This document shows positions 1 through 64,000 of a stretch of 64,000 bases of DNA, piece after piece. The notes below the pieces were generated by a model. It made no database searches, was not told the origin of the DNA, and worked only from the letters and a program-made list of their open reading frames with translations. A program made the position numbers and the translations under genes. Numbering within the stretch: the stretch's first letter is position 1; each line of letters starts with the position of its first letter. The DNA comes from Salininema proteolyticum (GTDB lineage: Bacteria > Actinomycetota > Actinomycetes > Mycobacteriales > Micromonosporaceae), in NCBI RefSeq assembly GCF_042685645.1, contig NZ_JBHUNX010000001.1, positions 4,511,319 to 4,575,318 of the forward strand, in the 5' to 3' direction.

Positions 1-109
1 CGCCACTCGCAACCTCGCACAACGCAACGCCGAGGCCCGCGCGCCCGAACCGAACGAGTCCCGCCTGACCGTCCACCACCTGCTCCGCTCGGCGGGCGTC
101 GCCTGCCTG

Positions 110-1933
110 GTGGCGTGGCTGTGCCTGCTGACCGTCTCCACCTTCACCGAGACCATGAGCGGCGGCACCGGGGGACCGGCCGCCGTCTTCGGGGTGGTGC
201 TGACCTTCCTGCTGACCGGCGCCGCCATCTCCGCCTCCGTCGCGTTCAAGGGCGTGCGCGTCATCCTGATCGCCCTGGCCACCGCCCTCCTGGCGGCGGG
301 GGCCGGCTGGATGACCTTCAACGCCATGCCCGAGGCCGGGCCCGGCAGCTTCATCAGCCACCGCGCCGGCATCGCCACCCTCGCCTACGCCTTCGGCGTC
401 ATGGGCGGCTGCCTCATCGCGCTCTCCGAGTTCGTCGTCGACGGCTACGTCGGCGCCCGCGTCAAGGCCACCCGCTGGCTGCGGTGGAAGTCCGCCCTCG
501 TCGGAGCCACCGTCGTGGCCGTCGCCGCCGTCGCCATCATCCCCGCCATGCACGAGTGGGCGGAAGGCGCCAACACCGAGGCCGAGCACAACTCGTCCCC
601 CGTGCCCACCGGGCTGGGATCCTTCCGCGACCAGACCCGCATGGACGACGGCGTGGAGGACTTCGTCTCCGCCCCGGGCGGGCTGCTGCGCATCGACGGC
701 GCCGACGGGACGGAGACCCCGCAGGCGGTGACACTGCTCGACCCGGTCACGGGCGACGAGTACTGGCACTACCGGCGCTGGAACTGGCAGATGGGCGGCG
801 GACCGCTGTTCAACGACGACCGCGGCCGGGTCGCCCTGGCCGGACGCCGGTTCGACAACGCCGACGAGTACGGGGTGCGCGTGCTCGAGACCGCCACCGG
901 CAAGCTCGTCGACGAGAAGGTCCTCTCCGAGAACCCCGGCGAGCTGGTCGCCTACGACGGCGCCCACTACGCCTTCGCCGACCGGTCCGACCCGCAGACC
1001 ACGGCCGTCTCCGTCTACGCCGCCGAGGGAGGGCACCTCTGGAGGGAGCGGCTGCCGCAGAACTGCCGCGGCGTCCGCTTCTCGCAGACGCCCGGCACGC
1101 TCGTCGCCGTCGCCGACTGCTCCCCCTCGCCCGAACAGCCCGAGGCGGCCTCGTGGGTCTACGGGTACGACCCGGGAACCGGCGAGCTCCGCTGGGAGGA
1201 CCGCATCGACCCGGCCTTCATCGTCGAGGAGAACGGCGTGGTCGCCACCGACGGCGCCGTCATCGTCGACGCCCGCCGCGAGACCCGCCTGACCGACGGG
1301 CCCTTCTCGGCGCGCCGCTTCACCCACCGCCTCGTGTCCATCGACACGGCCGAAGGGGAGCGAAACTGGGTGAGCAAGGCGGTCAACTTCGGCTCCACCC
1401 ACACCTCCGCCTGCGGCGGAACGCTCTTCACGAACGAGACCTCGCCGCTGACCCCGCAGGCCGTCGCCGCGGCCAACGCCAAGGACCGGGCCGACGGCGG
1501 CAAGCCCGACGGGAAGGCCGGCGGAGGCACCGAGGCGACGGTCGAACAGCGCGTGCAGGTCATCGAGTGCTTCACCAAGGACGCCAAGAACCGCCTGGGC
1601 GTCCGCACCTTCTCGACCGAGACCGGCCGCCAGCTGTCGGCGGCGTCCGCCCCGATGGGCTTCAGCCCCACCGAACCGGAGACGCTCCGCAGCTGGGTGA
1701 CCGTCCTGCCCGACGGCCGCACCGTCGCCGCCCTCGACAAGTCCTCCAACCAGAAGAAGCCCGCGTGCACGCTCTGGGAGGTCGACGGGAAGAAGGCCCG
1801 GGCGCTCGACGAGATGTCCGACGGCCTCCCGAAGGGCTGGTGCCACTCGGCCCGGCTGGACTCCAACGACAATGCCGTGGTCCTCTCCTACGACGATCCG
1901 GACGAGGGACGTCAGAACCTCGTCATCAACTGA
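110..1933 (+). CDS. membrane-anchored PQQ-like beta-propeller repeat protein; probably 5'-truncated by the window edge
   Basis: 607-aa ORF beginning with GTG at 110; the same frame stays open back to base 2, so the true start may lie upstream of the window. N-terminal 4-5 hydrophobic helices, then repeated 'dG..y..d..tG...W' style motifs (VYAAEGGHLWRERL, WVYGYDPGTGELRWED, DGAVIVDARRETRL) typical of PQQ/BamB-like propellers. Confidence 0.55.
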   Translation: MAWLCLLTVSTFTETMSGGTGGPAAVFGVVLTFLLTGAAISASVAFKGVRVILIALATALLAAGAGWMTFNAMPEAGPGSFISHRAGIATLAYAFGVMGGCLIALSEFVVDGYVGARVKATRWLRWKSALVGATVVAVAAVAIIPAMHEWAEGANTEAEHNSSPVPTGLGSFRDQTRMDDGVEDFVSAPGGLLRIDGADGTETPQAVTLLDPVTGDEYWHYRRWNWQMGGGPLFNDDRGRVALAGRRFDNADEYGVRVLETATGKLVDEKVLSENPGELVAYDGAHYAFADRSDPQTTAVSVYAAEGGHLWRERLPQNCRGVRFSQTPGTLVAVADCSPSPEQPEAASWVYGYDPGTGELRWEDRIDPAFIVEENGVVATDGAVIVDARRETRLTDGPFSARRFTHRLVSIDTAEGERNWVSKAVNFGSTHTSACGGTLFTNETSPLTPQAVAAANAKDRADGGKPDGKAGGGTEATVEQRVQVIECFTKDAKNRLGVRTFSTETGRQLSAASAPMGFSPTEPETLRSWVTVLPDGRTVAALDKSSNQKKPACTLWEVDGKKARALDEMSDGLPKGWCHSARLDSNDNAVVLSYDDPDEGRQNLVIN

Positions 1934-2127
1934 CCGGACCGCGCCCCGGCCTTGGCAGGCGGGCGCTGTCTATCGGAGCGCGGCCGGGCCTCGAGTCCGG
2001 ACCGCTCCGCACTGTCGGAAAAGCGACCGGCGCCATATAGTGAAACAGATCACTAACGCGCAATAGTTCTGAGTGAAAGACTTAGTATCGAGCAATACAT
2101 TTGATCAGACGACGATAGGCTCGAAAC

Positions 2128-3981
2128 ATGTGCGGAATCATCGGATACACCGGCGCGAAAGACCCCGTCGCCGTGGCGGTCGAAGGGCTGCGCCGGCTCG
2201 AATACCGCGGTTACGACTCGGCCGGCATCGCGCTCGCCGACAAGGGCGGCCTGCGCACCTGGAAGAAGTCCGGCAAACTCGCCAACCTGGAGGCCGCACT
2301 GGACGGGCGCGAAGCCGCCGAGGGCGACGTCCGCTCCGCCATCGGCCACACCCGCTGGGCCACCCACGGCGTCCCCTCCGACCGCAACGCCCACCCCCAC
2401 GCCTCCCAAGACGGGCGGATCGCCCTGATCCACAACGGGATCATCGAGAACTTCAGCCAGCTGCGCAGCGAGCTGGCCGCCCAGGGCACCGCCTTCGCCT
2501 CGGACACCGACTCCGAGGTCGCCGCGCAGCTGCTCGCCGCCGAGTACGCCGAGGACGGCGACCTCGCCGCCGCCATGCGCCGCGTCTGCAAGCGGCTGGA
2601 GGGCTCGTTCACCTTCCTCGCCCAGGCGGCCGACCATCCCGGCCTGATCGTCGGCGCGCGCCGGAACTCGCCGCTCGTGGCGGGCATCGGCGAGGGCGAG
2701 TACTTCCTCGCCTCCGACGTCGCCGCCTTCATCTCGCACACCACCGAGGCCATCGAACTGGGCCAGGACCAGGTCGTGTCCATCTCGCCCGCGGGCCTGA
2801 CCGTCACCTCCCTGGACGGCGAGGAGGTCGAGGGCAAGCGCTACTCGGTCGACTGGGACATCACCGCCGCCGAGAAGGACGGCTACGACACCTTCATGAT
2901 GAAGGAGATCCACCAGCAGCCCTCCGTCGTCGCCGACACCCTGCGCGGGCGCATCGACGACAACGGGCACATCACCCTCGACGAGGTCCGCCTGTCCGAA
3001 CAGGACTTCCGCGACATCGACAAGGTCTTCATCGTCGCCTGCGGCACCTCCTACCACGCCGGACTGGTCACCAAGTACGCCCTGGAGCACTGGACGCGCC
3101 TGCCCTGCGAGGTCGAGCTCGCCAGCGAGTTCCGCTACCGCGACCCGGTCCTCGACCGCTCCACGCTCGTCATCGCCATCTCCCAGTCCGGCGAGACCAT
3201 GGACACGCTCATGGCACTGCGCCACGCGCGCACGCAGAAGGCCCGCGTCCTGTCCATCTCCAACACCGTCGGCTCGACCATTCCGCGCGAGTCCGACGCC
3301 GTGCTCTACACGCGGGCCGGCATCGAGGTGTCCGTGGCTTCCACCAAGGCGTTCCTGACGCAGCTGGCCGCCTGCTACCTCGTGGCCCTCCACATCGCGC
3401 AGATGCGCGGCGTCATGTACGCCGACGAGGTCGCCGACGTCGTGGCCTCGCTGACGGCCATGCCGGACAAGATCCAGGAAGTCCTGGACGGATCGGACCA
3501 GATCACCGAGCTGGCCGCCCAGATGGCCACCTCCCACCGAGTGCTCTTCATCGGGCGCCACGTGGGCTACCCCGTCGCGCTGGAGGGCGCCTTGAAACTC
3601 AAGGAGATCGCCTACATCGAGGCCGAGGGCTTCGCCGCCGGCGAGCTCAAGCACGGCCCGATCTCCCTGATCGAGACGGGGACGCCGGTCATCGCCATGG
3701 TGCCCTCCCCGGCCGGCCGGTCCCTCCTGCACGACAAGATGATCTCCAACATGCAGGAGGTCAAGGCCCGCGGCGCCCGCCTGATCGCCATCGCCGAGGA
3801 GGGCGACGACGTGACCGCCGCGCACGCCGACCACACGATCTACGTGCCGAAGTCGCCGACGCTGCTGGCTCCGCTGCTGACCACGGTCCCGCTGCAGCGG
3901 CTGGCGGTCGAGTACGCCGGCGCCCTCGGAAATGACATCGACCAACCGCGCAACCTAGCCAAGAGCGTAACCGTGGAGTAA
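2128..3981 (+). CDS. glmS: glutamine--fructose-6-phosphate aminotransferase (isomerising)
   Basis: N-terminal MCGIIGY Ntn-amidotransferase start with Cys2. Two SIS domains follow (GTSYHAG, SQSGETMDT). 617 aa ending in the ...KSVTVE tail typical of GlmS. Confidence 0.95.
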   Translation: MCGIIGYTGAKDPVAVAVEGLRRLEYRGYDSAGIALADKGGLRTWKKSGKLANLEAALDGREAAEGDVRSAIGHTRWATHGVPSDRNAHPHASQDGRIALIHNGIIENFSQLRSELAAQGTAFASDTDSEVAAQLLAAEYAEDGDLAAAMRRVCKRLEGSFTFLAQAADHPGLIVGARRNSPLVAGIGEGEYFLASDVAAFISHTTEAIELGQDQVVSISPAGLTVTSLDGEEVEGKRYSVDWDITAAEKDGYDTFMMKEIHQQPSVVADTLRGRIDDNGHITLDEVRLSEQDFRDIDKVFIVACGTSYHAGLVTKYALEHWTRLPCEVELASEFRYRDPVLDRSTLVIAISQSGETMDTLMALRHARTQKARVLSISNTVGSTIPRESDAVLYTRAGIEVSVASTKAFLTQLAACYLVALHIAQMRGVMYADEVADVVASLTAMPDKIQEVLDGSDQITELAAQMATSHRVLFIGRHVGYPVALEGALKLKEIAYIEAEGFAAGELKHGPISLIETGTPVIAMVPSPAGRSLLHDKMISNMQEVKARGARLIAIAEEGDDVTAAHADHTIYVPKSPTLLAPLLTTVPLQRLAVEYAGALGNDIDQPRNLAKSVTVE

Positions 3982-3997
3982 GTAACCGTTCCTGTAA

Positions 3998-4041
3998 CCG
4001 GCCCGCCGCGCCCTTTTCCTTCAGCGGGGCGTGGCGGGCCG
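3998..4041 (+). terminator. GC-rich hairpin downstream of glmS (possible factor-independent terminator without a U tract)
   Basis: CCGGCCCGCCGCGCCC / loop TTTTCCTTCAG / CGGGGCGTGGCGGGCCG, a 16-bp stem with one G:U position. It starts 17 nt after the glmS stop and lies before the next same-strand gene. Confidence 0.4.
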
Positions 4042-4074
4042 TCTCCATTCCACGAGTCACCCTCACCCTTCTCT

Positions 4075-5271
4075 GTGTGGCGTCGCTACTCTGTTCTTAT
4101 GCGCCTCAACGAACCCTGGTTGCTCATTGTGCTGGTAGCGGTACTCTCCGCTGCCATTGTCAGCCTTCTCCGCTTCACCGTGAAGTGGATCCTCCACCGA
4201 ACCCATTCCGAGACCAGATCGCGCGTCCTCAACAAGGCCCTGCGGCCCGCCCAGCTCATGGCGGCCACCGGCGGCGTGCAGATCCTCCTGTTCGTCAAAC
4301 GCCACCAGGACGGCTGGGGGTACAGCTTCAAGAGCGGCGACGCCGACGGCTGGAACCCGGACCTCTCGACCATCCTCATGTTCGCCACGGTCATCTCCGG
4401 CGCCTGGCTCGCCTCGAACCTGTTGTCCCTGATCAAGGACCCGGTCGAGGGTCGCTGGGGCTCGCTGGCCCAGCACGACGTGGACGGCCGGAAGCGGCGG
4501 ACCCAGATCGCCGTCATGTACCGGCTGCTGGCCGCCGCCATCTGGCTCATCGCCGCCGGAATCATCCTCTTCAACGTTCCAGCGCTGCGAGTCGTCGGCA
4601 CCTCGGTCCTCGCCGGCGCCGGTGTGGCCGGCGTCGTCGCGGCGCTCGCCGCGCAGACCATGCTCTCCAACATGTTCGCCGGCCTCTCGCTGGCCTTCGG
4701 CGACGCGCTCAGGTTGGAGGACGTCGTGGTCGTGGAAGGCGAGTGGGGGCGGATCGAGGAGATCACCCTCTCGTACGTCGTCATCCGCATCTGGGACGAG
4801 CGGCGGCTTGTGCTGCCCTCCAAGTACTTCTCGCAGACGCCCTATGTCAACTGGACGCGCAACGCACCCCAGGTCATAGGGACGGTGCGCATGGACGCGG
4901 ACTGGCGGCTGCCGGTGGACGAGGCGCGCATCGAGCTGCGGCGCTTCCTGGAAGACCACCCGCAGTGGGACGGCCGCAAGTGCGGGATCATCGTGTTGTC
5001 CTCCGTCGGGCCGTACATGCAGCTCCGCCTCCTGGTATCGGCGGGGAGCCCCTCGGACCAGTGGGATCTGCGCTGCGCCATTCGCGAGCACATGATCTCG
5101 TGGATCGTCTCCGAACACCCCACGTGCATCCCCCGCATGCACGTCAACACCTACGACTCGGGCGCCGACGCGTGGATGGACGAGCCGCCGGTCATCTCGA
5201 TCCCCCATATGCGCGACTCCGCGCGAGAACGGCAGATCGACGCCGGGGCCACCGACGACTTCCGGACCTAG
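4075..5271 (+). CDS. small-conductance mechanosensitive channel (MscS family)
   Basis: N-terminal TM helices, then the MscS signature region ...AQTMLSNMFAGLSLAFGDALRLEDVVVVEGEWGRIEEITLSYVVIRIWDERRLVLPSKYF. Confidence 0.85.
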   Translation: MWRRYSVLMRLNEPWLLIVLVAVLSAAIVSLLRFTVKWILHRTHSETRSRVLNKALRPAQLMAATGGVQILLFVKRHQDGWGYSFKSGDADGWNPDLSTILMFATVISGAWLASNLLSLIKDPVEGRWGSLAQHDVDGRKRRTQIAVMYRLLAAAIWLIAAGIILFNVPALRVVGTSVLAGAGVAGVVAALAAQTMLSNMFAGLSLAFGDALRLEDVVVVEGEWGRIEEITLSYVVIRIWDERRLVLPSKYFSQTPYVNWTRNAPQVIGTVRMDADWRLPVDEARIELRRFLEDHPQWDGRKCGIIVLSSVGPYMQLRLLVSAGSPSDQWDLRCAIREHMISWIVSEHPTCIPRMHVNTYDSGADAWMDEPPVISIPHMRDSARERQIDAGATDDFRT

Positions 5272-5390
5272 GCGGAAGAGAGAACAGAACCGGCGCGCAC
5301 CCGGAGAGGCGCCGAGACTCCGGGCGCGCGCCGAAGCTTCGATGAAGTGCTCTGACCGCAGAGAAGCGCAGCGCTTCCGAGACATACGAA

Positions 5391-5420
5391 AGGGCCGGAC
5401 CCCCGCGGGGATCCGGCCCT
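5391..5420. terminator. bidirectional stem-loop between convergent genes (MscS on + and the zinc-ribbon gene on -)
   Basis: AGGGCCGGA / CCCCCGCGGGGA / TCCGGCCCT, a perfect 9-bp stem with a palindromic loop. A second palindrome GAAGCGC-A-GCGCTTC sits at about 5363-5378. Confidence 0.45.
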
Positions 5421-5429
5421 CTCTCACGC

Positions 5430-5741
5430 TCAGAAGTCGAAGAGCTCTCCGAGGAAGCTCTCCCTTTTCTTCTTCTTGTACCGCTTGTCGTCGTAACGGC
5501 GGTCGTCATAGCGCCTGTCGTCGTAGCGCCGCTCCTCGCGGTACTTCGGCGGACGGTCGTCGTAGCGCGGAGCCGGCGGCGCCTGACGGGCCTGGTTGAA
5601 CTGGGCCTCGGCGTCCAGCAGGTGCTCCAGCTCGCCCCTGTCCAGGAAAATGCCCCGGCAGGAGGTGCACTGGTCGATCACGATGTTGTTGCGCTCGTAC
5701 TGGCGCATCTGGCCTTGGCATTTGGGACAGAGCATATCCAT
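5430..5741 (-). CDS. zinc-ribbon domain protein (TFIIB-type zinc ribbon; C..C...C..C) with a C-terminal RYDD(R/K) repeat tail
   Basis: MDMLCPKCQGQMRQYERNNIVIDQCTSCRGIFLDRGELEHLL matches the small bacterial zf-TFIIB-like proteins. The C-terminus is REERRYDDRRYDDRRYDDKRYKKKKR. Confidence 0.7.
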   Translation of the reverse strand: MDMLCPKCQGQMRQYERNNIVIDQCTSCRGIFLDRGELEHLLDAEAQFNQARQAPPAPRYDDRPPKYREERRYDDRRYDDRRYDDKRYKKKKRESFLGELFDF

Positions 5742-5946
5742 GGTCCGATCCTAGCGGCCCCTCACCGGCCGGGCCACATGCGCAGGTGTGCATAAGGGAT
5801 TTCTCAGAACCCTAGGTCGGACGCTCAGCCCCCGTACAGCTTTCCCATAGGGTCCGCCGCGGGCGAATCCGGGACGTGCGAAGCGTCCTATTCCCGGACT
5901 CGCCCGCGGGCCGTGGAAGGCTTCGCCGTCCGCGGCGGTCGGCCGT

Positions 5947-6522
5947 TCAGAGCAGCGAGTCCCGCTTCAGCCTGCTGGCCCGCTCCATGCCGGCCAGGAC
6001 TCCGCCGACGACCAGAGAGGCGTCGGCCCAGCCGGGGAGGCTCCACGGCGGCGACCAGTCGGGCAGGTACTGCGAGCCGATGTCCGTCTGCGCGGCGATC
6101 GCGAACAGCTGCGGGACCTCGATGACGGCGGCCGCGAGGAGCACCAGCCAGGCGGCGGCGGCCAGCGCCCGGCTGAGGGCGGGCCTCCGGCGAGCCAGCG
6201 CGGCGCGGTGGTACTCGATCGACTTCTCCGCCGGGGCCATCGGGAGGACCCGCCCGTCAGGCAGCCTCAGCCGGGCCTCCCGCACCCCGAGCATCTGAGT
6301 GCGGAAGCGCAGTTCGGACCCGTCGGGCAGTTCCCAGCGGAGCCGGGAGTCCCGGGAGGCCCGCAGGACGCCGTCGACGTAGAGCCAGACGTCCTTGTCG
6401 GTGTTGAAGAAGTCGACCTCGACCTCGTAGCGGCTTCCGAGGTGGTCGATGCCGAAGACGCTGCGTCCGAACCTCGACCAGGAGCCGAGCGGGCGCGGTC
6501 CCGTTTCCGGTGGTCGTCCCAT
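5947..6522 (-). CDS. hypothetical protein with a C-terminal transmembrane segment
   Basis: 191-aa ORF of typical composition with a single hydrophobic helix (AAAAWLVLLAAAVIEVPQLFAIAA). No recognisable catalytic motif. Confidence 0.4.
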   Translation of the reverse strand: MGRPPETGPRPLGSWSRFGRSVFGIDHLGSRYEVEVDFFNTDKDVWLYVDGVLRASRDSRLRWELPDGSELRFRTQMLGVREARLRLPDGRVLPMAPAEKSIEYHRAALARRRPALSRALAAAAWLVLLAAAVIEVPQLFAIAAQTDIGSQYLPDWSPPWSLPGWADASLVVGGVLAGMERASRLKRDSLL

Positions 6523-6528
6523 GTCCCG

Positions 6529-7695
6529 CTACCTCCCCGCCTCGGCCGGACGGCGGTGCCGGAACGGCGCCTGAGCGATCCGGCGCATCGCGAACTCCGC
6601 CGGACCCTGCCGGAAGCGCTTGAGCCACAGCGTGCTCAGGACCATGAACAGGACCGAGATGAGGGCCCACAGCAGGACCGCCGACCACGGCATGGCCCCG
6701 TTCCACCTCACCGCCAGGCCCAGGCCCCAGCCGTAGCAGAGCGCGGAGGCGACGACGTTCTGGAAGATGTAGGAGGACAGCGCCGTCCTGCCCACGTTGC
6801 TCATGCCGCGTCCGACGATCCCGCGTCCGGCCTTGCCCCGCTGCACCAGGTTGACGGTGAGGGCGGCGATGCCGACGGCGATGAGCGGCGCCGCGATGTA
6901 GCGGTCGATCAGGGCGAACTCCGTGCCCGCGAAGAGGTTGCGGAAGGTGATCGCGGCTCCGATCGGCAGGCAGACCTCGGTCCAGATCCACCGGCGTCTT
7001 ACGGCGGCCTTATCCGTCGCGGTGAAGAATCCGCTCCTCATCAGGAGGATGCCGCCGAGGAACATGGCCGAGGCGAAGGGGATCAGGACGATCGTCTCCA
7101 TGCGGAACAGGGCGAAGTACTGGACGCGGTCGACGACCTGGTCCCACCAGGTGCCGTGCATGAAGGTCCCGGTGTCGGCCCCGGTGACCGCCAGGCCGCC
7201 GTCTCCTCGGAGGCTTCCGACCGTCACGAACGCGACGATCGCGGTCGACACGGCCGCGAAGCCGGTGAACCACCGCCGGATCGCCTTGGTGCTCAAGGTG
7301 ACCAGGTAGGCCACGTGCACCGACACGAGCGCGTAGCCCATGAGCACGTCCCACTCGAAGATCAGGAGGTAGTGGATCAGGCCCTCCATGAACAGGACGG
7401 CGGTGCGCCACAGGTAGCGCGTGTACCAGGACTGCATGCGCCGTTTGGAGGACTGGTACTGGATTTCTATGCCGACGCCGAACAGGATCGCCAGCAGCGA
7501 GAGGAACTTGCCGTTGGCCAGGGCCCACAGGGCCCGTTCCGCGAACTCCATGGAGTCGGCGGCGGTGAAGAGCCCCCAGGCGCCGAGCGGGTTCATGAAG
7601 ACCCAGATGTTGCTCGCGAGCGTGCCGACGATCGCGATGCCCCTCAACAGGTCGAGCGCCGCGATGCGGGCGGGGTGGTCAAGTGTGTTCGCCAT
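6529..7695 (-). CDS. DUF418-family membrane protein (YeiB-like)
   Basis: Start re-chosen at MANTLDHPARIAALDLLRGIAIVG, the DUF418-type N-terminus. About 10 TM helices. The ORF track's 741-aa version extends antisense through the histidine kinase gene and is rejected. Confidence 0.75.
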   Translation of the reverse strand: MANTLDHPARIAALDLLRGIAIVGTLASNIWVFMNPLGAWGLFTAADSMEFAERALWALANGKFLSLLAILFGVGIEIQYQSSKRRMQSWYTRYLWRTAVLFMEGLIHYLLIFEWDVLMGYALVSVHVAYLVTLSTKAIRRWFTGFAAVSTAIVAFVTVGSLRGDGGLAVTGADTGTFMHGTWWDQVVDRVQYFALFRMETIVLIPFASAMFLGGILLMRSGFFTATDKAAVRRRWIWTEVCLPIGAAITFRNLFAGTEFALIDRYIAAPLIAVGIAALTVNLVQRGKAGRGIVGRGMSNVGRTALSSYIFQNVVASALCYGWGLGLAVRWNGAMPWSAVLLWALISVLFMVLSTLWLKRFRQGPAEFAMRRIAQAPFRHRRPAEAGR

Positions 7696-7785
7696 ACCTC
7701 GAGTGTCTTCCTGACCGGCGGAAACGGCGTCGGGCGGCGGCATGATCCAGAGGTCATCACTTAGGAGGACGCAGGGCCCCGTCCG

Positions 7786-9033
7786 GTGTGGTCCCATAGA
7801 ACGATGGTGGAGCTCTTCTTTCGGGCCGCGCGTGAGCCCTGGCGCGAGCGGCTCTTGATCTCCGGGTACCTCGTTCTCGTCCTCCTCTACCAGATTCCGG
7901 AGGTCGAGGAGACGACCTGGGGCGATCCGCGCACCGCGCCGTGGGGAGCGGCCCTGGCCCTGTACGGTGCCGGGGCGGTCGTCCTCGCCTTCCGGGCGAG
8001 GGCGACGGTCGCGGCGTTCTTCGCGGCCATGGCGCTGCTGGCGGCGTCCTTCTTCGTGGAGACGTCGCTGCCGATCACGGTCGTGGCCGTCGACCTCATC
8101 TACTCGCTCATGGCCTACGGCCCCCGGCGCGTCTCCCGGGTCATCGCCGCCGTCCTGACCGGCTCCTGCGCCCTGTTGATCGCCCTGCTCTTCCTCTTCG
8201 AGCAGAGCGCCGAGGCCCGGGTGGCCCTGTCGCTCACCATCGGCTGCGTCCTGGTCCCCCTGCTCTGGGGGCTGCAGATCCGCACCGCGAAGGAGCGCAC
8301 GGAGGCCGAGCGCACGCGCGCCGAGCTGGAGAGGGAGTCGGCCAACCACGCGCGGGACAACGCGGTCGCGGCCGAGAGGGCCCGCATGGCGCGCGACCTG
8401 CACGACGTCATCGCGGGGCACGTCTCGGCGGTGGCCTTCCAGTCCGAGGCCGCCATCATGCGGTCGAAGGACGACTCGGTGGCCCCCATCCTCGGTTCCA
8501 TCCGCGAGAACAGCGTCAAGGCGCTGGAGGAGATGCGCTCGATGATCCGGATCCTCCACGAGCGCGACGACTCTCCCGACGACGAGCGCCTCGCGCCGCC
8601 CGGTTTCGGGCAGCTCGGCCTCGTCGTCGACACCGCTCGCACGGCGGGAGTCGACCTCGCCGTCGACTTGGCGGTGCCCGAGGAGATCCCGCGCCTGGTG
8701 GAGCTGGTGGCCTACCGGATCGTCCAGGAGGCGCTCACCAACGTCATGAAGCACGCCCCCGGCAGCCGGGCCTCGCTGGAGGTCCGCGCCGAGGGGCGTG
8801 ACCTCGTCCTCCTGGTCCGCAACGACTTCACGGTCAAGGTTCCCGCCGCCGGAGGCACCGGCGTCGGTACAGTGAGCATGGCGGAGAGGGCCCGCACCGT
8901 GGGCGGGAGCGTCCGCTGCGGGCCCGTCGGCGACGGGTGGCGGGTGGAGGCGCGCCTGCCGGTCGGGGACCGCTCGGCGCCCGCGGACGGGGTTCTCCCG
9001 GACTCCCGACTCTCCTCCGACGAAAGGGAATGA
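7786..9033 (+). CDS. sensor histidine kinase (HisKA_3/NarX-like; multi-TM sensor with no periplasmic domain)
   Basis: 5 N-terminal TM helices. H-box ARMARDLHDVIAGHVSAV (HisKA_3). HATPase_c motifs NVMKHAPG...EVRAEGRDLVLLVRND, GTGVG. Confidence 0.85.
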   Translation: MWSHRTMVELFFRAAREPWRERLLISGYLVLVLLYQIPEVEETTWGDPRTAPWGAALALYGAGAVVLAFRARATVAAFFAAMALLAASFFVETSLPITVVAVDLIYSLMAYGPRRVSRVIAAVLTGSCALLIALLFLFEQSAEARVALSLTIGCVLVPLLWGLQIRTAKERTEAERTRAELERESANHARDNAVAAERARMARDLHDVIAGHVSAVAFQSEAAIMRSKDDSVAPILGSIRENSVKALEEMRSMIRILHERDDSPDDERLAPPGFGQLGLVVDTARTAGVDLAVDLAVPEEIPRLVELVAYRIVQEALTNVMKHAPGSRASLEVRAEGRDLVLLVRNDFTVKVPAAGGTGVGTVSMAERARTVGGSVRCGPVGDGWRVEARLPVGDRSAPADGVLPDSRLSSDERE

Positions 9034-9668
9034 TGGCCATACGGATCGCAGTAGCCGACGACCAGGCCGCCGTCCGGGCGGGACTGAGCATGATCCTCGA
9101 CGCCGCCGAGGACATCGACGTGGTCGGGGAGGCCGCCGACGGCCGCGAAGCAGTTCTCCTGGCGCGCACCGAGAAGCCCGACGTGGTGCTCATGGACGTG
9201 CGGATGCCCGCGGTGGACGGGATCGAGGCCTGCCGCCGCATCGCGGGGGAGAGACTGGCCCAGGTGCTGGTGCTGACCACCTTCGACCTGGACGAGCATG
9301 TGTACGCCGCCCTCAAGGCGGGGGCGGCGGGCTTCCTGCTCAAGACGGTCGACGCACAGGGGCTGCTGGACGCCGTGAGGCATGTGGCGGCGGGGGACGC
9401 CGTCATCGAGCCGTCCGTGACCCGGCGCCTGCTCTCGGCCTTCGCCGAGAGGGAGCCGAGCGCGGAGCCGGCCGGCTACTCGGACCTGACCGGCCGGGAG
9501 CGCGAAGTGCTGGACCTGCTGGGCGACGGCCTCTCCAACAGGCTGATCGCGCGGAGCCTGCACATCGAGGAGACCACCGTGAAGACCCACGTCTCGCGGG
9601 TGCTCACCAAGCTCGGGGTCCAGTCGCGTGTGCAGGCCGCCGTCATAGCGCGTCAGGCGCGGTCGTAG
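9030..9668 (+). CDS. LuxR/NarL-family response regulator
   Basis: Start at the ATGATGG that overlaps the kinase stop. REC domain (VADDQAAVRAGL...DVVLMDVRMP...D) plus a C-terminal LuxR helix-turn-helix (LTGREREVLDLLGDGLSNRLIARSLHIEETTVKTHVSRVLTKLG). Confidence 0.85.
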   Translation: MMAIRIAVADDQAAVRAGLSMILDAAEDIDVVGEAADGREAVLLARTEKPDVVLMDVRMPAVDGIEACRRIAGERLAQVLVLTTFDLDEHVYAALKAGAAGFLLKTVDAQGLLDAVRHVAAGDAVIEPSVTRRLLSAFAEREPSAEPAGYSDLTGREREVLDLLGDGLSNRLIARSLHIEETTVKTHVSRVLTKLGVQSRVQAAVIARQARS

Positions 9669-10231
9669 ACCGCGACCTCGACCCCGGATTCCAGGACGGT
9701 GCCGTGCACCGGCTTGAACATGCCGAACTGGAAGTCGCCGTTGAACATGGAGATGCCGTCGCCGATGATGGACGGGGTGCGCTTCATGATGATGCGGTCG
9801 ATCTCGGGGAACAGCGTGTGGGCGATGTTGCCGCCGCCGACCAGCCAGAGGTCGCGGCCCTGTTCCTGCTTGAGTTCCCGGACGACCTCGATCGGGTCTT
9901 CGCCGCGGATCTCCACGCTGTCGTCGACGCTCTCTTGGCTCTTGGAGAAGACGATGTGGCGCAGGTGCTCGTAGGCGTTGGTGACGCCCTGGGCGAGCCC
10001 GATCTCGTAGGAGGCGCGGCCTTCGAGGACGGTGTCGAAGGTCTTGCCCGGGTCCTCGACGCCGAGCGCCTTCCGGGTCGGGGTGGGAAGGGTCTCGGGG
10101 TAGTTCTCCTTGATGTGTTCGACCAGGTCGGGGTAGAGGGGGAAGAACTCGGATCCGCTGGGGTCCCCGCGCTCCATGCTGGCCACGTATCCGTCGAGGG
10201 TCACGGCCGCGTAGTAAATGAGTTTTCGCAT
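9653..10231 (-). CDS. dihydrofolate reductase-family protein (RibD C-terminal domain / YwjB-like)
   Basis: MRKLIYYAAVTLDGYVA...LWLVGGGNIAHTLFPEIDRIIM is the typical DHFR-like (RibD_C) fold signature. Confidence 0.8.
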   Translation of the reverse strand: MRKLIYYAAVTLDGYVASMERGDPSGSEFFPLYPDLVEHIKENYPETLPTPTRKALGVEDPGKTFDTVLEGRASYEIGLAQGVTNAYEHLRHIVFSKSQESVDDSVEIRGEDPIEVVRELKQEQGRDLWLVGGGNIAHTLFPEIDRIIMKRTPSIIGDGISMFNGDFQFGMFKPVHGTVLESGVEVAVYDRA

Positions 10232-10348
10232 GGAACCACTATAGGACGCGATGTCCGTTCACATGTCCGCCGGACGCTTCGTCCCCGACCGGGCGGTTTC
10301 CCCACCCGCGACGCTCTCTCACCTTGTGATACGGGTACCGTTGAGGCG

Positions 10349-10984
10349 ATGGAGACAGAGCTCAGCGGACGCCGCAACGGATCGCGCCGCAAACGCGAGA
10401 TCCTCGACGTCGCGGTCAAGCTGTTCGCGCGGCGGGGGTACCACGGCGTGTCGATGGACGACATCGGCGCGGCCGCGAACATCACCGGTCCGGCTCTCTA
10501 CCACCACTTCAAGGGCGGCAAGGAGGAGATGCTGGGCGAGGCGCTCGTGCCCGTCTCCGAGAGGATGCTCGCCGGCGGCCGCCGCTGCGTCTCCCTGCAC
10601 CGGGCCGATCCGCACACCGCGCTGGAGGCGCTCGTCGACTTCCACGTGGCCTTCGCGGTCGAGTCGCCCGAGATCATCATCGTCCACCTCCAGGAGCTGG
10701 ACCGCCTGCCGGACTCCGCGCGCCGCGAGGTGCGCAAGCTCCAGCGCGAGTACGTCGAGCAGTGGGTCGGCGTGCTGGTGGAGGTGCACCCGGGGATGAA
10801 GCCCGAAGAGGCCCGCGTCCTGGCGCACGGGGCTTTCGGCCTCATGAACTCCACGCCGTACCAGTCGGTCGGGGACGAGGTGTCTCCCGATCACGTTGTG
10901 GCCCTGTTGAAGTCGGCCACCCTGCAGGCCCTGACGGCGGAGCCGGCCCGTTCTGAGCCGGCCGGCCCGGTGAACGCCGCCTGA
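10349..10984 (+). CDS. TetR/AcrR-family transcriptional regulator
   Basis: Start at METELSG. N-terminal helix-turn-helix REILDVAVKLFARRGYHGVSMDDIGAAANITGPALYHHF. Confidence 0.8.
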   Translation: METELSGRRNGSRRKREILDVAVKLFARRGYHGVSMDDIGAAANITGPALYHHFKGGKEEMLGEALVPVSERMLAGGRRCVSLHRADPHTALEALVDFHVAFAVESPEIIIVHLQELDRLPDSARREVRKLQREYVEQWVGVLVEVHPGMKPEEARVLAHGAFGLMNSTPYQSVGDEVSPDHVVALLKSATLQALTAEPARSEPAGPVNAA

Positions 10985-11021
10985 GCGGTCGGCCTCTCGC
11001 GTCCCAGGGGACAATGGGGCC

Positions 11022-11957
11022 ATGAGGACGCTCTACGTCTCCGATCTCGATGGGACGCTTCTGAACCGCGACGCCGCCCTGTCCGCCCGAACACGGAGGG
11101 CGCTCGGCGCGATCGCCGCCGACGGCGGGCTCTTCACCTTCGCCACCGCTCGCTCGCGTGAGAGCGCGACCAGGGTCATGGCGGGGACGCCTCTCGCGCT
11201 TCCGGCGGCCTTCATGAACGGTGCGCTGCTCGCCGTACCGGGCGACGGCGGCCTGCTCCGGGCGAACACCCTGCCTGAGGACCTGGCCCGGCTCCTCGTC
11301 GCGACGGTCCTGGAGGCCGGGCACCGCCCGGTGGTCTTCTCCGTGGACAAAGGAGGTGCGGAGCACGTGAGCTACACGCGGGTGTCCACTCCGCTGGAGA
11401 GGTTCTACTTCGGCGAGCGGAGGGCGGACGAGGACGGCCGGTTCCGCTTCGCCGACGGGTACGGAGAGGCGTTGGCGGAGGCGGTGACCGCGGTGAACGT
11501 CCTCGACTCGGAGGAGAACCTGAAGCCGCTCTATGAGAAGGCGGTCGCCGTCGACGGCGTCCGAGCGGCCCTGGCCCCGGAGGCGGCCCTGCCGGGCGGA
11601 TTCTGGCTGGAGCTGAACCACCCCCTGTCCTCCAAGAGGAACGCCGTGCGGCTGTTGCGGGAGCACGTCGGCGCCGACCGCGTGGTCTGCTTCGGGGACA
11701 ACCTCAACGACCTGCCCATGTTCGAGGCCGCGGACGAGGCCTACGCCGTGGCCAACGCGCATCCGGACGTGCGGGCCGCCGCCGACGGCGTGATCGGCGC
11801 GAACACAGACGACGGCGTCGCCGCGTTCCTCGCCGACAGGTTGGGGCTGGCCTTCTTAGGGCGGGCGTCGCACCGGTGCCCGCGTCCGGCCCGGCCCATC
11901 CCACTGGCCTGTGACGATAGACGTGTTCAGTCCTCGGAGCCGAGGCCCGCCTCGTAG
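11022..11957 (+). CDS. HAD-family hydrolase (Cof-like, HAD-IIB)
   Basis: Motif I DLDGTLL at the N-terminus and motif IV FGDNLNDLPMF near the C-terminus. 3' end overlaps the convergent response regulator by about 30 bp. Confidence 0.75.
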   Translation: MRTLYVSDLDGTLLNRDAALSARTRRALGAIAADGGLFTFATARSRESATRVMAGTPLALPAAFMNGALLAVPGDGGLLRANTLPEDLARLLVATVLEAGHRPVVFSVDKGGAEHVSYTRVSTPLERFYFGERRADEDGRFRFADGYGEALAEAVTAVNVLDSEENLKPLYEKAVAVDGVRAALAPEAALPGGFWLELNHPLSSKRNAVRLLREHVGADRVVCFGDNLNDLPMFEAADEAYAVANAHPDVRAAADGVIGANTDDGVAAFLADRLGLAFLGRASHRCPRPARPIPLACDDRRVQSSEPRPAS

Positions 11958-12622
11958 GCGATGATCGCGGCCCGCACGCGGTTCTCGACGCCGAGAGCGG
12001 CGAAGAGCGTCCTGAGGTACTGCTTCACAGTTCCCTCGGACAGGTGCAGGTCCGCGGCGATGCGGGCGTTCGAGTGCCCCCGTCCGACACCCGCGAGGAG
12101 GTCGCGCTGCCGGGGCGTGAGAGCCCCCACCGCGGTTCGCGACGCGGCGGCCCGGCTCGGCCTCTCCCCGGTCTGGCGGCGCACCAGCCACCGGGCCACC
12201 CTCGGCGAGAACGCGGCGCCGCCGCTCGCCAGAGCGCGGACTCCCGCCACTAGGTGGTGCGGGTCGTCCGATTTCAGGAAGAAGCCCAGCGCCCCCAAGC
12301 GGATCGCGTCGGCGATATAGGACTCGTCGGAGAAGGTCGTCAGCATGGCGGCGGGAAGCGACGGCTTCTCCCGGGCGATCCGCTCGAGGACGCCGATGCC
12401 GTCCAAGCGGGGCATCTGGACGTCCAGGAGGACCACGTCCAGCAGCCGGCTCCGCGCCAAGTCGAGGGCCTCGACTCCGTCGGAGGCCTCGGCGACGACC
12501 TCGATCCCGGCGGAGGTCTCGAGGATCCCGGCGATTCCCTCGCGCACGAGCCGGTCGTCGTCGGCCAGGAGCACTCGCGTCGGGCGGTCGGAGCCGCCGT
12601 CGCGCTGTTCGGAGTTCGCCAT
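11927..12622 (-). CDS. LuxR/NarL-family response regulator
   Basis: REC domain (VLLADDDRLVREGI...DVVLLDVQMPRLDG) plus LuxR helix-turn-helix (LTPRQRDLLAGVGRGHSNARIAADLHLSEGTVKQYLRTLFAALG). Confidence 0.85.
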   Translation of the reverse strand: MANSEQRDGGSDRPTRVLLADDDRLVREGIAGILETSAGIEVVAEASDGVEALDLARSRLLDVVLLDVQMPRLDGIGVLERIAREKPSLPAAMLTTFSDESYIADAIRLGALGFFLKSDDPHHLVAGVRALASGGAAFSPRVARWLVRRQTGERPSRAAASRTAVGALTPRQRDLLAGVGRGHSNARIAADLHLSEGTVKQYLRTLFAALGVENRVRAAIIAYEAGLGSED

Positions 12623-14052
12623 CAGGAGAAGACCCTATCAGTCGCGACGACCGCGCCGTCCGCGAAGCAGACCCGGTAGACGTCCACGCGTTTGAAGAAG
12701 CTCAGTTCGTCCTCGTAGTACTTGCACTCGGCCCCTTCGGGTTCGGGCACCAGCGACCGCGGCGCGTCCAGCATCTCCGACGGCGGCAGCTTCCGCACGG
12801 TCTCCCCTTCGCCGTCGCCGACGCTTATGGACTCGAACTCCTCCGGCGGCAGGACGGAGGTGAGGTTGGCGTAGACGAAGTACCCGCCCGTGACGAACAC
12901 CAGTATCGCGACCATGGCCAGGGGCACCAGCCACGCCTGGCGGGTCTCCTTGCGGCGGCCGTGCTCGGCCTCGGTCGCCTCGGCGGCCAGCCGGTCGACG
13001 CGCGACGACTCGCGGTCGGCGGCATCGTCCGTGGGCACCGCCTCGCGCGGCAACTCCACCGTGAGGGCGAAGACCTCGCCCCGGTCCACTTCCAGGGTGC
13101 CGCCGAGCAGGGTCGTCCGGTGCCGGAGCGCGACCAGGCCGTGGCCGGTCGGATCGGAGGACGCCCCTCGCGGGGAGACCGCGTTGGACACCGTGAGCCG
13201 CACCCTTTCCCCCGCCCGTTTCGCCTCGACGCGGACTTCTGCCCCCGGCGCGTGCTTCGCGGCGTTGGTCAGGGCCTCTTGCAGCGTCCGCAACAGGGCC
13301 GCGTGCGTGTAGTCGTTGACGGAGTCCTCGAGGCCGGGTTCGACCGCGCTTCGCACGGCGACGCCGGAGGCGAGCGCCCTCTCGACCACGTCGTCGATCC
13401 GCAGGCCGCTGAGCGACGCGGTGACGCTGGAGTCCCTCTGGCCCAGGAGGCGGACCGTCTCGCCGAGCTCCTCGGCCGCGGAGGCGGCGTTCTCGCGGAT
13501 CCGCTGCAGCTCGGCCCGGGCCTGGGGCGGCAGGTCCTCGTCGAGGGAGAGCCGCGCGGCCTGCACGGCTATCAGGGTCAGGCGGTGCCCCATGCCGTCG
13601 TGGATCTCGCCGGCCATCGCCTCGCGTTCCCGGGCCACGGCCCGCTCGACCTGGGAGTCATGGTCGCGCGCCTCGGCGAAGGCCAGGTCCCAGGCTCGTC
13701 GGACATAGCTCTTCCGGGCGCGGACCAGCGCCGCCACGAGGGAGGCGGCCAGGAAACAGAAGCCGTAGAAGGTTCCCGTCATGAGGCCGACGATCGAGTC
13801 CGACCACGCGAACTGGCCGACGAAGGTCGACGTGATGAGCATCGAGGCCACGCCGACGGTGACCGTGGGCAGGGACAGCCGGGACAGGACGGCGCCCACG
13901 CCGCCGAGCGTCGCGAGGACGGCCATGACCACCGGTGACTGGTCGCCGGTCCACAGCACGACGCAGCCGACGAGGATTCCCGCCAGCGCGGCCGCCAGGG
14001 CCCGCCGCCAGGTCGGCGGCCCGTGTCTCGGAGTGGGATGGGTGTCGGGCAT
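12622..14052 (-). CDS. sensor histidine kinase (HisKA_3) with an unusual fused C-terminal TM helix and about 80-aa extracytoplasmic tail
   Basis: N-terminal TM block. H-box EREAMAGEIHDGMGHRLT. HATPase_c (NAAKHAPG...GHGL). After residue about 336 there are a further about 140 aa with one TM helix (WLVPLAMVAILVFVTGGYFVYANL) and a Cys-containing tail. The stop overlaps the response-regulator start. Confidence 0.8.
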   Translation of the reverse strand: MPDTHPTPRHGPPTWRRALAAALAGILVGCVVLWTGDQSPVVMAVLATLGGVGAVLSRLSLPTVTVGVASMLITSTFVGQFAWSDSIVGLMTGTFYGFCFLAASLVAALVRARKSYVRRAWDLAFAEARDHDSQVERAVAREREAMAGEIHDGMGHRLTLIAVQAARLSLDEDLPPQARAELQRIRENAASAAEELGETVRLLGQRDSSVTASLSGLRIDDVVERALASGVAVRSAVEPGLEDSVNDYTHAALLRTLQEALTNAAKHAPGAEVRVEAKRAGERVRLTVSNAVSPRGASSDPTGHGLVALRHRTTLLGGTLEVDRGEVFALTVELPREAVPTDDAADRESSRVDRLAAEATEAEHGRRKETRQAWLVPLAMVAILVFVTGGYFVYANLTSVLPPEEFESISVGDGEGETVRKLPPSEMLDAPRSLVPEPEGAECKYYEDELSFFKRVDVYRVCFADGAVVATDRVFS

Positions 14053-14160
14053 CGTTCCATCCTAAGGAGCCGTGTTCGGGGCCGGGTACTAACGAAAGCG
14101 AACACCGCGCCTCGCTTTCGGTACTGCCGGGGCCTCCGCGATCGGCATAGCGTGGGCCCC

Positions 14161-14766
14161 ATGCTCGACCACATCGCTGAACTGCTCGACGCCGCAGGGG
14201 ATTACGGCCCGATCGTACTGGGCGTCGTCTTCGTGCTCGCCGTCCTCGAAGCCGTGTTCGGCCTCGGCGCCATCGTTCCGGCCGAGACCGCAATCGTGCT
14301 CGCGGCGATGGCCCTGGCCGGATCGCCCATGCTGCTGGCCGCCGTTCCGATCGCCGCCGCCGGGGCGTTCCTCGGCGACCAGATCGGCTACGCGGTCGGG
14401 CGGCGGTTCGGGCCGAGACTGTCCGGGTCGCGGGCGGTGCGGAAGGTCGGGGCGCACCGGTGGGACGAGGCGACCCGATTCGTCAGGCGGCGCGGAATCC
14501 CCGTCATCGTCGTCGCGCGCCTCCTGCCTGGAGTCCGGACCCTGGTCTCGGCCGCTGCGGGGGCCTTGCGGCTCGACTACCGGCGGTTCGCGGCGGCGAC
14601 GGTCCTCGCGTCGCTGGCCTGGTCCGCGCTCTGGGTGCTCGGCGGTGCCCGGATCGGGTCGACGCTTCTGGACCTGTCCGACGGCGTTCTGGCGGTCGTT
14701 ATGGCCGCGGCGGGGGCGGCCATCGTCGGAAGCGTCGTGTTCCGCCGGGTCAGGGGGCGGTCGTGA
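14161..14766 (+). CDS. DedA-family (VTT/SNARE-associated domain) membrane protein
   Basis: Start at MLDHIAELL. DedA motif region FVLAVLEAVFGLGAIVPAETAIVLAA...G..F..R. Confidence 0.8.
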   Translation: MLDHIAELLDAAGDYGPIVLGVVFVLAVLEAVFGLGAIVPAETAIVLAAMALAGSPMLLAAVPIAAAGAFLGDQIGYAVGRRFGPRLSGSRAVRKVGAHRWDEATRFVRRRGIPVIVVARLLPGVRTLVSAAAGALRLDYRRFAAATVLASLAWSALWVLGGARIGSTLLDLSDGVLAVVMAAAGAAIVGSVVFRRVRGRS

Positions 14767-15392
14767 GCCGGGCGTCTGACCCGACTGCGGAGAGGTCGTC
14801 GTGGCGGACCGTGCCCAATCTCGTGACGCTGCTCCGTTTCGCGCTGGTATTGCCGATCACGGCACTGATCCTCTCGGGCGGGCATGCGGTGGAGACCGCC
14901 CTGTTGACGGCGGTCTTCGGTGCCACCGACTGGGTGGACGGGTGGCTCGCCCGGCGCCTCGGCCAGGTCAGCCGGGTCGGGGAGGCGCTGGACCCGATCG
15001 CGGACCGGGTGGGGATCGTCTGCATCGCTGTCGCGTTGGCGGCCGCCGGCACCGTGCCGTGGTGGTCGATCGCCGTCTTCCCCGCCGTGGACCTCGTCGT
15101 CGCCGGGGTCTTCGCGTTCCGGCGGCGGGAACACGAGCTAGATGTCAGCCGCATCGGCAAGCTGCGCACCGGGATCGCCATGGTCGGCATCGTGGTCGCG
15201 ATCCTCGGCGAAGCGCCCGGAATGGAGTCGGCCCTGACGGTCGGGCAGGTCGCGATCGCGGCGGCGGCCCTTTTGCACATAGTCGCGGGGGCTGGGTATC
15301 TGCGGCATCTCCTGCGGCCGAAGGATGGGGACCACGGCCGTCATGCCGACCGGAGCGACCTTGCCGGAGTCAGCGTCGACGGTGGCTTGTAG
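14763..15392 (+). CDS. CDP-alcohol phosphatidyltransferase (PgsA-like)
   Basis: GTG start overlapping the DedA stop (GTGA). Signature D-G-x2-A-R-x8-G-x3-D-x3-D present as ATDWVDGWLARRLGQVSRVGEALDPIADR. Confidence 0.75.
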   Translation: MSRASDPTAERSSWRTVPNLVTLLRFALVLPITALILSGGHAVETALLTAVFGATDWVDGWLARRLGQVSRVGEALDPIADRVGIVCIAVALAAAGTVPWWSIAVFPAVDLVVAGVFAFRRREHELDVSRIGKLRTGIAMVGIVVAILGEAPGMESALTVGQVAIAAAALLHIVAGAGYLRHLLRPKDGDHGRHADRSDLAGVSVDGGL

Positions 15393-15423
15393 CCCTTCTA
15401 TCGCAGGGCCGCAGCCCGGTTCG

Positions 15424-15762
15424 TCATCCGAGGGAGCCTCTTCCGCCATGATCGTCGAAGTCCGTGCCGTCCGTGCCGTCCGTGCCGTCCGTGCCGTCCG
15501 TGCCGTCCGTCGGGCCCGTCGCATTCGTACTCTCCTCGGTTATGGCTTCGGCCTCTCGAAGCCAACCGCGTACCGCCCCGCCCATGACGACCAGGACGAG
15601 GAAGACTGCGGCCATGCCGGCGTATCCGGTGAAACGGGCAGTCCATGTCGGATGGGTTCCCAGCGAGAAGGCGATCGTGATCGCAGGGCCGAGCACTACC
15701 ATCGGCCAGTATTCCCTAAGAGAGGCCTTGGCACTGGCCAAGGCGGCCTTCGCCTCCCTCAT
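15424..15762 (-). CDS. small membrane protein with a C-terminal (TDG)n repeat
   Basis: 112 aa from MREAKAAL. Two TM helices, then GPTDGTDGTDGTDGTDGTDFDDHGG. The start overlaps the stop of the upstream bPH-like gene (TGATG), suggesting translational coupling. Confidence 0.5.
   Translation of the reverse strand: MREAKAALASAKASLREYWPMVVLGPAITIAFSLGTHPTWTARFTGYAGMAAVFLVLVVMGGAVRGWLREAEAITEESTNATGPTDGTDGTDGTDGTDGTDFDDHGGRGSLG
15461..15510. repeat. perfect 9-bp tandem repeat (TCCGTGCCG) x 5.5 that encodes (TDG)n in-frame on the minus strand
   Basis: Read directly: tccgtgccg repeated five times plus the partial unit tccgt. Confidence 0.9.
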
Positions 15763-16190
15763 CAGGACCTGCCCGATGCGGGAGCGGGCGCGGCACCCCT
15801 CATCCGATCCGGATGGGCGGCGGCCAGCCCCTCCCAGTCCTCCCGTCGGCAACTGCGCTTGGAGACGTGGGTCTTCGTGCAGGTTCCGTCGGCGTGGACG
15901 ATGTACAGGCGATCGCGGTGCACAGAGAACCGCTCTCGCTTTCTCAACGTGCGATCGCGGCGGCGGGCGCCCCGGGCGGTGTGGAAGATGCCCTTCCGTG
16001 TCACTTCGGCCCACGGTTTCCGCATGATCGCGAAGTGAAAGGCGATGCCGCCGCCGATGAAACCGGCGATCAGGACGCCGTATCCGCCATAGGCGCTGAA
16101 GAGTCGGCCGTCCCGGGCGAGGAGTGCGGCCAGCAGGCCACAGAAGGCGACGAAGACGAGATAACCGGAACGGGAATGGTGGAGCTTCAC
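15762..16190 (-). CDS. bacterial PH-domain (bPH_2/YdbS-like) membrane protein
   Basis: GTG start with GAAGGA 10 nt upstream. Two N-terminal TM helices followed by a basic beta-rich domain (TRKGIFHTARGARRRDRTLRKRERFSVHRDRLYIVHADG), the usual bPH_2 architecture. Confidence 0.55.
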   Translation of the reverse strand: MKLHHSRSGYLVFVAFCGLLAALLARDGRLFSAYGGYGVLIAGFIGGGIAFHFAIMRKPWAEVTRKGIFHTARGARRRDRTLRKRERFSVHRDRLYIVHADGTCTKTHVSKRSCRREDWEGLAAAHPDRMRGAAPAPASGRS

Positions 16191-16419
16191 GGGAGGGGTC
16201 CTTCGAGGTCGGGTCGAGGGGTTCCCTCGATCGTATCGCCTTGCGAAATCGGCCCGACCGGTGGCGGAACGCGCCGCGCAGCCGGCGGAGGCCTTGCCGT
16301 CGGCCGCCGGTGACCGGCGCTGCCGTACGTGAAAAGTCCATGAAGAGCCGAGCAATGATGTCAGTGCCGCGAGGGCCGACCCTCCGGCGGCCCGGCAGAC
16401 CTGAGGGAGGAGAGAGCCT

Positions 16420-16740
16420 GTGGCTGAGGGTTACAGCATAGACACTGAGCAAGTGCGCACCGGCGCCGAACGATATCGGCAGATCAGCGAAGAGTTCGAC
16501 GGAGTGGCCGAGTACGTCGCCGACACCGACGGCGACTCGTCGTTCTTCGGCGTGATCGGTGAGCCCTTCATGGACAGATACTACGAAGGCGCCGAGAAGG
16601 TTCGGACCATGATCCAGGGTCTCGGGCCCGCGGGGGCCGGTCTGGGAAGGCTGATGGACACCGCCTGCGAGACCTATGAGACCGCCGACCGGTCGAACGA
16701 GGCCCGGTTGGAAGAGATCGTCGGGGAGATCGGCCGGTGA
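16420..16740 (+). CDS. small helical protein, EspC-like (ESX secretion-associated / WXG100-superfamily-like)
   Basis: 106 aa, acidic, predicted all-helical. Stop overlaps the downstream GTG start. Confidence 0.5.
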   Translation: MAEGYSIDTEQVRTGAERYRQISEEFDGVAEYVADTDGDSSFFGVIGEPFMDRYYEGAEKVRTMIQGLGPAGAGLGRLMDTACETYETADRSNEARLEEIVGEIGR

Positions 16741-17654
16741 GCGACTACGAACCGATCGTCGACCTGTCGGACGCGCCCGGCCAGAGGGCGGAATGGGGCG
16801 TCGGCGACGGCGAAGGCCTGTTCAACGGGAGCTTGGAAGAGAACGTCGTGGCGGCCGGCGGGTACGTTCCCGTGGCGGGTCCCGTCGTCAAGGCCGCGGT
16901 GGCCATCTCCAACACGACGGACTCCTGGTCGCGCCTGTTCGAAGGAGAGGCGTCGCGCCAGGACCTGTTCGCCGTCGCGACGAACATCCTGGACGTCGTC
17001 AACGAGGTGGCGGGCCTGGTGGGAGAGCTCAAGGGGCTGGCGAACCAGGACTACCTCGGGATGCTGGCGTCCTGGGTGGTCGGAACCCAGCTGGAGTTCC
17101 TCACCAAGAACTTCCAACCGGTGGAGGACGCGTACGGGTACGTCGTGGGAAATCCAGGTCGTCTCAAGACCGCCGGCGCGATGTGGAAGGAGGCGGCGAG
17201 CGCGTTGGACAGCCTGGCCGAGGGCTACCGCGAGGTCGCCGACGAGACCATACACCCGGCTTGGGAAGGCCATACCGGCGCCGGCGCCATCACGCGCAGC
17301 CAGGACTTCATCGACGCCATCAGCGTCACCGGCGGGGTCGCCACGCAGCTGGGCTCCCTCGTCGAGGTGTACGCCGACTTCTCCACGAGGTTGATCGACC
17401 TCTTCAACCAGATCATCACCAACCTCGTCGCGGCGATCTTCGACGCGCTCAAGGACGTCGCGACCAAGGGATGGGGAGCCGCCGTCACGGCCGCCATCGA
17501 CATTCAGATCTTGATCATCCAGGTCGTGGTTCAACTGACGGCGATCATTCTCCAGGCGATCCAGATATTCATGATGGGGAAGGACATCACCGAGAAGCTG
17601 GAAGAGGTCTTCGACGACATGATGGAGCTGATGGGGCTCCTGACCGATGCGTGA
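16737..17654 (+). CDS. alpha-helical protein with a central WxG motif and a hydrophobic C-terminal region (candidate type VII-type substrate or effector)
   Basis: 305 aa. HPAWEGHTGAG contains W-x-G in a helical context. C-terminal about 60 aa are strongly hydrophobic (IDIQILIIQVVVQLTAIILQAIQIFMM). Confidence 0.55.
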   Translation: MSDYEPIVDLSDAPGQRAEWGVGDGEGLFNGSLEENVVAAGGYVPVAGPVVKAAVAISNTTDSWSRLFEGEASRQDLFAVATNILDVVNEVAGLVGELKGLANQDYLGMLASWVVGTQLEFLTKNFQPVEDAYGYVVGNPGRLKTAGAMWKEAASALDSLAEGYREVADETIHPAWEGHTGAGAITRSQDFIDAISVTGGVATQLGSLVEVYADFSTRLIDLFNQIITNLVAAIFDALKDVATKGWGAAVTAAIDIQILIIQVVVQLTAIILQAIQIFMMGKDITEKLEEVFDDMMELMGLLTDA

Positions 17655-17688
17655 GCCATACGGCGGATGAGAGAAGGGAAGACATCAT

Positions 17689-17970
17689 ATGGGCCAGGGA
17701 CCCCTGTTCGATACCGCGGCGTTCCGACGGATCGCCGAGGGCATCGAGATCGAGGAGGCCGCTGAAGACCGTTCCGTTGCGGTGCGGATGGGCCCCAACC
17801 ACAGGGTCGACGAGATCTCACTGAGCTCCCGGGCGCTGCGCAAGGGCACGGACGAGCTGAGCGAGACGATCCTGCGGCTCATTCGAGAAGCGGGAACCGA
17901 AGCGGACGCGGAGAACCGGCGGGCGGTCTCGGAACTGTTCGACGATCGTGAAACGGAGTGGAGACGATGA
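17689..17970 (+). CDS. YbaB/EbfC-like small protein (EspL-family-like)
   Basis: 93 aa with the helical-then-beta pattern of YbaB_DNA_bd-type proteins. Overlaps the next paralogous gene by 13 nt. Confidence 0.55.
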   Translation: MGQGPLFDTAAFRRIAEGIEIEEAAEDRSVAVRMGPNHRVDEISLSSRALRKGTDELSETILRLIREAGTEADAENRRAVSELFDDRETEWRR

Positions 17971-18287
17971 CGGGCGGGAAGATCGGCGACGGCGGTTTCG
18001 AAGCGGCCATCCGGCACTTTCAGGAGCTGAACAAGTCGATGTCCGAACAGCTGGAGGTGCTCAAGGCGCTGCGTGACGACGTGGACTCCATGGAGACGAC
18101 GGTGACCGACGTGCAGGGCCACGTGTCGGTGACGGTGGTGCGCGACGGGGAGATCGGCGCGCTGGACATCGCGCCGGCGGCGCTCAAGCAGGGGGAGGCG
18201 CTGGGGCCGTTGATAACGGAGACCATTGGAAAGGCCCAGGCGGAGCACATCGAGCGCCGGGCGGACCGCCATCCCGACATGGCCTGA
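17958..18287 (+). CDS. YbaB/EbfC-family protein
   Basis: MTGGKIGDGGFEAAIRHFQELNKSMSEQLEVL...VSVTVVRDGEIGALDIAPAALKQGEALGPLITETIGKAQAE matches the YbaB/EbfC pattern. Confidence 0.6.
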   Translation: METMTGGKIGDGGFEAAIRHFQELNKSMSEQLEVLKALRDDVDSMETTVTDVQGHVSVTVVRDGEIGALDIAPAALKQGEALGPLITETIGKAQAEHIERRADRHPDMA

Positions 18288-18424
18288 GTCGGGGAGCGCC
18301 CGGACGCCGCCGGTCCTCGGGCCCGCTCCGGTGGTCGTCGGCGGACTTCCGAACCGCCGGGCGAAGACGCTCCGCAGGGGCGCAAGCGCCCCTGCGGAGA
18401 TCCGCTGGGACTCCGTCGGTGCTG

Positions 18425-19231
18425 TCAGCGGAAGTCGTCGGCGTGGTCGGCGGCCCACTGCTCGAAGGTGCGGGCCGGCTCCCCGGTGACGGCCTCCGAG
18501 GTGCCGCCGTAGCGCAGTACCTCTCCCGAAGCGAGCATGTCGAGCAGTTCGACGGGCATGAACTGCTCGGCCACGGCGCGCGGCAGGTCCTCCACGGCGA
18601 TGTCCTTGCCGCGGGCCTCGCCGATCAGCTCGATCTGCCGGCGCTGCGTCAGGTGGCCCGGCCCGTCCACCAGGTACGCCTTCCCCTCATGCCCGTCCTG
18701 GGTGAGCGCGGTGAACGCCACCTTGGCGATGTCGCCCTCATGGATCGGGTTGACCTGGGCGTCGGGGTAGGGGACTCGGACGAGGTCCTCCTCGACGATC
18801 GACTCCCTCCACCACAGCGCGTTGGTCGCGAACATGGCCGGGCGGACGAAGGTCCAGGGAATGCCCGACTCCTCAACGGGCACTTCCCCCTTGCGATGCG
18901 AGCGCCCGATCTCGTTGTCGCCTCCGTCCGGTCCGGACACGGCGGCGGAGGACAGGAGGACGATGTGCTCGACCCCGCTCTTCTTCGCGGCATCGACGAC
19001 GTTCCCCACGTTCTCCTGGCCGGCGTAGAGGAAGACCTTGTCGACGCCTTCCAGTGCGGGGGCGAGGGTCTCGGGGGCAGCGGGGTCGAAGAGGACGCAC
19101 TGGACGCCCTCCGGAAGCGGGGTGTTCTCCGGGGCGCGGCTCGCCGCGCGAACCTCGGTCCCGTGGTCGAGCAACTGGCGGATGAGGCTGCGCGCGATGG
19201 CTCCGCGCGCGCCGGTGACGAGGACGGTCAT
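18425..19231 (-). CDS. NAD(P)H-binding NmrA/SDR-family protein
   Basis: MTVLVTGARGAIARSLIRQLL Rossmann GxxGxxG start. Start overlaps the TetR stop (ATGA). Confidence 0.8.
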   Translation of the reverse strand: MTVLVTGARGAIARSLIRQLLDHGTEVRAASRAPENTPLPEGVQCVLFDPAAPETLAPALEGVDKVFLYAGQENVGNVVDAAKKSGVEHIVLLSSAAVSGPDGGDNEIGRSHRKGEVPVEESGIPWTFVRPAMFATNALWWRESIVEEDLVRVPYPDAQVNPIHEGDIAKVAFTALTQDGHEGKAYLVDGPGHLTQRRQIELIGEARGKDIAVEDLPRAVAEQFMPVELLDMLASGEVLRYGGTSEAVTGEPARTFEQWAADHADDFR

Positions 19232-19894
19232 GGCAGGGTGTTTCCTTTCTGCGGGTGTTCGGCGCCCTCGGCCAGTGCGCCGAGGATGCGCTTGAGGGTG
19301 CTGAAGTAGCGGTGTTCGAACTCGGGGTCGTCGATGTCGACGCCGAAGAGCCGGCGGGCGGTGTGGGAGAAGGCGGTGGGGGCGAACGTCATCCCCATCA
19401 GCGCCAGTTGTAGGGCTGCGGTGTCGACGTCGGCGGCGATCTCGCCGCGCTCCTGGCGCCGTTTCATGCGCTCTTGCTCGATGTCGACGTCGGCCTGGGT
19501 CTCGTCGTCGGGGGTCTCGCCGGACAGGGCCTGCCACAGGGCGAGACGGACGAACCGGGGGTCGGACAGGGAGTTGTGGAGGTACCAGCGCAGCAGTTCA
19601 TCCGGCGGGACGTCCGCGTTCGCGTTCTCGTATTCCGTTTCGAGGCTCTCGCGGTGCATGGCCCGGTAGAGGCCTTCCTTGCCGCCGAAGTAGTAGCTGA
19701 TCAGCTGCTTGTTCACGCCGGCCCGGGCGGCTATCTCTCCGACGCGGGCGCCGCTGTACCCCTTGGCGGAGAACTCCGTCAGGGCGGCGTCGAGGAGTTT
19801 CTGCTTGGTGCGCTCGGCGTCGCGCACGCGCTCGCCCGCTTCGGGAGAGCGCCGGGTCGGCGTTTTCGGTTCCACGCCAAGACCGTAGCACATA
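19228..19894 (-). CDS. TetR-family transcriptional regulator
   Basis: Helix-turn-helix KLLDAALTEFSAKGYSGARVGEIAARAGVNKQLISYYFGGKEGLY. Start chosen at MCYGLG. Confidence 0.8.
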
Positions 19895-20144
19895 ATCAAC
19901 CAAAAGGATAATAAAAGTATCCAGGTGGATGATACGGGAGTTTCCGGTTCCGGGATGGCGCTCCTAGGAAGGCCCCGGGCGGTCACCGGACCGACGCGAG
20001 CGTAAGGAGACCGTTGCCGCCGGGGACGGCCGGAACGAGAGATCGACGGCCATGCGTCCAGCGCCTCGTCGTTCTTGAGGGAAGGCGAGGGCACGACCGG
20101 GGTGGATCGCGGCCGGTTCCGCGACCATTTCGGGCCCTCGCCTG

Positions 20145-21225
20145 TTACGGCACGGTCCGCAACTCCCGGGCAATCAGGACCACCAGGTACGCGCCGCCGA
20201 TGACGACGGTGACGACGCCGACCGGCACCGTCAGCGGGATGGCGTGCTGGGCGATGAGGTCCGCCCCGAGCAGCAGGGCACCGCCCATGGCAGCCGAGGC
20301 GGCGAGCGGAATGCCCGCTCCCGCCACGAGCCGCCGTGCGATCTGCGGAGCGGCGAGTGCCACGAACGCGACCGGACCGGCCACGGTGGTCACCACGGCC
20401 ACCAGCGCGACGGCGACGCCGATCAGCGCCAGTCGGGACCGGACCAGTCCGATGCCGGTCGCCGTGGCCACGTCGTCTCCGAGGCTCAGCTGCTTCAGCG
20501 GCCTCACCAGGAATGCGCAGAGCGCCAAGAGGATCGCGAGGACCCCTATGGCGGGCCACGCGGTCTCCTCGGTGACGTTGTTGAGGCTCCCCGCTCCCCA
20601 GGCCGCCGCGAAAAGGGCCGTCTCGAGGTCGGCGCGCAAGAGCATCCAGCTGTTGAGGGAGGCCAGCATGGCGGAGACGCCGATGCCGATGACGATGAAC
20701 CGGAAGCCCCGCAGCCCGTCGCGGGCGGCGAGGAGGGCGATGACGACGGCCGCCGCCAGCCCTCCGAACAGGGACCCGGCCATGAGGAGCGGCCAGCTCC
20801 CGCCCAGCAGCAGGAGGGCGAGGATCATGCCGGTGAAGGAGCCGTTGGCCAGGCCCACGATGTCCGGGCTGGCCAAGGGGTTGCGGGTGAGGGTCTGGAA
20901 GACGCCGCCGGCCACGGCGAGCGCGGCGCCGAAGACCACGGCCGCCGCGACGCGGGGCAGGCGCCATTCGAGCACGACGGTGGCGGCGAGGCCGTCGACC
21001 CGTCCGGTGAACGCGCCGATGACTTCGGCCGGGCTGACCGGGAACTCGCCGAGCGTCAGGCCCAGGACGGCGAGGGCGGCGGTCGCCGCGAGGACGGTGA
21101 TGGTGACCAGAAGCGCTCTCATGTGGACGACCACATGCGCGCGGTCGCCGCCGATCCGCACCCGGCCCCGGTGGAGCCCGGTCGTACCGGCCGTCGTTCT
21201 GTCCGTGCTGGATACGGTCATAGGG
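20145..21225 (-). CDS. iron-siderophore ABC transporter permease (FecCD family)
   Basis: About 9 TM helices with FecCD-type conserved regions (TRNPLASPDIVG, AAPQIARRL). Start at MTVSS chosen so the gene abuts the upstream permease. Confidence 0.8.
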
Positions 21226-22246
21226 CGCTGGCCTTCCGTCGTCGGACGAGCGCGATCAGCACCGGGGCGCCGACGAACGCGGTGACGATGCCGGCGGGCA
21301 TCTCGCTGGGGGCGACCGCGATCCGTCCGAGGATGTCGGCCCCCAGGACGAGTATCGGCGCCGCGATCATGGATCCGGCGAGGATGTGGCGCTGGTCGAC
21401 TCCGATCGTCCACCGCACCGCGTGCGGCACCATCAGCCCGACGAAGCCGATCGGTCCGGCGATCGCGGTGGCGCCTCCGGCGAGGAGCGTCGTCGCGGCG
21501 ATGATGACGACGGTCATCCGTTTGACGTCGATGCCGTGGGAGCGCGCGACGTCGCGGCCCAGTGCGACCGAGTTCAGCGCGGGTGCTGCCAGGGCCGCGA
21601 GGACGAGGCCGGCGAGGATGATCGGGAGTACCGGGAGCACCACGTCGACGCCGCGTTCCAGCAGGCTGCCGGCGTTCCAGCCGCGCATGCGGTCGAAGGT
21701 GTCGGGGTTGGTGAGCGCGATGCCGGTGGTCAGTCCGGAGAGGACGGCGCCGAAGGCGACGCCCGCGAGCGTCAGGCGGACCGGGTCGGCCGACGCCCCG
21801 CCGGCGCCGCCGATGGTGTAGACGACGATGGTCATGACGAGCGCGCCGCCGCAGGCGAGCCACACGTAGCCGATGGGCGCGGTGACTCCGAAGAAGGCTA
21901 TGCCGACGGCCACGGAGAACGCGGCTCCGGCGTTGACGCCCAGGATGCCGGGGTCGGCGAGGGGGTTGCGGGTGAAGGCCTGGATGAGCGCCCCGGCCGC
22001 GCCGAGGGCGACTCCGACGACGATGCCCGCGAGGGTGCGCGGGAGGCGCTGCTGCCAGACGACGTACCGGGCCTCGTCGCCGCCGTCGCCGAGCAGGGCC
22101 TGCCAGAGGTCGCCGGGCGGGATCGGGTTGGAGCCCACCAGGATCGAGAGAAGGACCAGGGCGGCGAGGACGGCGGCGGCTATGGTCCACCAGACGAGGC
22201 GGCGGGCCGGAACGGCCCGCCGCCTCGGGGCGTCAAGGGTGGTCAT
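21218..22246 (-). CDS. iron-siderophore ABC transporter permease (FecCD family)
   Basis: 342 aa with FecCD motifs (TRNPLADPGILG, GPIGFVGLMVPHAVR). Confidence 0.85.
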   Translation of the reverse strand: MTTLDAPRRRAVPARRLVWWTIAAAVLAALVLLSILVGSNPIPPGDLWQALLGDGGDEARYVVWQQRLPRTLAGIVVGVALGAAGALIQAFTRNPLADPGILGVNAGAAFSVAVGIAFFGVTAPIGYVWLACGGALVMTIVVYTIGGAGGASADPVRLTLAGVAFGAVLSGLTTGIALTNPDTFDRMRGWNAGSLLERGVDVVLPVLPIILAGLVLAALAAPALNSVALGRDVARSHGIDVKRMTVVIIAATTLLAGGATAIAGPIGFVGLMVPHAVRWTIGVDQRHILAGSMIAAPILVLGADILGRIAVAPSEMPAGIVTAFVGAPVLIALVRRRKASAL

Positions 22247-22247
22247 C

Positions 22248-23177
22248 TCAGGATTCGGCGAGGATGCTCTCGAGGTCGTCCAGGACCGTCATGCCTCCGA
22301 GCGGGCCGACGCCGGTGATCCAGAAGGCCCGGTCGACCAGGTGCGGGTTCGACAGCGCGTCGGCGTTGTCGGAGACGGACTTCGGCATGGTCGACGGGTC
22401 GTCGACGTCGGTGGTGGTCACCAGGACGAGGTCGGCCTCGGCGTCGAGGACGTTCTCGGGCGAGATGTCGAGGGAGATGTCCTCCCAGTCGTGGTCGGGG
22501 GTCGTGAACCCGGCGCACTCCAGGGTTCCTCCGGCGAAGGACCCGGGGCCGTACAGGGTCAGGACCGCGTCGCGCGGGCGGATGAGCTGTGCGGTCTTGC
22601 CCTCGGTGCCGTACTCCTCGGCGATCTCGTCGCAGCGGGCCTCGTAGTCGGCCATGAGTGTGTCGGCGCCCTCGGTGTCTCCCAGAGCTTCGGCCACGAA
22701 GTCGACGTTGTCCTGCCACGGGTCGGTCTGGGTCTCCATGAACGCCGTCGCGGTGATGTCGCTGAGCTGGTCGTAGAGCGCGGAGTGGCGGGACTCGGTG
22801 CCGAGGATGAGGTCCGGTTCCAGGGCGGCGACGGCTTCCACGCTCGGTTCGGGGACGGTGCCGACCATTTCGATGTCGGAGGCGTCTTCGCCGAGGTAGG
22901 CGGGGACGCCGGTCTTCTCGTTCAGGACAGCGGCGCCGACGGGCGTGACGCCCAGGGCCATGGCGGTGTCCAGCTGGACGGGTTCGAGGACGACCACGCG
23001 CTGCGGGTCGACCGGCACTTCGGTCTCGCCTCTGGCGTGGGAGAAGGTGCGCGTCTCGGTGTCGCTGGACCCTTCGGAGGATCCCGTTCCCGAGCAGGCC
23101 GAGAATCCCAGTGCGGCGATGACGGACAGGGCGGCGATTCCGACGGCGCGGGTCCGGCGGTGGGGCGTGTCGTGCAT
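22248..23177 (-). CDS. iron-siderophore ABC transporter substrate-binding lipoprotein
   Basis: Signal peptide plus lipobox (ALGFSACSG). Class III periplasmic-binding-protein layout with acidic residues typical of siderophore binders. Confidence 0.85.
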   Translation of the reverse strand: MHDTPHRRTRAVGIAALSVIAALGFSACSGTGSSEGSSDTETRTFSHARGETEVPVDPQRVVVLEPVQLDTAMALGVTPVGAAVLNEKTGVPAYLGEDASDIEMVGTVPEPSVEAVAALEPDLILGTESRHSALYDQLSDITATAFMETQTDPWQDNVDFVAEALGDTEGADTLMADYEARCDEIAEEYGTEGKTAQLIRPRDAVLTLYGPGSFAGGTLECAGFTTPDHDWEDISLDISPENVLDAEADLVLVTTTDVDDPSTMPKSVSDNADALSNPHLVDRAFWITGVGPLGGMTVLDDLESILAES

Positions 23178-23257
23178 GAGGCTTCCTTCGTGGCCGGCGC
23201 GGTGCCGTCCCGGGGTGGACGGCGCGGTAAGTTAGCTTAGCCTAAGCTTATTTACGC

Positions 23258-24098
23258 CTATCGCGGTCGGTCGTTCCAGTAGCCCTGAGCGTGAACTCGG
23301 TCTCTGGCGATTCCGGCCTCCGTCGCGCGGTGGCGGATAGCGGACACCCGCGAGCTCTCGGTGGCGAACCACGCGTAGAAGCCGCCGTCGTCGCCGGCGA
23401 GGACCGATCCGATCTTCGCCAGTCGGCCGGCGGCCGTGTCGAGCAGGGCCTCGCCGCCGCGCATTCCCTTCTCCCGCAAGGCGAGCTCGACGCGTCCGGT
23501 CTTCAGTTCGCCGGTGAGGAACTCGGCGTCGGCGGGGTCGCCGGCTTCCAGGACGACCTCGGCGTCGATATCCGGGCCCAGTGCGTTCACAATGCCGCGG
23601 ATCGCAGGGTAGGCCGTCTCGTCTCCTCCGATCAGCACCCGTGTCGCGTTGCCGGGCCGCCACTGCACGCCGTGGCTTCCGGTGTCCCGGTGCCGGTCGG
23701 GGGCGGAGAGCACCAGCCTGTCACCGACTCGCGCGGACGAAGCCCAGCCGCTGCCGGGTCCGGGCGCGGCGTGCACGAAGAAGTCGAGGTCCAGTTCGCC
23801 CCGGTCGGGGCGCGACTCGCTGACGGTGTAACTGCGCATGGGCGGCCGCGACGAGGCGGGGATCGCGCGCCAGCGGCGGCGCCACTCCGTTTCGGGAAGG
23901 AGCGATTCGTCGAGGGACGCGGGAAGTTCGCCGTCCGGGAGGAGGATCTTCAGCCGCTGGTCCAGTCCCCGGGGCACGAGGCGCGCGAGGTCCGAGCCCT
24001 CCAGCGTCACTCGGAGGAAACCGGGCGACACCCGTCGCACGGCGGCGACACGCGTCCTGAAGAGCACGTTCGGAGAGTCTCGGTGTGATCGGTCCATC
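23258..24098 (-). CDS. siderophore-interacting protein (FAD-binding, ViuB/SIP family)
   Basis: Start at MDRSHRD. FAD_binding_9-like N-terminus (VAAVRRVSPGFLRVTLEG...RSYTVS) and the SIP C-terminal domain (LIGGDETAYPAIRGI). Confidence 0.8.
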
Positions 24099-24194
24099 GA
24101 GCGGCAATGGTAGCAGCCGTTCGGGAGGCCGGCGTTCTCCGAGGCGCTCGCACCTCGGAGAACGAACAGCCGCTGAACCTGTCGCCGGTCGCGG

Positions 24195-25301
24195 CTACTC
24201 GCAGGCGACGCCGTCGCCGTCCCGGTCCAAATGCCGACCGTATCCCGCGTCCCCTCGAGAGAGGGGTGCAGCGCCGGCCGCTCGGGCAGCGTCGCAGTTC
24301 TCATAATAGGCCGTGCTCTCTGAACCGTCGTCCTGCCCGCCGTCGCCGGACTCGCCGTCATTGCTCGACCCGCCGTCGGAACCGCCCTCGGTCTCCTCCT
24401 CTTGTCGCTTCAGCTTTTCCTCCGCTTCCCTCTCCCTTTCCTTCTCTGCTTCCTCTTCCCTTTCCCTCTCTTCTTCCGCTTCTCTCTCCCTTTCCCTCTC
24501 TTCCTCTGCCTTCCGCCTTTCCTCAGCCTCCTTCGCCTTGCGCTCCTCCGCTTCCGGGGAGAGCGCTTCGATGTCTCCTTCGCACGGTTCTCCCCACAGT
24601 CCAAGCGTTTGCAACTTAGCGCCGGCTTGTGCGCGGAGTAGGAGGTCTCCGTCCGATGCCGCGGATTCGGAGACGATTCCGTGTCCGGCGGACACGGTCA
24701 TCTCGCCCAGGTCGGCTTGTTCTATCTCGACGGCGAGAGCGGGGACGACATCGTCGTCCCACGTGTCGTCCGGAGCGGTCACCGTTATGGACTCGTCTGT
24801 CAAAAGGTCGGTCAGGAACTCGTGGGATTGAGAGCCCCAACAGTGATCGGCGTCAGCGGGAACCTTGACCGACGGCAGCGAGACGGTCTTGTCGCCGTGG
24901 TCTTCGGTGGCGATCTCGATCAGGAGGCCGGGCTCGACGGTCGTGACGGTGCCACTGTCCTCGGTACTTTCGGTGGTGGATGACCCGCTCTCTTCATCCG
25001 GAGGGTCGGACACGGTGACTACGACAGACAGGAGCACCAGGGACACTACTGCCGCTCCGACCGCCGTGTAGACCGCTACCAGCGACTTCGTTCGTCCGGG
25101 GGTTCTCTTCGGGATCTGTTCGGCGAGCCAGAGAGCTGCGAACACGATGGCAAGGAGGGCCAGGAAGTAGGAAGCGATGTTGAGTACGGGAATGAAGGCA
25201 GTGGAGGCGGCGACAATGCCCAGGACCATTCCAGCAGTGGCGAAGGATTGGGATCCGCCGGATTCTGCCTGGGGCGGACCGTTCGAATCGGTCGGAGTCA
25301 T
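24195..25301 (-). CDS. membrane protein with a Glu/Arg-rich low-complexity linker and a C-terminal Excalibur calcium-binding domain
   Basis: Start at ATG (MTPTDSN) with GAAGGGA upstream; the ORF track's longer version begins at a TTG. Two TM helices. Linker (EAEERRKAEEEREREREAEEEREREEEAEKERERE). The C-terminus NCDAARAAGAAPLSRGDAGYGRHLDRDGDGVACE matches the Excalibur DxDxDGxxCE motif. Confidence 0.65.
   Translation of the reverse strand: MTPTDSNGPPQAESGGSQSFATAGMVLGIVAASTAFIPVLNIASYFLALLAIVFAALWLAEQIPKRTPGRTKSLVAVYTAVGAAVVSLVLLSVVVTVSDPPDEESGSSTTESTEDSGTVTTVEPGLLIEIATEDHGDKTVSLPSVKVPADADHCWGSQSHEFLTDLLTDESITVTAPDDTWDDDVVPALAVEIEQADLGEMTVSAGHGIVSESAASDGDLLLRAQAGAKLQTLGLWGEPCEGDIEALSPEAEERKAKEAEERRKAEEEREREREAEEEREREEEAEKEREREAEEKLKRQEEETEGGSDGGSSNDGESGDGGQDDGSESTAYYENCDAARAAGAAPLSRGDAGYGRHLDRDGDGVACE
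24391..24545. repeat. about 150-nt polypyrimidine (CT-rich) low-complexity tract with 31-bp internal direct repeats; it encodes the E/R-rich linker on the minus strand
   Basis: Plus strand is more than 90% C/T. The unit ccctttccctctcttc occurs twice, about 31 bp apart. Confidence 0.8.
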
Positions 25302-25601
25302 GAGAGACGGTCCCTTCGGTCGGCCGTGAGTGAGACTGAGGGACAACGTGGAGTTGGACCAGCAGCAATGCCGATATATTTATTATATGTGATTTAGTGA
25401 GTTATATCACTTAAATTGGGCAATGCACATGGATTGTTCGGCAGCGTGAATGCCGGGTCGGAACGTGAACCGGCCCCACGCGTGACCCTTGGGGAAGTCA
25501 CGCGCGGGGCCGGCCCTCACATCAGTCTTCGCAGTGTTCGTTGCCGCTCCCGTCTTCCGGAAGGAACGGCCGCTGCGCTCAAGCTTCCGCCTGGGAAGAA
25601 C

Positions 25602-28600
25602 TCAGTCGGCGTCGCGATCGTCGTACGACGGGCCCCAGAGCTTCTGGGACTTGTGGGTGTCGGGCTCCCCGGCCGCCGTCTCGGCGGGCGGCCGCAGTTG
25701 GACGGTCTTCTCCCCGCCGCCGGACCGCTTCCTGATCCCGGCCTCGTGAGGTTCACCGTCGTTGCCGGAGTTCCGTGCGGCCTCCGCGGAGGCCTGAGCG
25801 GGCGTGGAAGGCCGTGCGGCGGGCTGGTCGGCCCGCGCCGCTCCGCCCTGCTCGGAACGCGGCCTCGCCTCCACGGAGGAGGCGGCCGGAGCGGGTCCCG
25901 AAGCCGGCGATCCGGCCGAGCCCTGCACGACGACGGGCTTCGGATCCTGCGCGGCATAGTCGCGCATGACGCTCCCGATGGCCGAGACCTGGTCCGACAG
26001 CAGCCCGATCGCGCCGATGGCGCGGTTGACAGGGTCCTCCTCGGAGCCGCCGCCCAGGGCCTTCTGTTTGAGGAACGACTCCTTCACCTCGGCCCAGCGC
26101 GCCTTCTCCTCGTCGGAGAGTCGGCCGCGCAGTTCCTTGAGTTTGAGGAGGTTCGCCTCGGCGCCGGCGGCCAGGGTCTGCGCCTCGCCGCGGTAGTGGT
26201 CGTCGATGACCGCCTCCAGCTCCTCCTCGTTCATGACGGGCACGACCCGCTCGGCCAGGCGGGCCATGTTGCGGTAGGAGCCCTGCAGGAAGAACGCCGG
26301 CTCGGTCCGCGAGGCGTCGTCGGTGGCGGCGGACTCGATATAGGCCATGTTGTTGCGCAGCACGGTCTTCTGAATGTGAAGGAGCTTGCGCATGACCGAG
26401 AGGATCTGGTCCAGCTCCCCCGCGGAGTAGGGGTGTTCGAGGTCGTCCTGCGTGGCGGTCGGGTCGTCCGCCGCCAGCCGTATGATCAGCCGGACGTCCG
26501 AGCGCGAGCGCCCCGAGAGCGGCGTGGTGACGGGGTTGGACGTCAGCGCGTTCTCGATGTAGGACTGCGCGAAGAGGTCCTCGCGGCCGCCCAGGATGTC
26601 GCCGAGGTTCCACACGTCGGCGCGGTTGGCGAGCATGTCGGGGATGCGGAACTTCTGCCCCGCCTCGGTGTAGGGGTTGCCCGCCATGCAGACGGCGAAC
26701 CGCTTCCCGCGCATGTCGTAGGTGCGGGTCCGGCCGTTCCACACGCCCTCCATGCGGCGGGTGCCGTCGCACAGGGAGATGAACTTCTGCAGCAGCTCGG
26801 GGTTGGTGTGCTGGATGTCGTCCAGGTACAGCAGCACGTTGTTGCCGCACTCGAGGGCGAAGTTGATCTTCTCGACCTCTTGGCGCGCGGTGGCGTTGGG
26901 CGCCTCGTCCGGGTCGACCGACACCGTTCCGTGCCCCAGCGACGGGCCGTTGACCTTGACGAGCATCATCCCGAGCCGGTCGGCGACGTACTCCATGAGC
27001 GTCGTCTTCCCGTAGCCGGGCGGGGAGATGAGCATGAGCAGGCCGGACTGGTCGGTGCGTCGGTTGCCCTCGGACCCGGCGCCGATCTGCTTGGTCAGGT
27101 TGGCGCCGATCAGCTCCAGGTAGACCTCGTCGATCAGCTGGTTGCGCACGAAGGACGACATGACGCGCGGCTTGTACTCCTCCAGCCGCAGCGACTCCTT
27201 GTGGCGCGCCACCAGGTCGCTCCGCTTCTCCTGGTAGGCCCGGTAGCCGGGCAGCACCTCGGAGCGGAAGTGCCGGGAGAGGTCGAGGAGGTCGTCCAGC
27301 CGGAACGACAGGGTCCGGTCCTTGACGGTCGGGTGCGTCCCGAGCAGGTTCTCGACGGTGCCGTAGAGGTCGGCCGAGAGGTCGTAGGTGTCGGTCGGGG
27401 CGACGAGGTGGGCGGCGGCCTCGGGGAGGTCCCCGGCGTCGAACCGCTCGTCGTCCGACTGGGAGGCGTAGGCCTCCAGCCACGAGTAGGCGAGATGCCA
27501 CTGCGAGGCCAGGCTGTCCTCCAGTGCGGCGAGGTCCTTGTCGAGCCCGTCGCGGACGGCGGGGGACAGGTGGCGGTCGAAGCCGTCGAGCAGGGTCTTG
27601 GCCCGGCCGGAGAGCGCGAAGCCGCGGGAGGCCTCGGCCAGTTCCTCGATGAGGTACTCGGCGGCCGAGGCGGGCGATCCGGCGTGGATCGGGTCCCAGT
27701 CGGCGACGGCCTCGGCGACCTCGGCGCGGAGGTCCTTGAGGGCGTCGCCCCCGAACAGCTCCTGGAGCTTGTGACGGCTGACGGCCTCTACGCGGAAGCG
27801 TTCGCGCTGGTCGGATCCCGCACCGTGGGTCCACCAGAGGCGGGCCAGGGCGCGGGAGGCGGCCGGGTAGCGGAGTGTCCCGGCGGCGGTGCGCAGGCGC
27901 AGCAGCTCGGCCAGGATCGCCGCGGCGTCGGAGTCGTGGACGCCGCGCTCGTAGCCCTCGTCGTAGCGCTCGGAGGCGGCGGACGTGCAGAGCGCGGCCA
28001 GGTCCTGCGAGCCGAGCCGGGCGGGGCCGTGCTCTTCGAGGAGGCTCGTCGCCAGGAACGCCGCCCGGTAGAGGAAGGCGTTCTCGGACGGCAGGTGCTG
28101 GTCCCAGTACTCGCGCGTGGACAGGAACTCGGGGTCCTCCACGCGGGAGCGGTAGTCGGTTCCGGCGAGGCTGAAGGCCATCGAGTCGCCCTCGGCCACG
28201 AGGGTGAGGTCGAGCGGCTGCGAGTTCACCGGCAGGCGGTGGCGCCCGAACTTGATCGCGTCGCCGTCGTAGAGGTCCTGGTTGTCCAGCAGCGCCCGGC
28301 CCGCCTCCTGGCGGGCGGTCTGGATGCGCCCCTCGATCTCCTCGGCGCGGACGGTCTCGTCCAGCCCGCGCAGCTCCCCGACGACCTTGCGCAGGCGCTC
28401 GATCATGGGGTCGGAGGCGAAGTACGTGTTGATCTCGTCGAGCGTGTCGAGTCCGGCGGCCCGGCGCTTGACGGCCTCCAGGATCCGGTCGGCCGAGTCG
28501 GCCAGCTGCCCGGCCCGGCGGGCGGCCTCGTCGAGGAGGCTCTGCTTGCGGGAGGTGAACGCCTCGTAGACGTCGTTGCGCTTGTCCTCCAGCTGGGTCG

Positions 28601-30860
28601 CGAACTCGTCGAAGTCGGCGAAGCGGGTCTCGAGGTTCTCGATGGTCACCAGCAGGCGGGCCAGCTGCTCGTCGCACGCGCTCGGGTTGTCCGCATTGGA
28701 CAGGGCGGCGGTGACGGCCTGGTTCAGCAGCGCGTACTCGGCGGCGAACTCGGCGCGGCCCTCGCCCTCGGCGAGGGAGCGCTTGCGGGCCTCCAGGGAG
28801 GCGCGGGTCCGGTTGACCGCGGCCAGCACCTCGGAGACGCGCCCCAGGATGGCGGTGCGGACGGTGGCGTCGGCGATGTCGAGGTTCGCCACGACCTGCG
28901 TCAGCCCGTCGAGGCCCTCCTGGTGGGCCGCCAACGACTCCAGGACCGGAGCGGCCTCGGCGACCGTCTCCAGGGACTCGGCCTTGGCCGACAGCCCGTC
29001 GATGTCCTTGTGGTAGGAGTCGAAGGCGTCGTCGCGCTCCAGGAACGACACCGCGCGGCGCGCCGTCGAGTCGAGGCACTCCTCCAGGTCGGCCTGGACG
29101 GCGTCCAGGCCCTCGCGGTCGATGTACTTGGTGTCGCGCAGGGTGATCGCGTGGCCGATCTGCCCGCGCAGCTCGGTCAGCAGGTCCACCCACTGCCCGG
29201 CGGACTTGGGCGCCTCGCCCCGGGCGCGGCGGATCAGTTTGAGCGACTTGTCCTTCGCCTCGGCGAGGTTCTTGCGGGCCAGATCGGTCAGCTCGGTGAC
29301 CGTGGCGTACTCGTCGAGCACGGACTCGGCGGTCTCGCGGATCTCGCCGAGCGTCTCGTTCAACCCGTGCAGGCCCTCGTCGGCCAGCCACGGGTAGTCG
29401 TCGACGCAGCGGGTGGCCAGCGCGATCAGCGCCTCGTACACCGCCTGCGTCGGTTCGGCCTCGCGGACGGCCCGCACCACCGACAGGGAGTCGGAGACGG
29501 CCCGGACGGCCTCGGCGTTGCCGACGCGCGCGATCGGGTTCGCGTCGTGGTCGGCCTCGGCCTCCAGTGCGGCGGCGCGCGCGTCGGAGATGAAGGGGGA
29601 CTCCCAGATCTGCAGGGTGTGCACGCGCGTCGGCTCGTCCTGGGCGCGGAAGGCCAGCAGGGTGCCGTCGTCGAAGATCGTGTAGCCGTGGACGCTCATG
29701 GGCGCCGCGACTTCCTTGCGGATCAGGTTGTAGGGCAGCAGGAGGCTGCGGCCCTCGGAGTGGTCGTAGAAGACGTAGAGGACGTCCTCCCCGTTGGGGG
29801 AGCGCAGGGCCCGCTGGAAGGTGAGGCCCTCGACGTCGTCGGTCTGGAAGGTCTTGAGGACGCCCTCGTTGAGGTAGTAGCCGCCGGGGAAGATGATTCC
29901 GTGGTCCTCCGGCAGCGCCCGGCAGGACAACCCGATCTCGTCGACGCGGCGGATGTCCCCGGTGCGCGTGTTGTAGAGGAGGTAGCGGGTGCGCTGCTCC
30001 TTGTACGGGAGGATCTTCAGCAGCAGGAGCGGGCCCACCCGGGCGTAGGAGATGTCGGCGTCGGCCAGGGACTGCAGCCGCTCGTCCACCGGCTCGGAGT
30101 AGATGCCCTCGCCGGTGGCGGTGTTGTCCTCGACCTTGACCGTCAGCGAACCGCCGACGCACTCCACGAACAGCTCGTCCTCGATCGAGACGTGCGGGTG
30201 GCGGCCATTGACGTGCATGTCGCGCGTCGTCACCGTCCACTCGAAGTCGTGGTCGGCCGGCTGGACGTCGTCGGCCTCGCCCTTGTTGTCGATGTAGTCG
30301 AGCGACCCGTCGTTGCGCCAGCGCAGGACGCGCCGGTCGTTGGCGTTGTCGCCGATGGTGAAGACCGCCAGGATCCGCGAGTCGGTCTCCCGGATCCGGT
30401 ACAGCTCCGTGCCCCGGTAGTACCGGTACATCTCGGTGAAGTCCTTGGTGAACTGCTCCTGGCCGAGGACGTGGTGCGTCTCCTCGGCCTCGGTCAGCGC
30501 GAACTTGCCGCCCTCGCCGGCGAAGTCGTAGACGGTGAACACGTCGGACACCCCGGTGGTGGAGCGGAGCCCGATGTGGACGTTGTACCCGAAGAGCAGC
30601 TTCCCGCCCACCTGCACCATGTCCCGCGGCACGCAGTTGTTCGCGGTGCGCACCCGCGCGGTGCCCAGCAGCGTCAGCTCGGTCGAGCCGAAGGCCTCGA
30701 CCCGGTCGCCGTTGAGCGCCTCGGCGCGGCGGCTCAACTCGTCGGCGCGGGCCGCCAGCCGCCGGGTCAGGACTTCGTAAGTGCCCTGGTCCAGAGCGCC
30801 CTCGTTCGGGGCTTCGTCGGTCTCTTCAGTGGTCGTCGGCTCGGAGGCTGCCTCTGCCAT
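25602..30860 (-). CDS. giant (1752 aa) multidomain protein with one embedded dynein/MoxR-clade AAA+ (AAA_5-type) ATPase module
   Basis: Uninterrupted ORF. Residues about 1-450 are beta-rich. Residues about 450-1200 are helical or coiled-coil (LEAR/AEAL-rich). Walker A LLMLISPPGYGKTTLMEY (about nt 27005-27025), Walker B NVLLYLDDIQH, and sensor/Arg region AVCMAGNPYTEAGQKFRIPDMLANRADV match the AAA_5 pattern NP...G....LP.A..DRF. The C-terminal about 150 aa are Ser/Pro/Ala-rich and disordered. Gene presence is confident; function assignment is not. Confidence 0.85.
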   Translation of the reverse strand: MAEAASEPTTTEETDEAPNEGALDQGTYEVLTRRLAARADELSRRAEALNGDRVEAFGSTELTLLGTARVRTANNCVPRDMVQVGGKLLFGYNVHIGLRSTTGVSDVFTVYDFAGEGGKFALTEAEETHHVLGQEQFTKDFTEMYRYYRGTELYRIRETDSRILAVFTIGDNANDRRVLRWRNDGSLDYIDNKGEADDVQPADHDFEWTVTTRDMHVNGRHPHVSIEDELFVECVGGSLTVKVEDNTATGEGIYSEPVDERLQSLADADISYARVGPLLLLKILPYKEQRTRYLLYNTRTGDIRRVDEIGLSCRALPEDHGIIFPGGYYLNEGVLKTFQTDDVEGLTFQRALRSPNGEDVLYVFYDHSEGRSLLLPYNLIRKEVAAPMSVHGYTIFDDGTLLAFRAQDEPTRVHTLQIWESPFISDARAAALEAEADHDANPIARVGNAEAVRAVSDSLSVVRAVREAEPTQAVYEALIALATRCVDDYPWLADEGLHGLNETLGEIRETAESVLDEYATVTELTDLARKNLAEAKDKSLKLIRRARGEAPKSAGQWVDLLTELRGQIGHAITLRDTKYIDREGLDAVQADLEECLDSTARRAVSFLERDDAFDSYHKDIDGLSAKAESLETVAEAAPVLESLAAHQEGLDGLTQVVANLDIADATVRTAILGRVSEVLAAVNRTRASLEARKRSLAEGEGRAEFAAEYALLNQAVTAALSNADNPSACDEQLARLLVTIENLETRFADFDEFATQLEDKRNDVYEAFTSRKQSLLDEAARRAGQLADSADRILEAVKRRAAGLDTLDEINTYFASDPMIERLRKVVGELRGLDETVRAEEIEGRIQTARQEAGRALLDNQDLYDGDAIKFGRHRLPVNSQPLDLTLVAEGDSMAFSLAGTDYRSRVEDPEFLSTREYWDQHLPSENAFLYRAAFLATSLLEEHGPARLGSQDLAALCTSAASERYDEGYERGVHDSDAAAILAELLRLRTAAGTLRYPAASRALARLWWTHGAGSDQRERFRVEAVSRHKLQELFGGDALKDLRAEVAEAVADWDPIHAGSPASAAEYLIEELAEASRGFALSGRAKTLLDGFDRHLSPAVRDGLDKDLAALEDSLASQWHLAYSWLEAYASQSDDERFDAGDLPEAAAHLVAPTDTYDLSADLYGTVENLLGTHPTVKDRTLSFRLDDLLDLSRHFRSEVLPGYRAYQEKRSDLVARHKESLRLEEYKPRVMSSFVRNQLIDEVYLELIGANLTKQIGAGSEGNRRTDQSGLLMLISPPGYGKTTLMEYVADRLGMMLVKVNGPSLGHGTVSVDPDEAPNATARQEVEKINFALECGNNVLLYLDDIQHTNPELLQKFISLCDGTRRMEGVWNGRTRTYDMRGKRFAVCMAGNPYTEAGQKFRIPDMLANRADVWNLGDILGGREDLFAQSYIENALTSNPVTTPLSGRSRSDVRLIIRLAADDPTATQDDLEHPYSAGELDQILSVMRKLLHIQKTVLRNNMAYIESAATDDASRTEPAFFLQGSYRNMARLAERVVPVMNEEELEAVIDDHYRGEAQTLAAGAEANLLKLKELRGRLSDEEKARWAEVKESFLKQKALGGGSEEDPVNRAIGAIGLLSDQVSAIGSVMRDYAAQDPKPVVVQGSAGSPASGPAPAASSVEARPRSEQGGAARADQPAARPSTPAQASAEAARNSGNDGEPHEAGIRKRSGGGEKTVQLRPPAETAAGEPDTHKSQKLWGPSYDDRDAD

Positions 30861-30938
30861 CGTCGGTGCCCTCGCAATGGTCGTGGTTCGGAGGTGTCAG
30901 GGGGGACGGAACGGGCCTCGGGCCCGGGCCATAGGGAC

Positions 30939-30971
30939 GGGAGGAGCGCCGGTGCGAAGGGCGCTCCTCCC
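30939..30971 (-). promoter_or_regulatory. perfect 12-bp-stem hairpin between the flotillin stop and the start of the giant gene (possible partial terminator or attenuator)
   Basis: GGGAGGAGCGCC / GGTGCGAAG / GGCGCTCCTCCC, beginning 12 nt after the flotillin stop on the minus-strand transcript. No U tract follows. Confidence 0.45.
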
Positions 30972-30982
30972 GCCTGACGCGG

Positions 30983-33019
30983 CTAGCGCGTCATCTCTAT
31001 GACGGGCTTGTCGTCGACTCCCAGCTCGCGGGCCTTGGACAGCAGCCCGGACACGGCGGAGTCGGATCCGTCGCGCTGCATCAGCTTCGTCAGGGCGGCC
31101 GAGACGGTCAGGTTCTTGACCTCGTCCGAGCCGACGGTGGACAGGACCTCCTTGAGGTCCTCCGAGAAGCTGGTCGAACCGTTGGACCAGTTCGCGGCGA
31201 TGCTCTGCGCGACAGTGGAGTTCTCCATGAAGCCGTCGACGGCCTTGCCGTAGGACACGGCGCCGGCGACCCGGTCGAAGAACTGGGTCTCGCCGCCGAC
31301 GATCGAGATGTCGGCGCCCTCCAGACCCGTGGCGATGACCTTGGCCTGCTCCTCGGCGATCGAGCGGCGGGCGTCGATCTCGGCCTGGCGCAGCTCCTTC
31401 TCCATCTCCAGGCGGAGGCGGAACTCCTCGTGCTCGCGGCTGGCGTTGGACAGGGCGTCCATCGCCGCGGCCTTCTCGGTGAGGCCCGCGGCCTCGTTGC
31501 GCAGCTTCTCGCGCAGAACCTCGGCCTCGGTGGTGCCCTTCGCCTTCGAGGCCTCGGCCTCGGCGAGGCCCAGGGCCTCGGCGGCCTTGGCCTCGGCCAG
31601 CCCGCCCTTCTCGATGGCGTCGGCCTCGGCCTCGCGGACCTGCACGGCGGCGAGTCCGTCGGCGGCGGCCAGGGCCTGCTCGCCCTCGGCCTGGCGGACC
31701 TTGGCGCGGGCGTCCATCTCGGCGGCCTGCTGCTCGGCCTCGGCCATCGCGATGCGCTCGCGGGCCTTGAACTTCGAGGCCTGCTCGGCGGCCTCGGCGG
31801 CCTTGATGTCCTTCACCAGGTTCTCCTGGGCCTCGGCCTCGGCGGAGATGATGGTGGCCTCGCGCTGGCGCTCGGCGTCCTCGACGGCGCGGAGGCGCTT
31901 GATGGCCTCCTCCTGCTCGGCGACGGTCTTCTCCACGGCGATGCGCTCGCGGACGACCTCGGCGATGTCGCGCTTCTCGCCCTCGACCTCCTTGTTCTTG
32001 GCGATCGTGGCGAGCTCCTCCTCGCGGTCGCGGGAGACGACCTCGAGGACGCGGTCCTTCTCGATGCGCTCGGTCTCCACGGCGATGACGCGCTCGCGGT
32101 TCTTCTCCGCCACGGCGATCTCGCGCAAGCGGTTCTCGTGGAGGACGCCGGTCTGCTCCTCGGTGGCGATGCGCGCGCTCTCGGACTTGAGGTGCTCCTC
32201 GGCGCGGACCTTGGCGACCTCGGCGTGCTCGCGGGCGCGGAGGGTCTCGATCTCGCGCTCCTGGCGGATCTTGGCCTCCTCCTCGCGGCGCTCGAGCTCG
32301 AAGATCGACTCCTGCGCCTCGACGTCCTGGCGCTTGATCTCGCGCTCTTCGTTGCGGCGGTGCTCGTTGGTGGAGACCGACTCGCGGGCGGTCAGCTCGG
32401 TGATCTTCCGGATGCCCTGGGCGTCCAGGATGTTCTCCGCGTCCAGCTCCGTCATGGGGGTCTGCTCGAGGTAGTCGATGGCGACGCCGTCGAGCGTGTA
32501 GCCGTACAGTTCCCGACCGACCATGGCCTTGATGCGGTCGCGGAAGCCGTCGCGGTCGGTGTACAGGTCGGAGAACTCCATCTGCCGGCCGACGGTCTTG
32601 ACCGCCTCGGAGAACTGGGCCTGGAACAGGTCCTGCATGGTCTCGTCGTCACTGGCGCGCTGGGTTCCGACGATGTCGGAGACCTTGATGACGTCCTCTT
32701 CGATCTTGTTGACCTTCACGAAGAACGTGATGTCCACATCGGCGCGGATGTTGTCGCCGCAGATCAGGCCGTCCTTGCCGCGCCGCCGGATGACCAGCGG
32801 CTTCAGGGCGATGTTCATGATCTCGGTGGTGTGGATGATCGGGAAGACCATCGCCGAGTTGAACGACACCTTGACCGACGACCCCATGCGCTTGATGATC
32901 ATCGCCTGGCCTTGGGCCACTTTGCGGTAGAAGAGCTTGATGGATATCAAGAGGCCTAGCACCACCAGTGCTAGAACGGCCACTGCGATCCATATCGTGG
33001 CCATCACGGATTCGTCCAT
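30983..33019 (-). CDS. flotillin-like SPFH/band-7 protein (YqiK/FloT type) with a long Ala/Glu-rich coiled-coil extension
   Basis: N-terminal TM, then SPFH domain (QAMIIKRMGSSVKVSF...RADVDITFFVKVNKIEEDVIKV). Flotillin-type EA-repeat coiled coils. 678 aa. Confidence 0.9.
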   Translation of the reverse strand: MDESVMATIWIAVAVLALVVLGLLISIKLFYRKVAQGQAMIIKRMGSSVKVSFNSAMVFPIIHTTEIMNIALKPLVIRRRGKDGLICGDNIRADVDITFFVKVNKIEEDVIKVSDIVGTQRASDDETMQDLFQAQFSEAVKTVGRQMEFSDLYTDRDGFRDRIKAMVGRELYGYTLDGVAIDYLEQTPMTELDAENILDAQGIRKITELTARESVSTNEHRRNEEREIKRQDVEAQESIFELERREEEAKIRQEREIETLRAREHAEVAKVRAEEHLKSESARIATEEQTGVLHENRLREIAVAEKNRERVIAVETERIEKDRVLEVVSRDREEELATIAKNKEVEGEKRDIAEVVRERIAVEKTVAEQEEAIKRLRAVEDAERQREATIISAEAEAQENLVKDIKAAEAAEQASKFKARERIAMAEAEQQAAEMDARAKVRQAEGEQALAAADGLAAVQVREAEADAIEKGGLAEAKAAEALGLAEAEASKAKGTTEAEVLREKLRNEAAGLTEKAAAMDALSNASREHEEFRLRLEMEKELRQAEIDARRSIAEEQAKVIATGLEGADISIVGGETQFFDRVAGAVSYGKAVDGFMENSTVAQSIAANWSNGSTSFSEDLKEVLSTVGSDEVKNLTVSAALTKLMQRDGSDSAVSGLLSKARELGVDDKPVIEMTR

Positions 33020-33138
33020 GGAATGTCCTCAGAAGAATAATCGGGAGCGGGTTGGGCTTTGTCGATCGTATACGGTGCCGTCAACGCCCAGGGAGCGAGC
33101 GCCGGCGTCTATGCCGCGGCACGGGGATACGTGCTTTC

Positions 33139-33768
33139 TCAGTCTATGTCGGTGGGTATCACGAGATACGTGTCCGTGTCGTCATCATAGTCGAAGATGA
33201 CAACCGTCTTTCCGCGCCCGTAGTCGTCGTCGCCGACCGGCTCGGGCTCGTGGTGGGAGCGTCGGATGTTGACGGTGTGCTCCGCGCCGGAGTCGTCCTT
33301 CACGTCGGCCTGGCCGTACTCGGTGGTGACGGAGCCGGTGCGGATGACGCACTGGCGGCCGACCAGGTCGCTCCGCTGCGTCACGGGGGCGTCCTCGAAG
33401 ACCTTGGACAGCGGGGCGGCCAGGAGGCGGGCGATGAGCATCCCCAGCCCCAGCCCGGCCACGAGCAGGGCTATGCCGCCCACGACGATCCACACCGTCG
33501 CTCCGGACGTGGACCGGAGCCAGATGGTGCCGAGCATGGTCACCACCCAGCCGGTGATCGTCCACAGGCTCAGGATGACGGTGGCGGGCACCGAGCCGAA
33601 GCCCAGCGAGGAGAGGAAGCTGTCGCCGTCGGCGTCCACGTCGGAGTCGAAGGCGTCTATGTCGAACAGGCCGAGCATGACGATCAGCCAGTAGAGGACG
33701 ACGAGGATCATGCCGAAGGTGAACACAACGGGAGGGAAGGAGACGGCAGTCTCGAGGAAATCGCGCAT
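33139..33768 (-). CDS. NfeD-family (YqiJ-like) membrane protein, the usual partner of flotillin
   Basis: Start at MRDFLE (RBS-like AAAGGAT upstream). 3-4 TM helices plus a C-terminal OB-fold-like segment (LVGRQCVIRTGSVTTEYGQADVKDDSGAEHTVNIRR). Lies 119 bp upstream of the flotillin gene on the same strand. Confidence 0.75.
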   Translation of the reverse strand: MRDFLETAVSFPPVVFTFGMILVVLYWLIVMLGLFDIDAFDSDVDADGDSFLSSLGFGSVPATVILSLWTITGWVVTMLGTIWLRSTSGATVWIVVGGIALLVAGLGLGMLIARLLAAPLSKVFEDAPVTQRSDLVGRQCVIRTGSVTTEYGQADVKDDSGAEHTVNIRRSHHEPEPVGDDDYGRGKTVVIFDYDDDTDTYLVIPTDID

Positions 33769-34072
33769 CGGGCTCGATCCTTTATCGTGCTGGGCAGGGG
33801 CGATAGTGGTCCGGGCTCCGCGAGGCGGCGGCGCCCGCGGCTTCGCCGAACGGGCGGTTCGGCGAGGTCCTGACTCCACTATAAGGAACGCGCGCGCCGG
33901 AGGCCAGGTTGCGGATGAGGCCGGTGACCGCGCTTTCGCCTCGGTGCGAGGAGAAGACGAAGGACGTTCGTCCGGTCGAGCCGGCCGCGGCGAAGTCCGT
34001 CCGTGCTCGCGGGGCGAGGGGCGACCGACTATCCTGAGTCCGTCGGGTCCTCACCGTCCGGAAGGAGCGCCT

Positions 34073-36463
34073 GTGCCGGGTTTTCGCGCACACCTCGAAC
34101 GGTCCCTGTCCGCCTTCTCCGCGATCCCGGAGCGGATCGCGCGGCTCGGAGCCCGGGCCGAGGCGGAACCGGCCCCCGTCGACCCTCGCCTGGCCGCCGC
34201 GGAGGACGCGGCCGCCTCCTCACTGGACCTCGACGACCTGCGCGGAGATCCCTGGCGCCTTCCGGTGGGGCACTTCGCACTGCACAGCGGAGCGACCGTC
34301 CCCGCCCTGGTCCCCTTCGGGGAGGGCGGCCACCTCGCGCTCTCCCGCGACGCCCGCGACCCGGCGGTGGCGGGCCTGGCCCAGACCGCCCTCCTCCACG
34401 TCCTCGCTCGCACCGACCCCGGCGCCGTCCGCGTCGTCGGCATGGACACCGGCGCACTGGGAGCGGCCTTCGCGCCCTTCACCGCCCTGCAGCAGGCCGG
34501 CGTGCTGGAGGAGGTCGCCACCGACGCCGCCGGTCAGGCGCGCGTCCTCGACATGGCCGAACGGCAGGTCGCCGAGGCCATCGCCGGGCGGTCCGACGAC
34601 CGCTTGGTCCTCGTCGTGGCCTCATGGGAGGCGCCCACCCGCGCCCACCGGCAGCGGCTCGACGCGCTCGCCCACTCCGGAAGGGCCCACGGCGTCGCGA
34701 TCATCGCCTGCGGACTCCCCGACCTGCAGCAGGCGACGAGGATCGACATCGGCGAGAGTTCCGCGACCGTCCACAATCCACCCGGGGAACCGTGGACGAC
34801 GGGCGAGGAGTACGCGATCCCGCTGACCCTGCCGTCCGTCCCGTCCTCCTCCTACCTGGCCTCGGAGGCCGCCCGCCTCGCCGACCGCGCCCGGGAGGCG
34901 GGGACCCTGCGCTTCTCGGACCTCGTCCCCCTGCGGACGGGCGACGCCGACCCCGCCGACGGCCTCGAGGTGCGCATCGGCCGCGACCGCTCCGGCGACG
35001 TCGCGCTCCGCTTCGACGACCTCACGCCGCACTGGCTCATCGGCGGACGCACCGGCGGCGGCAAGACCGTCTTCCTCCTCGACCTGCTCTACGGGCTCGC
35101 CACCCGCTACCGGCCCGGCGACGTCGCGCTCTTCCTCCTGGACTTCAAAGAGGGAGTGTCCTTCAGCGAGTTCATCCCCACCGGCCGCGACCGCACCTAC
35201 ATCCCGCACGCGCGCGCCGTGGGCGTGGAGTCCGACCGCGAGTACGGGCTCGCCGTCCTGGAGGCGCTCTCGCAGGAGATGGTGCGGCGCAGCCAGGTCA
35301 TGAAGAACCTGGGGGTGTCCTCCTACGCCGCGCTGCGCCGCCACGAGGAATATCCGCGGATCGTCTGCGTCGCCGACGAGTTCCAGGTGCTGCTGGCCGG
35401 CAACGACCGCGTGGCCCAGCAGGCCGTCGCGGCCCTGGAGACCATCGCGCGCAAGGGCCGCTCCTACGGCGTCCACCTCGTCCTCGCCTCCCAGACGCTC
35501 TCCGGCATCGAGTCCCTGTGGGCCAAGAAGGACTCCATCTTCGGGCAGTTCCCCATGCGCGTGGCCCTGCCCGGCGCGAAGACCATCCTGGAACCGGACA
35601 ACAACGCCGCCCAAGGGCTCTCCCTCGGGCAGGTCGTCGTCAACACCGAGGGGGGAGCCAAGGGCGCCGACCGGATCGTCCGCTTCCCCAACGCCGACGA
35701 CGACCACATGCGCGCGGTCCGCGAGAATCTGAACCGGACCTTCGCCGACGCCCGCCCGCCCCGGATCTTCTACGGGTACAAACCGCTCCACCTCTCCGAC
35801 GCCCTTCCCGGAGAGAAGGGCGGCGACCGCCTCGCGCTCGGGCGGCACGTGGACGTCGGGCTCAGCATCGCCGCCCCGGCGCTCACCCGGTCGCCCGGAC
35901 GCAACCTCGCACTGCTGGGGTCGGACAAGGCCCTGGGGGAGACGCTCGAAGCGGCGGTCGAGGGGCTGGTCCCCGAACGCCGTGTCGTCGCCGTCGACGA
36001 AACGGGGGCGGCCGTCCTCCCCGAGGGAGTCGAGAAGGCCGCCTCGCTCGCCGAGGCGATGGAGGACGTCGCCGACGACACCGTCATAGCCGTGTGGGGG
36101 GCGGAGAACCACGGCCTGGACCGCGCCGGCCTCACCCGGTTCCGCGAGCTGCTCCGCCGCGGTCCGGAGAGAGGCGTCCACATCCTCGGCTGGTGGCGCG
36201 CACTCCGCCGTCACATGGACGACATCGGCGGCAGCGCGGGCCGGGAGGACTGCGCGGTCAGCCTCGTCGGCACGATCCCCGGAGGCGAGCTCATAGGCCA
36301 CTTCGGACAGCAGTACTCGCACTGGTCGCCGCGTGCGGGAAGGGCTCTGCTCATCGACCGCCACAGCGACGACTCCGGCGGGAGGCTCATCATCCCGTTC
36401 ACGAGGCCCGAGGGCGTGGCGATGCCCCACCAGTCCGGCACCGCCGAGGAGAGGATCTTCTGA
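34073..36463 (+). CDS. FtsK/SpoIIIE-family ATPase without transmembrane segments (about 797 aa, single P-loop)
   Basis: GTG start preceded by GGAAGGAG. Walker A HWLIGGRTGGGKTVFLLDLLYGL and Walker B RIVCVADEFQVLLAG, with a HerA/FtsK-type arginine-finger region. No hydrophobic helices. The first about 400 aa and last about 330 aa carry no recognisable motif. Confidence 0.8.
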   Translation: MPGFRAHLERSLSAFSAIPERIARLGARAEAEPAPVDPRLAAAEDAAASSLDLDDLRGDPWRLPVGHFALHSGATVPALVPFGEGGHLALSRDARDPAVAGLAQTALLHVLARTDPGAVRVVGMDTGALGAAFAPFTALQQAGVLEEVATDAAGQARVLDMAERQVAEAIAGRSDDRLVLVVASWEAPTRAHRQRLDALAHSGRAHGVAIIACGLPDLQQATRIDIGESSATVHNPPGEPWTTGEEYAIPLTLPSVPSSSYLASEAARLADRAREAGTLRFSDLVPLRTGDADPADGLEVRIGRDRSGDVALRFDDLTPHWLIGGRTGGGKTVFLLDLLYGLATRYRPGDVALFLLDFKEGVSFSEFIPTGRDRTYIPHARAVGVESDREYGLAVLEALSQEMVRRSQVMKNLGVSSYAALRRHEEYPRIVCVADEFQVLLAGNDRVAQQAVAALETIARKGRSYGVHLVLASQTLSGIESLWAKKDSIFGQFPMRVALPGAKTILEPDNNAAQGLSLGQVVVNTEGGAKGADRIVRFPNADDDHMRAVRENLNRTFADARPPRIFYGYKPLHLSDALPGEKGGDRLALGRHVDVGLSIAAPALTRSPGRNLALLGSDKALGETLEAAVEGLVPERRVVAVDETGAAVLPEGVEKAASLAEAMEDVADDTVIAVWGAENHGLDRAGLTRFRELLRRGPERGVHILGWWRALRRHMDDIGGSAGREDCAVSLVGTIPGGELIGHFGQQYSHWSPRAGRALLIDRHSDDSGGRLIIPFTRPEGVAMPHQSGTAEERIF

Positions 36464-37086
36464 TGGCCGCGACGACAGCCGACCTGTACCGGCAGACCCT
36501 TCAGGAACTGGACACGGTGCGCCGGCGCTCCGCCTCGCAGGCGGAGGCGCACCGGGCCGCCATGGAGAGCTCCGCGCAGCGCGCTGAGCAGCTCCGGGCG
36601 GCCTCGGACGAAGGCCGGGCCTCGGCGGAGGCGCTGGCCGCCGCGACGCGGGCGAAGCCCGCGGGAGGACGGCCGGAGGCGGCGGCGCAGCCGGACTCGT
36701 TGGACGCTGTGGAACACGACCTGAGGGCCGCCGAGGGGGACCTCGAAGAGGCCAAGTACCTGGCGCACCGGCCGGCGTTCCTGCCGCGCTGGCGTTCCGA
36801 CGAGCGCAATGCCGTCGTCTACGCCGGAGCGGCCCTGGCGGGTTTGGCCGCCCAACTCGTCGCGCTGCGCACGTGGTCGGGCGACGGGATCGTGGACCTT
36901 CTGATCCTGCTGGCCATTCTGGTGGCGTTCCCGCTGGCGGCCTTCGGCGCCGGGTGGCTCGCGATCGGCGTCGTCGCCCGTCCGCGCCTCGGGGAGCCGG
37001 AGAAGCTGGTGCGCAATCCCCGCCTGGGCCTGGTCATAGCTGCCACGGCGTGCGCGGTGGCCGCGTACGCCGCTTTCGCCGGTTGA
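36463..37086 (+). CDS. coiled-coil plus 3-TM membrane protein, translationally coupled to the FtsK-like gene
   Basis: ATG overlaps the upstream stop (TGATGG). N-terminal about 110 aa are helical/coiled-coil (QTLQELDTVRRRSASQAEAHRAAMESSAQRAEQLRAAS). The C-terminal half has three hydrophobic helices. Confidence 0.55.
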   Translation: MAATTADLYRQTLQELDTVRRRSASQAEAHRAAMESSAQRAEQLRAASDEGRASAEALAAATRAKPAGGRPEAAAQPDSLDAVEHDLRAAEGDLEEAKYLAHRPAFLPRWRSDERNAVVYAGAALAGLAAQLVALRTWSGDGIVDLLILLAILVAFPLAAFGAGWLAIGVVARPRLGEPEKLVRNPRLGLVIAATACAVAAYAAFAG

Positions 37087-37335
37087 CGCGGGCCCGTTCC
37101 AGCGTGCGCCGGTCATGGGACGGGCATTCCGCCTTGACTGCGGGATGGCCGTTGCACCCTGGCCACGGGAGTGCCTGGCGACCTGATCACGGGATGGCCG
37201 TTGCACCCTGGCCACGCCCTGACCACGGGAGTGCCTCGCGACCCGATCACGGGATGGCCATCACCCTCCGACCACCGGATGGCAGCGCGTCCGGCGGGCT
37301 CACCGGCCTGCGGCCCCTCGCGGCCTACTCGTGGT

Positions 37336-37812
37336 CTACTCACTCTCGTACGAGTAGTGGTACCAGATCTCGCGCGAGCCCCGGCCGGGCTCCTCGCGGT
37401 TGAACCGGTCGTAGAGCGCTTGACCGGAGTGGTTGTCCGGGGCGGTCTCCCAGTTCATGACCGGGTATCCGCGCTCCGCGGCCGCCTTCGCGGCGGCGCG
37501 CATCAGGAGCGTTCCGACGCCCTCGGTTCCGCGCCCGCGGTACTCCGGCACCACATAGAGGTCGTTCAACAGGGCGTCGACGGTCGCGCGGGTGGACGTG
37601 CGGACCCAGTAGAGCGTCGCGAACCCGACGGCCTCGCCGCCGTCCATCGCGATCAACTGCAGTCCGAGCCGGTCGTCGGCCACCAGGTCGCCGAAGAAGG
37701 CGCGGTTGCGCTCCTCGTCCGGCTCCTGCCCGTAAAACCGCTGGTAATCGGCGATGAGCGGAAGGGCGAGCGTTAGGTTCTCGTCGGTGACGACGTCGAT
37801 CTCAAGGGTCAC
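37336..37812 (-). CDS. GNAT-family N-acetyltransferase
   Basis: GTG start with GAGGAG 6 nt upstream. Acetyl-CoA motif A YVVPEYRGRGTEGVGTLLMRAAAKAAAERG. Confidence 0.8.
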   Translation of the reverse strand: MTLEIDVVTDENLTLALPLIADYQRFYGQEPDEERNRAFFGDLVADDRLGLQLIAMDGGEAVGFATLYWVRTSTRATVDALLNDLYVVPEYRGRGTEGVGTLLMRAAAKAAAERGYPVMNWETAPDNHSGQALYDRFNREEPGRGSREIWYHYSYESE

Positions 37813-37889
37813 GGGGATCTCCTCACAAGCGGGGGTGCCCACCATAACAAGGACCCGATCCCCTTGGGGCGCCGGTGGAACGACGGCGG

Positions 37890-38519
37890 TCAGTCGTAGG
37901 GGCTGTCCTCGGCGACGCCCCACATCTCGGCCGCGTCGGGGTCGATGCCGTCGCGCCCGGGGCGGTAGTCGGGGTCGAAGTCCGGGTCCTCGTCGTCTTC
38001 CTCGTCGTCCGGACGCCACTGGTCGGACGAGGTGCGCGCCCCGCCGTCGCCCGTTCCGGCGTCCGCCGGGGCGGGACTCGGGCCGTGCCCGGCGGACGCG
38101 CCCTGCCCGGACTGCGAGGTCGGGTCGGCGCTGCGGGCGATGGTCCGGAGCATGTCGACCGTCTCGTCGTCGCCCTCCTCGACCGCGCTGCGCACGTCCT
38201 CGTCCATGGGGATGTCCCAGTAGGAGATCTCCCCGTCCTCGACCTGCTCGGCGATGCGCTTCCACATGTCGTCCTGCTGCGAGCGCAGGAGGTTGGCGAT
38301 GCCCCAGGCCGTCTGCGAGCCGCCGTCGGCCGTGCCGCGGGCCAGGAGGTAGGCGTGCAGGCGCTGGAGGTCGAACGGGCCGTCCGCGTCGAAGGGCTCG
38401 GGTTCGGGGGCGGACCCGTCCGCCGGAACGGAGCGGTCTCCCCCTCCCCGGCCGGTCTCTGCGTCGTCGAAGAGGCCCGAGCGGAGGTAGGCCGGCGTTT
38501 CGGGAGGTTCGGCTGTCAT
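37890..38519 (-). CDS. acidic hypothetical protein
   Basis: 209-aa ORF, Asp/Glu-rich with Pro/Gly-rich termini. Composition is consistent with coding, but there are no motifs. Confidence 0.5.
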   Translation of the reverse strand: MTAEPPETPAYLRSGLFDDAETGRGGGDRSVPADGSAPEPEPFDADGPFDLQRLHAYLLARGTADGGSQTAWGIANLLRSQQDDMWKRIAEQVEDGEISYWDIPMDEDVRSAVEEGDDETVDMLRTIARSADPTSQSGQGASAGHGPSPAPADAGTGDGGARTSSDQWRPDDEEDDEDPDFDPDYRPGRDGIDPDAAEMWGVAEDSPYD

Positions 38520-38573
38520 GCGCTGACTCGATTCGCTGTGCGGTACGGCGGGGTCGGGGGAGGGGATATGGAG

Positions 38574-39026
38574 TCAAGATACTGAAGCCGCGCCACCGCC
38601 ACAAGCAGTTTCAGAATTGTATAAGCTTCTGCGCCGGCGGACCTGTGCGAGGTATATCGCTCCGCCTATCGGCAGGAGGAGCGGAACGAAGGCGTATCCG
38701 GAGCCGAAGTGCGACCAGACGCTCGCCTCGGGGAAGAGCGAGGGAACGGCGTAGCTGAGCGCCCCGACGGCGAGCACGCCGGCCAGTTCGATGCCCACGG
38801 CGATCTGCGCGGTGGTCCGGCGTCCGCGCACGATGGCGACGGCGGCGACGATGTACACGGCCGCGGCGATGGTGGAGAGGGTGTAGCTGAGGGGCGCCTC
38901 GGTGAATTTCGTGCCGACCTGGAAGAGCGCGCGGGCTCCGGCCGAGACGGCGAAGACGGTGTAGACGAGGGCGATGAGCCGTCCGGGGCCGCTGGCGAGG
39001 CTCCGGTCCGGGTTATCCGACGACAT
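38574..39026 (-). CDS. hypothetical membrane protein (4 TM)
   Basis: 150-aa ORF with four hydrophobic helices. Overlaps the next gene by 14 nt. Confidence 0.45.
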   Translation of the reverse strand: MSSDNPDRSLASGPGRLIALVYTVFAVSAGARALFQVGTKFTEAPLSYTLSTIAAAVYIVAAVAIVRGRRTTAQIAVGIELAGVLAVGALSYAVPSLFPEASVWSHFGSGYAFVPLLLPIGGAIYLAQVRRRRSLYNSETACGGGAASVS

Positions 39027-39384
39027 TGATGTGGGTCTCCCAGATCTGGTTGCAGCGGAAGAGCAGGGCGGCCACGACGAAGGGGGCGACGGCGACGGTG
39101 CCGATGCCCCAGCGGCTGCGGTCGATCCTGCCCCAGAAGTAGGCGAAAACGGGAACCAGCAATGCCACGACCAGGTAGCTGAAGAAGAGGGCCTTCTCGT
39201 CGCCGGGGGCGCCGGGGACGCGGGCGAACCCGCCGACGATGACGGTGAGGACGGCGGCCTCCATGACCCCGATGCCGATCGCGTGCGGTCGGCCGGGGCG
39301 GGCGAAGCGGGCCGTGTCGACCAGGAACCAGAGGCCCAGGGCCAGGGAAAGGGCCAGGGCGGGGTAGTACAGCCACTCGATCAC
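39013..39384 (-). CDS. hypothetical membrane protein (4 TM)
   Basis: 123-aa ORF: MIEWLYYPALALSLALGLWFLV... with four hydrophobic helices. Confidence 0.5.
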   Translation of the reverse strand: MIEWLYYPALALSLALGLWFLVDTARFARPGRPHAIGIGVMEAAVLTVIVGGFARVPGAPGDEKALFFSYLVVALLVPVFAYFWGRIDRSRWGIGTVAVAPFVVAALLFRCNQIWETHINVVG

Positions 39385-39585
39385 GTGACCACGGTATTAC
39401 CTCTTCGGGAGGGAGGGGGATGTGGACGGGCCGGTTGTGAAGAGCCGTCGGGGCCGCGCGGCCCCGACCGCTCGCGTTCTCTTTCGGCCCGTCCGCGGGC
39501 GCCCTGTGCCCGGGACCGCGGTTCCGTCCGGGCGCACGGTCGCCCCGTCCGGACGGCCGTTGCCGTCGCGCGGGCGATGGGCCGG

Positions 39586-40206
39586 CTAGGGGGAGTCCTC
39601 GCTGCCGGAGTCTCCTCCGCCGTCGTTCTTCCTGCCGCCGACGATCTTCACGAAGGCGATGACGATGGCGACGACCACGACGACGCCGAGGAGGGCGAGC
39701 AGGCCGTTCTTCATGCCGTTGCCGCCCTCGGAGTCGGAGGCGGATTCCTCGGAGGGGGAGGCTTCCCCGTCCGGGCCTTCGGCGGTCTCGCTCTGCTCGG
39801 CGGTGGGCTCGGTGTCCTCGCCGCCGTCGGCCCGCAGCGCTTCGGGGATCGACTCCGCCTCGAAGGCGATGGTGCCGCTGACGTTGTGGCCGTCCTCGGA
39901 GAGGACGCGGTAGGAGACGGTGTACTCGCCCGGAGCGGTGTACGTCATCGGCTGGGTCAGCGTGTTCCCATCGACCGACGGCTCGGCCAGGTCGAGGTCG
40001 CCGTCGGGTCCGGAGGCTCCGACCTGGGAGTTGTCCGGGTCGAGGTCCTCGTTGAAGGTGAAGGTGACCGTCTCGGGCGCGGCGTCGAGCGCGGCGCCGT
40101 CCTCCGGACTGGTCTCCAGCAGCGCGGCGTGGGCGGAGGCGGCCGTGGACACGCCGAGCGTGCCGACGAGGCCGGTCAGCGCGGCCGCGAATATTCTTTT
40201 CCACAT
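39586..40206 (-). CDS. CopC-domain copper-binding protein with a C-terminal membrane anchor
   Basis: Start at MWKRIF. Signal peptide, then HAALLETSPEDGAAL (the CopC N-terminal His-containing copper site), a beta-sandwich region, an acidic linker and a C-terminal TM. Confidence 0.8.
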   Translation of the reverse strand: MWKRIFAAALTGLVGTLGVSTAASAHAALLETSPEDGAALDAAPETVTFTFNEDLDPDNSQVGASGPDGDLDLAEPSVDGNTLTQPMTYTAPGEYTVSYRVLSEDGHNVSGTIAFEAESIPEALRADGGEDTEPTAEQSETAEGPDGEASPSEESASDSEGGNGMKNGLLALLGVVVVVAIVIAFVKIVGGRKNDGGGDSGSEDSP

Positions 40207-40568
40207 GCCCCGCATCCTTCCATGCGCGCCCGGGTCACTCTTCCGGAGGTGGTGCTCGAAGGTCCAGGTCACAGGGGGATATGTGCTGCCGCAGGAGAAA
40301 AGGGGCGCTGTGACGGTTCTCCCGCGCGGCTCCGCCTCCCGCCGCGACCGTGACCAACAGTGTTATTCATTCGTTATCCGAAGTGACGACGGGTGCCCGC
40401 TCGGGCCCGTCCGACCGCCCGGCCGGGCGGCGGAGGGGGAGCGGCCGCACCGTTTCCGCCCGGGGCCGAGCGCCCGGGGCGGACGGCGTCCACGCGCGGC
40501 CGTTGAGGATCGCGCACAGTGGAACTTGGTAAACGGGGAAGGGCAGCGATGAAGGTTGGTCGGTTTCT

Positions 40569-41084
40569 TTGTCCACAGTCAGCAGATCCATCGCGCCCGA
40601 GGGGCGCACGGCGGTTCCCGAGGAGCCGCCCGTCGAAGGCGATACCAGGGAGCTCGCCGCGACGATTCCTCTGAAGCCGCCGGCCCAGCTAGGAGGCGAT
40701 AAGAACGTGGCTCGACACGACGGAGAGCAGCGGCGCACGGAGGTGCGCCTCGACCGATGGCAGAGCGGCCGGCAGAGCCGTAGGAAGGCGGGCACCCGGG
40801 TGGGTTTCGCGACGGAGCAGCGCACGGAACAGCGGCGGACACGGAGGAAGCGGACGGAGAGCCTCTACTCGGTGGAGCAGCCGCCTCCCCTGGAGGCCCC
40901 GCGGGGCGTGGAGGAGTGGGTCGGCTGGGAGCTGGCCGCCAAGCTCTGGAGGGAGCACGTTCCGGAGCAGCTGCTGGGCGTGGACTGCGCGACGTGCGGG
41001 TCCGAGTGGCCTTGCGACGCTTGGGAGCTGGCCAATGGAATCCTGAACGACTGCCACCGCGCGGCGCAGGTCGCGGGGGAGTAA
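40569..41084 (+). CDS. hypothetical protein (weak call; start uncertain)
   Basis: 171-aa ORF. Arg-rich middle and a Cys/Trp-containing C-terminus (CATCGSEWPCDAWELANGILNDCH). No homology signal recognised. Confidence 0.3.
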   Translation: MSTVSRSIAPEGRTAVPEEPPVEGDTRELAATIPLKPPAQLGGDKNVARHDGEQRRTEVRLDRWQSGRQSRRKAGTRVGFATEQRTEQRRTRRKRTESLYSVEQPPPLEAPRGVEEWVGWELAAKLWREHVPEQLLGVDCATCGSEWPCDAWELANGILNDCHRAAQVAGE

Positions 41085-41181
41085 GGCCGAAGCGGCTGAC
41101 GCCGCCGGCCCCCGCCGGTATTCTCCGCACCGGGGACGGCCCGGCGGCAGGGGCGTGCCGACCCTGCCGAAGCACCCCGGT

Positions 41182-41208
41182 AAAGTTGAGTGGAGTCCGC
41201 TCAACTTT
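41182..41208 (+). promoter_or_regulatory. HspR-type inverted repeat (imperfect) upstream of dnaK
   Basis: AAAGTTGAGTGGAGTCCGCTCAACTTT is a near-perfect palindrome related to the HspR-associated inverted repeat (HAIR) CTTGAGT-N7-ACTCAAG. Confidence 0.6.
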
Positions 41209-41265
41209 GTCTGGTTACTCACAATGCCCCGAAAATCTTGACGCCGCCACCGCCGGCGAGCAATA

Positions 41266-41285
41266 TTGAGTCTAGCGGACTCAAG
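41266..41285 (+). promoter_or_regulatory. HspR-associated inverted repeat (HAIR) operator upstream of dnaK
   Basis: TTGAGT-CTAGCGG-ACTCAAG is an exact match to the HAIR consensus half-sites with N7 spacing. A TTGACG -35-like hexamer sits at about 41237-41242. Confidence 0.8.
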
Positions 41286-41476
41286 TTTTGAGATTATGAC
41301 TGAGGGACGGCCCCGCGTGGGACCGGGAGCTCAGGGGGCCGCAAGGCGCTCGGGCGAGCCCGGACGGCACGCCCCGTCCCGCGATGAAGCAAGAGCAAAT
41401 AAAAGGCATGGAGCCGCCGCCGGACGCGAGAGAGGTCCGGCGGCGGACTGGCAGAAAAGCAGTCAGGAGAACGAAT

Positions 41477-43320
<1,844 letters not shown>

Positions 43321-43321
<1 letters not shown>

Positions 43322-44040
43322 TGAGCGACGAGAACAAGGGCGAAGAGCCTCGCGAAGAGGCGGCCGCCGGAGAGCCCGACAACGGCTCCGAGGAGGCCGC
43401 CCCGGAGGGGGCCGAGAACGCCGAGACCGACCGGGGCTCCTCCGCGGAGGGCGATGACGCGCCCGAAGAGGGCGAGGCCCTGACCGTGGACGACATCCTG
43501 GCCGCCGCCGAAGAGGACGGAGCCGCGATGGAGGAGTCCTTCAAGGTCCTGGAGAAGAGCCTGTCCGAGCGCACCGCCGACCTGCAGCGCGTGACGGCCG
43601 AGTACCAGAACTACCGCAAGCGCGTCGAGCGGGACAAGTCCCGCGCCGCCGAGCTCGCGGTGGGCAACCTGGTCTCCGCGCTGCTGCCGGTGCTTGACGA
43701 CCTCGACAGGGCGCGCGAGCACGGCGACCTCACCGGCCCGTTCGCCGCGGTCGCCGACAGCCTCGCCTCCGCCCTGGAGAAGCAGGGCCTGGAGGCGTTC
43801 GGGGAGAAGGGCGACTCCTTCGACCCGGCGATCCACGAGGCGGTCGCGCACCTGCAGGACCCGAGCGTGGACGGCCCCACGTGCATCGACGTGATGCGCC
43901 GCGGCTACCGCATCGGGGAGCGCCTGGTGCGGCCCGCCATGGTGGCCGTCGCCGACGCCCCCGAGGAAGCCGGCTCCGAGGACGGGCCCGCGGAGCCGAA
44001 GGGCTCCGAGGGCGGGGATGACCCGAAGAACGAGGAGTAG
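43321..44040 (+). CDS. grpE: nucleotide exchange factor GrpE
   Basis: GTG start overlapping the dnaK stop. GrpE core (LQRVTAEYQNYRKRVERDK...ALLPVLDDLDRA). Confidence 0.93.
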
Positions 44041-44051
44041 GAGGGGGACCG

Positions 44052-45170
44052 ATGGCATCGCAGGACTGGCTTGACAAGGACTTCTACGCCGAGCTCGGCG
44101 TGCCTTCGGACGCCTCCAAGAAGGACATCGACAAGGCCTACCGCAAACTGGTGCGCCAGTACCACCCGGACAACAACAGCGAACCGGGCGCGGAGGACAG
44201 GTTCAAGGCGGTGTCCGAGGCCTACTCGGTCCTCCACGACGACGCGAAGCGCGCCGAGTACGACGAGGTCCAGCTGATGAAGTCGGGCCGCGGAGGCTTC
44301 GGCGGATTCGGCGGCGGAGGGGTCAACATGGAGGACCTCTTCCGCCAGGGTTCGTCGTCCGGCGACTTCGGCGACATCTTCGGGAACCTCTTCGGAGGCT
44401 CCCGGCGTCGCAGCCGCGGCCCGAGACCGGGCAACGACCTGCGCACGCACATGACCGTCGACTTCGCCGACGCCGTCCAGGGGACCACCCACGACCTGCG
44501 CATGCGGGCCCCGGGGACGTGCGAGACCTGCCACGGGTCGGGCGCGGCGCCGGGCACCAGCCCGCAGACGTGCCCCCGCTGTTCGGGCGCGGGCATGGTC
44601 ACGGTCAACCAGGGCGGCTTCTCGTTCCAGCAGACGTGCCCCGACTGCGAAGGGTCGGGGTCGATCGTCCCGACGCCGTGCTCGGAGTGCGGCGGTTCCG
44701 GGGCGGTCACCAAGGACCGCACCATCACCGTCCGCATCCCGGCGGGCATCCGCGACGGCCAGACCATCCGGCTGGCCGGGCGCGGCGCCCCCGGCGAGCG
44801 GGGCGGGCCGTCCGGCGACCTCATGGTCGACGTGCACGTCCGCAACCACCCGCTGTTCGGGCGGGACGGGAACAACCTGACCCTCCGCCTGCCGGTCGCC
44901 TACACGGAGGCCGCACTGGGCGCGAAGGTGTCGGTGCCGACGCTGGAGGACTCGGTGACCATGAGGGTCCCGGCCGGAACGCCGTCCGGACGCGTCCTGC
45001 GCGTCAAGGGGCGCGGCGTCCCCGGCAAGGGAGACCTGCTGGTGACCGTCGACGTCCAGGTGCCGCAGGACTTGAGCCGCGAGGCCAAGGAAGCGCTGGA
45101 GAAGTACGCGGCCGTCGAGCCGCCGGCCGACCGGCGCGACCTGACCGAGTTCACCGGCAAGAATCCGTAG
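44052..45170 (+). CDS. dnaJ: co-chaperone DnaJ
   Basis: J domain with HPD (YRKLVRQYHPDNN). G/F region. Four CxxCxGxG zinc-finger repeats. Confidence 0.95.
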   Translation: MASQDWLDKDFYAELGVPSDASKKDIDKAYRKLVRQYHPDNNSEPGAEDRFKAVSEAYSVLHDDAKRAEYDEVQLMKSGRGGFGGFGGGGVNMEDLFRQGSSSGDFGDIFGNLFGGSRRRSRGPRPGNDLRTHMTVDFADAVQGTTHDLRMRAPGTCETCHGSGAAPGTSPQTCPRCSGAGMVTVNQGGFSFQQTCPDCEGSGSIVPTPCSECGGSGAVTKDRTITVRIPAGIRDGQTIRLAGRGAPGERGGPSGDLMVDVHVRNHPLFGRDGNNLTLRLPVAYTEAALGAKVSVPTLEDSVTMRVPAGTPSGRVLRVKGRGVPGKGDLLVTVDVQVPQDLSREAKEALEKYAAVEPPADRRDLTEFTGKNP

Positions 45171-45247
45171 ACGCCGGCGCCGCCGCCCGGGAATGGGCGG
45201 CGGCGCCGGGGTGTCTTGGAAAGGGACACCGAACGGGAGGAGAGACC

Positions 45248-45706
45248 GTGGCAGCCACCCCGAGACGCAAGAGCAGGACCGTCATCGAAGTGACGGTCTC
45301 CGAGGGCGACGCCGACTACGAGGCGAAGATCCTCACCATCTCCGTCGCCGCCGAGATGGCCGGCATGCACCCGCAGACGCTGCGCCAGTACGACCGCATC
45401 GGGCTGGTCGAGCCGGGCCGGACGCCCGGCGGCGGGCGCCGCTACTCGGCCCGCGACGTCAGCGACCTGCGCGAGGTGCAGCGCCTCAGCCAGGACGAGG
45501 GCATCAACCTCGCCGGCATCAAGCGCATCATCGACCTGCAGCGGGAAGCCGACCAGGCCAGGGCCAAGGCCGCCGCGCTCGCCGAGGAGGTCGCCCGGAT
45601 GCGCGCCGAGATGACGGAGCTGCACGCCGTCGCCGAGGCCTTCACCAAACAGGTCGCCGTGCGCCAGAGCGGCGAGATCGCCGTCTGGCGGCCCCGCCGC
45701 CGCTGA
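45248..45706 (+). CDS. hspR: MerR-family heat-shock repressor HspR
   Basis: GTG start. MerR helix-turn-helix (ILTISVAAEMAGMHPQTLRQYDRIGLV) plus a C-terminal coiled coil. Positioned as the last gene of the dnaK operon, with HAIR sites upstream of dnaK. Confidence 0.9.
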   Translation: MAATPRRKSRTVIEVTVSEGDADYEAKILTISVAAEMAGMHPQTLRQYDRIGLVEPGRTPGGGRRYSARDVSDLREVQRLSQDEGINLAGIKRIIDLQREADQARAKAAALAEEVARMRAEMTELHAVAEAFTKQVAVRQSGEIAVWRPRRR

Positions 45707-45840
45707 TCCGGGGCGGCCGCGAGCCCTATGAGCTTGCGCACCGGCCGTGCGGGGGCGCCGAGAAGCGGATGGCGCCCCGGGATCCGGCGGCCTTACAATG
45801 TCTCCATGGACGATAGTCATAGTCTCAAGGCCAGGTCATA

Positions 45841-47184
45841 GTGCTCATAGCCATTGGTCTGGCCATCATTCTCGCCGTAACGGCCGCCACGGGATTCTTC
45901 GTGGCCCTCGAATTCGCCTACACCGCCGTGGACCGCTCCAGGATCCAGGACATCATGGCCAACGACCCGGACCGCGCGCCCCAGGCGCGCCGGGCCCTGG
46001 CCATCGTCCGACGGCTCTCCTTCGCCCTCTCCGGGGCCCAGCTGGGAATCACCGTCACGGCCCTCTTCGTCGGCTTCTTCGCCGAACCCTACCTGGGAAA
46101 GGGACTCGCCGCCCTCTTCGGAACCGCGGGAGTCCCCGCGGGCGTCTCGATCACCATCGGCGCCGTCCTGTCCTTCCTCGTCGCCAACGTCATCCAGATG
46201 GTGCTCGGCGAGCTGGGTCCCAAGAACCTCGCCATCGCCCGCACCGAGGCGCTGGCCCTCTGGCTCTCCCGGCCGACCCAGATATACCTCGCCGTCTTCG
46301 GGCCGCTCATCACCTTCTTCGACGCGGCCTCCACGAAGCTCCTGAGGCTCATCGGCATCCACGCCGTCGAGGAGCTGGAGCACGCGGCCACGGCCGAGGA
46401 CCTCCACCACATCATCGACCAGTCCCGCGACGAGGGCACCCTCGACGCCGGACTGTCCGAGCTGCTCGACCGCGGGCTCGACTTCAGCGAGATCACCGCC
46501 GAGCAGGCCTCCACCCCGCGCGTGGACGTGCACACCCTCCCGACCGACGCCACCGTCGCCGACGCCGTCGACGCCCTCCACACCGGGCACTCGCGCTTCC
46601 CGATCCTGGGCAGCGACGTCGACGACATCCGCGGCGTCATCGGGCTGTCCAACATCATCAAGGTCCCCCGCGAGGACCGCGCCGAAACCCCGGCGGTGGC
46701 CGCTGCCGACCCGGCCCTCCTGGTCCCCGGGTCGCTCCCGCTGCCGCAGCTGCTGGAGAACATGCGCTCCCAGCACCGCCAGATGGCCTGCGTCGTCGAC
46801 GAGTACGGCGGCTTCGACGGGATCGTGACCCTCGAGGACCTCGCCGAGGAACTCGTCGGGGACATCCGCGACGAACAGGACCGCTACGAGGCCGGCCCGG
46901 TCGCCCTCTCCGGCGGCGCGTGGATCGTGCCCGGCCGCTGGCGCATCGACGAGATAGCCGACGCCACCGGCATCGGCCTGCCCGAGTCCGAGCACTACGA
47001 GACCATCGGCGGGCTCGTCATGTCCGAGCTGGGGCGCCTGCCCCGCAAGGACGACGAGGTGACCCTCCCGGTCGCCACCTCCGACCCGCAGGTCGACAGG
47101 GTCGAACTCCTGGTCGTCTCCATCGCTCGGCACGTGCCGCAAGCGGTCGAGATGCGGCCCCTGCGAGAGGGGGAGGCCGTATGA
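45841..47184 (+). CDS. hemolysin-family/CNNM protein (DUF21 TM domain + CBS pair + CorC_HlyC)
   Basis: DUF21 4-TM N-terminus. Two CBS domains. C-terminal transporter-associated domain. Confidence 0.85.
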
Positions 47185-48200
47185 GCCCCGGACCCGCACT
47201 CGCCGTCTCCGTACTCCTGCTCGTGCTCAACGCGTTCTTCGTGGCCGCCGAGTTCGCCCTCGTCGCCTCCCGCGCCCACCGGCTCGAGCAGATCAATACC
47301 CGCGCCTCGCGCTCGGCCCTCGACGGGACCAGGCACCTGTCGATCATGCTCGCGGGAGCGCAGCTGGGCATCACCGTCTGCACCGTCGGGCTCGGCGCGC
47401 TCGCCGAGCCGGCCGTCGCGACCCTGTTCGAGGGCCCGCTGCACGCCCTCGGCCTGCCCTCGGGCGCCTCGCACGCCATCGCGTTCACCATCGCTCTGCT
47501 CATCGTCGTCTTCCTGCACATGGTCGTCGGCGAGATGATGCCCAAGTCCTGGGCCATCAGCCACCCGGAGCGCTCGGCGTCGATCCTCATCTGGCCCTTC
47601 CGGGCCTTCGTGTGGATCGCCCGTCCGCTCATCGCGTTCCTCAACGTCTCGGCCAACGGGCTGCTGCGCCTGTTCGGGGTGGAGCCCGCCGACGAGAAGG
47701 CCCAGGCGCACTCGCCGCAGGAGCTGCGCTACCTGCTGCGCTCCAGCGCCGAGGCCGGGCTGCTCGACCAGCCCGAGCGCGACATCCTCACCCACGCCAT
47801 CCAGGTGCAGGAGACGACGGTCGGGGAGGTGGCCGTTCCCTGGGACACGGTCGTCACCGTCCCCGCCTCGGCCCGCTGCCGGGAGATCGAGGCCGTCTGC
47901 CGGGACACGGGGCGCTCGCGCCTGGTCGTGGTCGGCCCGGACGACCAGCCCGTGGGCCTGGTGCACGTGCGCCAGGCGGTGACGGCCAAGGAGGACCCGA
48001 GCGCCGGCCGCCTGGCGTTCGCGCCGCTCCTGGCTCCGGCGAACACGACCGTCTCCGACGCGGTGGCGCTGCTGAAGCGACAGCACTCGCAGCTGGCCCT
48101 CGTGACCGACGAGAGCTACGCCGTTGTCGGTCTCGTCGCCATGGAGGACCTCCTCGAGGAGATCATGGGCGACTTCTACGACGAGTCGGACCGCCGTTAG
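47181..48200 (+). CDS. CNNM-type protein (DUF21 + CBS pair), paralogue of the upstream gene
   Basis: ATG overlaps the upstream stop (ATGA). Same DUF21/CBS organisation but lacks the long C-terminal domain. Confidence 0.85.
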   Translation: MSPGPALAVSVLLLVLNAFFVAAEFALVASRAHRLEQINTRASRSALDGTRHLSIMLAGAQLGITVCTVGLGALAEPAVATLFEGPLHALGLPSGASHAIAFTIALLIVVFLHMVVGEMMPKSWAISHPERSASILIWPFRAFVWIARPLIAFLNVSANGLLRLFGVEPADEKAQAHSPQELRYLLRSSAEAGLLDQPERDILTHAIQVQETTVGEVAVPWDTVVTVPASARCREIEAVCRDTGRSRLVVVGPDDQPVGLVHVRQAVTAKEDPSAGRLAFAPLLAPANTTVSDAVALLKRQHSQLALVTDESYAVVGLVAMEDLLEEIMGDFYDESDRR

Positions 48201-48212
48201 ACCGATACCCGA

Positions 48213-48262
48213 CCGGCCGGGCCGCGAGCATTCCGCCACCGTGCGGGCTCGCGGCCCGGCCG
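48213..48262 (+). terminator. intrinsic-terminator-like hairpin after the CNNM gene pair
   Basis: 16-bp perfect stem CCGGCCGGGCCGCGAGC...GCTCGCGGCCCGGCCG followed by TTTCTCC. Confidence 0.5.
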
Positions 48263-48292
48263 TTTCTCCGCGCTGGGCGGAAAACGCCGTCC

Positions 48293-48368
48293 GGTGCGCT
48301 CCCACAGCGTGCGTGCGCACTCGCGGCCCGGCCGGTTCCGTGGGTGCGCTCCCACGGCGTGCGCGCGC
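48293..48368. repeat. degenerate direct repeats (about 26-bp GGTGCGCTCCCAC(A/G)GCGTGCG(T/C)GCGC, twice with 50-bp period; plus repeated CGCGGCCCGGCCG)
   Basis: Read directly from the sequence. Located in the 330-bp gap before the GH20 gene. Confidence 0.5.
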
Positions 48369-48534
48369 GGTCGCTTCCGTGTGCTGGGGATCTTCCCGGT
48401 CCATGGGATCGGGCATTCGAATTTTGCGTCCGTTTTCGAATAAGAGGCCGCCCGGGCTGGAGAAAGGCGGGAAGACGGGGTTATGCTAAAGAAAGTACAC
48501 TAAATAAATTTTGTCTATCCTCTAGGAGCCCCGG

Positions 48535-50193
48535 ATGCAGCGGCGAATCAATGTCATCCCACAGCCCAAGGAGATCCGAGAGTCCGCGGGCGACCTTCCC
48601 GTCGGGTCACTCACCGAGATCGTGGCCGCCCCTCGCGACCGCGAGACCGGCGTCCTCCTGTCGCACCTGATCCACGCCGGCACCGGCCACTACCTGCCCG
48701 TCGTCGAGACCGCCCCGGCCGGGTCCACCCCCCTCGCCCTCAGCTCCGAGCGCGGCCTCGACCCCGACCGCCTCACCGAGACCGCCGACGAGCGTTACGA
48801 CCTCACCGTCGACGCCTCGGGCGTGACGATCTCCGGCGCCACGCCCGCCGGCGTCTCGCGCGGCGCGGCCACCCTCCGCCAGCTCCTCCCCGCCGAGGCC
48901 TACCGCAAGGCCGGCGCGGCGGACGCCTCGCTGCCGTACGTCGCGATCCGCGACGAGCCCCGGCTGCGCTGGCGCGGAGTCATGGTCGACGCCGTCCGCC
49001 ACTTCCGTCCCAAGAGCTTCCTCTTGGACGCCATCGACCACGCGTGGGAGCACAAGCTGAACATCGTCCAGCTGCACCTCACCGACGACCAAGGCTGGCG
49101 CCTCGAAGTGCCGTCGCGCCCGCGCCTGACCGAGGTGGCGGCCTGGAGGACCGAGACGGTCACCGGGCACGCCCTCTTGGAAGGGCCGGGCGACGGCACG
49201 CCCCACGGCGGGTACTACACCCTCGACGACATGCGCGAGGTCGTCGCCTACGGGCGCGCCCGCCATGTGACCGTGGTGCCGGAGATCAACCTGCCCGGGC
49301 ACACGCGCGCCGTCCTCGCCGCCTACCCCGAGCTCGGCACCGGCGAGACCCTTCCCGTCGCCACGAGCTTCGGCGTCTTCTTCGACGTCCTGGAGCCCAC
49401 CGCCGAGACCCTCAAGTTCACCGAGGACGTCTTCGCCGTGGTGGCCGACGTCTTCGACTCGCCGGTCATCCACATCGGCGGCGACGAGGTGCCGCTCGAC
49501 CAGTGGGCGGCCTCGCCCACGGCCGCCTCCCTCATGGCGGAGCAGGGCTTCGACAACCCGCGCCAGATCCAGGGCTGGTTCGCCAACGCCTTCGCCGAGC
49601 AGCTCTCCCAGTACGGGCGCCGCATCGCCGGCTGGGACGAGGTGCTCGGAGCGGGGGCGCCGTCCGACACGATCGTCACCGTGTGGCGCAACGAGGGCTA
49701 TGCCGTCCGCGCCGTCGGCCAGGGGCACGACGCCATCGTCGCGCCGGAGCCCTACACCTACCTCGACCACTACGAGTCCGAGGACCCGCGCGAGCCCCTG
49801 CGTATCCACGGGCAGACGAGCGTGGACAAGATCGCCGGGTGGGACCCCGTCCCCGACGGGCTGGAAGACGGCCAGATCCTCGGCGCCCAGTGCCAGCTGT
49901 GGGCCGAGTACCTGCCGACCGGGCGCGACGCCGAGTACGCGATGTTCCCGCGCCTGGCGGCCTTCGCCGACGCCTCCTGGAGCACCATGGACGCTCGTGC
50001 GGAGCGTCCGGTCGGGGAGCGCATCGCCGGGGAGCACGTCGACCGGCTCGAGGCCCAGGGCGTGAACTACCGTCCGCTGGAGGGGCCCAAGGCGTGGCAG
50101 CAGGGCGGCAGCGGCGTGCGCAAGCGCTGGGACCGCACCTATAAGGAGATGGAACTGGACGAGGAGAAGTTCGTCTACACCGCCGACGAGTAG
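48535..50193 (+). CDS. beta-N-acetylhexosaminidase (glycoside hydrolase family 20)
   Basis: GH20 catalytic region with RWRGVMVDAVRHF and HIGGDEV (catalytic D-E pair). Followed by the typical GH20 C-terminus. Confidence 0.9.
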   Translation: MQRRINVIPQPKEIRESAGDLPVGSLTEIVAAPRDRETGVLLSHLIHAGTGHYLPVVETAPAGSTPLALSSERGLDPDRLTETADERYDLTVDASGVTISGATPAGVSRGAATLRQLLPAEAYRKAGAADASLPYVAIRDEPRLRWRGVMVDAVRHFRPKSFLLDAIDHAWEHKLNIVQLHLTDDQGWRLEVPSRPRLTEVAAWRTETVTGHALLEGPGDGTPHGGYYTLDDMREVVAYGRARHVTVVPEINLPGHTRAVLAAYPELGTGETLPVATSFGVFFDVLEPTAETLKFTEDVFAVVADVFDSPVIHIGGDEVPLDQWAASPTAASLMAEQGFDNPRQIQGWFANAFAEQLSQYGRRIAGWDEVLGAGAPSDTIVTVWRNEGYAVRAVGQGHDAIVAPEPYTYLDHYESEDPREPLRIHGQTSVDKIAGWDPVPDGLEDGQILGAQCQLWAEYLPTGRDAEYAMFPRLAAFADASWSTMDARAERPVGERIAGEHVDRLEAQGVNYRPLEGPKAWQQGGSGVRKRWDRTYKEMELDEEKFVYTADE

Positions 50194-50221
50194 AGCGTCG
50201 GGCACAGGCCGTCCTACCGGT

Positions 50222-50257
50222 AGGCCGCGCGGGAGCTGCGACCCGCGCGGCCTTTTC
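50222..50257 (+). terminator. intrinsic terminator
   Basis: AGGCCGCGCGGG / AGCTGCGA / CCCGCGCGGCCT is a perfect 12-bp stem, followed by TTTT. Confidence 0.65.
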
Positions 50258-50349
50258 ATGCCTTATCCCTGATGAGCAGGGGTATCGATGGCCGCCGCGC
50301 CGCCGGAATCCTTGACGGACCCCGACGGCGAGGCTAGTATGACTAGCGG

Positions 50350-50547
50350 TTATTTGAATTGGGCCCGAAGGCCCTCGGCGAGTTCCTCGAACCGTCGGGA
50401 GTCGTCGGGCTTTACTCCTGCCCATCCGATGTCGAGCTTCTCGTCCCCTCCGACGACTATCATCAAGCCGTACCAGATGTAGACGAGGTAACCCCTCTCG
50501 GACAACTCAGCGATCAGTTTGATCTCGTCGTTCTTCCCACTATTCAT
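50350..50547 (-). CDS. small hypothetical protein (65 aa) in a low-GC pocket
   Basis: Strong SD (GGGAGGAGGTG) 5 nt before the ATG. Local GC is clearly below that of the surroundings. No motif. Confidence 0.45.
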   Translation of the reverse strand: MNSGKNDEIKLIAELSERGYLVYIWYGLMIVVGGDEKLDIGWAGVKPDDSRRFEELAEGLRAQFK

Positions 50548-50555
50548 ATTTCACC

Positions 50556-50620
50556 TCCTCCCTCTCGCGAGAAGGTGACCACCTCACAGCGGCGGCCGAT
50601 TCTCACTGTAAGGGAGGAGG
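50556..50620 (-). promoter_or_regulatory. potential RBS-sequestering stem in the leader of the 65-aa ORF
   Basis: CCTCCTCCCT (mRNA sense, 45 nt upstream) is the exact complement of the SD-containing AGGGAGGAGG, a 10-bp perfect inverted repeat. Confidence 0.35.
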
Positions 50621-50681
50621 TTTCCGCGAACCGGTTGCGACACGCCCGCGATTGTGCTTGCCGCGCCGTCTCTGTCGAGGA

Positions 50682-50909
50682 TCAGTGGCCCGGTGCCCCG
50701 GCGCTGAGCAGAATCACTTCCCTCAGCTTCGCGAAAGCCTCGTCGACGACTTCGGCCGTGATGGGCCGGCTGAAGTAGACGTCCGCGTAGAACTCGGAGA
50801 TCCGCAGGCGTATCGAGTAGTCGTAGTGGTCGATGCTGCCCAGGTTCTCGAAGAGATCGGCCGCCTCGGAGAGAAAGATGCTGTGTCCGTTCGATGGTGT
50901 TTCTTCCAT
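50682..50909 (-). CDS. small hypothetical protein (75 aa)
   Basis: ORF with an AGGA-type RBS. Same low-GC pocket. No motif. Confidence 0.35.
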   Translation of the reverse strand: MEETPSNGHSIFLSEAADLFENLGSIDHYDYSIRLRISEFYADVYFSRPITAEVVDEAFAKLREVILLSAGAPGH

Positions 50910-50975
50910 GGCGGTGATCCTAGGACCGCTCGAGCACGGTTCGGCGCAACGACATTCCGGGTCGCCCCGGATGTA

Positions 50976-51614
50976 CTAGACGCCGGGGCCCTCATCCGTC
51001 CAGGGGCGGTTCAACAGGCCCGCCCTGGCCAGGGCCAGCGCCTGCTGCGCGGCCTCGACAGCGTCCTCCTCGGTCAGCTCCACCGGAGTCGTCAGGAACT
51101 GGTAGTACAGCGGCGCGCTCACGGTGCGCACCAAGCGCTCCGGGCTTACCTCGCCGGGCAGTTCGCCGCGCTCGACCGCCTCGTGGACGCAAGGCGTCCA
51201 TTCGCCGACTCGCTTGGCGTAGAAGCGGTGCAACGCCTCCGCGGTCTCCTCGCTGCATACCGACGCCGCGATAAGCGAGCGGAACAGGCGCCCCTGGCGC
51301 GGGTCCGCGAGCGTCTTGCGCACCAGCAGCGCGCACTCCTCGAGATCCCGGTCAACGTCCCCTAGACGCGTTCGCCCGAGTGACGTCTCCGCCATGTCCT
51401 CGAGCAGGTCCTCGGCCAACCCCGCAGCGCTGCCCCAACGCCGGTAGACGGTCGTCCTCCCCACGCCGGCCCGTTCGGCCACCGCTGCCAGGTCGAGGTG
51501 GGAGAAGCCGGACTCGACGAGAATCTCGGAGGTGGCGTCGAGGACGGCCCGTCGGGTGGCCGCCGTCCTGCCGCCGGGGCGCGTCTTCCCTGGACGAGGG
51601 CGTTCCTGAGGCAT
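50976..51614 (-). CDS. TetR-family transcriptional regulator
   Basis: Helix-turn-helix AVLDATSEILVESGFSHLDLAAVAERAGVGRTTVYRRW. Confidence 0.8.
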   Translation of the reverse strand: MPQERPRPGKTRPGGRTAATRRAVLDATSEILVESGFSHLDLAAVAERAGVGRTTVYRRWGSAAGLAEDLLEDMAETSLGRTRLGDVDRDLEECALLVRKTLADPRQGRLFRSLIAASVCSEETAEALHRFYAKRVGEWTPCVHEAVERGELPGEVSPERLVRTVSAPLYYQFLTTPVELTEEDAVEAAQQALALARAGLLNRPWTDEGPGV

Positions 51615-51615
51615 T

Positions 51616-51691
51616 AACGGTACTCCAGTTTCATTAATAGGTCATTCGGTGCTACAGTAGCACCAGAGCTTAATGAAACAAGTATACCGTT
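51616..51691. promoter_or_regulatory. TetR-type operator: 22-nt inverted arms with a nested inner palindrome in the divergent TetR/AKR intergenic region
   Basis: Left arm AACGGTACTCCAGTTTCATTAA (51616-51637) and right arm TTAATGAAACAAGTATACCGTT (51670-51691), with 17 of 22 positions complementary. Inner palindrome GTGCTAC-A-GTAGCAC at about 51649-51663. Confidence 0.55.
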
Positions 51692-51708
51692 AGTGGAGGT
51701 ATTCAGAG

Positions 51709-52746
51709 ATGGAAACCCGCAGGCTCGGCCGCTCCGGCCTCTTCGTCCCCGTCCTCGGACTCGGCACGGCCACCTTCGCCGGCAAGAACGACTTCTTCAA
51801 GGAGTGGGGCGACACCGACGTCCAGGGCGCCCGGCGCATGATCGACATCAGCCTCGACGCCGGGGCGAACCTCTTCGACAGCGCCGACGTCTACTCCGAC
51901 GGCGCGGCGGAGGAGGTCCTCGGGGAGGCCCTCAAAGGCCGTCGCGACCGCGCGATCGTCTCGACCAAGGGCGGGCTCCCCTTCGTGAGCGACCCCGCCG
52001 ACGCCGGGTCCTCCCGCCGCTGGCTGACGAAGGCCGTGGAGGGTTCGTTGCGCCGGCTGCGCACCGACCACATCGACCTCTACCAGCTCCACGCCTTCGA
52101 CGCGTTCACCCCCGTCGAGGAGACCCTGGAGACACTCGACTCCTTCGTCCGCCAGGGCAAGATCCGCTACATCGGCGTCTCCAACTACGCCGGCTGGCAG
52201 CTGATGCGCATGATCGGCACCGCCGAGAACCGCGGCCTGGTCCGGCCCGTCGCGAACCAGGCCTACTACTCGCTGATCGGCCGCGACTTCGAGTGGGAGC
52301 TCATGCCGCTCGGGCTCGACCAGGAGATGGGAACACTGGTGTGGAGCCCGCTGGGGTGGGGGCGCCTGACCGGCGCGGTCCGACGCGACGCGCCATTGCC
52401 GGAGACCAGCCGCCTGCACCGGACCGCGGACATGAGCCCGCACGTCGACCAGGAGCGCCTCTACGACGTGGTCGACGTCCTGCTGGAGGTCGCCGAGGAG
52501 GCCGGGAAGAGCGTTCCGCAGGTGGCGATCAACTGGCTGACCGGCCGTCCCACAGTCGCCGGCGTGATGATCGGCGCGCGAACCGAGCGGCAGCTGCGCG
52601 ACAATCTCGGGGCCGTCGGCTGGAGCCTCACCGCGGACCAGATCGGGAGACTCGACGAGGCGAGCGCGTCGCAGGCGCCTTACCCGGCCTCGGTCTACTC
52701 CATTCAGGACGGGTTCCGCCGCGTGAGCCCGCCGCTGTTCGGGTGA
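51709..52746 (+). CDS. aldo/keto reductase
   Basis: METRRLGRSGLFVPVLGLGT...FDSADVYSDG...IDLYQLH...IGVSNY are classic AKR motifs. Confidence 0.9.
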   Translation: METRRLGRSGLFVPVLGLGTATFAGKNDFFKEWGDTDVQGARRMIDISLDAGANLFDSADVYSDGAAEEVLGEALKGRRDRAIVSTKGGLPFVSDPADAGSSRRWLTKAVEGSLRRLRTDHIDLYQLHAFDAFTPVEETLETLDSFVRQGKIRYIGVSNYAGWQLMRMIGTAENRGLVRPVANQAYYSLIGRDFEWELMPLGLDQEMGTLVWSPLGWGRLTGAVRRDAPLPETSRLHRTADMSPHVDQERLYDVVDVLLEVAEEAGKSVPQVAINWLTGRPTVAGVMIGARTERQLRDNLGAVGWSLTADQIGRLDEASASQAPYPASVYSIQDGFRRVSPPLFG

Positions 52747-53311
52747 GCGATTCCGACGGACGGGACAGACGCACCCAGAATACGCAATCTACCAGGCAAG
52801 ACGCGGCGAGATAGGAACGAATTAATCTCATGAAGTAGTGACGCTGTCACTCTCCGGTGGTATTCTCGTGCAATAGAAGAACTTAACAGTGTTCGGTTGG
52901 GGTCATCCCATTGGGGAGACCGTTCCAGTCCATACCGGGCGGGCTGAGTCTGGGGCCCGTTCTCATACCGGAGCTGGATCGAAAAACCAGTCATCTCTGC
53001 CGGGGCAGTCTGGCGAGACACGACAACCCGACCGGCGCCACCACGAGTCGGGTTGACCGTGGTGACTGCCGCCGGACAAGATGATTGCCGCTTGGCCTAT
53101 CACGGGGGAAATGCCAGGTAGCAGCCGAACAGAAAGAAGCCGTTGGAGAGGCGCCACCCTCCAGCGGCCTTCTTTTGCGCTCAGGGCGGGCAGCTGCTCA
53201 TTCGCGGGACGCCGAGGGCCTCCGCTCGTTCGCGGTTCTCGCCGTCTTGAGGCGGGAACACTCACCCGCCGATGCCCTGCGACCCGTACGAATCTATGGG
53301 GCTCGCACGCG

Positions 53312-53421
53312 TCCCGCCGGTTCCCCGCCGGGGCCTGCGCTAATCCCGCCGGTTCCACACCGGGGCCCGCAGCAATCCCACCGGTTCTTCACCGGTTCCC
53401 GCCGGCCCCGCCGGATCCCGG
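53312..53421. repeat. tandem 32-bp direct repeats (two full units plus a degenerate third) immediately 3' of mutY
   Basis: TCCCGCCGGTTCCCCGCCGGGGCCTGCGCTAA / TCCCGCCGGTTCCACACCGGGGCCCGCAGCAA / TCCCACCGGTTCTTCACCGGTTCCCGCCGGCCCCGCCGG. Each unit contains a CCGG...CCGG inverted motif. Confidence 0.7.
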
Positions 53422-54312
53422 TCAGGCCCCCAGTTGGAAGAGGCCCGTCTCGTCGGTCTCCACCAACCCCTCGTGGAGGAGCTGGGCCAGGGCCTCGTTG
53501 ACCATGGCCGCGTCCTTCCAAGCGAGGTCGATCTCCGAGCGGGGCCGGGGCGCCTTCTGGCGCAGCAGCTCGATGATGTTCCCGCGCACGTGCCGGTTGG
53601 TTCCCGTGTACTTCTGGCGTTTCCGCGACGGTCCCTCCGGGATGTCCTGGTAGGCGAATCCGCAGACGTCGACGACGGGGCAGGAGGCGCAGTCGGCCTC
53701 GCGGGCCTTGCAGACGAGCGAGCCCAACTCCATCAGCGCGATTGAGAGCCGGGCGGCGGTCGCCTGGTCCTCGGGCAGGAGGGCCTCGCAGGCGTCGAGG
53801 TCGGCCTGGGAGGTCGCGGTGCCCGAGTCGGGTTTCCCGGAGAGGCGGGCGACGACGCGCCGGACGTTGGTGTCGACGACGGGGTGCCGGTGCCCGTAGG
53901 CGAAGACCGCGACGGCTGCGGCGGTGTAGACGCCGATGCCCGGCAGCGCCCGGAGCTCGTCCAGGTCGCGGGGCACCTCGTTGCCGTGTTTCTCGGCGAT
54001 GGCCTGGGCGCACTCGCGCAGGCGCATGGCGCGGCGCGGATAGCCCAGGCGCCCCCACATGGTGAGGATGTCCGGCCCGGCCGCGTCGGCGACGTCGGCG
54101 GGGCTCGGCCAGCGCTCCATCCACGCCTCCCACAGGGGTGCGACGCGGGACACGGGGGTCTGCTGGCTCATCACCTCGGAGACGAGCACGCCCCACGGCG
54201 TCGTTTCCGGTCGCCGCCAGGGCAGTTCGGTGCGGTTGTGGGCGTCGAACCACGGCAGGAGCCGCTTGGGGAGGACGGTGACGAGTCCCTCGTTCGGCGG
54301 ATTGTTCGGCAT
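53422..54312 (-). CDS. mutY: A/G-specific adenine DNA glycosylase
   Basis: HhH-GPD motif (LRALPGIGVYTAAAVAVFAYG). 4Fe-4S cluster Cys ligands (C..C.......C......C: CKAREADCASCPVVDVC). Typical MutY N-terminus. Confidence 0.9.
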   Translation of the reverse strand: MPNNPPNEGLVTVLPKRLLPWFDAHNRTELPWRRPETTPWGVLVSEVMSQQTPVSRVAPLWEAWMERWPSPADVADAAGPDILTMWGRLGYPRRAMRLRECAQAIAEKHGNEVPRDLDELRALPGIGVYTAAAVAVFAYGHRHPVVDTNVRRVVARLSGKPDSGTATSQADLDACEALLPEDQATAARLSIALMELGSLVCKAREADCASCPVVDVCGFAYQDIPEGPSRKRQKYTGTNRHVRGNIIELLRQKAPRPRSEIDLAWKDAAMVNEALAQLLHEGLVETDETGLFQLGA

Positions 54313-54375
54313 GGGCCCCTCTCGCCTTCGTGAAATTCCTGCGATGTGCAGCGCAATGTTATACCGTCACGCGGT

Positions 54376-55068
54376 ATGCGGGAGTGGTGGAAGAAAGTGT
54401 CGGCCGCCGCGGTCGGCCGGGGCGGAGAGACGCCCGGCACCTACTGGGCGCGGCGGGCCATGGTCCTCGGCATGGTGGCGGCCGTGGCCATCATCGCCGC
54501 CACTGTGTACAAGGTGACCGCGCCGCTGGAGCAGGCGTCGGTCGACGACCCCGAGCACGTCCGCCCCGTGAATCCGACCGCCACCAAACGCCCCCTGGAG
54601 GATCGGGACCTCGAACTGGCCCAGCCGCAGGCCCACCGGTCGGAGGAGTCTCCGGAACCGGAACCGGAGGAGAGCGAGTCCCCCGCGGAGCCGGAGCCCT
54701 GCGAACAGGACGGCGTCCGCCTGCAGGTCGTCTCCGCGCTGCGGGAGGCCTATGTGGGGACCACCGTCCCCGTCAGCGTCCTGGTGGTCAACGAGGAACG
54801 GGCCGATTGCGAGATCCGGTGGGACCGGGTGGTTCTGCAGGCCCGCAATGGAAACGACATCGTCTACGCCTCCGACCACTGCGGCGACGAGCCGGAGGGG
54901 ACGGCGGTGCTGAAGCCCGGCGACGGCGAGACGGTGGAGTTCGACTTCGCCGCGAAGGCCAGTGACGAGGCGTGCGAGGGCGAGAGGCGGGAGCTTCCCG
55001 CCGGTGACTACGACCTGGTGGCCGCGGTGGGGGAGAGCGAGGCCGACGCCGGCCTGCGCCTCAAGTGA
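54376..55068 (+). CDS. hypothetical membrane-anchored protein (single TM, acidic proline-rich linker, Cys-containing C-terminal domain)
   Basis: Start at MREWWKK. TM helix AMVLGMVAAVAIIAATV. Cys pairs in the C-terminal about 130 aa. Confidence 0.5.
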   Translation: MREWWKKVSAAAVGRGGETPGTYWARRAMVLGMVAAVAIIAATVYKVTAPLEQASVDDPEHVRPVNPTATKRPLEDRDLELAQPQAHRSEESPEPEPEESESPAEPEPCEQDGVRLQVVSALREAYVGTTVPVSVLVVNEERADCEIRWDRVVLQARNGNDIVYASDHCGDEPEGTAVLKPGDGETVEFDFAAKASDEACEGERRELPAGDYDLVAAVGESEADAGLRLK

Positions 55069-55790
55069 CCTCTGCCGGGCGACTCTCCGGCCGACTGGGC
55101 CGGTCCGTCCTCCCTACCTGGAACGGGAGCCTCGGGCGGCTTATGACAGGAAGCGCGCCGACGCCCCGCCCCTCTGCCCGCGACGGGCGTTACCGCTTCT
55201 AACAGCAGGTCCGCCAGGGCCTTTCCGAGCTGCGCCTGGTCCTCGTCGCGGTGCTCGGGGTCGATGGCGCCGGCGACGTAGCGGCCCTGGACGAGCGTGA
55301 CGATCAGCGCGGCGGCGGCTTCGGGGCGGCGGTTCTCGGGGAGTTGTCCGGAGTTCTGGGCGCGCTTGAACAGTTCGGTGAGGTCCGCCTTCATGTGGTC
55401 CCAGTAGGAGGCGATGCGGCGCGCGGTGGCGGGGTCATCGCCGAGTTCCACGGCGGCGCGGGTGAAGAACTCCCCGTCGGACATCTTCGGGGCGAGGTCG
55501 AGCAGGGCGGAGAGGATCGAGGCGAGCGAGTGGGCCGGGCCGGGCTCGAGGGAGAGGACGGCCTCCCACCGGGGTCTGGAGTCGAACTGGAGGTGCTCCA
55601 TGGCCTGGATGTAGATCTGGTGCTTGGAGCCGTAGCCGGAGTAGAGCGTGGCCCGGTTGAGGCCGGTGGAGGCGACGAGGTCGGTCATGGTGGTGGCCGT
55701 GAACCCCTTCTCCAGAAAAGTCTCGGCGGCCGCTTTGAGAATCCGCCATTCGTCGGGATTCCGCGGCTTGATTATGTTTGCTTGCTTCAT
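55008..55790 (-). CDS. TetR-family transcriptional regulator
   Basis: Helix-turn-helix ILKAAAETFLEKGFTATTMTDLVASTGLNRATLYSGY. The long Arg-rich C-terminal tail overlaps the convergent gene. Confidence 0.8.
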   Translation of the reverse strand: MKQANIIKPRNPDEWRILKAAAETFLEKGFTATTMTDLVASTGLNRATLYSGYGSKHQIYIQAMEHLQFDSRPRWEAVLSLEPGPAHSLASILSALLDLAPKMSDGEFFTRAAVELGDDPATARRIASYWDHMKADLTELFKRAQNSGQLPENRRPEAAAALIVTLVQGRYVAGAIDPEHRDEDQAQLGKALADLLLEAVTPVAGRGAGRRRASCHKPPEAPVPGREDGPAQSAGESPGRGHLRRRPASASLSPTAATRS

Positions 55791-56022
55791 GTTTGAACGG
55801 TATCTACCCGTACGCGCCCGGTCAAGGCGCGTATGGGGGCTCCGAATAGGCCGTACGGTGGGGGAGCGCCCGGGCGGACGGTGTCCGGGGCCGAAACCGG
55901 TGCGAGAATGGGGTCCGGGAGCGGAGTGACCGGAAAAGCGGCACGGCCGCTCGGGATGGACGTCTGTGACCCACCGCCTCCGGTAGGCTCAATAGGTGGT
56001 TCGGACAGAAAGGTACCGTGAC

Positions 56023-57201
56023 ATGCAGATTGAACCGCGCCTGTGGCGACGCGGGCTGGCCGTGCTGGCCCTGAGCCCGCTCGCGGTCCTCGCGCCCGCT
56101 ACCGCCCACGCCCAGGACGAGGAGGTCTTCGACTCTCCGAAGGACGCCGCCGCGTCCTGGCTGGCGGAACAGGCCGAGGGCGACTACTGGATGAACGGCG
56201 GACAGCCCAGCGAGGGCACCACCCTGGACGCCGCCATCGGCTTCATGGCCGCCGGCGTCGGAGGAGACCGCGTCGAGGGATCGCTGCAGTGGTTCAGCGA
56301 CAAGGACGTCCTCGACGGCTACCTCTTCAGCGGCGAGGACGGCGACGACATGAACGCCGGCAGCGCCGGGAAGCTCGTCTACGCGATCGAGACCTCGGGC
56401 GGAGACTCGTCCCAGTTCGCCGAGCGCGACCTCAAGAAGGACCTGGCGGACACCAAGGCCGACGGCGGCCTGTACGGAACCACCGACTCCTCCCTGGCCA
56501 CCGCCTGGGCCGTGCTCGGACTGGACCGGGCCGGCGAGGAGATCGACGAGGAGACCGGCACCGCCCTCGCCGGAATCCAGTGCGAGGACGGCAGCTTCAG
56601 CTGGCAGGGCGGACCGGACTGCGCCGGGACCCCCGACATCACCGGCACCGTCGTGTCGGCCCTGACCGTGATCGGCGGCGACGACGCGGCGGCCGCGAAG
56701 GAGAAGGCCGTCCAGTGGCTGCTGGACAACCAGGCCGAGGACGGCTCCTACAACGCCGACGGCAGCGAGGACACCGCGGGCGACGCCAACTCGACGGCGG
56801 TCGCCGCGCAGGCGCTCCTCCAGGGCGAGCACCGCGAAGAGGCCGAGAAGGCCGTGTCCTTCCTCCTGACGCTGCAGCTGGGCTGCGGCGAGGACGGAGA
56901 GGGCGCCGTCAAGTACCAGGCCGAGGAGAACGAGGAGTTCGGCGAGGAGCCGCGCGTCCTCGCCACCGCGCAGTCCCTGGTCCCCCTGTCGGGCCAGAAC
57001 TACGTCGACCTGGACGCCTCCGCCATGGAGAGCGGAATCCCGGACGTCGAGTGCCGGGCCGACGGCGGCACCGAGGAGTCCGAGGCGGCCGAGAAGACCG
57101 CCACCTGGCTCCCGTGGGCGATCACCGGGGCCATCGTCGTCATCGGCGCGGTCATCGCGTTCGCCGTAGTGCGCAGCAAGCGCCACCACGCGGAGAAATA
57201 G
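56023..57201 (+). CDS. prenyltransferase/squalene-oxidase-repeat (alpha-alpha toroid) cell-surface protein with a C-terminal TM anchor
   Basis: Signal peptide (LAVLALSPLAVLAPATAHA). Repeated Q/W/G-containing terpenoid-cyclase-like repeats (WAVLGL, DGSFSW, DGSYNA). C-terminal TM plus basic tail. Confidence 0.75.
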   Translation: MQIEPRLWRRGLAVLALSPLAVLAPATAHAQDEEVFDSPKDAAASWLAEQAEGDYWMNGGQPSEGTTLDAAIGFMAAGVGGDRVEGSLQWFSDKDVLDGYLFSGEDGDDMNAGSAGKLVYAIETSGGDSSQFAERDLKKDLADTKADGGLYGTTDSSLATAWAVLGLDRAGEEIDEETGTALAGIQCEDGSFSWQGGPDCAGTPDITGTVVSALTVIGGDDAAAAKEKAVQWLLDNQAEDGSYNADGSEDTAGDANSTAVAAQALLQGEHREEAEKAVSFLLTLQLGCGEDGEGAVKYQAEENEEFGEEPRVLATAQSLVPLSGQNYVDLDASAMESGIPDVECRADGGTEESEAAEKTATWLPWAITGAIVVIGAVIAFAVVRSKRHHAEK

Positions 57202-57205
57202 GATT

Positions 57206-57760
57206 ATGGGGCGGACCATGGTGTTCCAGACGGCGCTGACGGCCGCGGCCCTCGCCGTGGCCGCCCCGCTCCCCGCCGCCGCGGAAGAGCAGGCCTGCAC
57301 AGGAGTGACCGTCGTGGTCGACTTCCCCGACGGCACGACCGCGAGCGGCTGCGCCGACGACCCGGGCAACGGACTCGAGGCGCTCACCCAGGCGGGCTTC
57401 ACCGTCACCGAGGTCAACGGCCAGGCCGGCATGGTCTGCCGCATCGACGAACGGCCCGAGACCTCCTGCGCGGCGACCCCCTCGCAGGACGAGTACTGGT
57501 CGTACTGGACGGCCGGCGAGGGCGACGAGGACTGGACCTACGCCCAGGCCGGCCCCTCCCAGGCGAGGCCGGGCCCCGGCTCCAGCCAGGGCTGGACGTT
57601 CGGCGACGGCGAGACAGAGCCGAGCCGGCCCCCGGCGGCGGCCCCGGTCGGCGAGCGGTCCGACGAGAAGGCCGACGGCTACTGGTGGATCGCGGCACCC
57701 GTCCTCATCGTCCTGGTCGCCGCGGCCGCCATCGTCGTCCGCCGCCGCAATGCCGACTGA
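57206..57760 (+). CDS. secreted DUF4430-like beta-domain protein with a C-terminal TM anchor
   Basis: Signal peptide. About 120-aa Cys-containing beta domain. Gly/Pro linker. C-terminal TM (WWIAAPVLIVLVAAAAIVV). Confidence 0.65.
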   Translation: MGRTMVFQTALTAAALAVAAPLPAAAEEQACTGVTVVVDFPDGTTASGCADDPGNGLEALTQAGFTVTEVNGQAGMVCRIDERPETSCAATPSQDEYWSYWTAGEGDEDWTYAQAGPSQARPGPGSSQGWTFGDGETEPSRPPAAAPVGERSDEKADGYWWIAAPVLIVLVAAAAIVVRRRNAD

Positions 57761-58889
57761 CGCCGTACGCGTCCGCCCCGGGCACGGCGAACTCCGTCCG
57801 AGGCCCCACGGCCCCCGCCGACCGCACGGCGCCCGGGGGAAGAGGAGCGTCCACCCGGCCGCCTGGTGGGGATGGGCCATAGCCCTCGCGACGGTGACCG
57901 CCCTCAGCCACAATCCCTGGACGAACCTCCTCATCGTCGCCGTCACCGGCCTCGTCGTGGCCGCCTGCCGCGGCGACGAGCCCTGGTCGGGCGCCTGGCG
58001 CGTCTTCCTGGCCATCGGCCTGACCGTCGTCGGCATCCGCTTCGTCTTCTACTTCCTGTTCGGCGGGACCGAGGGGACGACCGTCCTGTTCACCCTGCCG
58101 CAGTGGAACATCGGCGACACCGGCCTGAGCGTGGGCGGCAGGGTCACCGCCGAGGGCGCGCTCGCGGCCCTCTACGACGGCCTCCGACTGGCGACCCTGC
58201 TGATCTGCGTGGGCGCGGCCAACGCCCTGGCCAGCCCCAGGAGGCTGCTGCGGAGCCTGCCGACCGCCCTCTACGAGATCGCGCTCGCCGTGGTCGTGGC
58301 CCTCGCCCTGATCCCGCAGCTGGTGAGCGCCGTCAAGCGCATCCGGCGGGCGAAGGAGCTGCGGGGCAGCAGGAAGAAGGGACCCATCGTGTTCATGAGG
58401 ACGGTGCTCGCCCCGGTCCTGACCGACGCCCTGGACCGGTCGCTCGACCTGGCGGCCTCCATGGCCAGCCGCGGGTACGGGCGCGCCACGGCCGTCGACC
58501 CGCGCAACAGGCGCACGGTGGCCGGCCTCAGCATGATCGCCCTGACCGGGATCCTCGTGGGGGCCTACGGGCTCCTGACGTACGAATCGGCGCTTTGGAC
58601 GTGGGGGATGCTCTTCGCCGGCGCCGCCGTGGGCGTCACCGCCGTGCGGGCGGCCTCCCGGAGATTCCGGCACACGCGCTACCGCCGCGACCGGTTCCGC
58701 CCGGTCGACTGGGCCGTCCTCGCCTCCGGAGCCGTCGCCCTGGCCGGAGGCATCGCCAACAACGTCATCTCCCCCTCGCAGATGTGGCCCACCCCGGAGC
58801 TTGCCCCGCCGCCGCTCGCCCTGATCGCCGTGCTGGGAGTGCTCACGGCGGCCGCCCCCGCCTTCTTCGCCTCTGAGGAGTCCCGGTGA
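57750..58889 (+). CDS. ECF transporter transmembrane (T) component (CbiQ/EcfT family)
   Basis: 5-6 TM helices. Conserved Arg-containing coupling helices (LDRSLDLAASMASRGY...R). Confidence 0.75.
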   Translation: MPTDAVRVRPGHGELRPRPHGPRRPHGARGKRSVHPAAWWGWAIALATVTALSHNPWTNLLIVAVTGLVVAACRGDEPWSGAWRVFLAIGLTVVGIRFVFYFLFGGTEGTTVLFTLPQWNIGDTGLSVGGRVTAEGALAALYDGLRLATLLICVGAANALASPRRLLRSLPTALYEIALAVVVALALIPQLVSAVKRIRRAKELRGSRKKGPIVFMRTVLAPVLTDALDRSLDLAASMASRGYGRATAVDPRNRRTVAGLSMIALTGILVGAYGLLTYESALWTWGMLFAGAAVGVTAVRAASRRFRHTRYRRDRFRPVDWAVLASGAVALAGGIANNVISPSQMWPTPELAPPPLALIAVLGVLTAAAPAFFASEESR

Positions 58890-60517
58890 CCGAACCGACC
58901 GCCGTAGAGTTCCGCGGAGTCGGCTTCCGCTACGGAGGCGACCCCGTCTTCGAGGACGTCTCGTTCCGCCTCCCCGAAGGGGAGTTCTGCCTGCTGACGG
59001 GCCCGACGGGCTCGGGCAAGACGACGCTGCTGCGCATGGTCGACGGGCTCGTCCCGTACTTCAGCGGAGGCACCGTGACCGGGTCGGTGACCGTGGGCGG
59101 CAGGGAGATACGCACGACGACCCCGGCGGAGAACGCGGACCTCGTCGGATACGTCAACCAGGACCCCCTGGCCGGCTTCGTGACCGACGACGTGGTCGAC
59201 GAACTGGCCTTCACCGCCGAGCAGCTCGCCGTCCCCTCCGCGGCCATCCGCAAGAGGCTCACCGAGATCATGGACCTGGTGGGGCTCGCCGAACTGCGGG
59301 GCCGGACCCTCGCCACCCTCTCGGCCGGACAGCGGCAGCGGGTCGCGATCGGCGCGGCCCTGACGGCCGGGCCGCGGATCCTCGTGCTCGACGAGCCGAC
59401 CAGCGCGCTCGACCCCGCCGGCGCGGACGAAGTGCTCAGCATCCTGCACCGTCTCGTCCACGATCTGGGCATCACGGTGCTGCTCAGCGAGCACCGCCTG
59501 GAGAGGGTCATCCAGTACGCCGACTCGGGCCTGGTCATCCGCGGCACCTCCGTCGTGGCGGGCGCCCTGTCGGACACCCTCGCCGGAACGGACATCGCGC
59601 CTCCCGTGGTCAAGCTCGCGGAGGCGGCCGACCTGAGGAAGGCGGACGGCGGACTGCCGGTCACGGTGCGGGACACGAGGAGAGTCGCCGAAGCGCTGCG
59701 CGACCGCCTCGACGGGACCGAGCCGCCGCACCCGCGCGCGGAGGACGCCCCGATCCTGGCGGAGGTGGACGGCCTCTGCGTCGACTACAAGGACTTCCGC
59801 GCCGTCGACGAGGTCTCGCTCGCGGTTCGGCGCGGCCAGAGCACGGCCCTCACCGGCCGCAACGGGTCCGGCAAGAGCAGCCTCCTGTGGGCCGTCCAGG
59901 GCACGGGACCGCGTTCCGGGGGACGGGTGTCCTTCGACGGCACCGACCCCGCCGACCTCAAACCGCCCGCGCGGCGGGCCCTCGTGGGACTCGTCCCGTC
60001 CGAACCCGCCGACCTGCTCTACCACGAGAGCGTCGCCGCCGAGTGCGCCGAGGCGGACGGCGACAGCGACGCCCCGGCGGGGACGTGCGAGAAGATCTTC
60101 CACAAGATGGTGACCGCCGAGCCGGGCGCCGTCCCGCCGCCCGCGGACGCCAGCCCCAGGGACCTCTCCGAGGGCCAGAAGCTCGCGCTCGCGCTCGCCG
60201 TGACCCTGACCGCCGCGCCGCCGCTCCTACTGCTCGACGAGCCGACCCGGGGACTCGACTACGGCGCCAAGGGAGTGCTCACGGCGCTGCTGCACGAGCA
60301 CACGGCCGCGGGCGGGGCAGTACTGCTTGCCAGCCACGACGTCGAGTTCATCGCCGAGTTCGCCGACCACGTGCACCTCCTGTCGGACGGGCAGACCGTG
60401 GCCGAGGGGCCCGCCCGCGACATGATGGGCGCCTCGCCGATGTTCGCGCCCCAGGTGGCCAAGGTGCTGCCCGGGTGGATGACCGTTGGGGAAGTGGAGG
60501 CGGCCCTCGATGAGTGA
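58886..60517 (+). CDS. ECF transporter ATPase, fused duplicated EcfA-EcfA' (two ABC domains)
   Basis: Two Walker A motifs (GPTGSGKTT, GRNGSGKSS). Two signature/Walker B regions (LSAGQRQRVAIGAAL...LVLDEPTSALD; LSEGQKLALALAVTL...LLLDEPTRGLD). Confidence 0.9.
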   Translation: MTEPTAVEFRGVGFRYGGDPVFEDVSFRLPEGEFCLLTGPTGSGKTTLLRMVDGLVPYFSGGTVTGSVTVGGREIRTTTPAENADLVGYVNQDPLAGFVTDDVVDELAFTAEQLAVPSAAIRKRLTEIMDLVGLAELRGRTLATLSAGQRQRVAIGAALTAGPRILVLDEPTSALDPAGADEVLSILHRLVHDLGITVLLSEHRLERVIQYADSGLVIRGTSVVAGALSDTLAGTDIAPPVVKLAEAADLRKADGGLPVTVRDTRRVAEALRDRLDGTEPPHPRAEDAPILAEVDGLCVDYKDFRAVDEVSLAVRRGQSTALTGRNGSGKSSLLWAVQGTGPRSGGRVSFDGTDPADLKPPARRALVGLVPSEPADLLYHESVAAECAEADGDSDAPAGTCEKIFHKMVTAEPGAVPPPADASPRDLSEGQKLALALAVTLTAAPPLLLLDEPTRGLDYGAKGVLTALLHEHTAAGGAVLLASHDVEFIAEFADHVHLLSDGQTVAEGPARDMMGASPMFAPQVAKVLPGWMTVGEVEAALDE

Positions 60518-61349
60518 GCCGCTCCAGGAGCACCGGTTCTCGCCCAGAGCGGGGGCGAAACTGGGCGTCGCGCCGTCGCTGGTGCTGGCGATGGCGGCGG
60601 TCTTCGGACTCGCGGCCATGGTCTGGCCGCTGTTCGCCGCCCCCGGATCGGCCGTCACCCAGGACGCCACGGCGCCATGGATCTTCGCGCTCATGCTGCC
60701 GGTCGTCCTGGCCGTGGCGCTGACGCAGGTCGCCGGGGGCGCACTGGACCCGCGGGCGATCGCGATGCTGGGGGTGCTGTCCGCCGGGGTCGCGGCCGTG
60801 CGCCCCTTCGGCGCCGGCGCGGGCGGCATCGAGACGGTCTTCTTCCTGATCATCCTGGCCGGGCGGGTCTTCGGCCCGGCCTTCGGTTTCCTCCTGGGCA
60901 CCACGGGCCTGCTGACCTCGGCGTTCCTGACCGGCGGGATCGGCCCCTGGCTGCCGTACCAGATGTTCGCCGCAGCCTTCATCGGCCTGGGCGCGGGGCT
61001 GCTGCCCGGTGCCCGGAGGGAGTCGGGCGAACCGGGGCCGCGGACGAGGACCGGACGAGTCGGAGAGCTGGGAATGCTCGTCCTCTACGGCATCGTCGTC
61101 TCGCTGGTGTTCGGACTCCTGCTCAACCTCTCGTTCTGGCCGTTCACCATCACCACGGGCGCGCTCGCCTACGTGCCGGGCGCCGACTTCAGTGAGAACT
61201 TCGGGCGGCTGGTCCTCTACAGCCTGGCCACCTCCCTGGGCTGGGACCTCGGTCGGGCCGTCACGACGACGATCCTCCTGGCGGTCGCCGGGCCGCTGTT
61301 GCTGAAGATCTTCCGCCGCGCCGCCAAACGCGCTCGGTGGGAGGGCTGA
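60510..61349 (+). CDS. ECF transporter substrate-specific (S) component candidate
   Basis: Start at MSEPLQEH overlapping the ATPase stop. 6 TM helices. Positioned last in the ECF operon. Confidence 0.6.
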   Translation: MSEPLQEHRFSPRAGAKLGVAPSLVLAMAAVFGLAAMVWPLFAAPGSAVTQDATAPWIFALMLPVVLAVALTQVAGGALDPRAIAMLGVLSAGVAAVRPFGAGAGGIETVFFLIILAGRVFGPAFGFLLGTTGLLTSAFLTGGIGPWLPYQMFAAAFIGLGAGLLPGARRESGEPGPRTRTGRVGELGMLVLYGIVVSLVFGLLLNLSFWPFTITTGALAYVPGADFSENFGRLVLYSLATSLGWDLGRAVTTTILLAVAGPLLLKIFRRAAKRARWEG

Positions 61350-61490
61350 GGCGCTCGCCGGACTCCGACGGCCCCCGGCCGAGTCGTTCGAACGCTAGAT
61401 TTGACGGGCTCGTGTATCTCATGTTCGCCGCCTCCTCGTCGAGTCTCTCGAACGCGGGTGCCTGTCGGTGCCGGACGATAGCCTGAGCCG

Positions 61491-61925
61491 ATGGAGCAAC
61501 GCATCAGCCTCATCACGCTCGGAGTCCGCGACCTGGAGCGCGCCAAAGCCTTCTACCAGGCCCTCGGCTGGCAGTGCCAGGAGATCGAAGAGACCGTCTT
61601 CTTCCAGACGGGCGGCATCGGGTTCGTCCTCTGGGGCCTCGACAAGCTGGCCGCCGACTGCGGCCTGGACGACGACGGCGCCGCCGGGTTCGGCGGGGTC
61701 GCCCTCGCGCACAACGTCCGCTCGGACGGGGAGGTGGACGAACTCCTGGCGGTGGCGGAGCGCGCCGGGGGAACGGTCACCAAGCCGGCCCGGCAGTCGC
61801 CCCTGGGCTTCTACACGGGCGTCTTCACCGACCCCGAGGGCTATCCCTGGGAGATCGCGCACAACCCCGGGATTCCGCTGAACGCGGACGGGACGCTGAC
61901 GCTTCCCGACTTCAGCGCCATGTAG
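61491..61925 (+). CDS. VOC-family (glyoxalase/bleomycin-resistance fold) protein
   Basis: LITLGVRDLERAKAFYQALGW...GYPWEIAHNP is the typical VOC beta-alpha-beta-beta-beta module. Confidence 0.8.
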   Translation: MEQRISLITLGVRDLERAKAFYQALGWQCQEIEETVFFQTGGIGFVLWGLDKLAADCGLDDDGAAGFGGVALAHNVRSDGEVDELLAVAERAGGTVTKPARQSPLGFYTGVFTDPEGYPWEIAHNPGIPLNADGTLTLPDFSAM

Positions 61926-61990
61926 AGGAGCCCGCCCGCCGTCGCGGCTCAGACCCCGCCGCGACGGCCGCCGGCTCCCTGCCTGATGCC

Positions 61991-62185
61991 GAACAACACT
62001 GCGGACAAGTTCCCTCCCCGGAGCCCGACAGCGCCTTGGCTCGGGCCTCGACCGCGAACTCGGCCGGCGGCTTCTCGCCTGAAGTCGAACAACACTGCGG
62101 ACAAGTTCCCTCCCCGAAACTTGAGGGTGCCTCGGCTCAGGTCAGGTCCCCACCGCGAACTCGGCCAGTGCCTCGGCGTGGACGA
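61991..62185. repeat. tandem about 96-bp duplication (two copies) that includes the 3' end and stop codon of the racemase gene
   Basis: The perfect 30-mer GAACAACACTGCGGACAAGTTCCCTCCCCG occurs at 61991-62020 and 62087-62116. CCGCGAACTCGGCC occurs at 62052-62065 and 62153-62166; the second copy lies inside the racemase C-terminal codons (AEFAV). Confidence 0.8.
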
Positions 62186-62834
62186 GGGCGGAGTCGAACA
62201 CGGGGAGATCGGTGTGCTCGGGCTTGATGAGCATGCCGATCTCCGTACAGCCCAGGATGACGCCCTCCGCGCCGCGTTCGCGCAGGCCCTCGATGACCTC
62301 CAGGAACCTCTCGCGCGTCGCGTCCAGGACCACGCCCCTCGTCAGCTCCTCGTAGACGGCGCGGTGGACCTCTCCGCGGCCGTCCTCCCCCGGCGTCAGG
62401 ATCTCGATCCCGTGGCGCGACATGCGGTCCTGGTAGAAGCCGTGCTCCATGGTGAACGCGGTGCCGAGCAGCGCGACCTTCCCCAGGCCCTCCGCCCGTA
62501 TCGCGTCGGCGGTCGCGTCGACGAGGTGGACGAGCGGGATGGAGATAGCCTCTTCGACGTGCCCGGCGACCAGGTGCATCGTATTGGTGCACAGCGCCGC
62601 GCAGTCGGCTCCGGCCTTCTCCAGCGTCCGGGCGGCCTCGGCGAGCATGCGGCCCTGCTCGTCCCATTCGCCAGCCCGCTGCAGGCGCTCTATCTCGGCG
62701 AAGTCGACGGTGACCATGACGCTCTTGGCGTTGTGGTGGCCGCCCAGGCGCCGATTGACGCCATGATTGAGGTAGCGGTAGTAGTCGGCGGAGGATTCGG
62801 CGGACATGCCGCCTATGAGCCCGATCGTCTTCAT
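62142..62834 (-). CDS. aspartate/glutamate racemase-family protein
   Basis: Start at MKTIGLIGGMS. The two catalytic Cys regions (LCTNTMH, LGCTEIG) are typical of Asp/Glu/hydantoin racemases. Confidence 0.85.
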   Translation of the reverse strand: MKTIGLIGGMSAESSADYYRYLNHGVNRRLGGHHNAKSVMVTVDFAEIERLQRAGEWDEQGRMLAEAARTLEKAGADCAALCTNTMHLVAGHVEEAISIPLVHLVDATADAIRAEGLGKVALLGTAFTMEHGFYQDRMSRHGIEILTPGEDGRGEVHRAVYEELTRGVVLDATRERFLEVIEGLRERGAEGVILGCTEIGMLIKPEHTDLPVFDSALVHAEALAEFAVGT

Positions 62835-62976
62835 GGGGCGATTGTCCCACCGCTGTGCGGGAATGGGCATTACCGCATTCCCAGAACTTGTCTATTGCCA
62901 GTTCATGGCACCTGCAATATAGTCCATTGTCGATATTCAGTGGTACGGTTCAGGTATGCCCACCGAGGAGAGCGAC

Positions 62977-64000
62977 ATGAGCGGCCACCAACACCACGGA
63001 CACGACCACGAAGACGCCGACGGCCCGGACCATGCACACACCACCGAGCACGGCTCGGGCCACAGTCACGCACACGGCACCGGTCAGGACGGAACGTCCG
63101 GCCACGGTCACGGCGCAGACCACCGCCATGAGCACGGTTCCGACCACGGCCACGAGCACCGCTCCGGCCTGTGGCACCGGATCGGGCACCTCGTCCGTCC
63201 CCACTCGCACGACTCGGCCGACAAGGTCGACAGTGCCCTGGAGGGCAGCCGCGAGGGCCTGCGGGCCCTGTGGATATCCCTGGCCCTCCTCGGGGCGACG
63301 GCCGTGACCCAGGCCGGCGTATTCGTCGTGACCGGATCGATCGCCCTGCTCGGAGACACCCTCCACAACGTCGCCGACGCGCTCACCGCCATTCCGCTCG
63401 GCATCGCGTTCCTCCTGGGACGCAGGGCCGCCACCCGCCGCTTCACCTATGGCTTCGGAAGGGCCGAAGACCTCGCCGGAATCATCATCGTCGTCTTCAT
63501 CGCCGTCTCGGCCTTCGCCGCCGCGTGGGCCGCGATCGACCGTTTCCGCCACCCGGCCGACATCGACTTCCTGTGGGCCGTGGCGCTCGCGGGGATCATC
63601 GGCTTCGCGGGCAACGAGCTCGTGGCCCGCTACCGGATCCGCGTCGGACGGCGGATCGGGTCGGCGGCGCTGGTGGCCGACGGCCTCCATGCCCGCACCG
63701 ACGGATTCACCTCGCTCGCCGTCGTCGCAAGCGCGGGCGGCGTGGCGCTGGGATGGGGGTGGGCCGATCCCGTCATCGGGCTGCTCATCGCGGTGGCGAT
63801 CCTCTTCGTGCTCAAGGACGCCGCGCGCGAGGTCTACCACCGGCTGATGGACGCCGTCGACCCGGCGATCGTGGACCGCACGGAGAAGGCCCTGCGCGAG
63901 ACTGAAGGCGTGGTCGACGTCGGCTCCGCGCGGATGCGCTGGGTCGGGCACCGCCTGCACGCCGAGATCGAGTTGCGCGTGGACCCCGGCCAGTCGGTGA
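62977..64000 (+). CDS. cation diffusion facilitator (CzcD-like) with a His-rich N-terminus; 3' end runs off the window
   Basis: ATG at 62977 preceded by GAGGAG; an alternative in-frame ATG lies at 62956. His-rich metal-binding N-terminus (HQHHGHDHED...HSHAHG...HGHGADHRHEHGSDHGHEH). CDF TM signature (LLGDTLHNVADAL...). No stop before base 64000. Confidence 0.8.
   Translation, partial: MSGHQHHGHDHEDADGPDHAHTTEHGSGHSHAHGTGQDGTSGHGHGADHRHEHGSDHGHEHRSGLWHRIGHLVRPHSHDSADKVDSALEGSREGLRALWISLALLGATAVTQAGVFVVTGSIALLGDTLHNVADALTAIPLGIAFLLGRRAATRRFTYGFGRAEDLAGIIIVVFIAVSAFAAAWAAIDRFRHPADIDFLWAVALAGIIGFAGNELVARYRIRVGRRIGSAALVADGLHARTDGFTSLAVVASAGGVALGWGWADPVIGLLIAVAILFVLKDAAREVYHRLMDAVDPAIVDRTEKALRETEGVVDVGSARMRWVGHRLHAEIELRVDPGQSV

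Follow-up and report, generated by a model that had tools for sequence, protein, structure and literature searches.

A flotillin operon of Salininema proteolyticum that ends in a giant beta-propeller, helical-rod, and AAA+ protein represents a conserved unit with a predicted role in membrane maintenance

The window analyzed here, a 64,000-nucleotide stretch of the Salininema proteolyticum genome, contains a conserved operon in its abbreviated, actinobacterial version, in which genes for a YqiJ/NfeD-like membrane protein and a flotillin are followed by the gene for a giant AAA+ protein. By analogy with known membrane systems, the abbreviated operon can be read, with a probability of roughly 0.6, as a membrane-maintenance or envelope-stress machine in which the giant protein would remodel flotillin or PspA assemblies. 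The preliminary description took the locus for an undescribed system, a claim that does not survive the detection of two Pfam families (DUF3686 and DUF7902) and more than 5,700 database homologues, or the gene order published by Ravi et al. (mSystems 2024, PMC11237479; bioRxiv 2020). These authors described an operon that runs from CesT/Tir through PspA, YqiJ/YuaF, and Band-7/flotillin to a beta-propeller, coiled-coil, and AAA+ protein, found abbreviated operons without CesT-PspA to be widespread, and proposed ATP-dependent membrane remodelling. Theirs was a contextual prediction only, without structure, name, experiments, or mention of a hairpin. The value of the window is thus that of a representative of an under-studied system, not of a discovery. 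The features of the unit, in the order of transcription, are as follows.

33139-33768, (-) strand: NfeD-like gene, 209 aa (ORF and independent gene call with the same start)
33037-33065, (-) strand: sigma-70-like promoter match TCGACA-17-GATTAT in the nfeD-flotillin spacer (consensus scan)
30983-33019, (-) strand: flotillin gene, 678 aa (ORF)
30936-30974, (-) strand: GC-rich hairpin between the flotillin and giant genes, 9 nt past the flotillin stop (sequence and fold)
25602-30860, (-) strand: giant ATPase gene, 1752 aa, 5259 nt (ORF)
25462-25523, (-) strand: terminator-like long hairpin, 7+20 bp, ~80 nt past the giant-gene stop (fold)

All three ORFs lie at the positions and on the strand given in the preliminary description, and the spacing of 122 nt between the flotillin stop and the giant-gene start was likewise confirmed from the sequence. 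The nfeD-flotillin spacer of 119 nt harbors the promoter match, a possible internal promoter; the consensus scan of the region returned three promoter-like sites against 0.4 expected. The terminator-like hairpin, which includes the inverted repeat 25470-25486/25497-25513, is the probable end of the operon, and the next gene downstream has a promoter-like site of its own at 25410-25382.

The three proteins, their domain architectures, and their gene order match the published operon (PMC11237479): a giant protein with propeller, rod, and AAA+ module, a flotillin, and an upstream 3-TM YqiJ-type protein are all present, and the CesT/Tir-PspA dyad of the full-length form is missing. CesT-PspA does precede the DUF3686 operons of one gammaproteobacterium and one flavobacterium (loci L081 and L084), which identifies the DUF3686 family with the "novel AAA+ ATPase" of Ravi et al. 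The gene order is DUF2170(CesT)-PspA-YqiJ-like-flotillin-giant in Bacterioplanes and CesT_Tir-PspA-212aa-686aa-586aa-giant in Flavobacterium litorale; in a metagenomic lineage that carries the flotillin-giant unit, TelA is encoded downstream. Searches by tblastn with distant queries, and hence of limited sensitivity, detected no PspA, CesT, TelA, or rhomboid genes in either the window or the actinobacterial loci, nor any PspA or CesT genes in the myxobacterial loci.

The three genes are a strongly conserved unit, inherited together across phyla. The linkage of the giant gene to the flotillin/NfeD pair, on which the preliminary description was built, was borne out by the neighborhood analysis: a flotillin gene lies directly upstream in all 77 loci that have upstream DNA (from Actinomycetota, Myxococcota, and one Clostridia MAG), or in 72 of 76 under a stricter filter. 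Five further contexts were checked by hand, and four of these (from Gammaproteobacteria, Bacteroidota, Glycomycetales, and one metagenome) showed the flotillin gene upstream in the same order and on the same strand; the fifth holds a truncated giant copy that lacks the AAA+ module and has lost the flotillin context. Stop and start codons of the two genes overlap in many genera, with the overlap GTGA found in Nonomuraea, Actinoplanes, Amycolatopsis, Herbidospora, Nocardia, and a deltaproteobacterial MAG. A chance juxtaposition in the window, for which non-conserved adjacency in related genomes would have spoken, has a negligible probability given this retention of order and strand and these codon overlaps. 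Across loci, the identities of flotillins and giant proteins to their counterparts in the window correlate (Pearson r = 0.72), and the association extends to no fewer than 585 species-level genomes, spread over several phyla, with giants of 1,600-1,800 residues. About 58-60 of 76-77 loci carry a recognizable NfeD-like gene upstream; about one-quarter of the loci, mainly from Streptomyces, have no detectable NfeD gene, so that the triad is not obligatory. Two other neighbors that had been considered as partners were discarded, as an accompanying Excalibur gene was seen in none of the loci examined and the FtsK-like gene reappears in Glycomyces tenuis alone.

The giant protein is 100% identical to a Salininema proteolyticum protein annotated as "DNA repair ATPase". 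It matches DUF3686 (PF12458; E = 1e-188, 627.7 bits versus a gathering cut-off of 25) and DUF7902 (PF25472; E = 2e-28, 98.9 bits versus a cut-off of 26). Its homologues share 67-69% identity in Glycomyces, 51-59% in other Actinomycetota, 46-48% in Myxococcota, and ~44% in Gammaproteobacteria. Sequence comparison and structure modeling divide the protein into five regions.

29394-30740, (-) strand: N-terminal helix and DUF3686 beta-propeller, aa 41-489 (PF12458, AlphaFold2, Foldseek)
27293-29393, (-) strand: helical rod of spectrin/talin-like bundles with small beta inserts, aa 490-1189
26361-27292, (-) strand: long lead-in helix and single AAA+ module, aa 1190-1500 (motifs, Pfam, model)
25941-26360, (-) strand: conserved C-terminal helical domain, aa 1501-1640 (model; invariant residues within 1504-1588)
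25605-25940, (-) strand: low-complexity, lineage-specific Ala/Pro/Gly/Ser tail, aa 1641-1752 (composition)

This layout agrees with, and sharpens, the one read earlier from the translation. The N-terminal ~450 aa, read as beta-rich, are modeled as a beta-propeller (pLDDT 85.9), with Foldseek matches to the LRRK2 WD40 domain, the clathrin terminal domain, and the prolyl-endopeptidase propeller. The middle, described as Ala/Glu/Leu-rich and helical, is Ala/Leu/Asp/Glu-rich and all-helical in the model; it includes DUF7902 at aa 611-694 and, at about aa 930-1150, a helical domain that is conserved. No TM segment occurs in the giant protein, compared with one in the flotillin and three in the NfeD-like protein; the giant is a soluble, scaffold-like protein. 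The last ~110 aa are the Ala/Pro/Gly/Ser-rich counterpart of the disordered Ser/Pro/Ala tail noted earlier and are missing in most homologues, whose length is ~1600-1650 aa and which cover 92-93% of the query. This lineage-specific disordered tail is the only departure of the window unit from the family norm.

The names attached to the family by NCBI, UniRef, and Pfam ("DNA repair ATPase" and "ATPase involved in DNA repair"), together with weak P-loop-level matches to RuvB and a weak match of the coiled-coil region to the SMC-like LmuB, would fit a DNA-repair enzyme that merely adjoins a flotillin operon. These matches are, however, confined to the P-loop or the coiled coil (RuvB scores 18 bits against cut-offs of 282-299), Pfam finds no nuclease, helicase, or DNA-binding domain, and the only conserved neighbors of the gene encode membrane proteins, which makes a repair function highly improbable. 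Literature searches found no paper that mentions DUF3686 or PF12458 or ties the DNA-repair name to flotillin, so that the name does not denote a well-characterized family with known function, the outcome that would have undercut the preliminary description; it is a widely propagated misannotation. In the broader flotillin/AAA+ literature, only the study of Ravi et al. was relevant; the ATPase goes unmentioned in a paper on SPFH evolution and in one on SPFH in P. aeruginosa, and no experimental study of any member of the giant-ATPase family was found.

The two upstream genes resemble known pairs. The 678-aa protein is a YqiK-type flotillin, in line with its earlier designation as an SPFH protein: it exceeds the Band_7 cut-off (26.7 versus 23.6 bits) and aligns with E. 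coli YqiK by BLASTP at 1e-32 (28% identity over 464 aa that take in the SPFH domain). It consists of a TM helix (aa 9-27), the SPFH/Band-7 domain, a long Glu/Ala-rich coiled coil, and a C-terminal domain, and is ~125 aa longer than YqiK. For the 209-aa protein, in which three hydrophobic/TM segments precede a C-terminal beta-rich, OB-like domain, the NfeD label is supported by these segments and by gene position, and by profile evidence that is weak: a Pfam YqiJ_OB match (E = 0.026) under the cut-off and the in-register alignment of a profile built from 28 orthologues with E. coli YqiJ (hhalign, E = 2e-4, probability 47%). YqiJ_N is matched in only one of these 28, and a Bacterioplanes orthologue from the same BLAST cluster exceeds the YqiJ_N cut-off. 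PDB sequence searches returned nothing for the flotillin, the NfeD-like protein, or its profile. The homology evidence for a YqiJ/YuaF (short NfeD)-like protein is moderate. In the succession of an NfeD-like 3-TM protein and a flotillin, the window resembles E. coli YqiJ-YqiK and B. subtilis YuaF(NfeD2)-YuaG(FloT). In contrast to the window, yqiK of E. coli K-12 is followed by sibD/ibsD and no ATPase gene, and the B. subtilis pair presumably lacks a following ATPase gene as well.

Conservation within the giant protein is by far the highest in the AAA+ region. The Walker A (SPPGYGKTT), Walker B (LYLDDIQH), and sensor (MAGNPYTE..IPDMLANRAD) motifs reported earlier are genuine: K1285 of Walker A, D1347 and D1348 of Walker B, the sensor-1 residue N1395, and the candidate Arg finger R1413 do not vary among 17-35 homologues with identities as low as 30%. 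This invariance argues for a catalytically competent ATPase, a prediction made from motif conservation. The assignment to a clade is less firm. Foldseek searches with the model of the module (pLDDT 87.5) match RuvB, ClpA, Lon, CbbQ2, NorQ, and dynein, and the best target-normalized TM scores, 0.55-0.61, are those to CbbQ/NorQ. Pfam AAA, AAA_22, and AAA_5 all match at E = 1e-5 to 2e-4, with AAA_5 at 22.1 bits (borderline against a cut-off of 22), PF00004 (AAA) at 26.4, and AAA_22 at 24.4; the profile alignment with E. coli RavA is weak (hhalign probability 9.5%), and PDB sequence and profile searches with the region yield P-loop-level matches only. The "dynein/MoxR-type" label is suggestive: the structural resemblance to CbbQ/NorQ favors it, whereas AAA_5 does not outscore AAA or AAA_22 and no VWA/MIDAS partner gene was found among the neighbors in the window or in the other loci inspected. 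In addition to this resemblance and AAA_5 at the cut-off, the module shares with the MoxR class (CbbQ, NorQ, RavA) a pre-sensor-1 hairpin, and by our own reading DDIQHTNPE...MAGNPYTE.G...IPDMLANRA parallels DEINRA.P...ATQNP.E..G...LPEAQLDRF of MoxR. Conversely, it forms part of a protein of 1,750 aa and has DD rather than DE in Walker B. The models are suggestive of a divergent module closest to the MoxR-class folds.

The DD in Walker B and the lack of an evident aromatic pore loop make a threading mechanism doubtful. The same two features are consistent with a protein that is mainly a structural scaffold, in which the AAA+ module would act as a nucleotide-regulated oligomerization switch rather than as a remodelling motor; ~1,200 of the 1,750 residues belong to the propeller and the spectrin/talin-like rod, with a weak resemblance to the clathrin terminal domain plus linker (E = 6.5e-5, TM 0.14-0.19). 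This alternative is unlikely, given that conservation peaks in the AAA+ region, where invariant sensor-1 and Arg-finger candidates speak for real catalysis, and that the rare giant copy without the AAA+ module has lost its flotillin context.

Judged from gene context and fold analogy, the most likely function of the giant protein would be to remodel flotillin or PspA-type assemblies at the membrane at the expense of ATP. Solved SPFH complexes form membrane cages, and HflK/HflC-FtsH is an SPFH-family cage that encloses an AAA+ protease. This pairing of an SPFH membrane cage with an AAA+ ATPase serves as the working analogy for cooperation in the operon. However, FtsH is a membrane-anchored classical AAA protease, whereas the giant protein has no TM segment or protease domain and carries a different type of AAA+ module, so that homology is confined to the AAA+ fold. 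All three genes would share a transcript or, in many genera, be coupled in translation. With assistance from the NfeD-like partner, the flotillin would use its N-terminal TM helix as an anchor and build an oligomeric cage or microdomain at the cytoplasmic side of the membrane; the giant protein may dock onto this assembly through its propeller and rod, and its AAA+ modules could oligomerize and spend ATP on remodelling, dismantling, or loading and unloading it. Alternatively, the substrate may be PspA/ESCRT-III-type polymers, whose genes belong to the same operon in Proteobacteria and Bacteroidota. In such extended operons, the giant AAA+ protein is tied by gene context to PspA, a member of the ESCRT-III superfamily, which recalls the pairing of Vps4 with ESCRT-III. 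In contrast to Vps4, no MIT domain was found in the giant protein, and its AAA+ module shows no demonstrable kinship to the classical clade of Vps4, with matches to classical AAA sequences confined to the surroundings of the P-loop. Furthermore, in contrast to PspA/Vipp1 systems, PspA is not adjacent to the operon in Actinomycetota, and the ESCRT-III link is indirect in the window because no PspA or CesT was detected there or in the actinobacterial and myxobacterial loci.

In its more specific and tentative form, given below with the hairpin, the remodelling reading would, if correct, make the giant protein the long-missing energy-consuming partner of bacterial flotillin microdomains and would account for how these form, turn over, and connect to envelope repair. 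The function of bacterial flotillins and the regulation of their assemblies are still unsettled, and the unit offers a tractable handle on an energy-dependent flotillin/PspA step in Streptomyces, Myxococcus, and marine Gammaproteobacteria.

Defense systems often contain large multidomain NTPases whose sensors are propellers or repeats. The preliminary description raised a possible defense function, and the triad might accordingly be an anti-phage or conflict system in which the giant protein senses infection and flotillin/NfeD is the membrane effector. PADLOC-DB 2.0, however, contains no significantly matching anti-phage model (best E = 8e-4, on the coiled coil, and none for the flotillin or NfeD-like protein), and an NCBIfam search gave no meaningful matches. 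The distribution looks vertical and housekeeping-like, with identities that track taxonomy; the flanking genes are unrelated housekeeping genes rather than defense islands, and the triad includes no nuclease, toxin, or pore effector. A defense role is therefore improbable.

A more specific form of the remodelling reading, in which the giant protein docks by a propeller-plus-rod module reminiscent of coat proteins and consumes ATP to uncoat or remodel flotillin cages and, where they occur, PspA/ESCRT-III polymers, while the intercistronic hairpin sets the stoichiometry of cage to motor, is possible and put forward tentatively. The hairpin is real and longer than the perfect 12 bp (30939-30971) noted before: its arms (30974-30960/30950-30936) form 15 bp, of which 13 are perfect Watson-Crick pairs and one is G.U, around a 9-nt loop, with no U tract. 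The 122-nt spacer folds at -66.5 kcal/mol (z = -3.35). Located after the flotillin stop, the hairpin would probably lower read-through or stabilize the upstream transcript, and either effect would leave the cage subunit in excess over the ATPase. Its proposed role in setting the flotillin:giant expression ratio is plausible because a stable hairpin recurs in related lineages; it may just as well end transcription completely, in which case the giant gene would have a transcript of its own in Salininema proteolyticum. Rfam holds no family for this or the terminator hairpin, and a miRNA match on the latter (E = 0.26) was dismissed as chance. Comparable 15-18-bp hairpins occupy the same position in four Glycomycetales (Glycomyces, Natronoglycomyces, Stackebrandtia). 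The same spacer in Streptomyces also contains a hairpin, with compensatory changes in 9 of 18 pairs and an observed score that none of 500 shuffles attains, and its G.U pairs on the sense strand suggest an RNA-level element.

Three ORFs lie on one strand of the window (G+C ~70%), and these, together with the AAA+ motifs reported for the longest of them, were all found in the sequence where the preliminary description had placed them. The elements of the locus are:

33139-33768 (-): NfeD-like ORF, 209 aa (ORF scan; an independent gene call gives the identical start)
30983-33019 (-): flotillin ORF, 678 aa (ORF scan)
between 30983 and 30860 (-): 122-nt spacer from the flotillin to the giant gene (sequence)
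arms 30974-30960 and 30950-30936 (-): hairpin after the flotillin stop, with a 15-bp stem (one G.U), a 9-nt loop and no U tract (sequence and fold)
25602-30860 (-): giant ORF, 1752 aa (ORF scan)
25462-25523 (-): long, very stable hairpin of 27 bp (7+20) without a U tract, ~80 nt 3' of the giant stop (fold and inverted repeat)
25410-25382: strong sigma-70-like site GTGATA-17-TATAAT, 3' of the terminator-like hairpin and 5' of the Excalibur-domain gene (consensus scan)

The gene order and the long hairpin 3' of the giant gene, a likely operon terminator with a promoter-like site for the following gene beyond it, suggest that the triad forms a single transcription unit ending at this hairpin. The operon is assigned, with a probability of about 0.9, as encoding a YqiJ/NfeD-like protein, a YqiK-type flotillin and a DUF3686 AAA+ protein. 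The giant ORF, to which a Salininema proteolyticum (order Glycomycetales) protein is 100% identical in a database homologue search, carries by inspection the Walker A motif SPPGYGKTT, the Walker B motif LYLDDIQH and CMAGNPYTEAGQKFRIPDMLANRADV.

Pfam searches placed DUF3686 (PF12458) at aa 41-489 of the giant protein (E = 1e-188), DUF7902 at aa 611-694 and weak AAA, AAA_22 and AAA_5 matches at aa 1270-1400. The AAA motifs were matched by profiles, if weakly, and the protein belongs to a catalogued family. No transmembrane (TM) segment was predicted anywhere in it. Two pieces were modeled with AlphaFold2 from 35-sequence alignments, both confidently (pLDDT 85.9 for aa 1-720 and 87.5 for aa 840-1640). 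In the models, a long N-terminal helix precedes a beta-propeller (aa ~63-420), for which Foldseek retrieved the LRRK2 WD40, clathrin terminal domain and prolyl-endopeptidase propellers; the N-terminal beta-rich region proposed earlier is a predicted propeller. C-terminal to it are helical bundles that resemble spectrin, plectin and talin repeats in structure comparison, a conserved helical domain (~aa 930-1150), a single AAA+ alpha/beta core with a pre-sensor-1 hairpin and a lid, and a C-terminal helical domain. An Ala/Pro/Gly/Ser-rich tail, missing from most homologues, makes up the last ~110 residues.

The AAA+ module had been described as dynein/MoxR-type. The highest target-normalised TM scores in Foldseek indeed belong to MoxR-class proteins (CbbQ2, 0.61; NorQ, 0.55-0.60), but RuvB, ClpA, Lon, Cdc48 and dynein were all retrieved at similar E-values, and sequence profiles do not discriminate between clades: AAA_5 lies exactly at its cut-off and scores lower than PF00004, the match to E. 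coli RavA is weak (hhalign probability 9.5%), and PDB profile matches are limited to the P-loop surroundings and favor the classical AAA proteins Rix7, NVL and p97. Because of this, and because no VWA partner is encoded near the giant gene among the window neighbours searched, the MoxR/dynein assignment is a reasonable lead rather than a demonstrated membership. Walker A, Walker B (which reads DD, where DE is usual), N1395 and R1413 are invariant among homologues down to 30% identity, which argues for a working nucleotide site, intact as judged by these residues. Were nucleotide binding to act as a switch in an otherwise structural scaffold, the giant protein would not be a motor; this reading is considered unlikely.

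The flotillin exceeds the Pfam gathering cut-off for Band_7, has a single, N-terminal predicted TM helix and aligns with E. coli YqiK (BLASTP, 1e-32) over a region that takes in the SPFH domain. In the 209-aa protein, three TM segments precede a beta-rich C-terminus, and Pfam gives a weak YqiJ_OB match (E = 0.026); a profile built from 28 orthologues matches E. coli YqiJ in register (hhalign E = 2e-4, probability 47%), and the Bacterioplanes orthologue exceeds the YqiJ_N cut-off in Pfam. On these grounds it is accepted, with moderate confidence, as a YqiJ/YuaF-type short NfeD. Both proteins are membrane-anchored, and the giant protein is soluble. In a metagenomic protein, P0179 (1345 aa), a single chain joins NfeD1b_N (aa 74-215) to DUF3686 (aa 498-970) and DUF7902, which follow it; this could be a Rosetta-stone fusion backing a physical link between NfeD and the ATPase, or else a gene-calling artefact.

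The family is widespread. Residues 25-700 of the giant protein, compared against 1.84 billion cluster representatives, matched 833 clusters, the majority of them 1,600-1,800-aa proteins, and a 17-sequence profile matches at least 585 species-level genomes. From the genome scan with this profile, 80 loci were retained for neighbourhood analysis, from many actinobacterial genera, Myxococcota and other deltaproteobacterial MAGs, and one Clostridia MAG. In all 77 loci that have upstream DNA (72 of 76 under a stricter filter), the gene immediately 5' of the giant gene, on the same strand, codes for a flotillin homologue; an NfeD-like gene was found in about 58-60 of the loci analysed and was undetectable in ~1/4 of all loci.

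The junction between flotillin and giant gene takes two forms. In many actinobacterial genera the genes overlap or are separated by no more than 11 nt, and in many genera the flotillin TGA overlaps the GTG start of the giant gene as GTGA (near position 10000 in loci L001, L003, L006, L008, L010, L014, L016, L018, L024, L025, L027, L036, L060, L063 and L071), a signature of translational coupling. Conserved upstream flotillin genes and these overlaps exclude chance juxtaposition of the two genes; co-inheritance and coupling of the triad are conserved. The second form has a 70-230-nt spacer with a 13-19-bp GC hairpin shortly 3' of the flotillin stop; Streptomyces shows it, as do the window and the three other Glycomycetales examined (Glycomyces, Natronoglycomyces and Stackebrandtia).

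The window's hairpin, first described as a perfect 12-bp stem at 30939-30971, is real, although the stem is longer and includes a G.U pair; it matched no Rfam family. Its Streptomyces counterparts were aligned from 16 species (L028:9934-9982, L034:9889-9937, L043:9850-9898, L052:9933-9981, L062:9860-9908 and 11 further loci; alignment A5). They form a stem of ~18 bp with the core GGAGCYGCCG-CACAGGGGA-CGGCRGCTCC, show compensatory double changes in 9 of 18 pairs and are paired in 89.6% of cells, versus 26-47% when the register is slid; none of 500 shuffles equalled the covariation score. The presence of several G.U pairs on the sense strand favors an RNA-level element, possibly an intercistronic attenuator or a stabiliser of the transcript. 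Because the hairpin covaries and recurs, the earlier idea that it tunes the flotillin:ATPase ratio, by attenuation or 3'-end stabilisation, is plausible, and it fits the expectation of a cage subunit needed in excess.

The locus had been proposed as an undescribed system. No paper mentioning DUF3686 or PF12458 was found, but the same operon was reported by Ravi et al. (mSystems 2024, PMC11237479; preprint 2020) as CesT/Tir-PspA plus three further genes, for a YqiJ/YuaF protein, a Band-7/flotillin protein and an AAA+ protein with beta-propeller and coiled coil. CesT-PspA sits 5' of DUF3686 operons in Bacterioplanes sanyensis, a gammaproteobacterium (DUF2170/CesT, PspA, YqiJ-like, flotillin, giant, rhomboid), and in Flavobacterium litorale (CesT_Tir, PspA, 212 aa, 686 aa, a 586-aa coiled-coil protein, giant), an arrangement that shows, by gene order, DUF3686 to be the ATPase of that operon. 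PspA and CesT were not detected in the window by a tblastn-level search, so the window holds an abbreviated form. The system is thus catalogued but unnamed, and the window carries an unremarkable example of a widespread operon that had been noted before; the original observation and the linkage stand, the interpretation is upheld in part, and the novelty is not. Thousands of proteins have received the label "DNA repair ATPase / ATPase involved in DNA repair" from Pfam PF12458 and NCBI. Neither domain content nor gene context nor the literature was found to support it, so it is probably a systematic misannotation, and a role of the giant protein as a DNA-repair ATPase is extremely improbable. 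The interest lies in the family (the misannotation, the tight flotillin coupling and the conserved, probably regulatory hairpin) rather than in any peculiarity of the window.

Solved SPFH complexes form membrane-attached oligomeric assemblies. By analogy, the flotillin/NfeD pair would build a membrane-attached oligomeric cage or microdomain, to which the giant protein would bind via its propeller and rod; it would use ATP to remodel the flotillin assembly, or associated PspA/ESCRT-III polymers, in envelope maintenance or stress. This ATP-driven mechanism is held tentatively, at slightly less than even odds. HflKC-FtsH, for flotillin-giant cooperation, and Vps4-ESCRT-III, for remodelling of PspA-type polymers, are analogies only and not homologous systems. 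The suggestion that the triad is a defence system fared poorly: with no significant PADLOC match, vertical-looking inheritance and no defence-island context, it is very unlikely.

Linkage to the neighbouring Excalibur and FtsK-like genes did not hold up either. Neither homologue was detected in the 80 retained loci; among the contexts examined individually, the FtsK-like gene recurs in Glycomyces tenuis only and not in other families, and the triad of Natronoglycomyces and Stackebrandtia lacks this neighbour. In the window, this FtsK/SpoIIIE-family ATPase is encoded divergently from the operon (33710-36463(+); start ~34073 by the gene call of locus L082). With YbaB-like and T7SS_ESX_EspC-like genes farther downstream of the operon (window ~15.8-17.8 kb, approximate, mapped from L082:17289-19156), it suggests a nearby type VII secretion or conjugation-type locus.

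Other neighbours vary. A rhomboid protease gene overlaps the giant stop in Bacterioplanes (L081:15361-15933), TelA follows the triad in a metagenomic lineage (L085:12989-14227), ClpB lies ~1 kb downstream of the giant gene in Glycomyces tenuis (L087:11001-13604), and the SMC_N-like coiled-coil protein of Flavobacterium (L084:6228-7988) is inserted between flotillin and giant; the predicted products have an envelope or proteostasis flavor. A truncated DUF3686-DUF7902 protein, P0428 (1040 aa; L086:8001-11123), lacks the AAA+ module and the flotillin/NfeD neighbours, lies among Por_Secre_tail genes and is apparently a rare degenerate or repurposed form. Finally, a divergent PucR-family regulator (GGDEF_2 and HTH_30) is found 5' of the operon in 33 loci (L049:6464-7570(-), L058:6408-7493(-) and ~31 other Streptomyces loci), in some of which it adjoins the flotillin gene with no NfeD-like gene detectable; it is a candidate local regulator of the operon.
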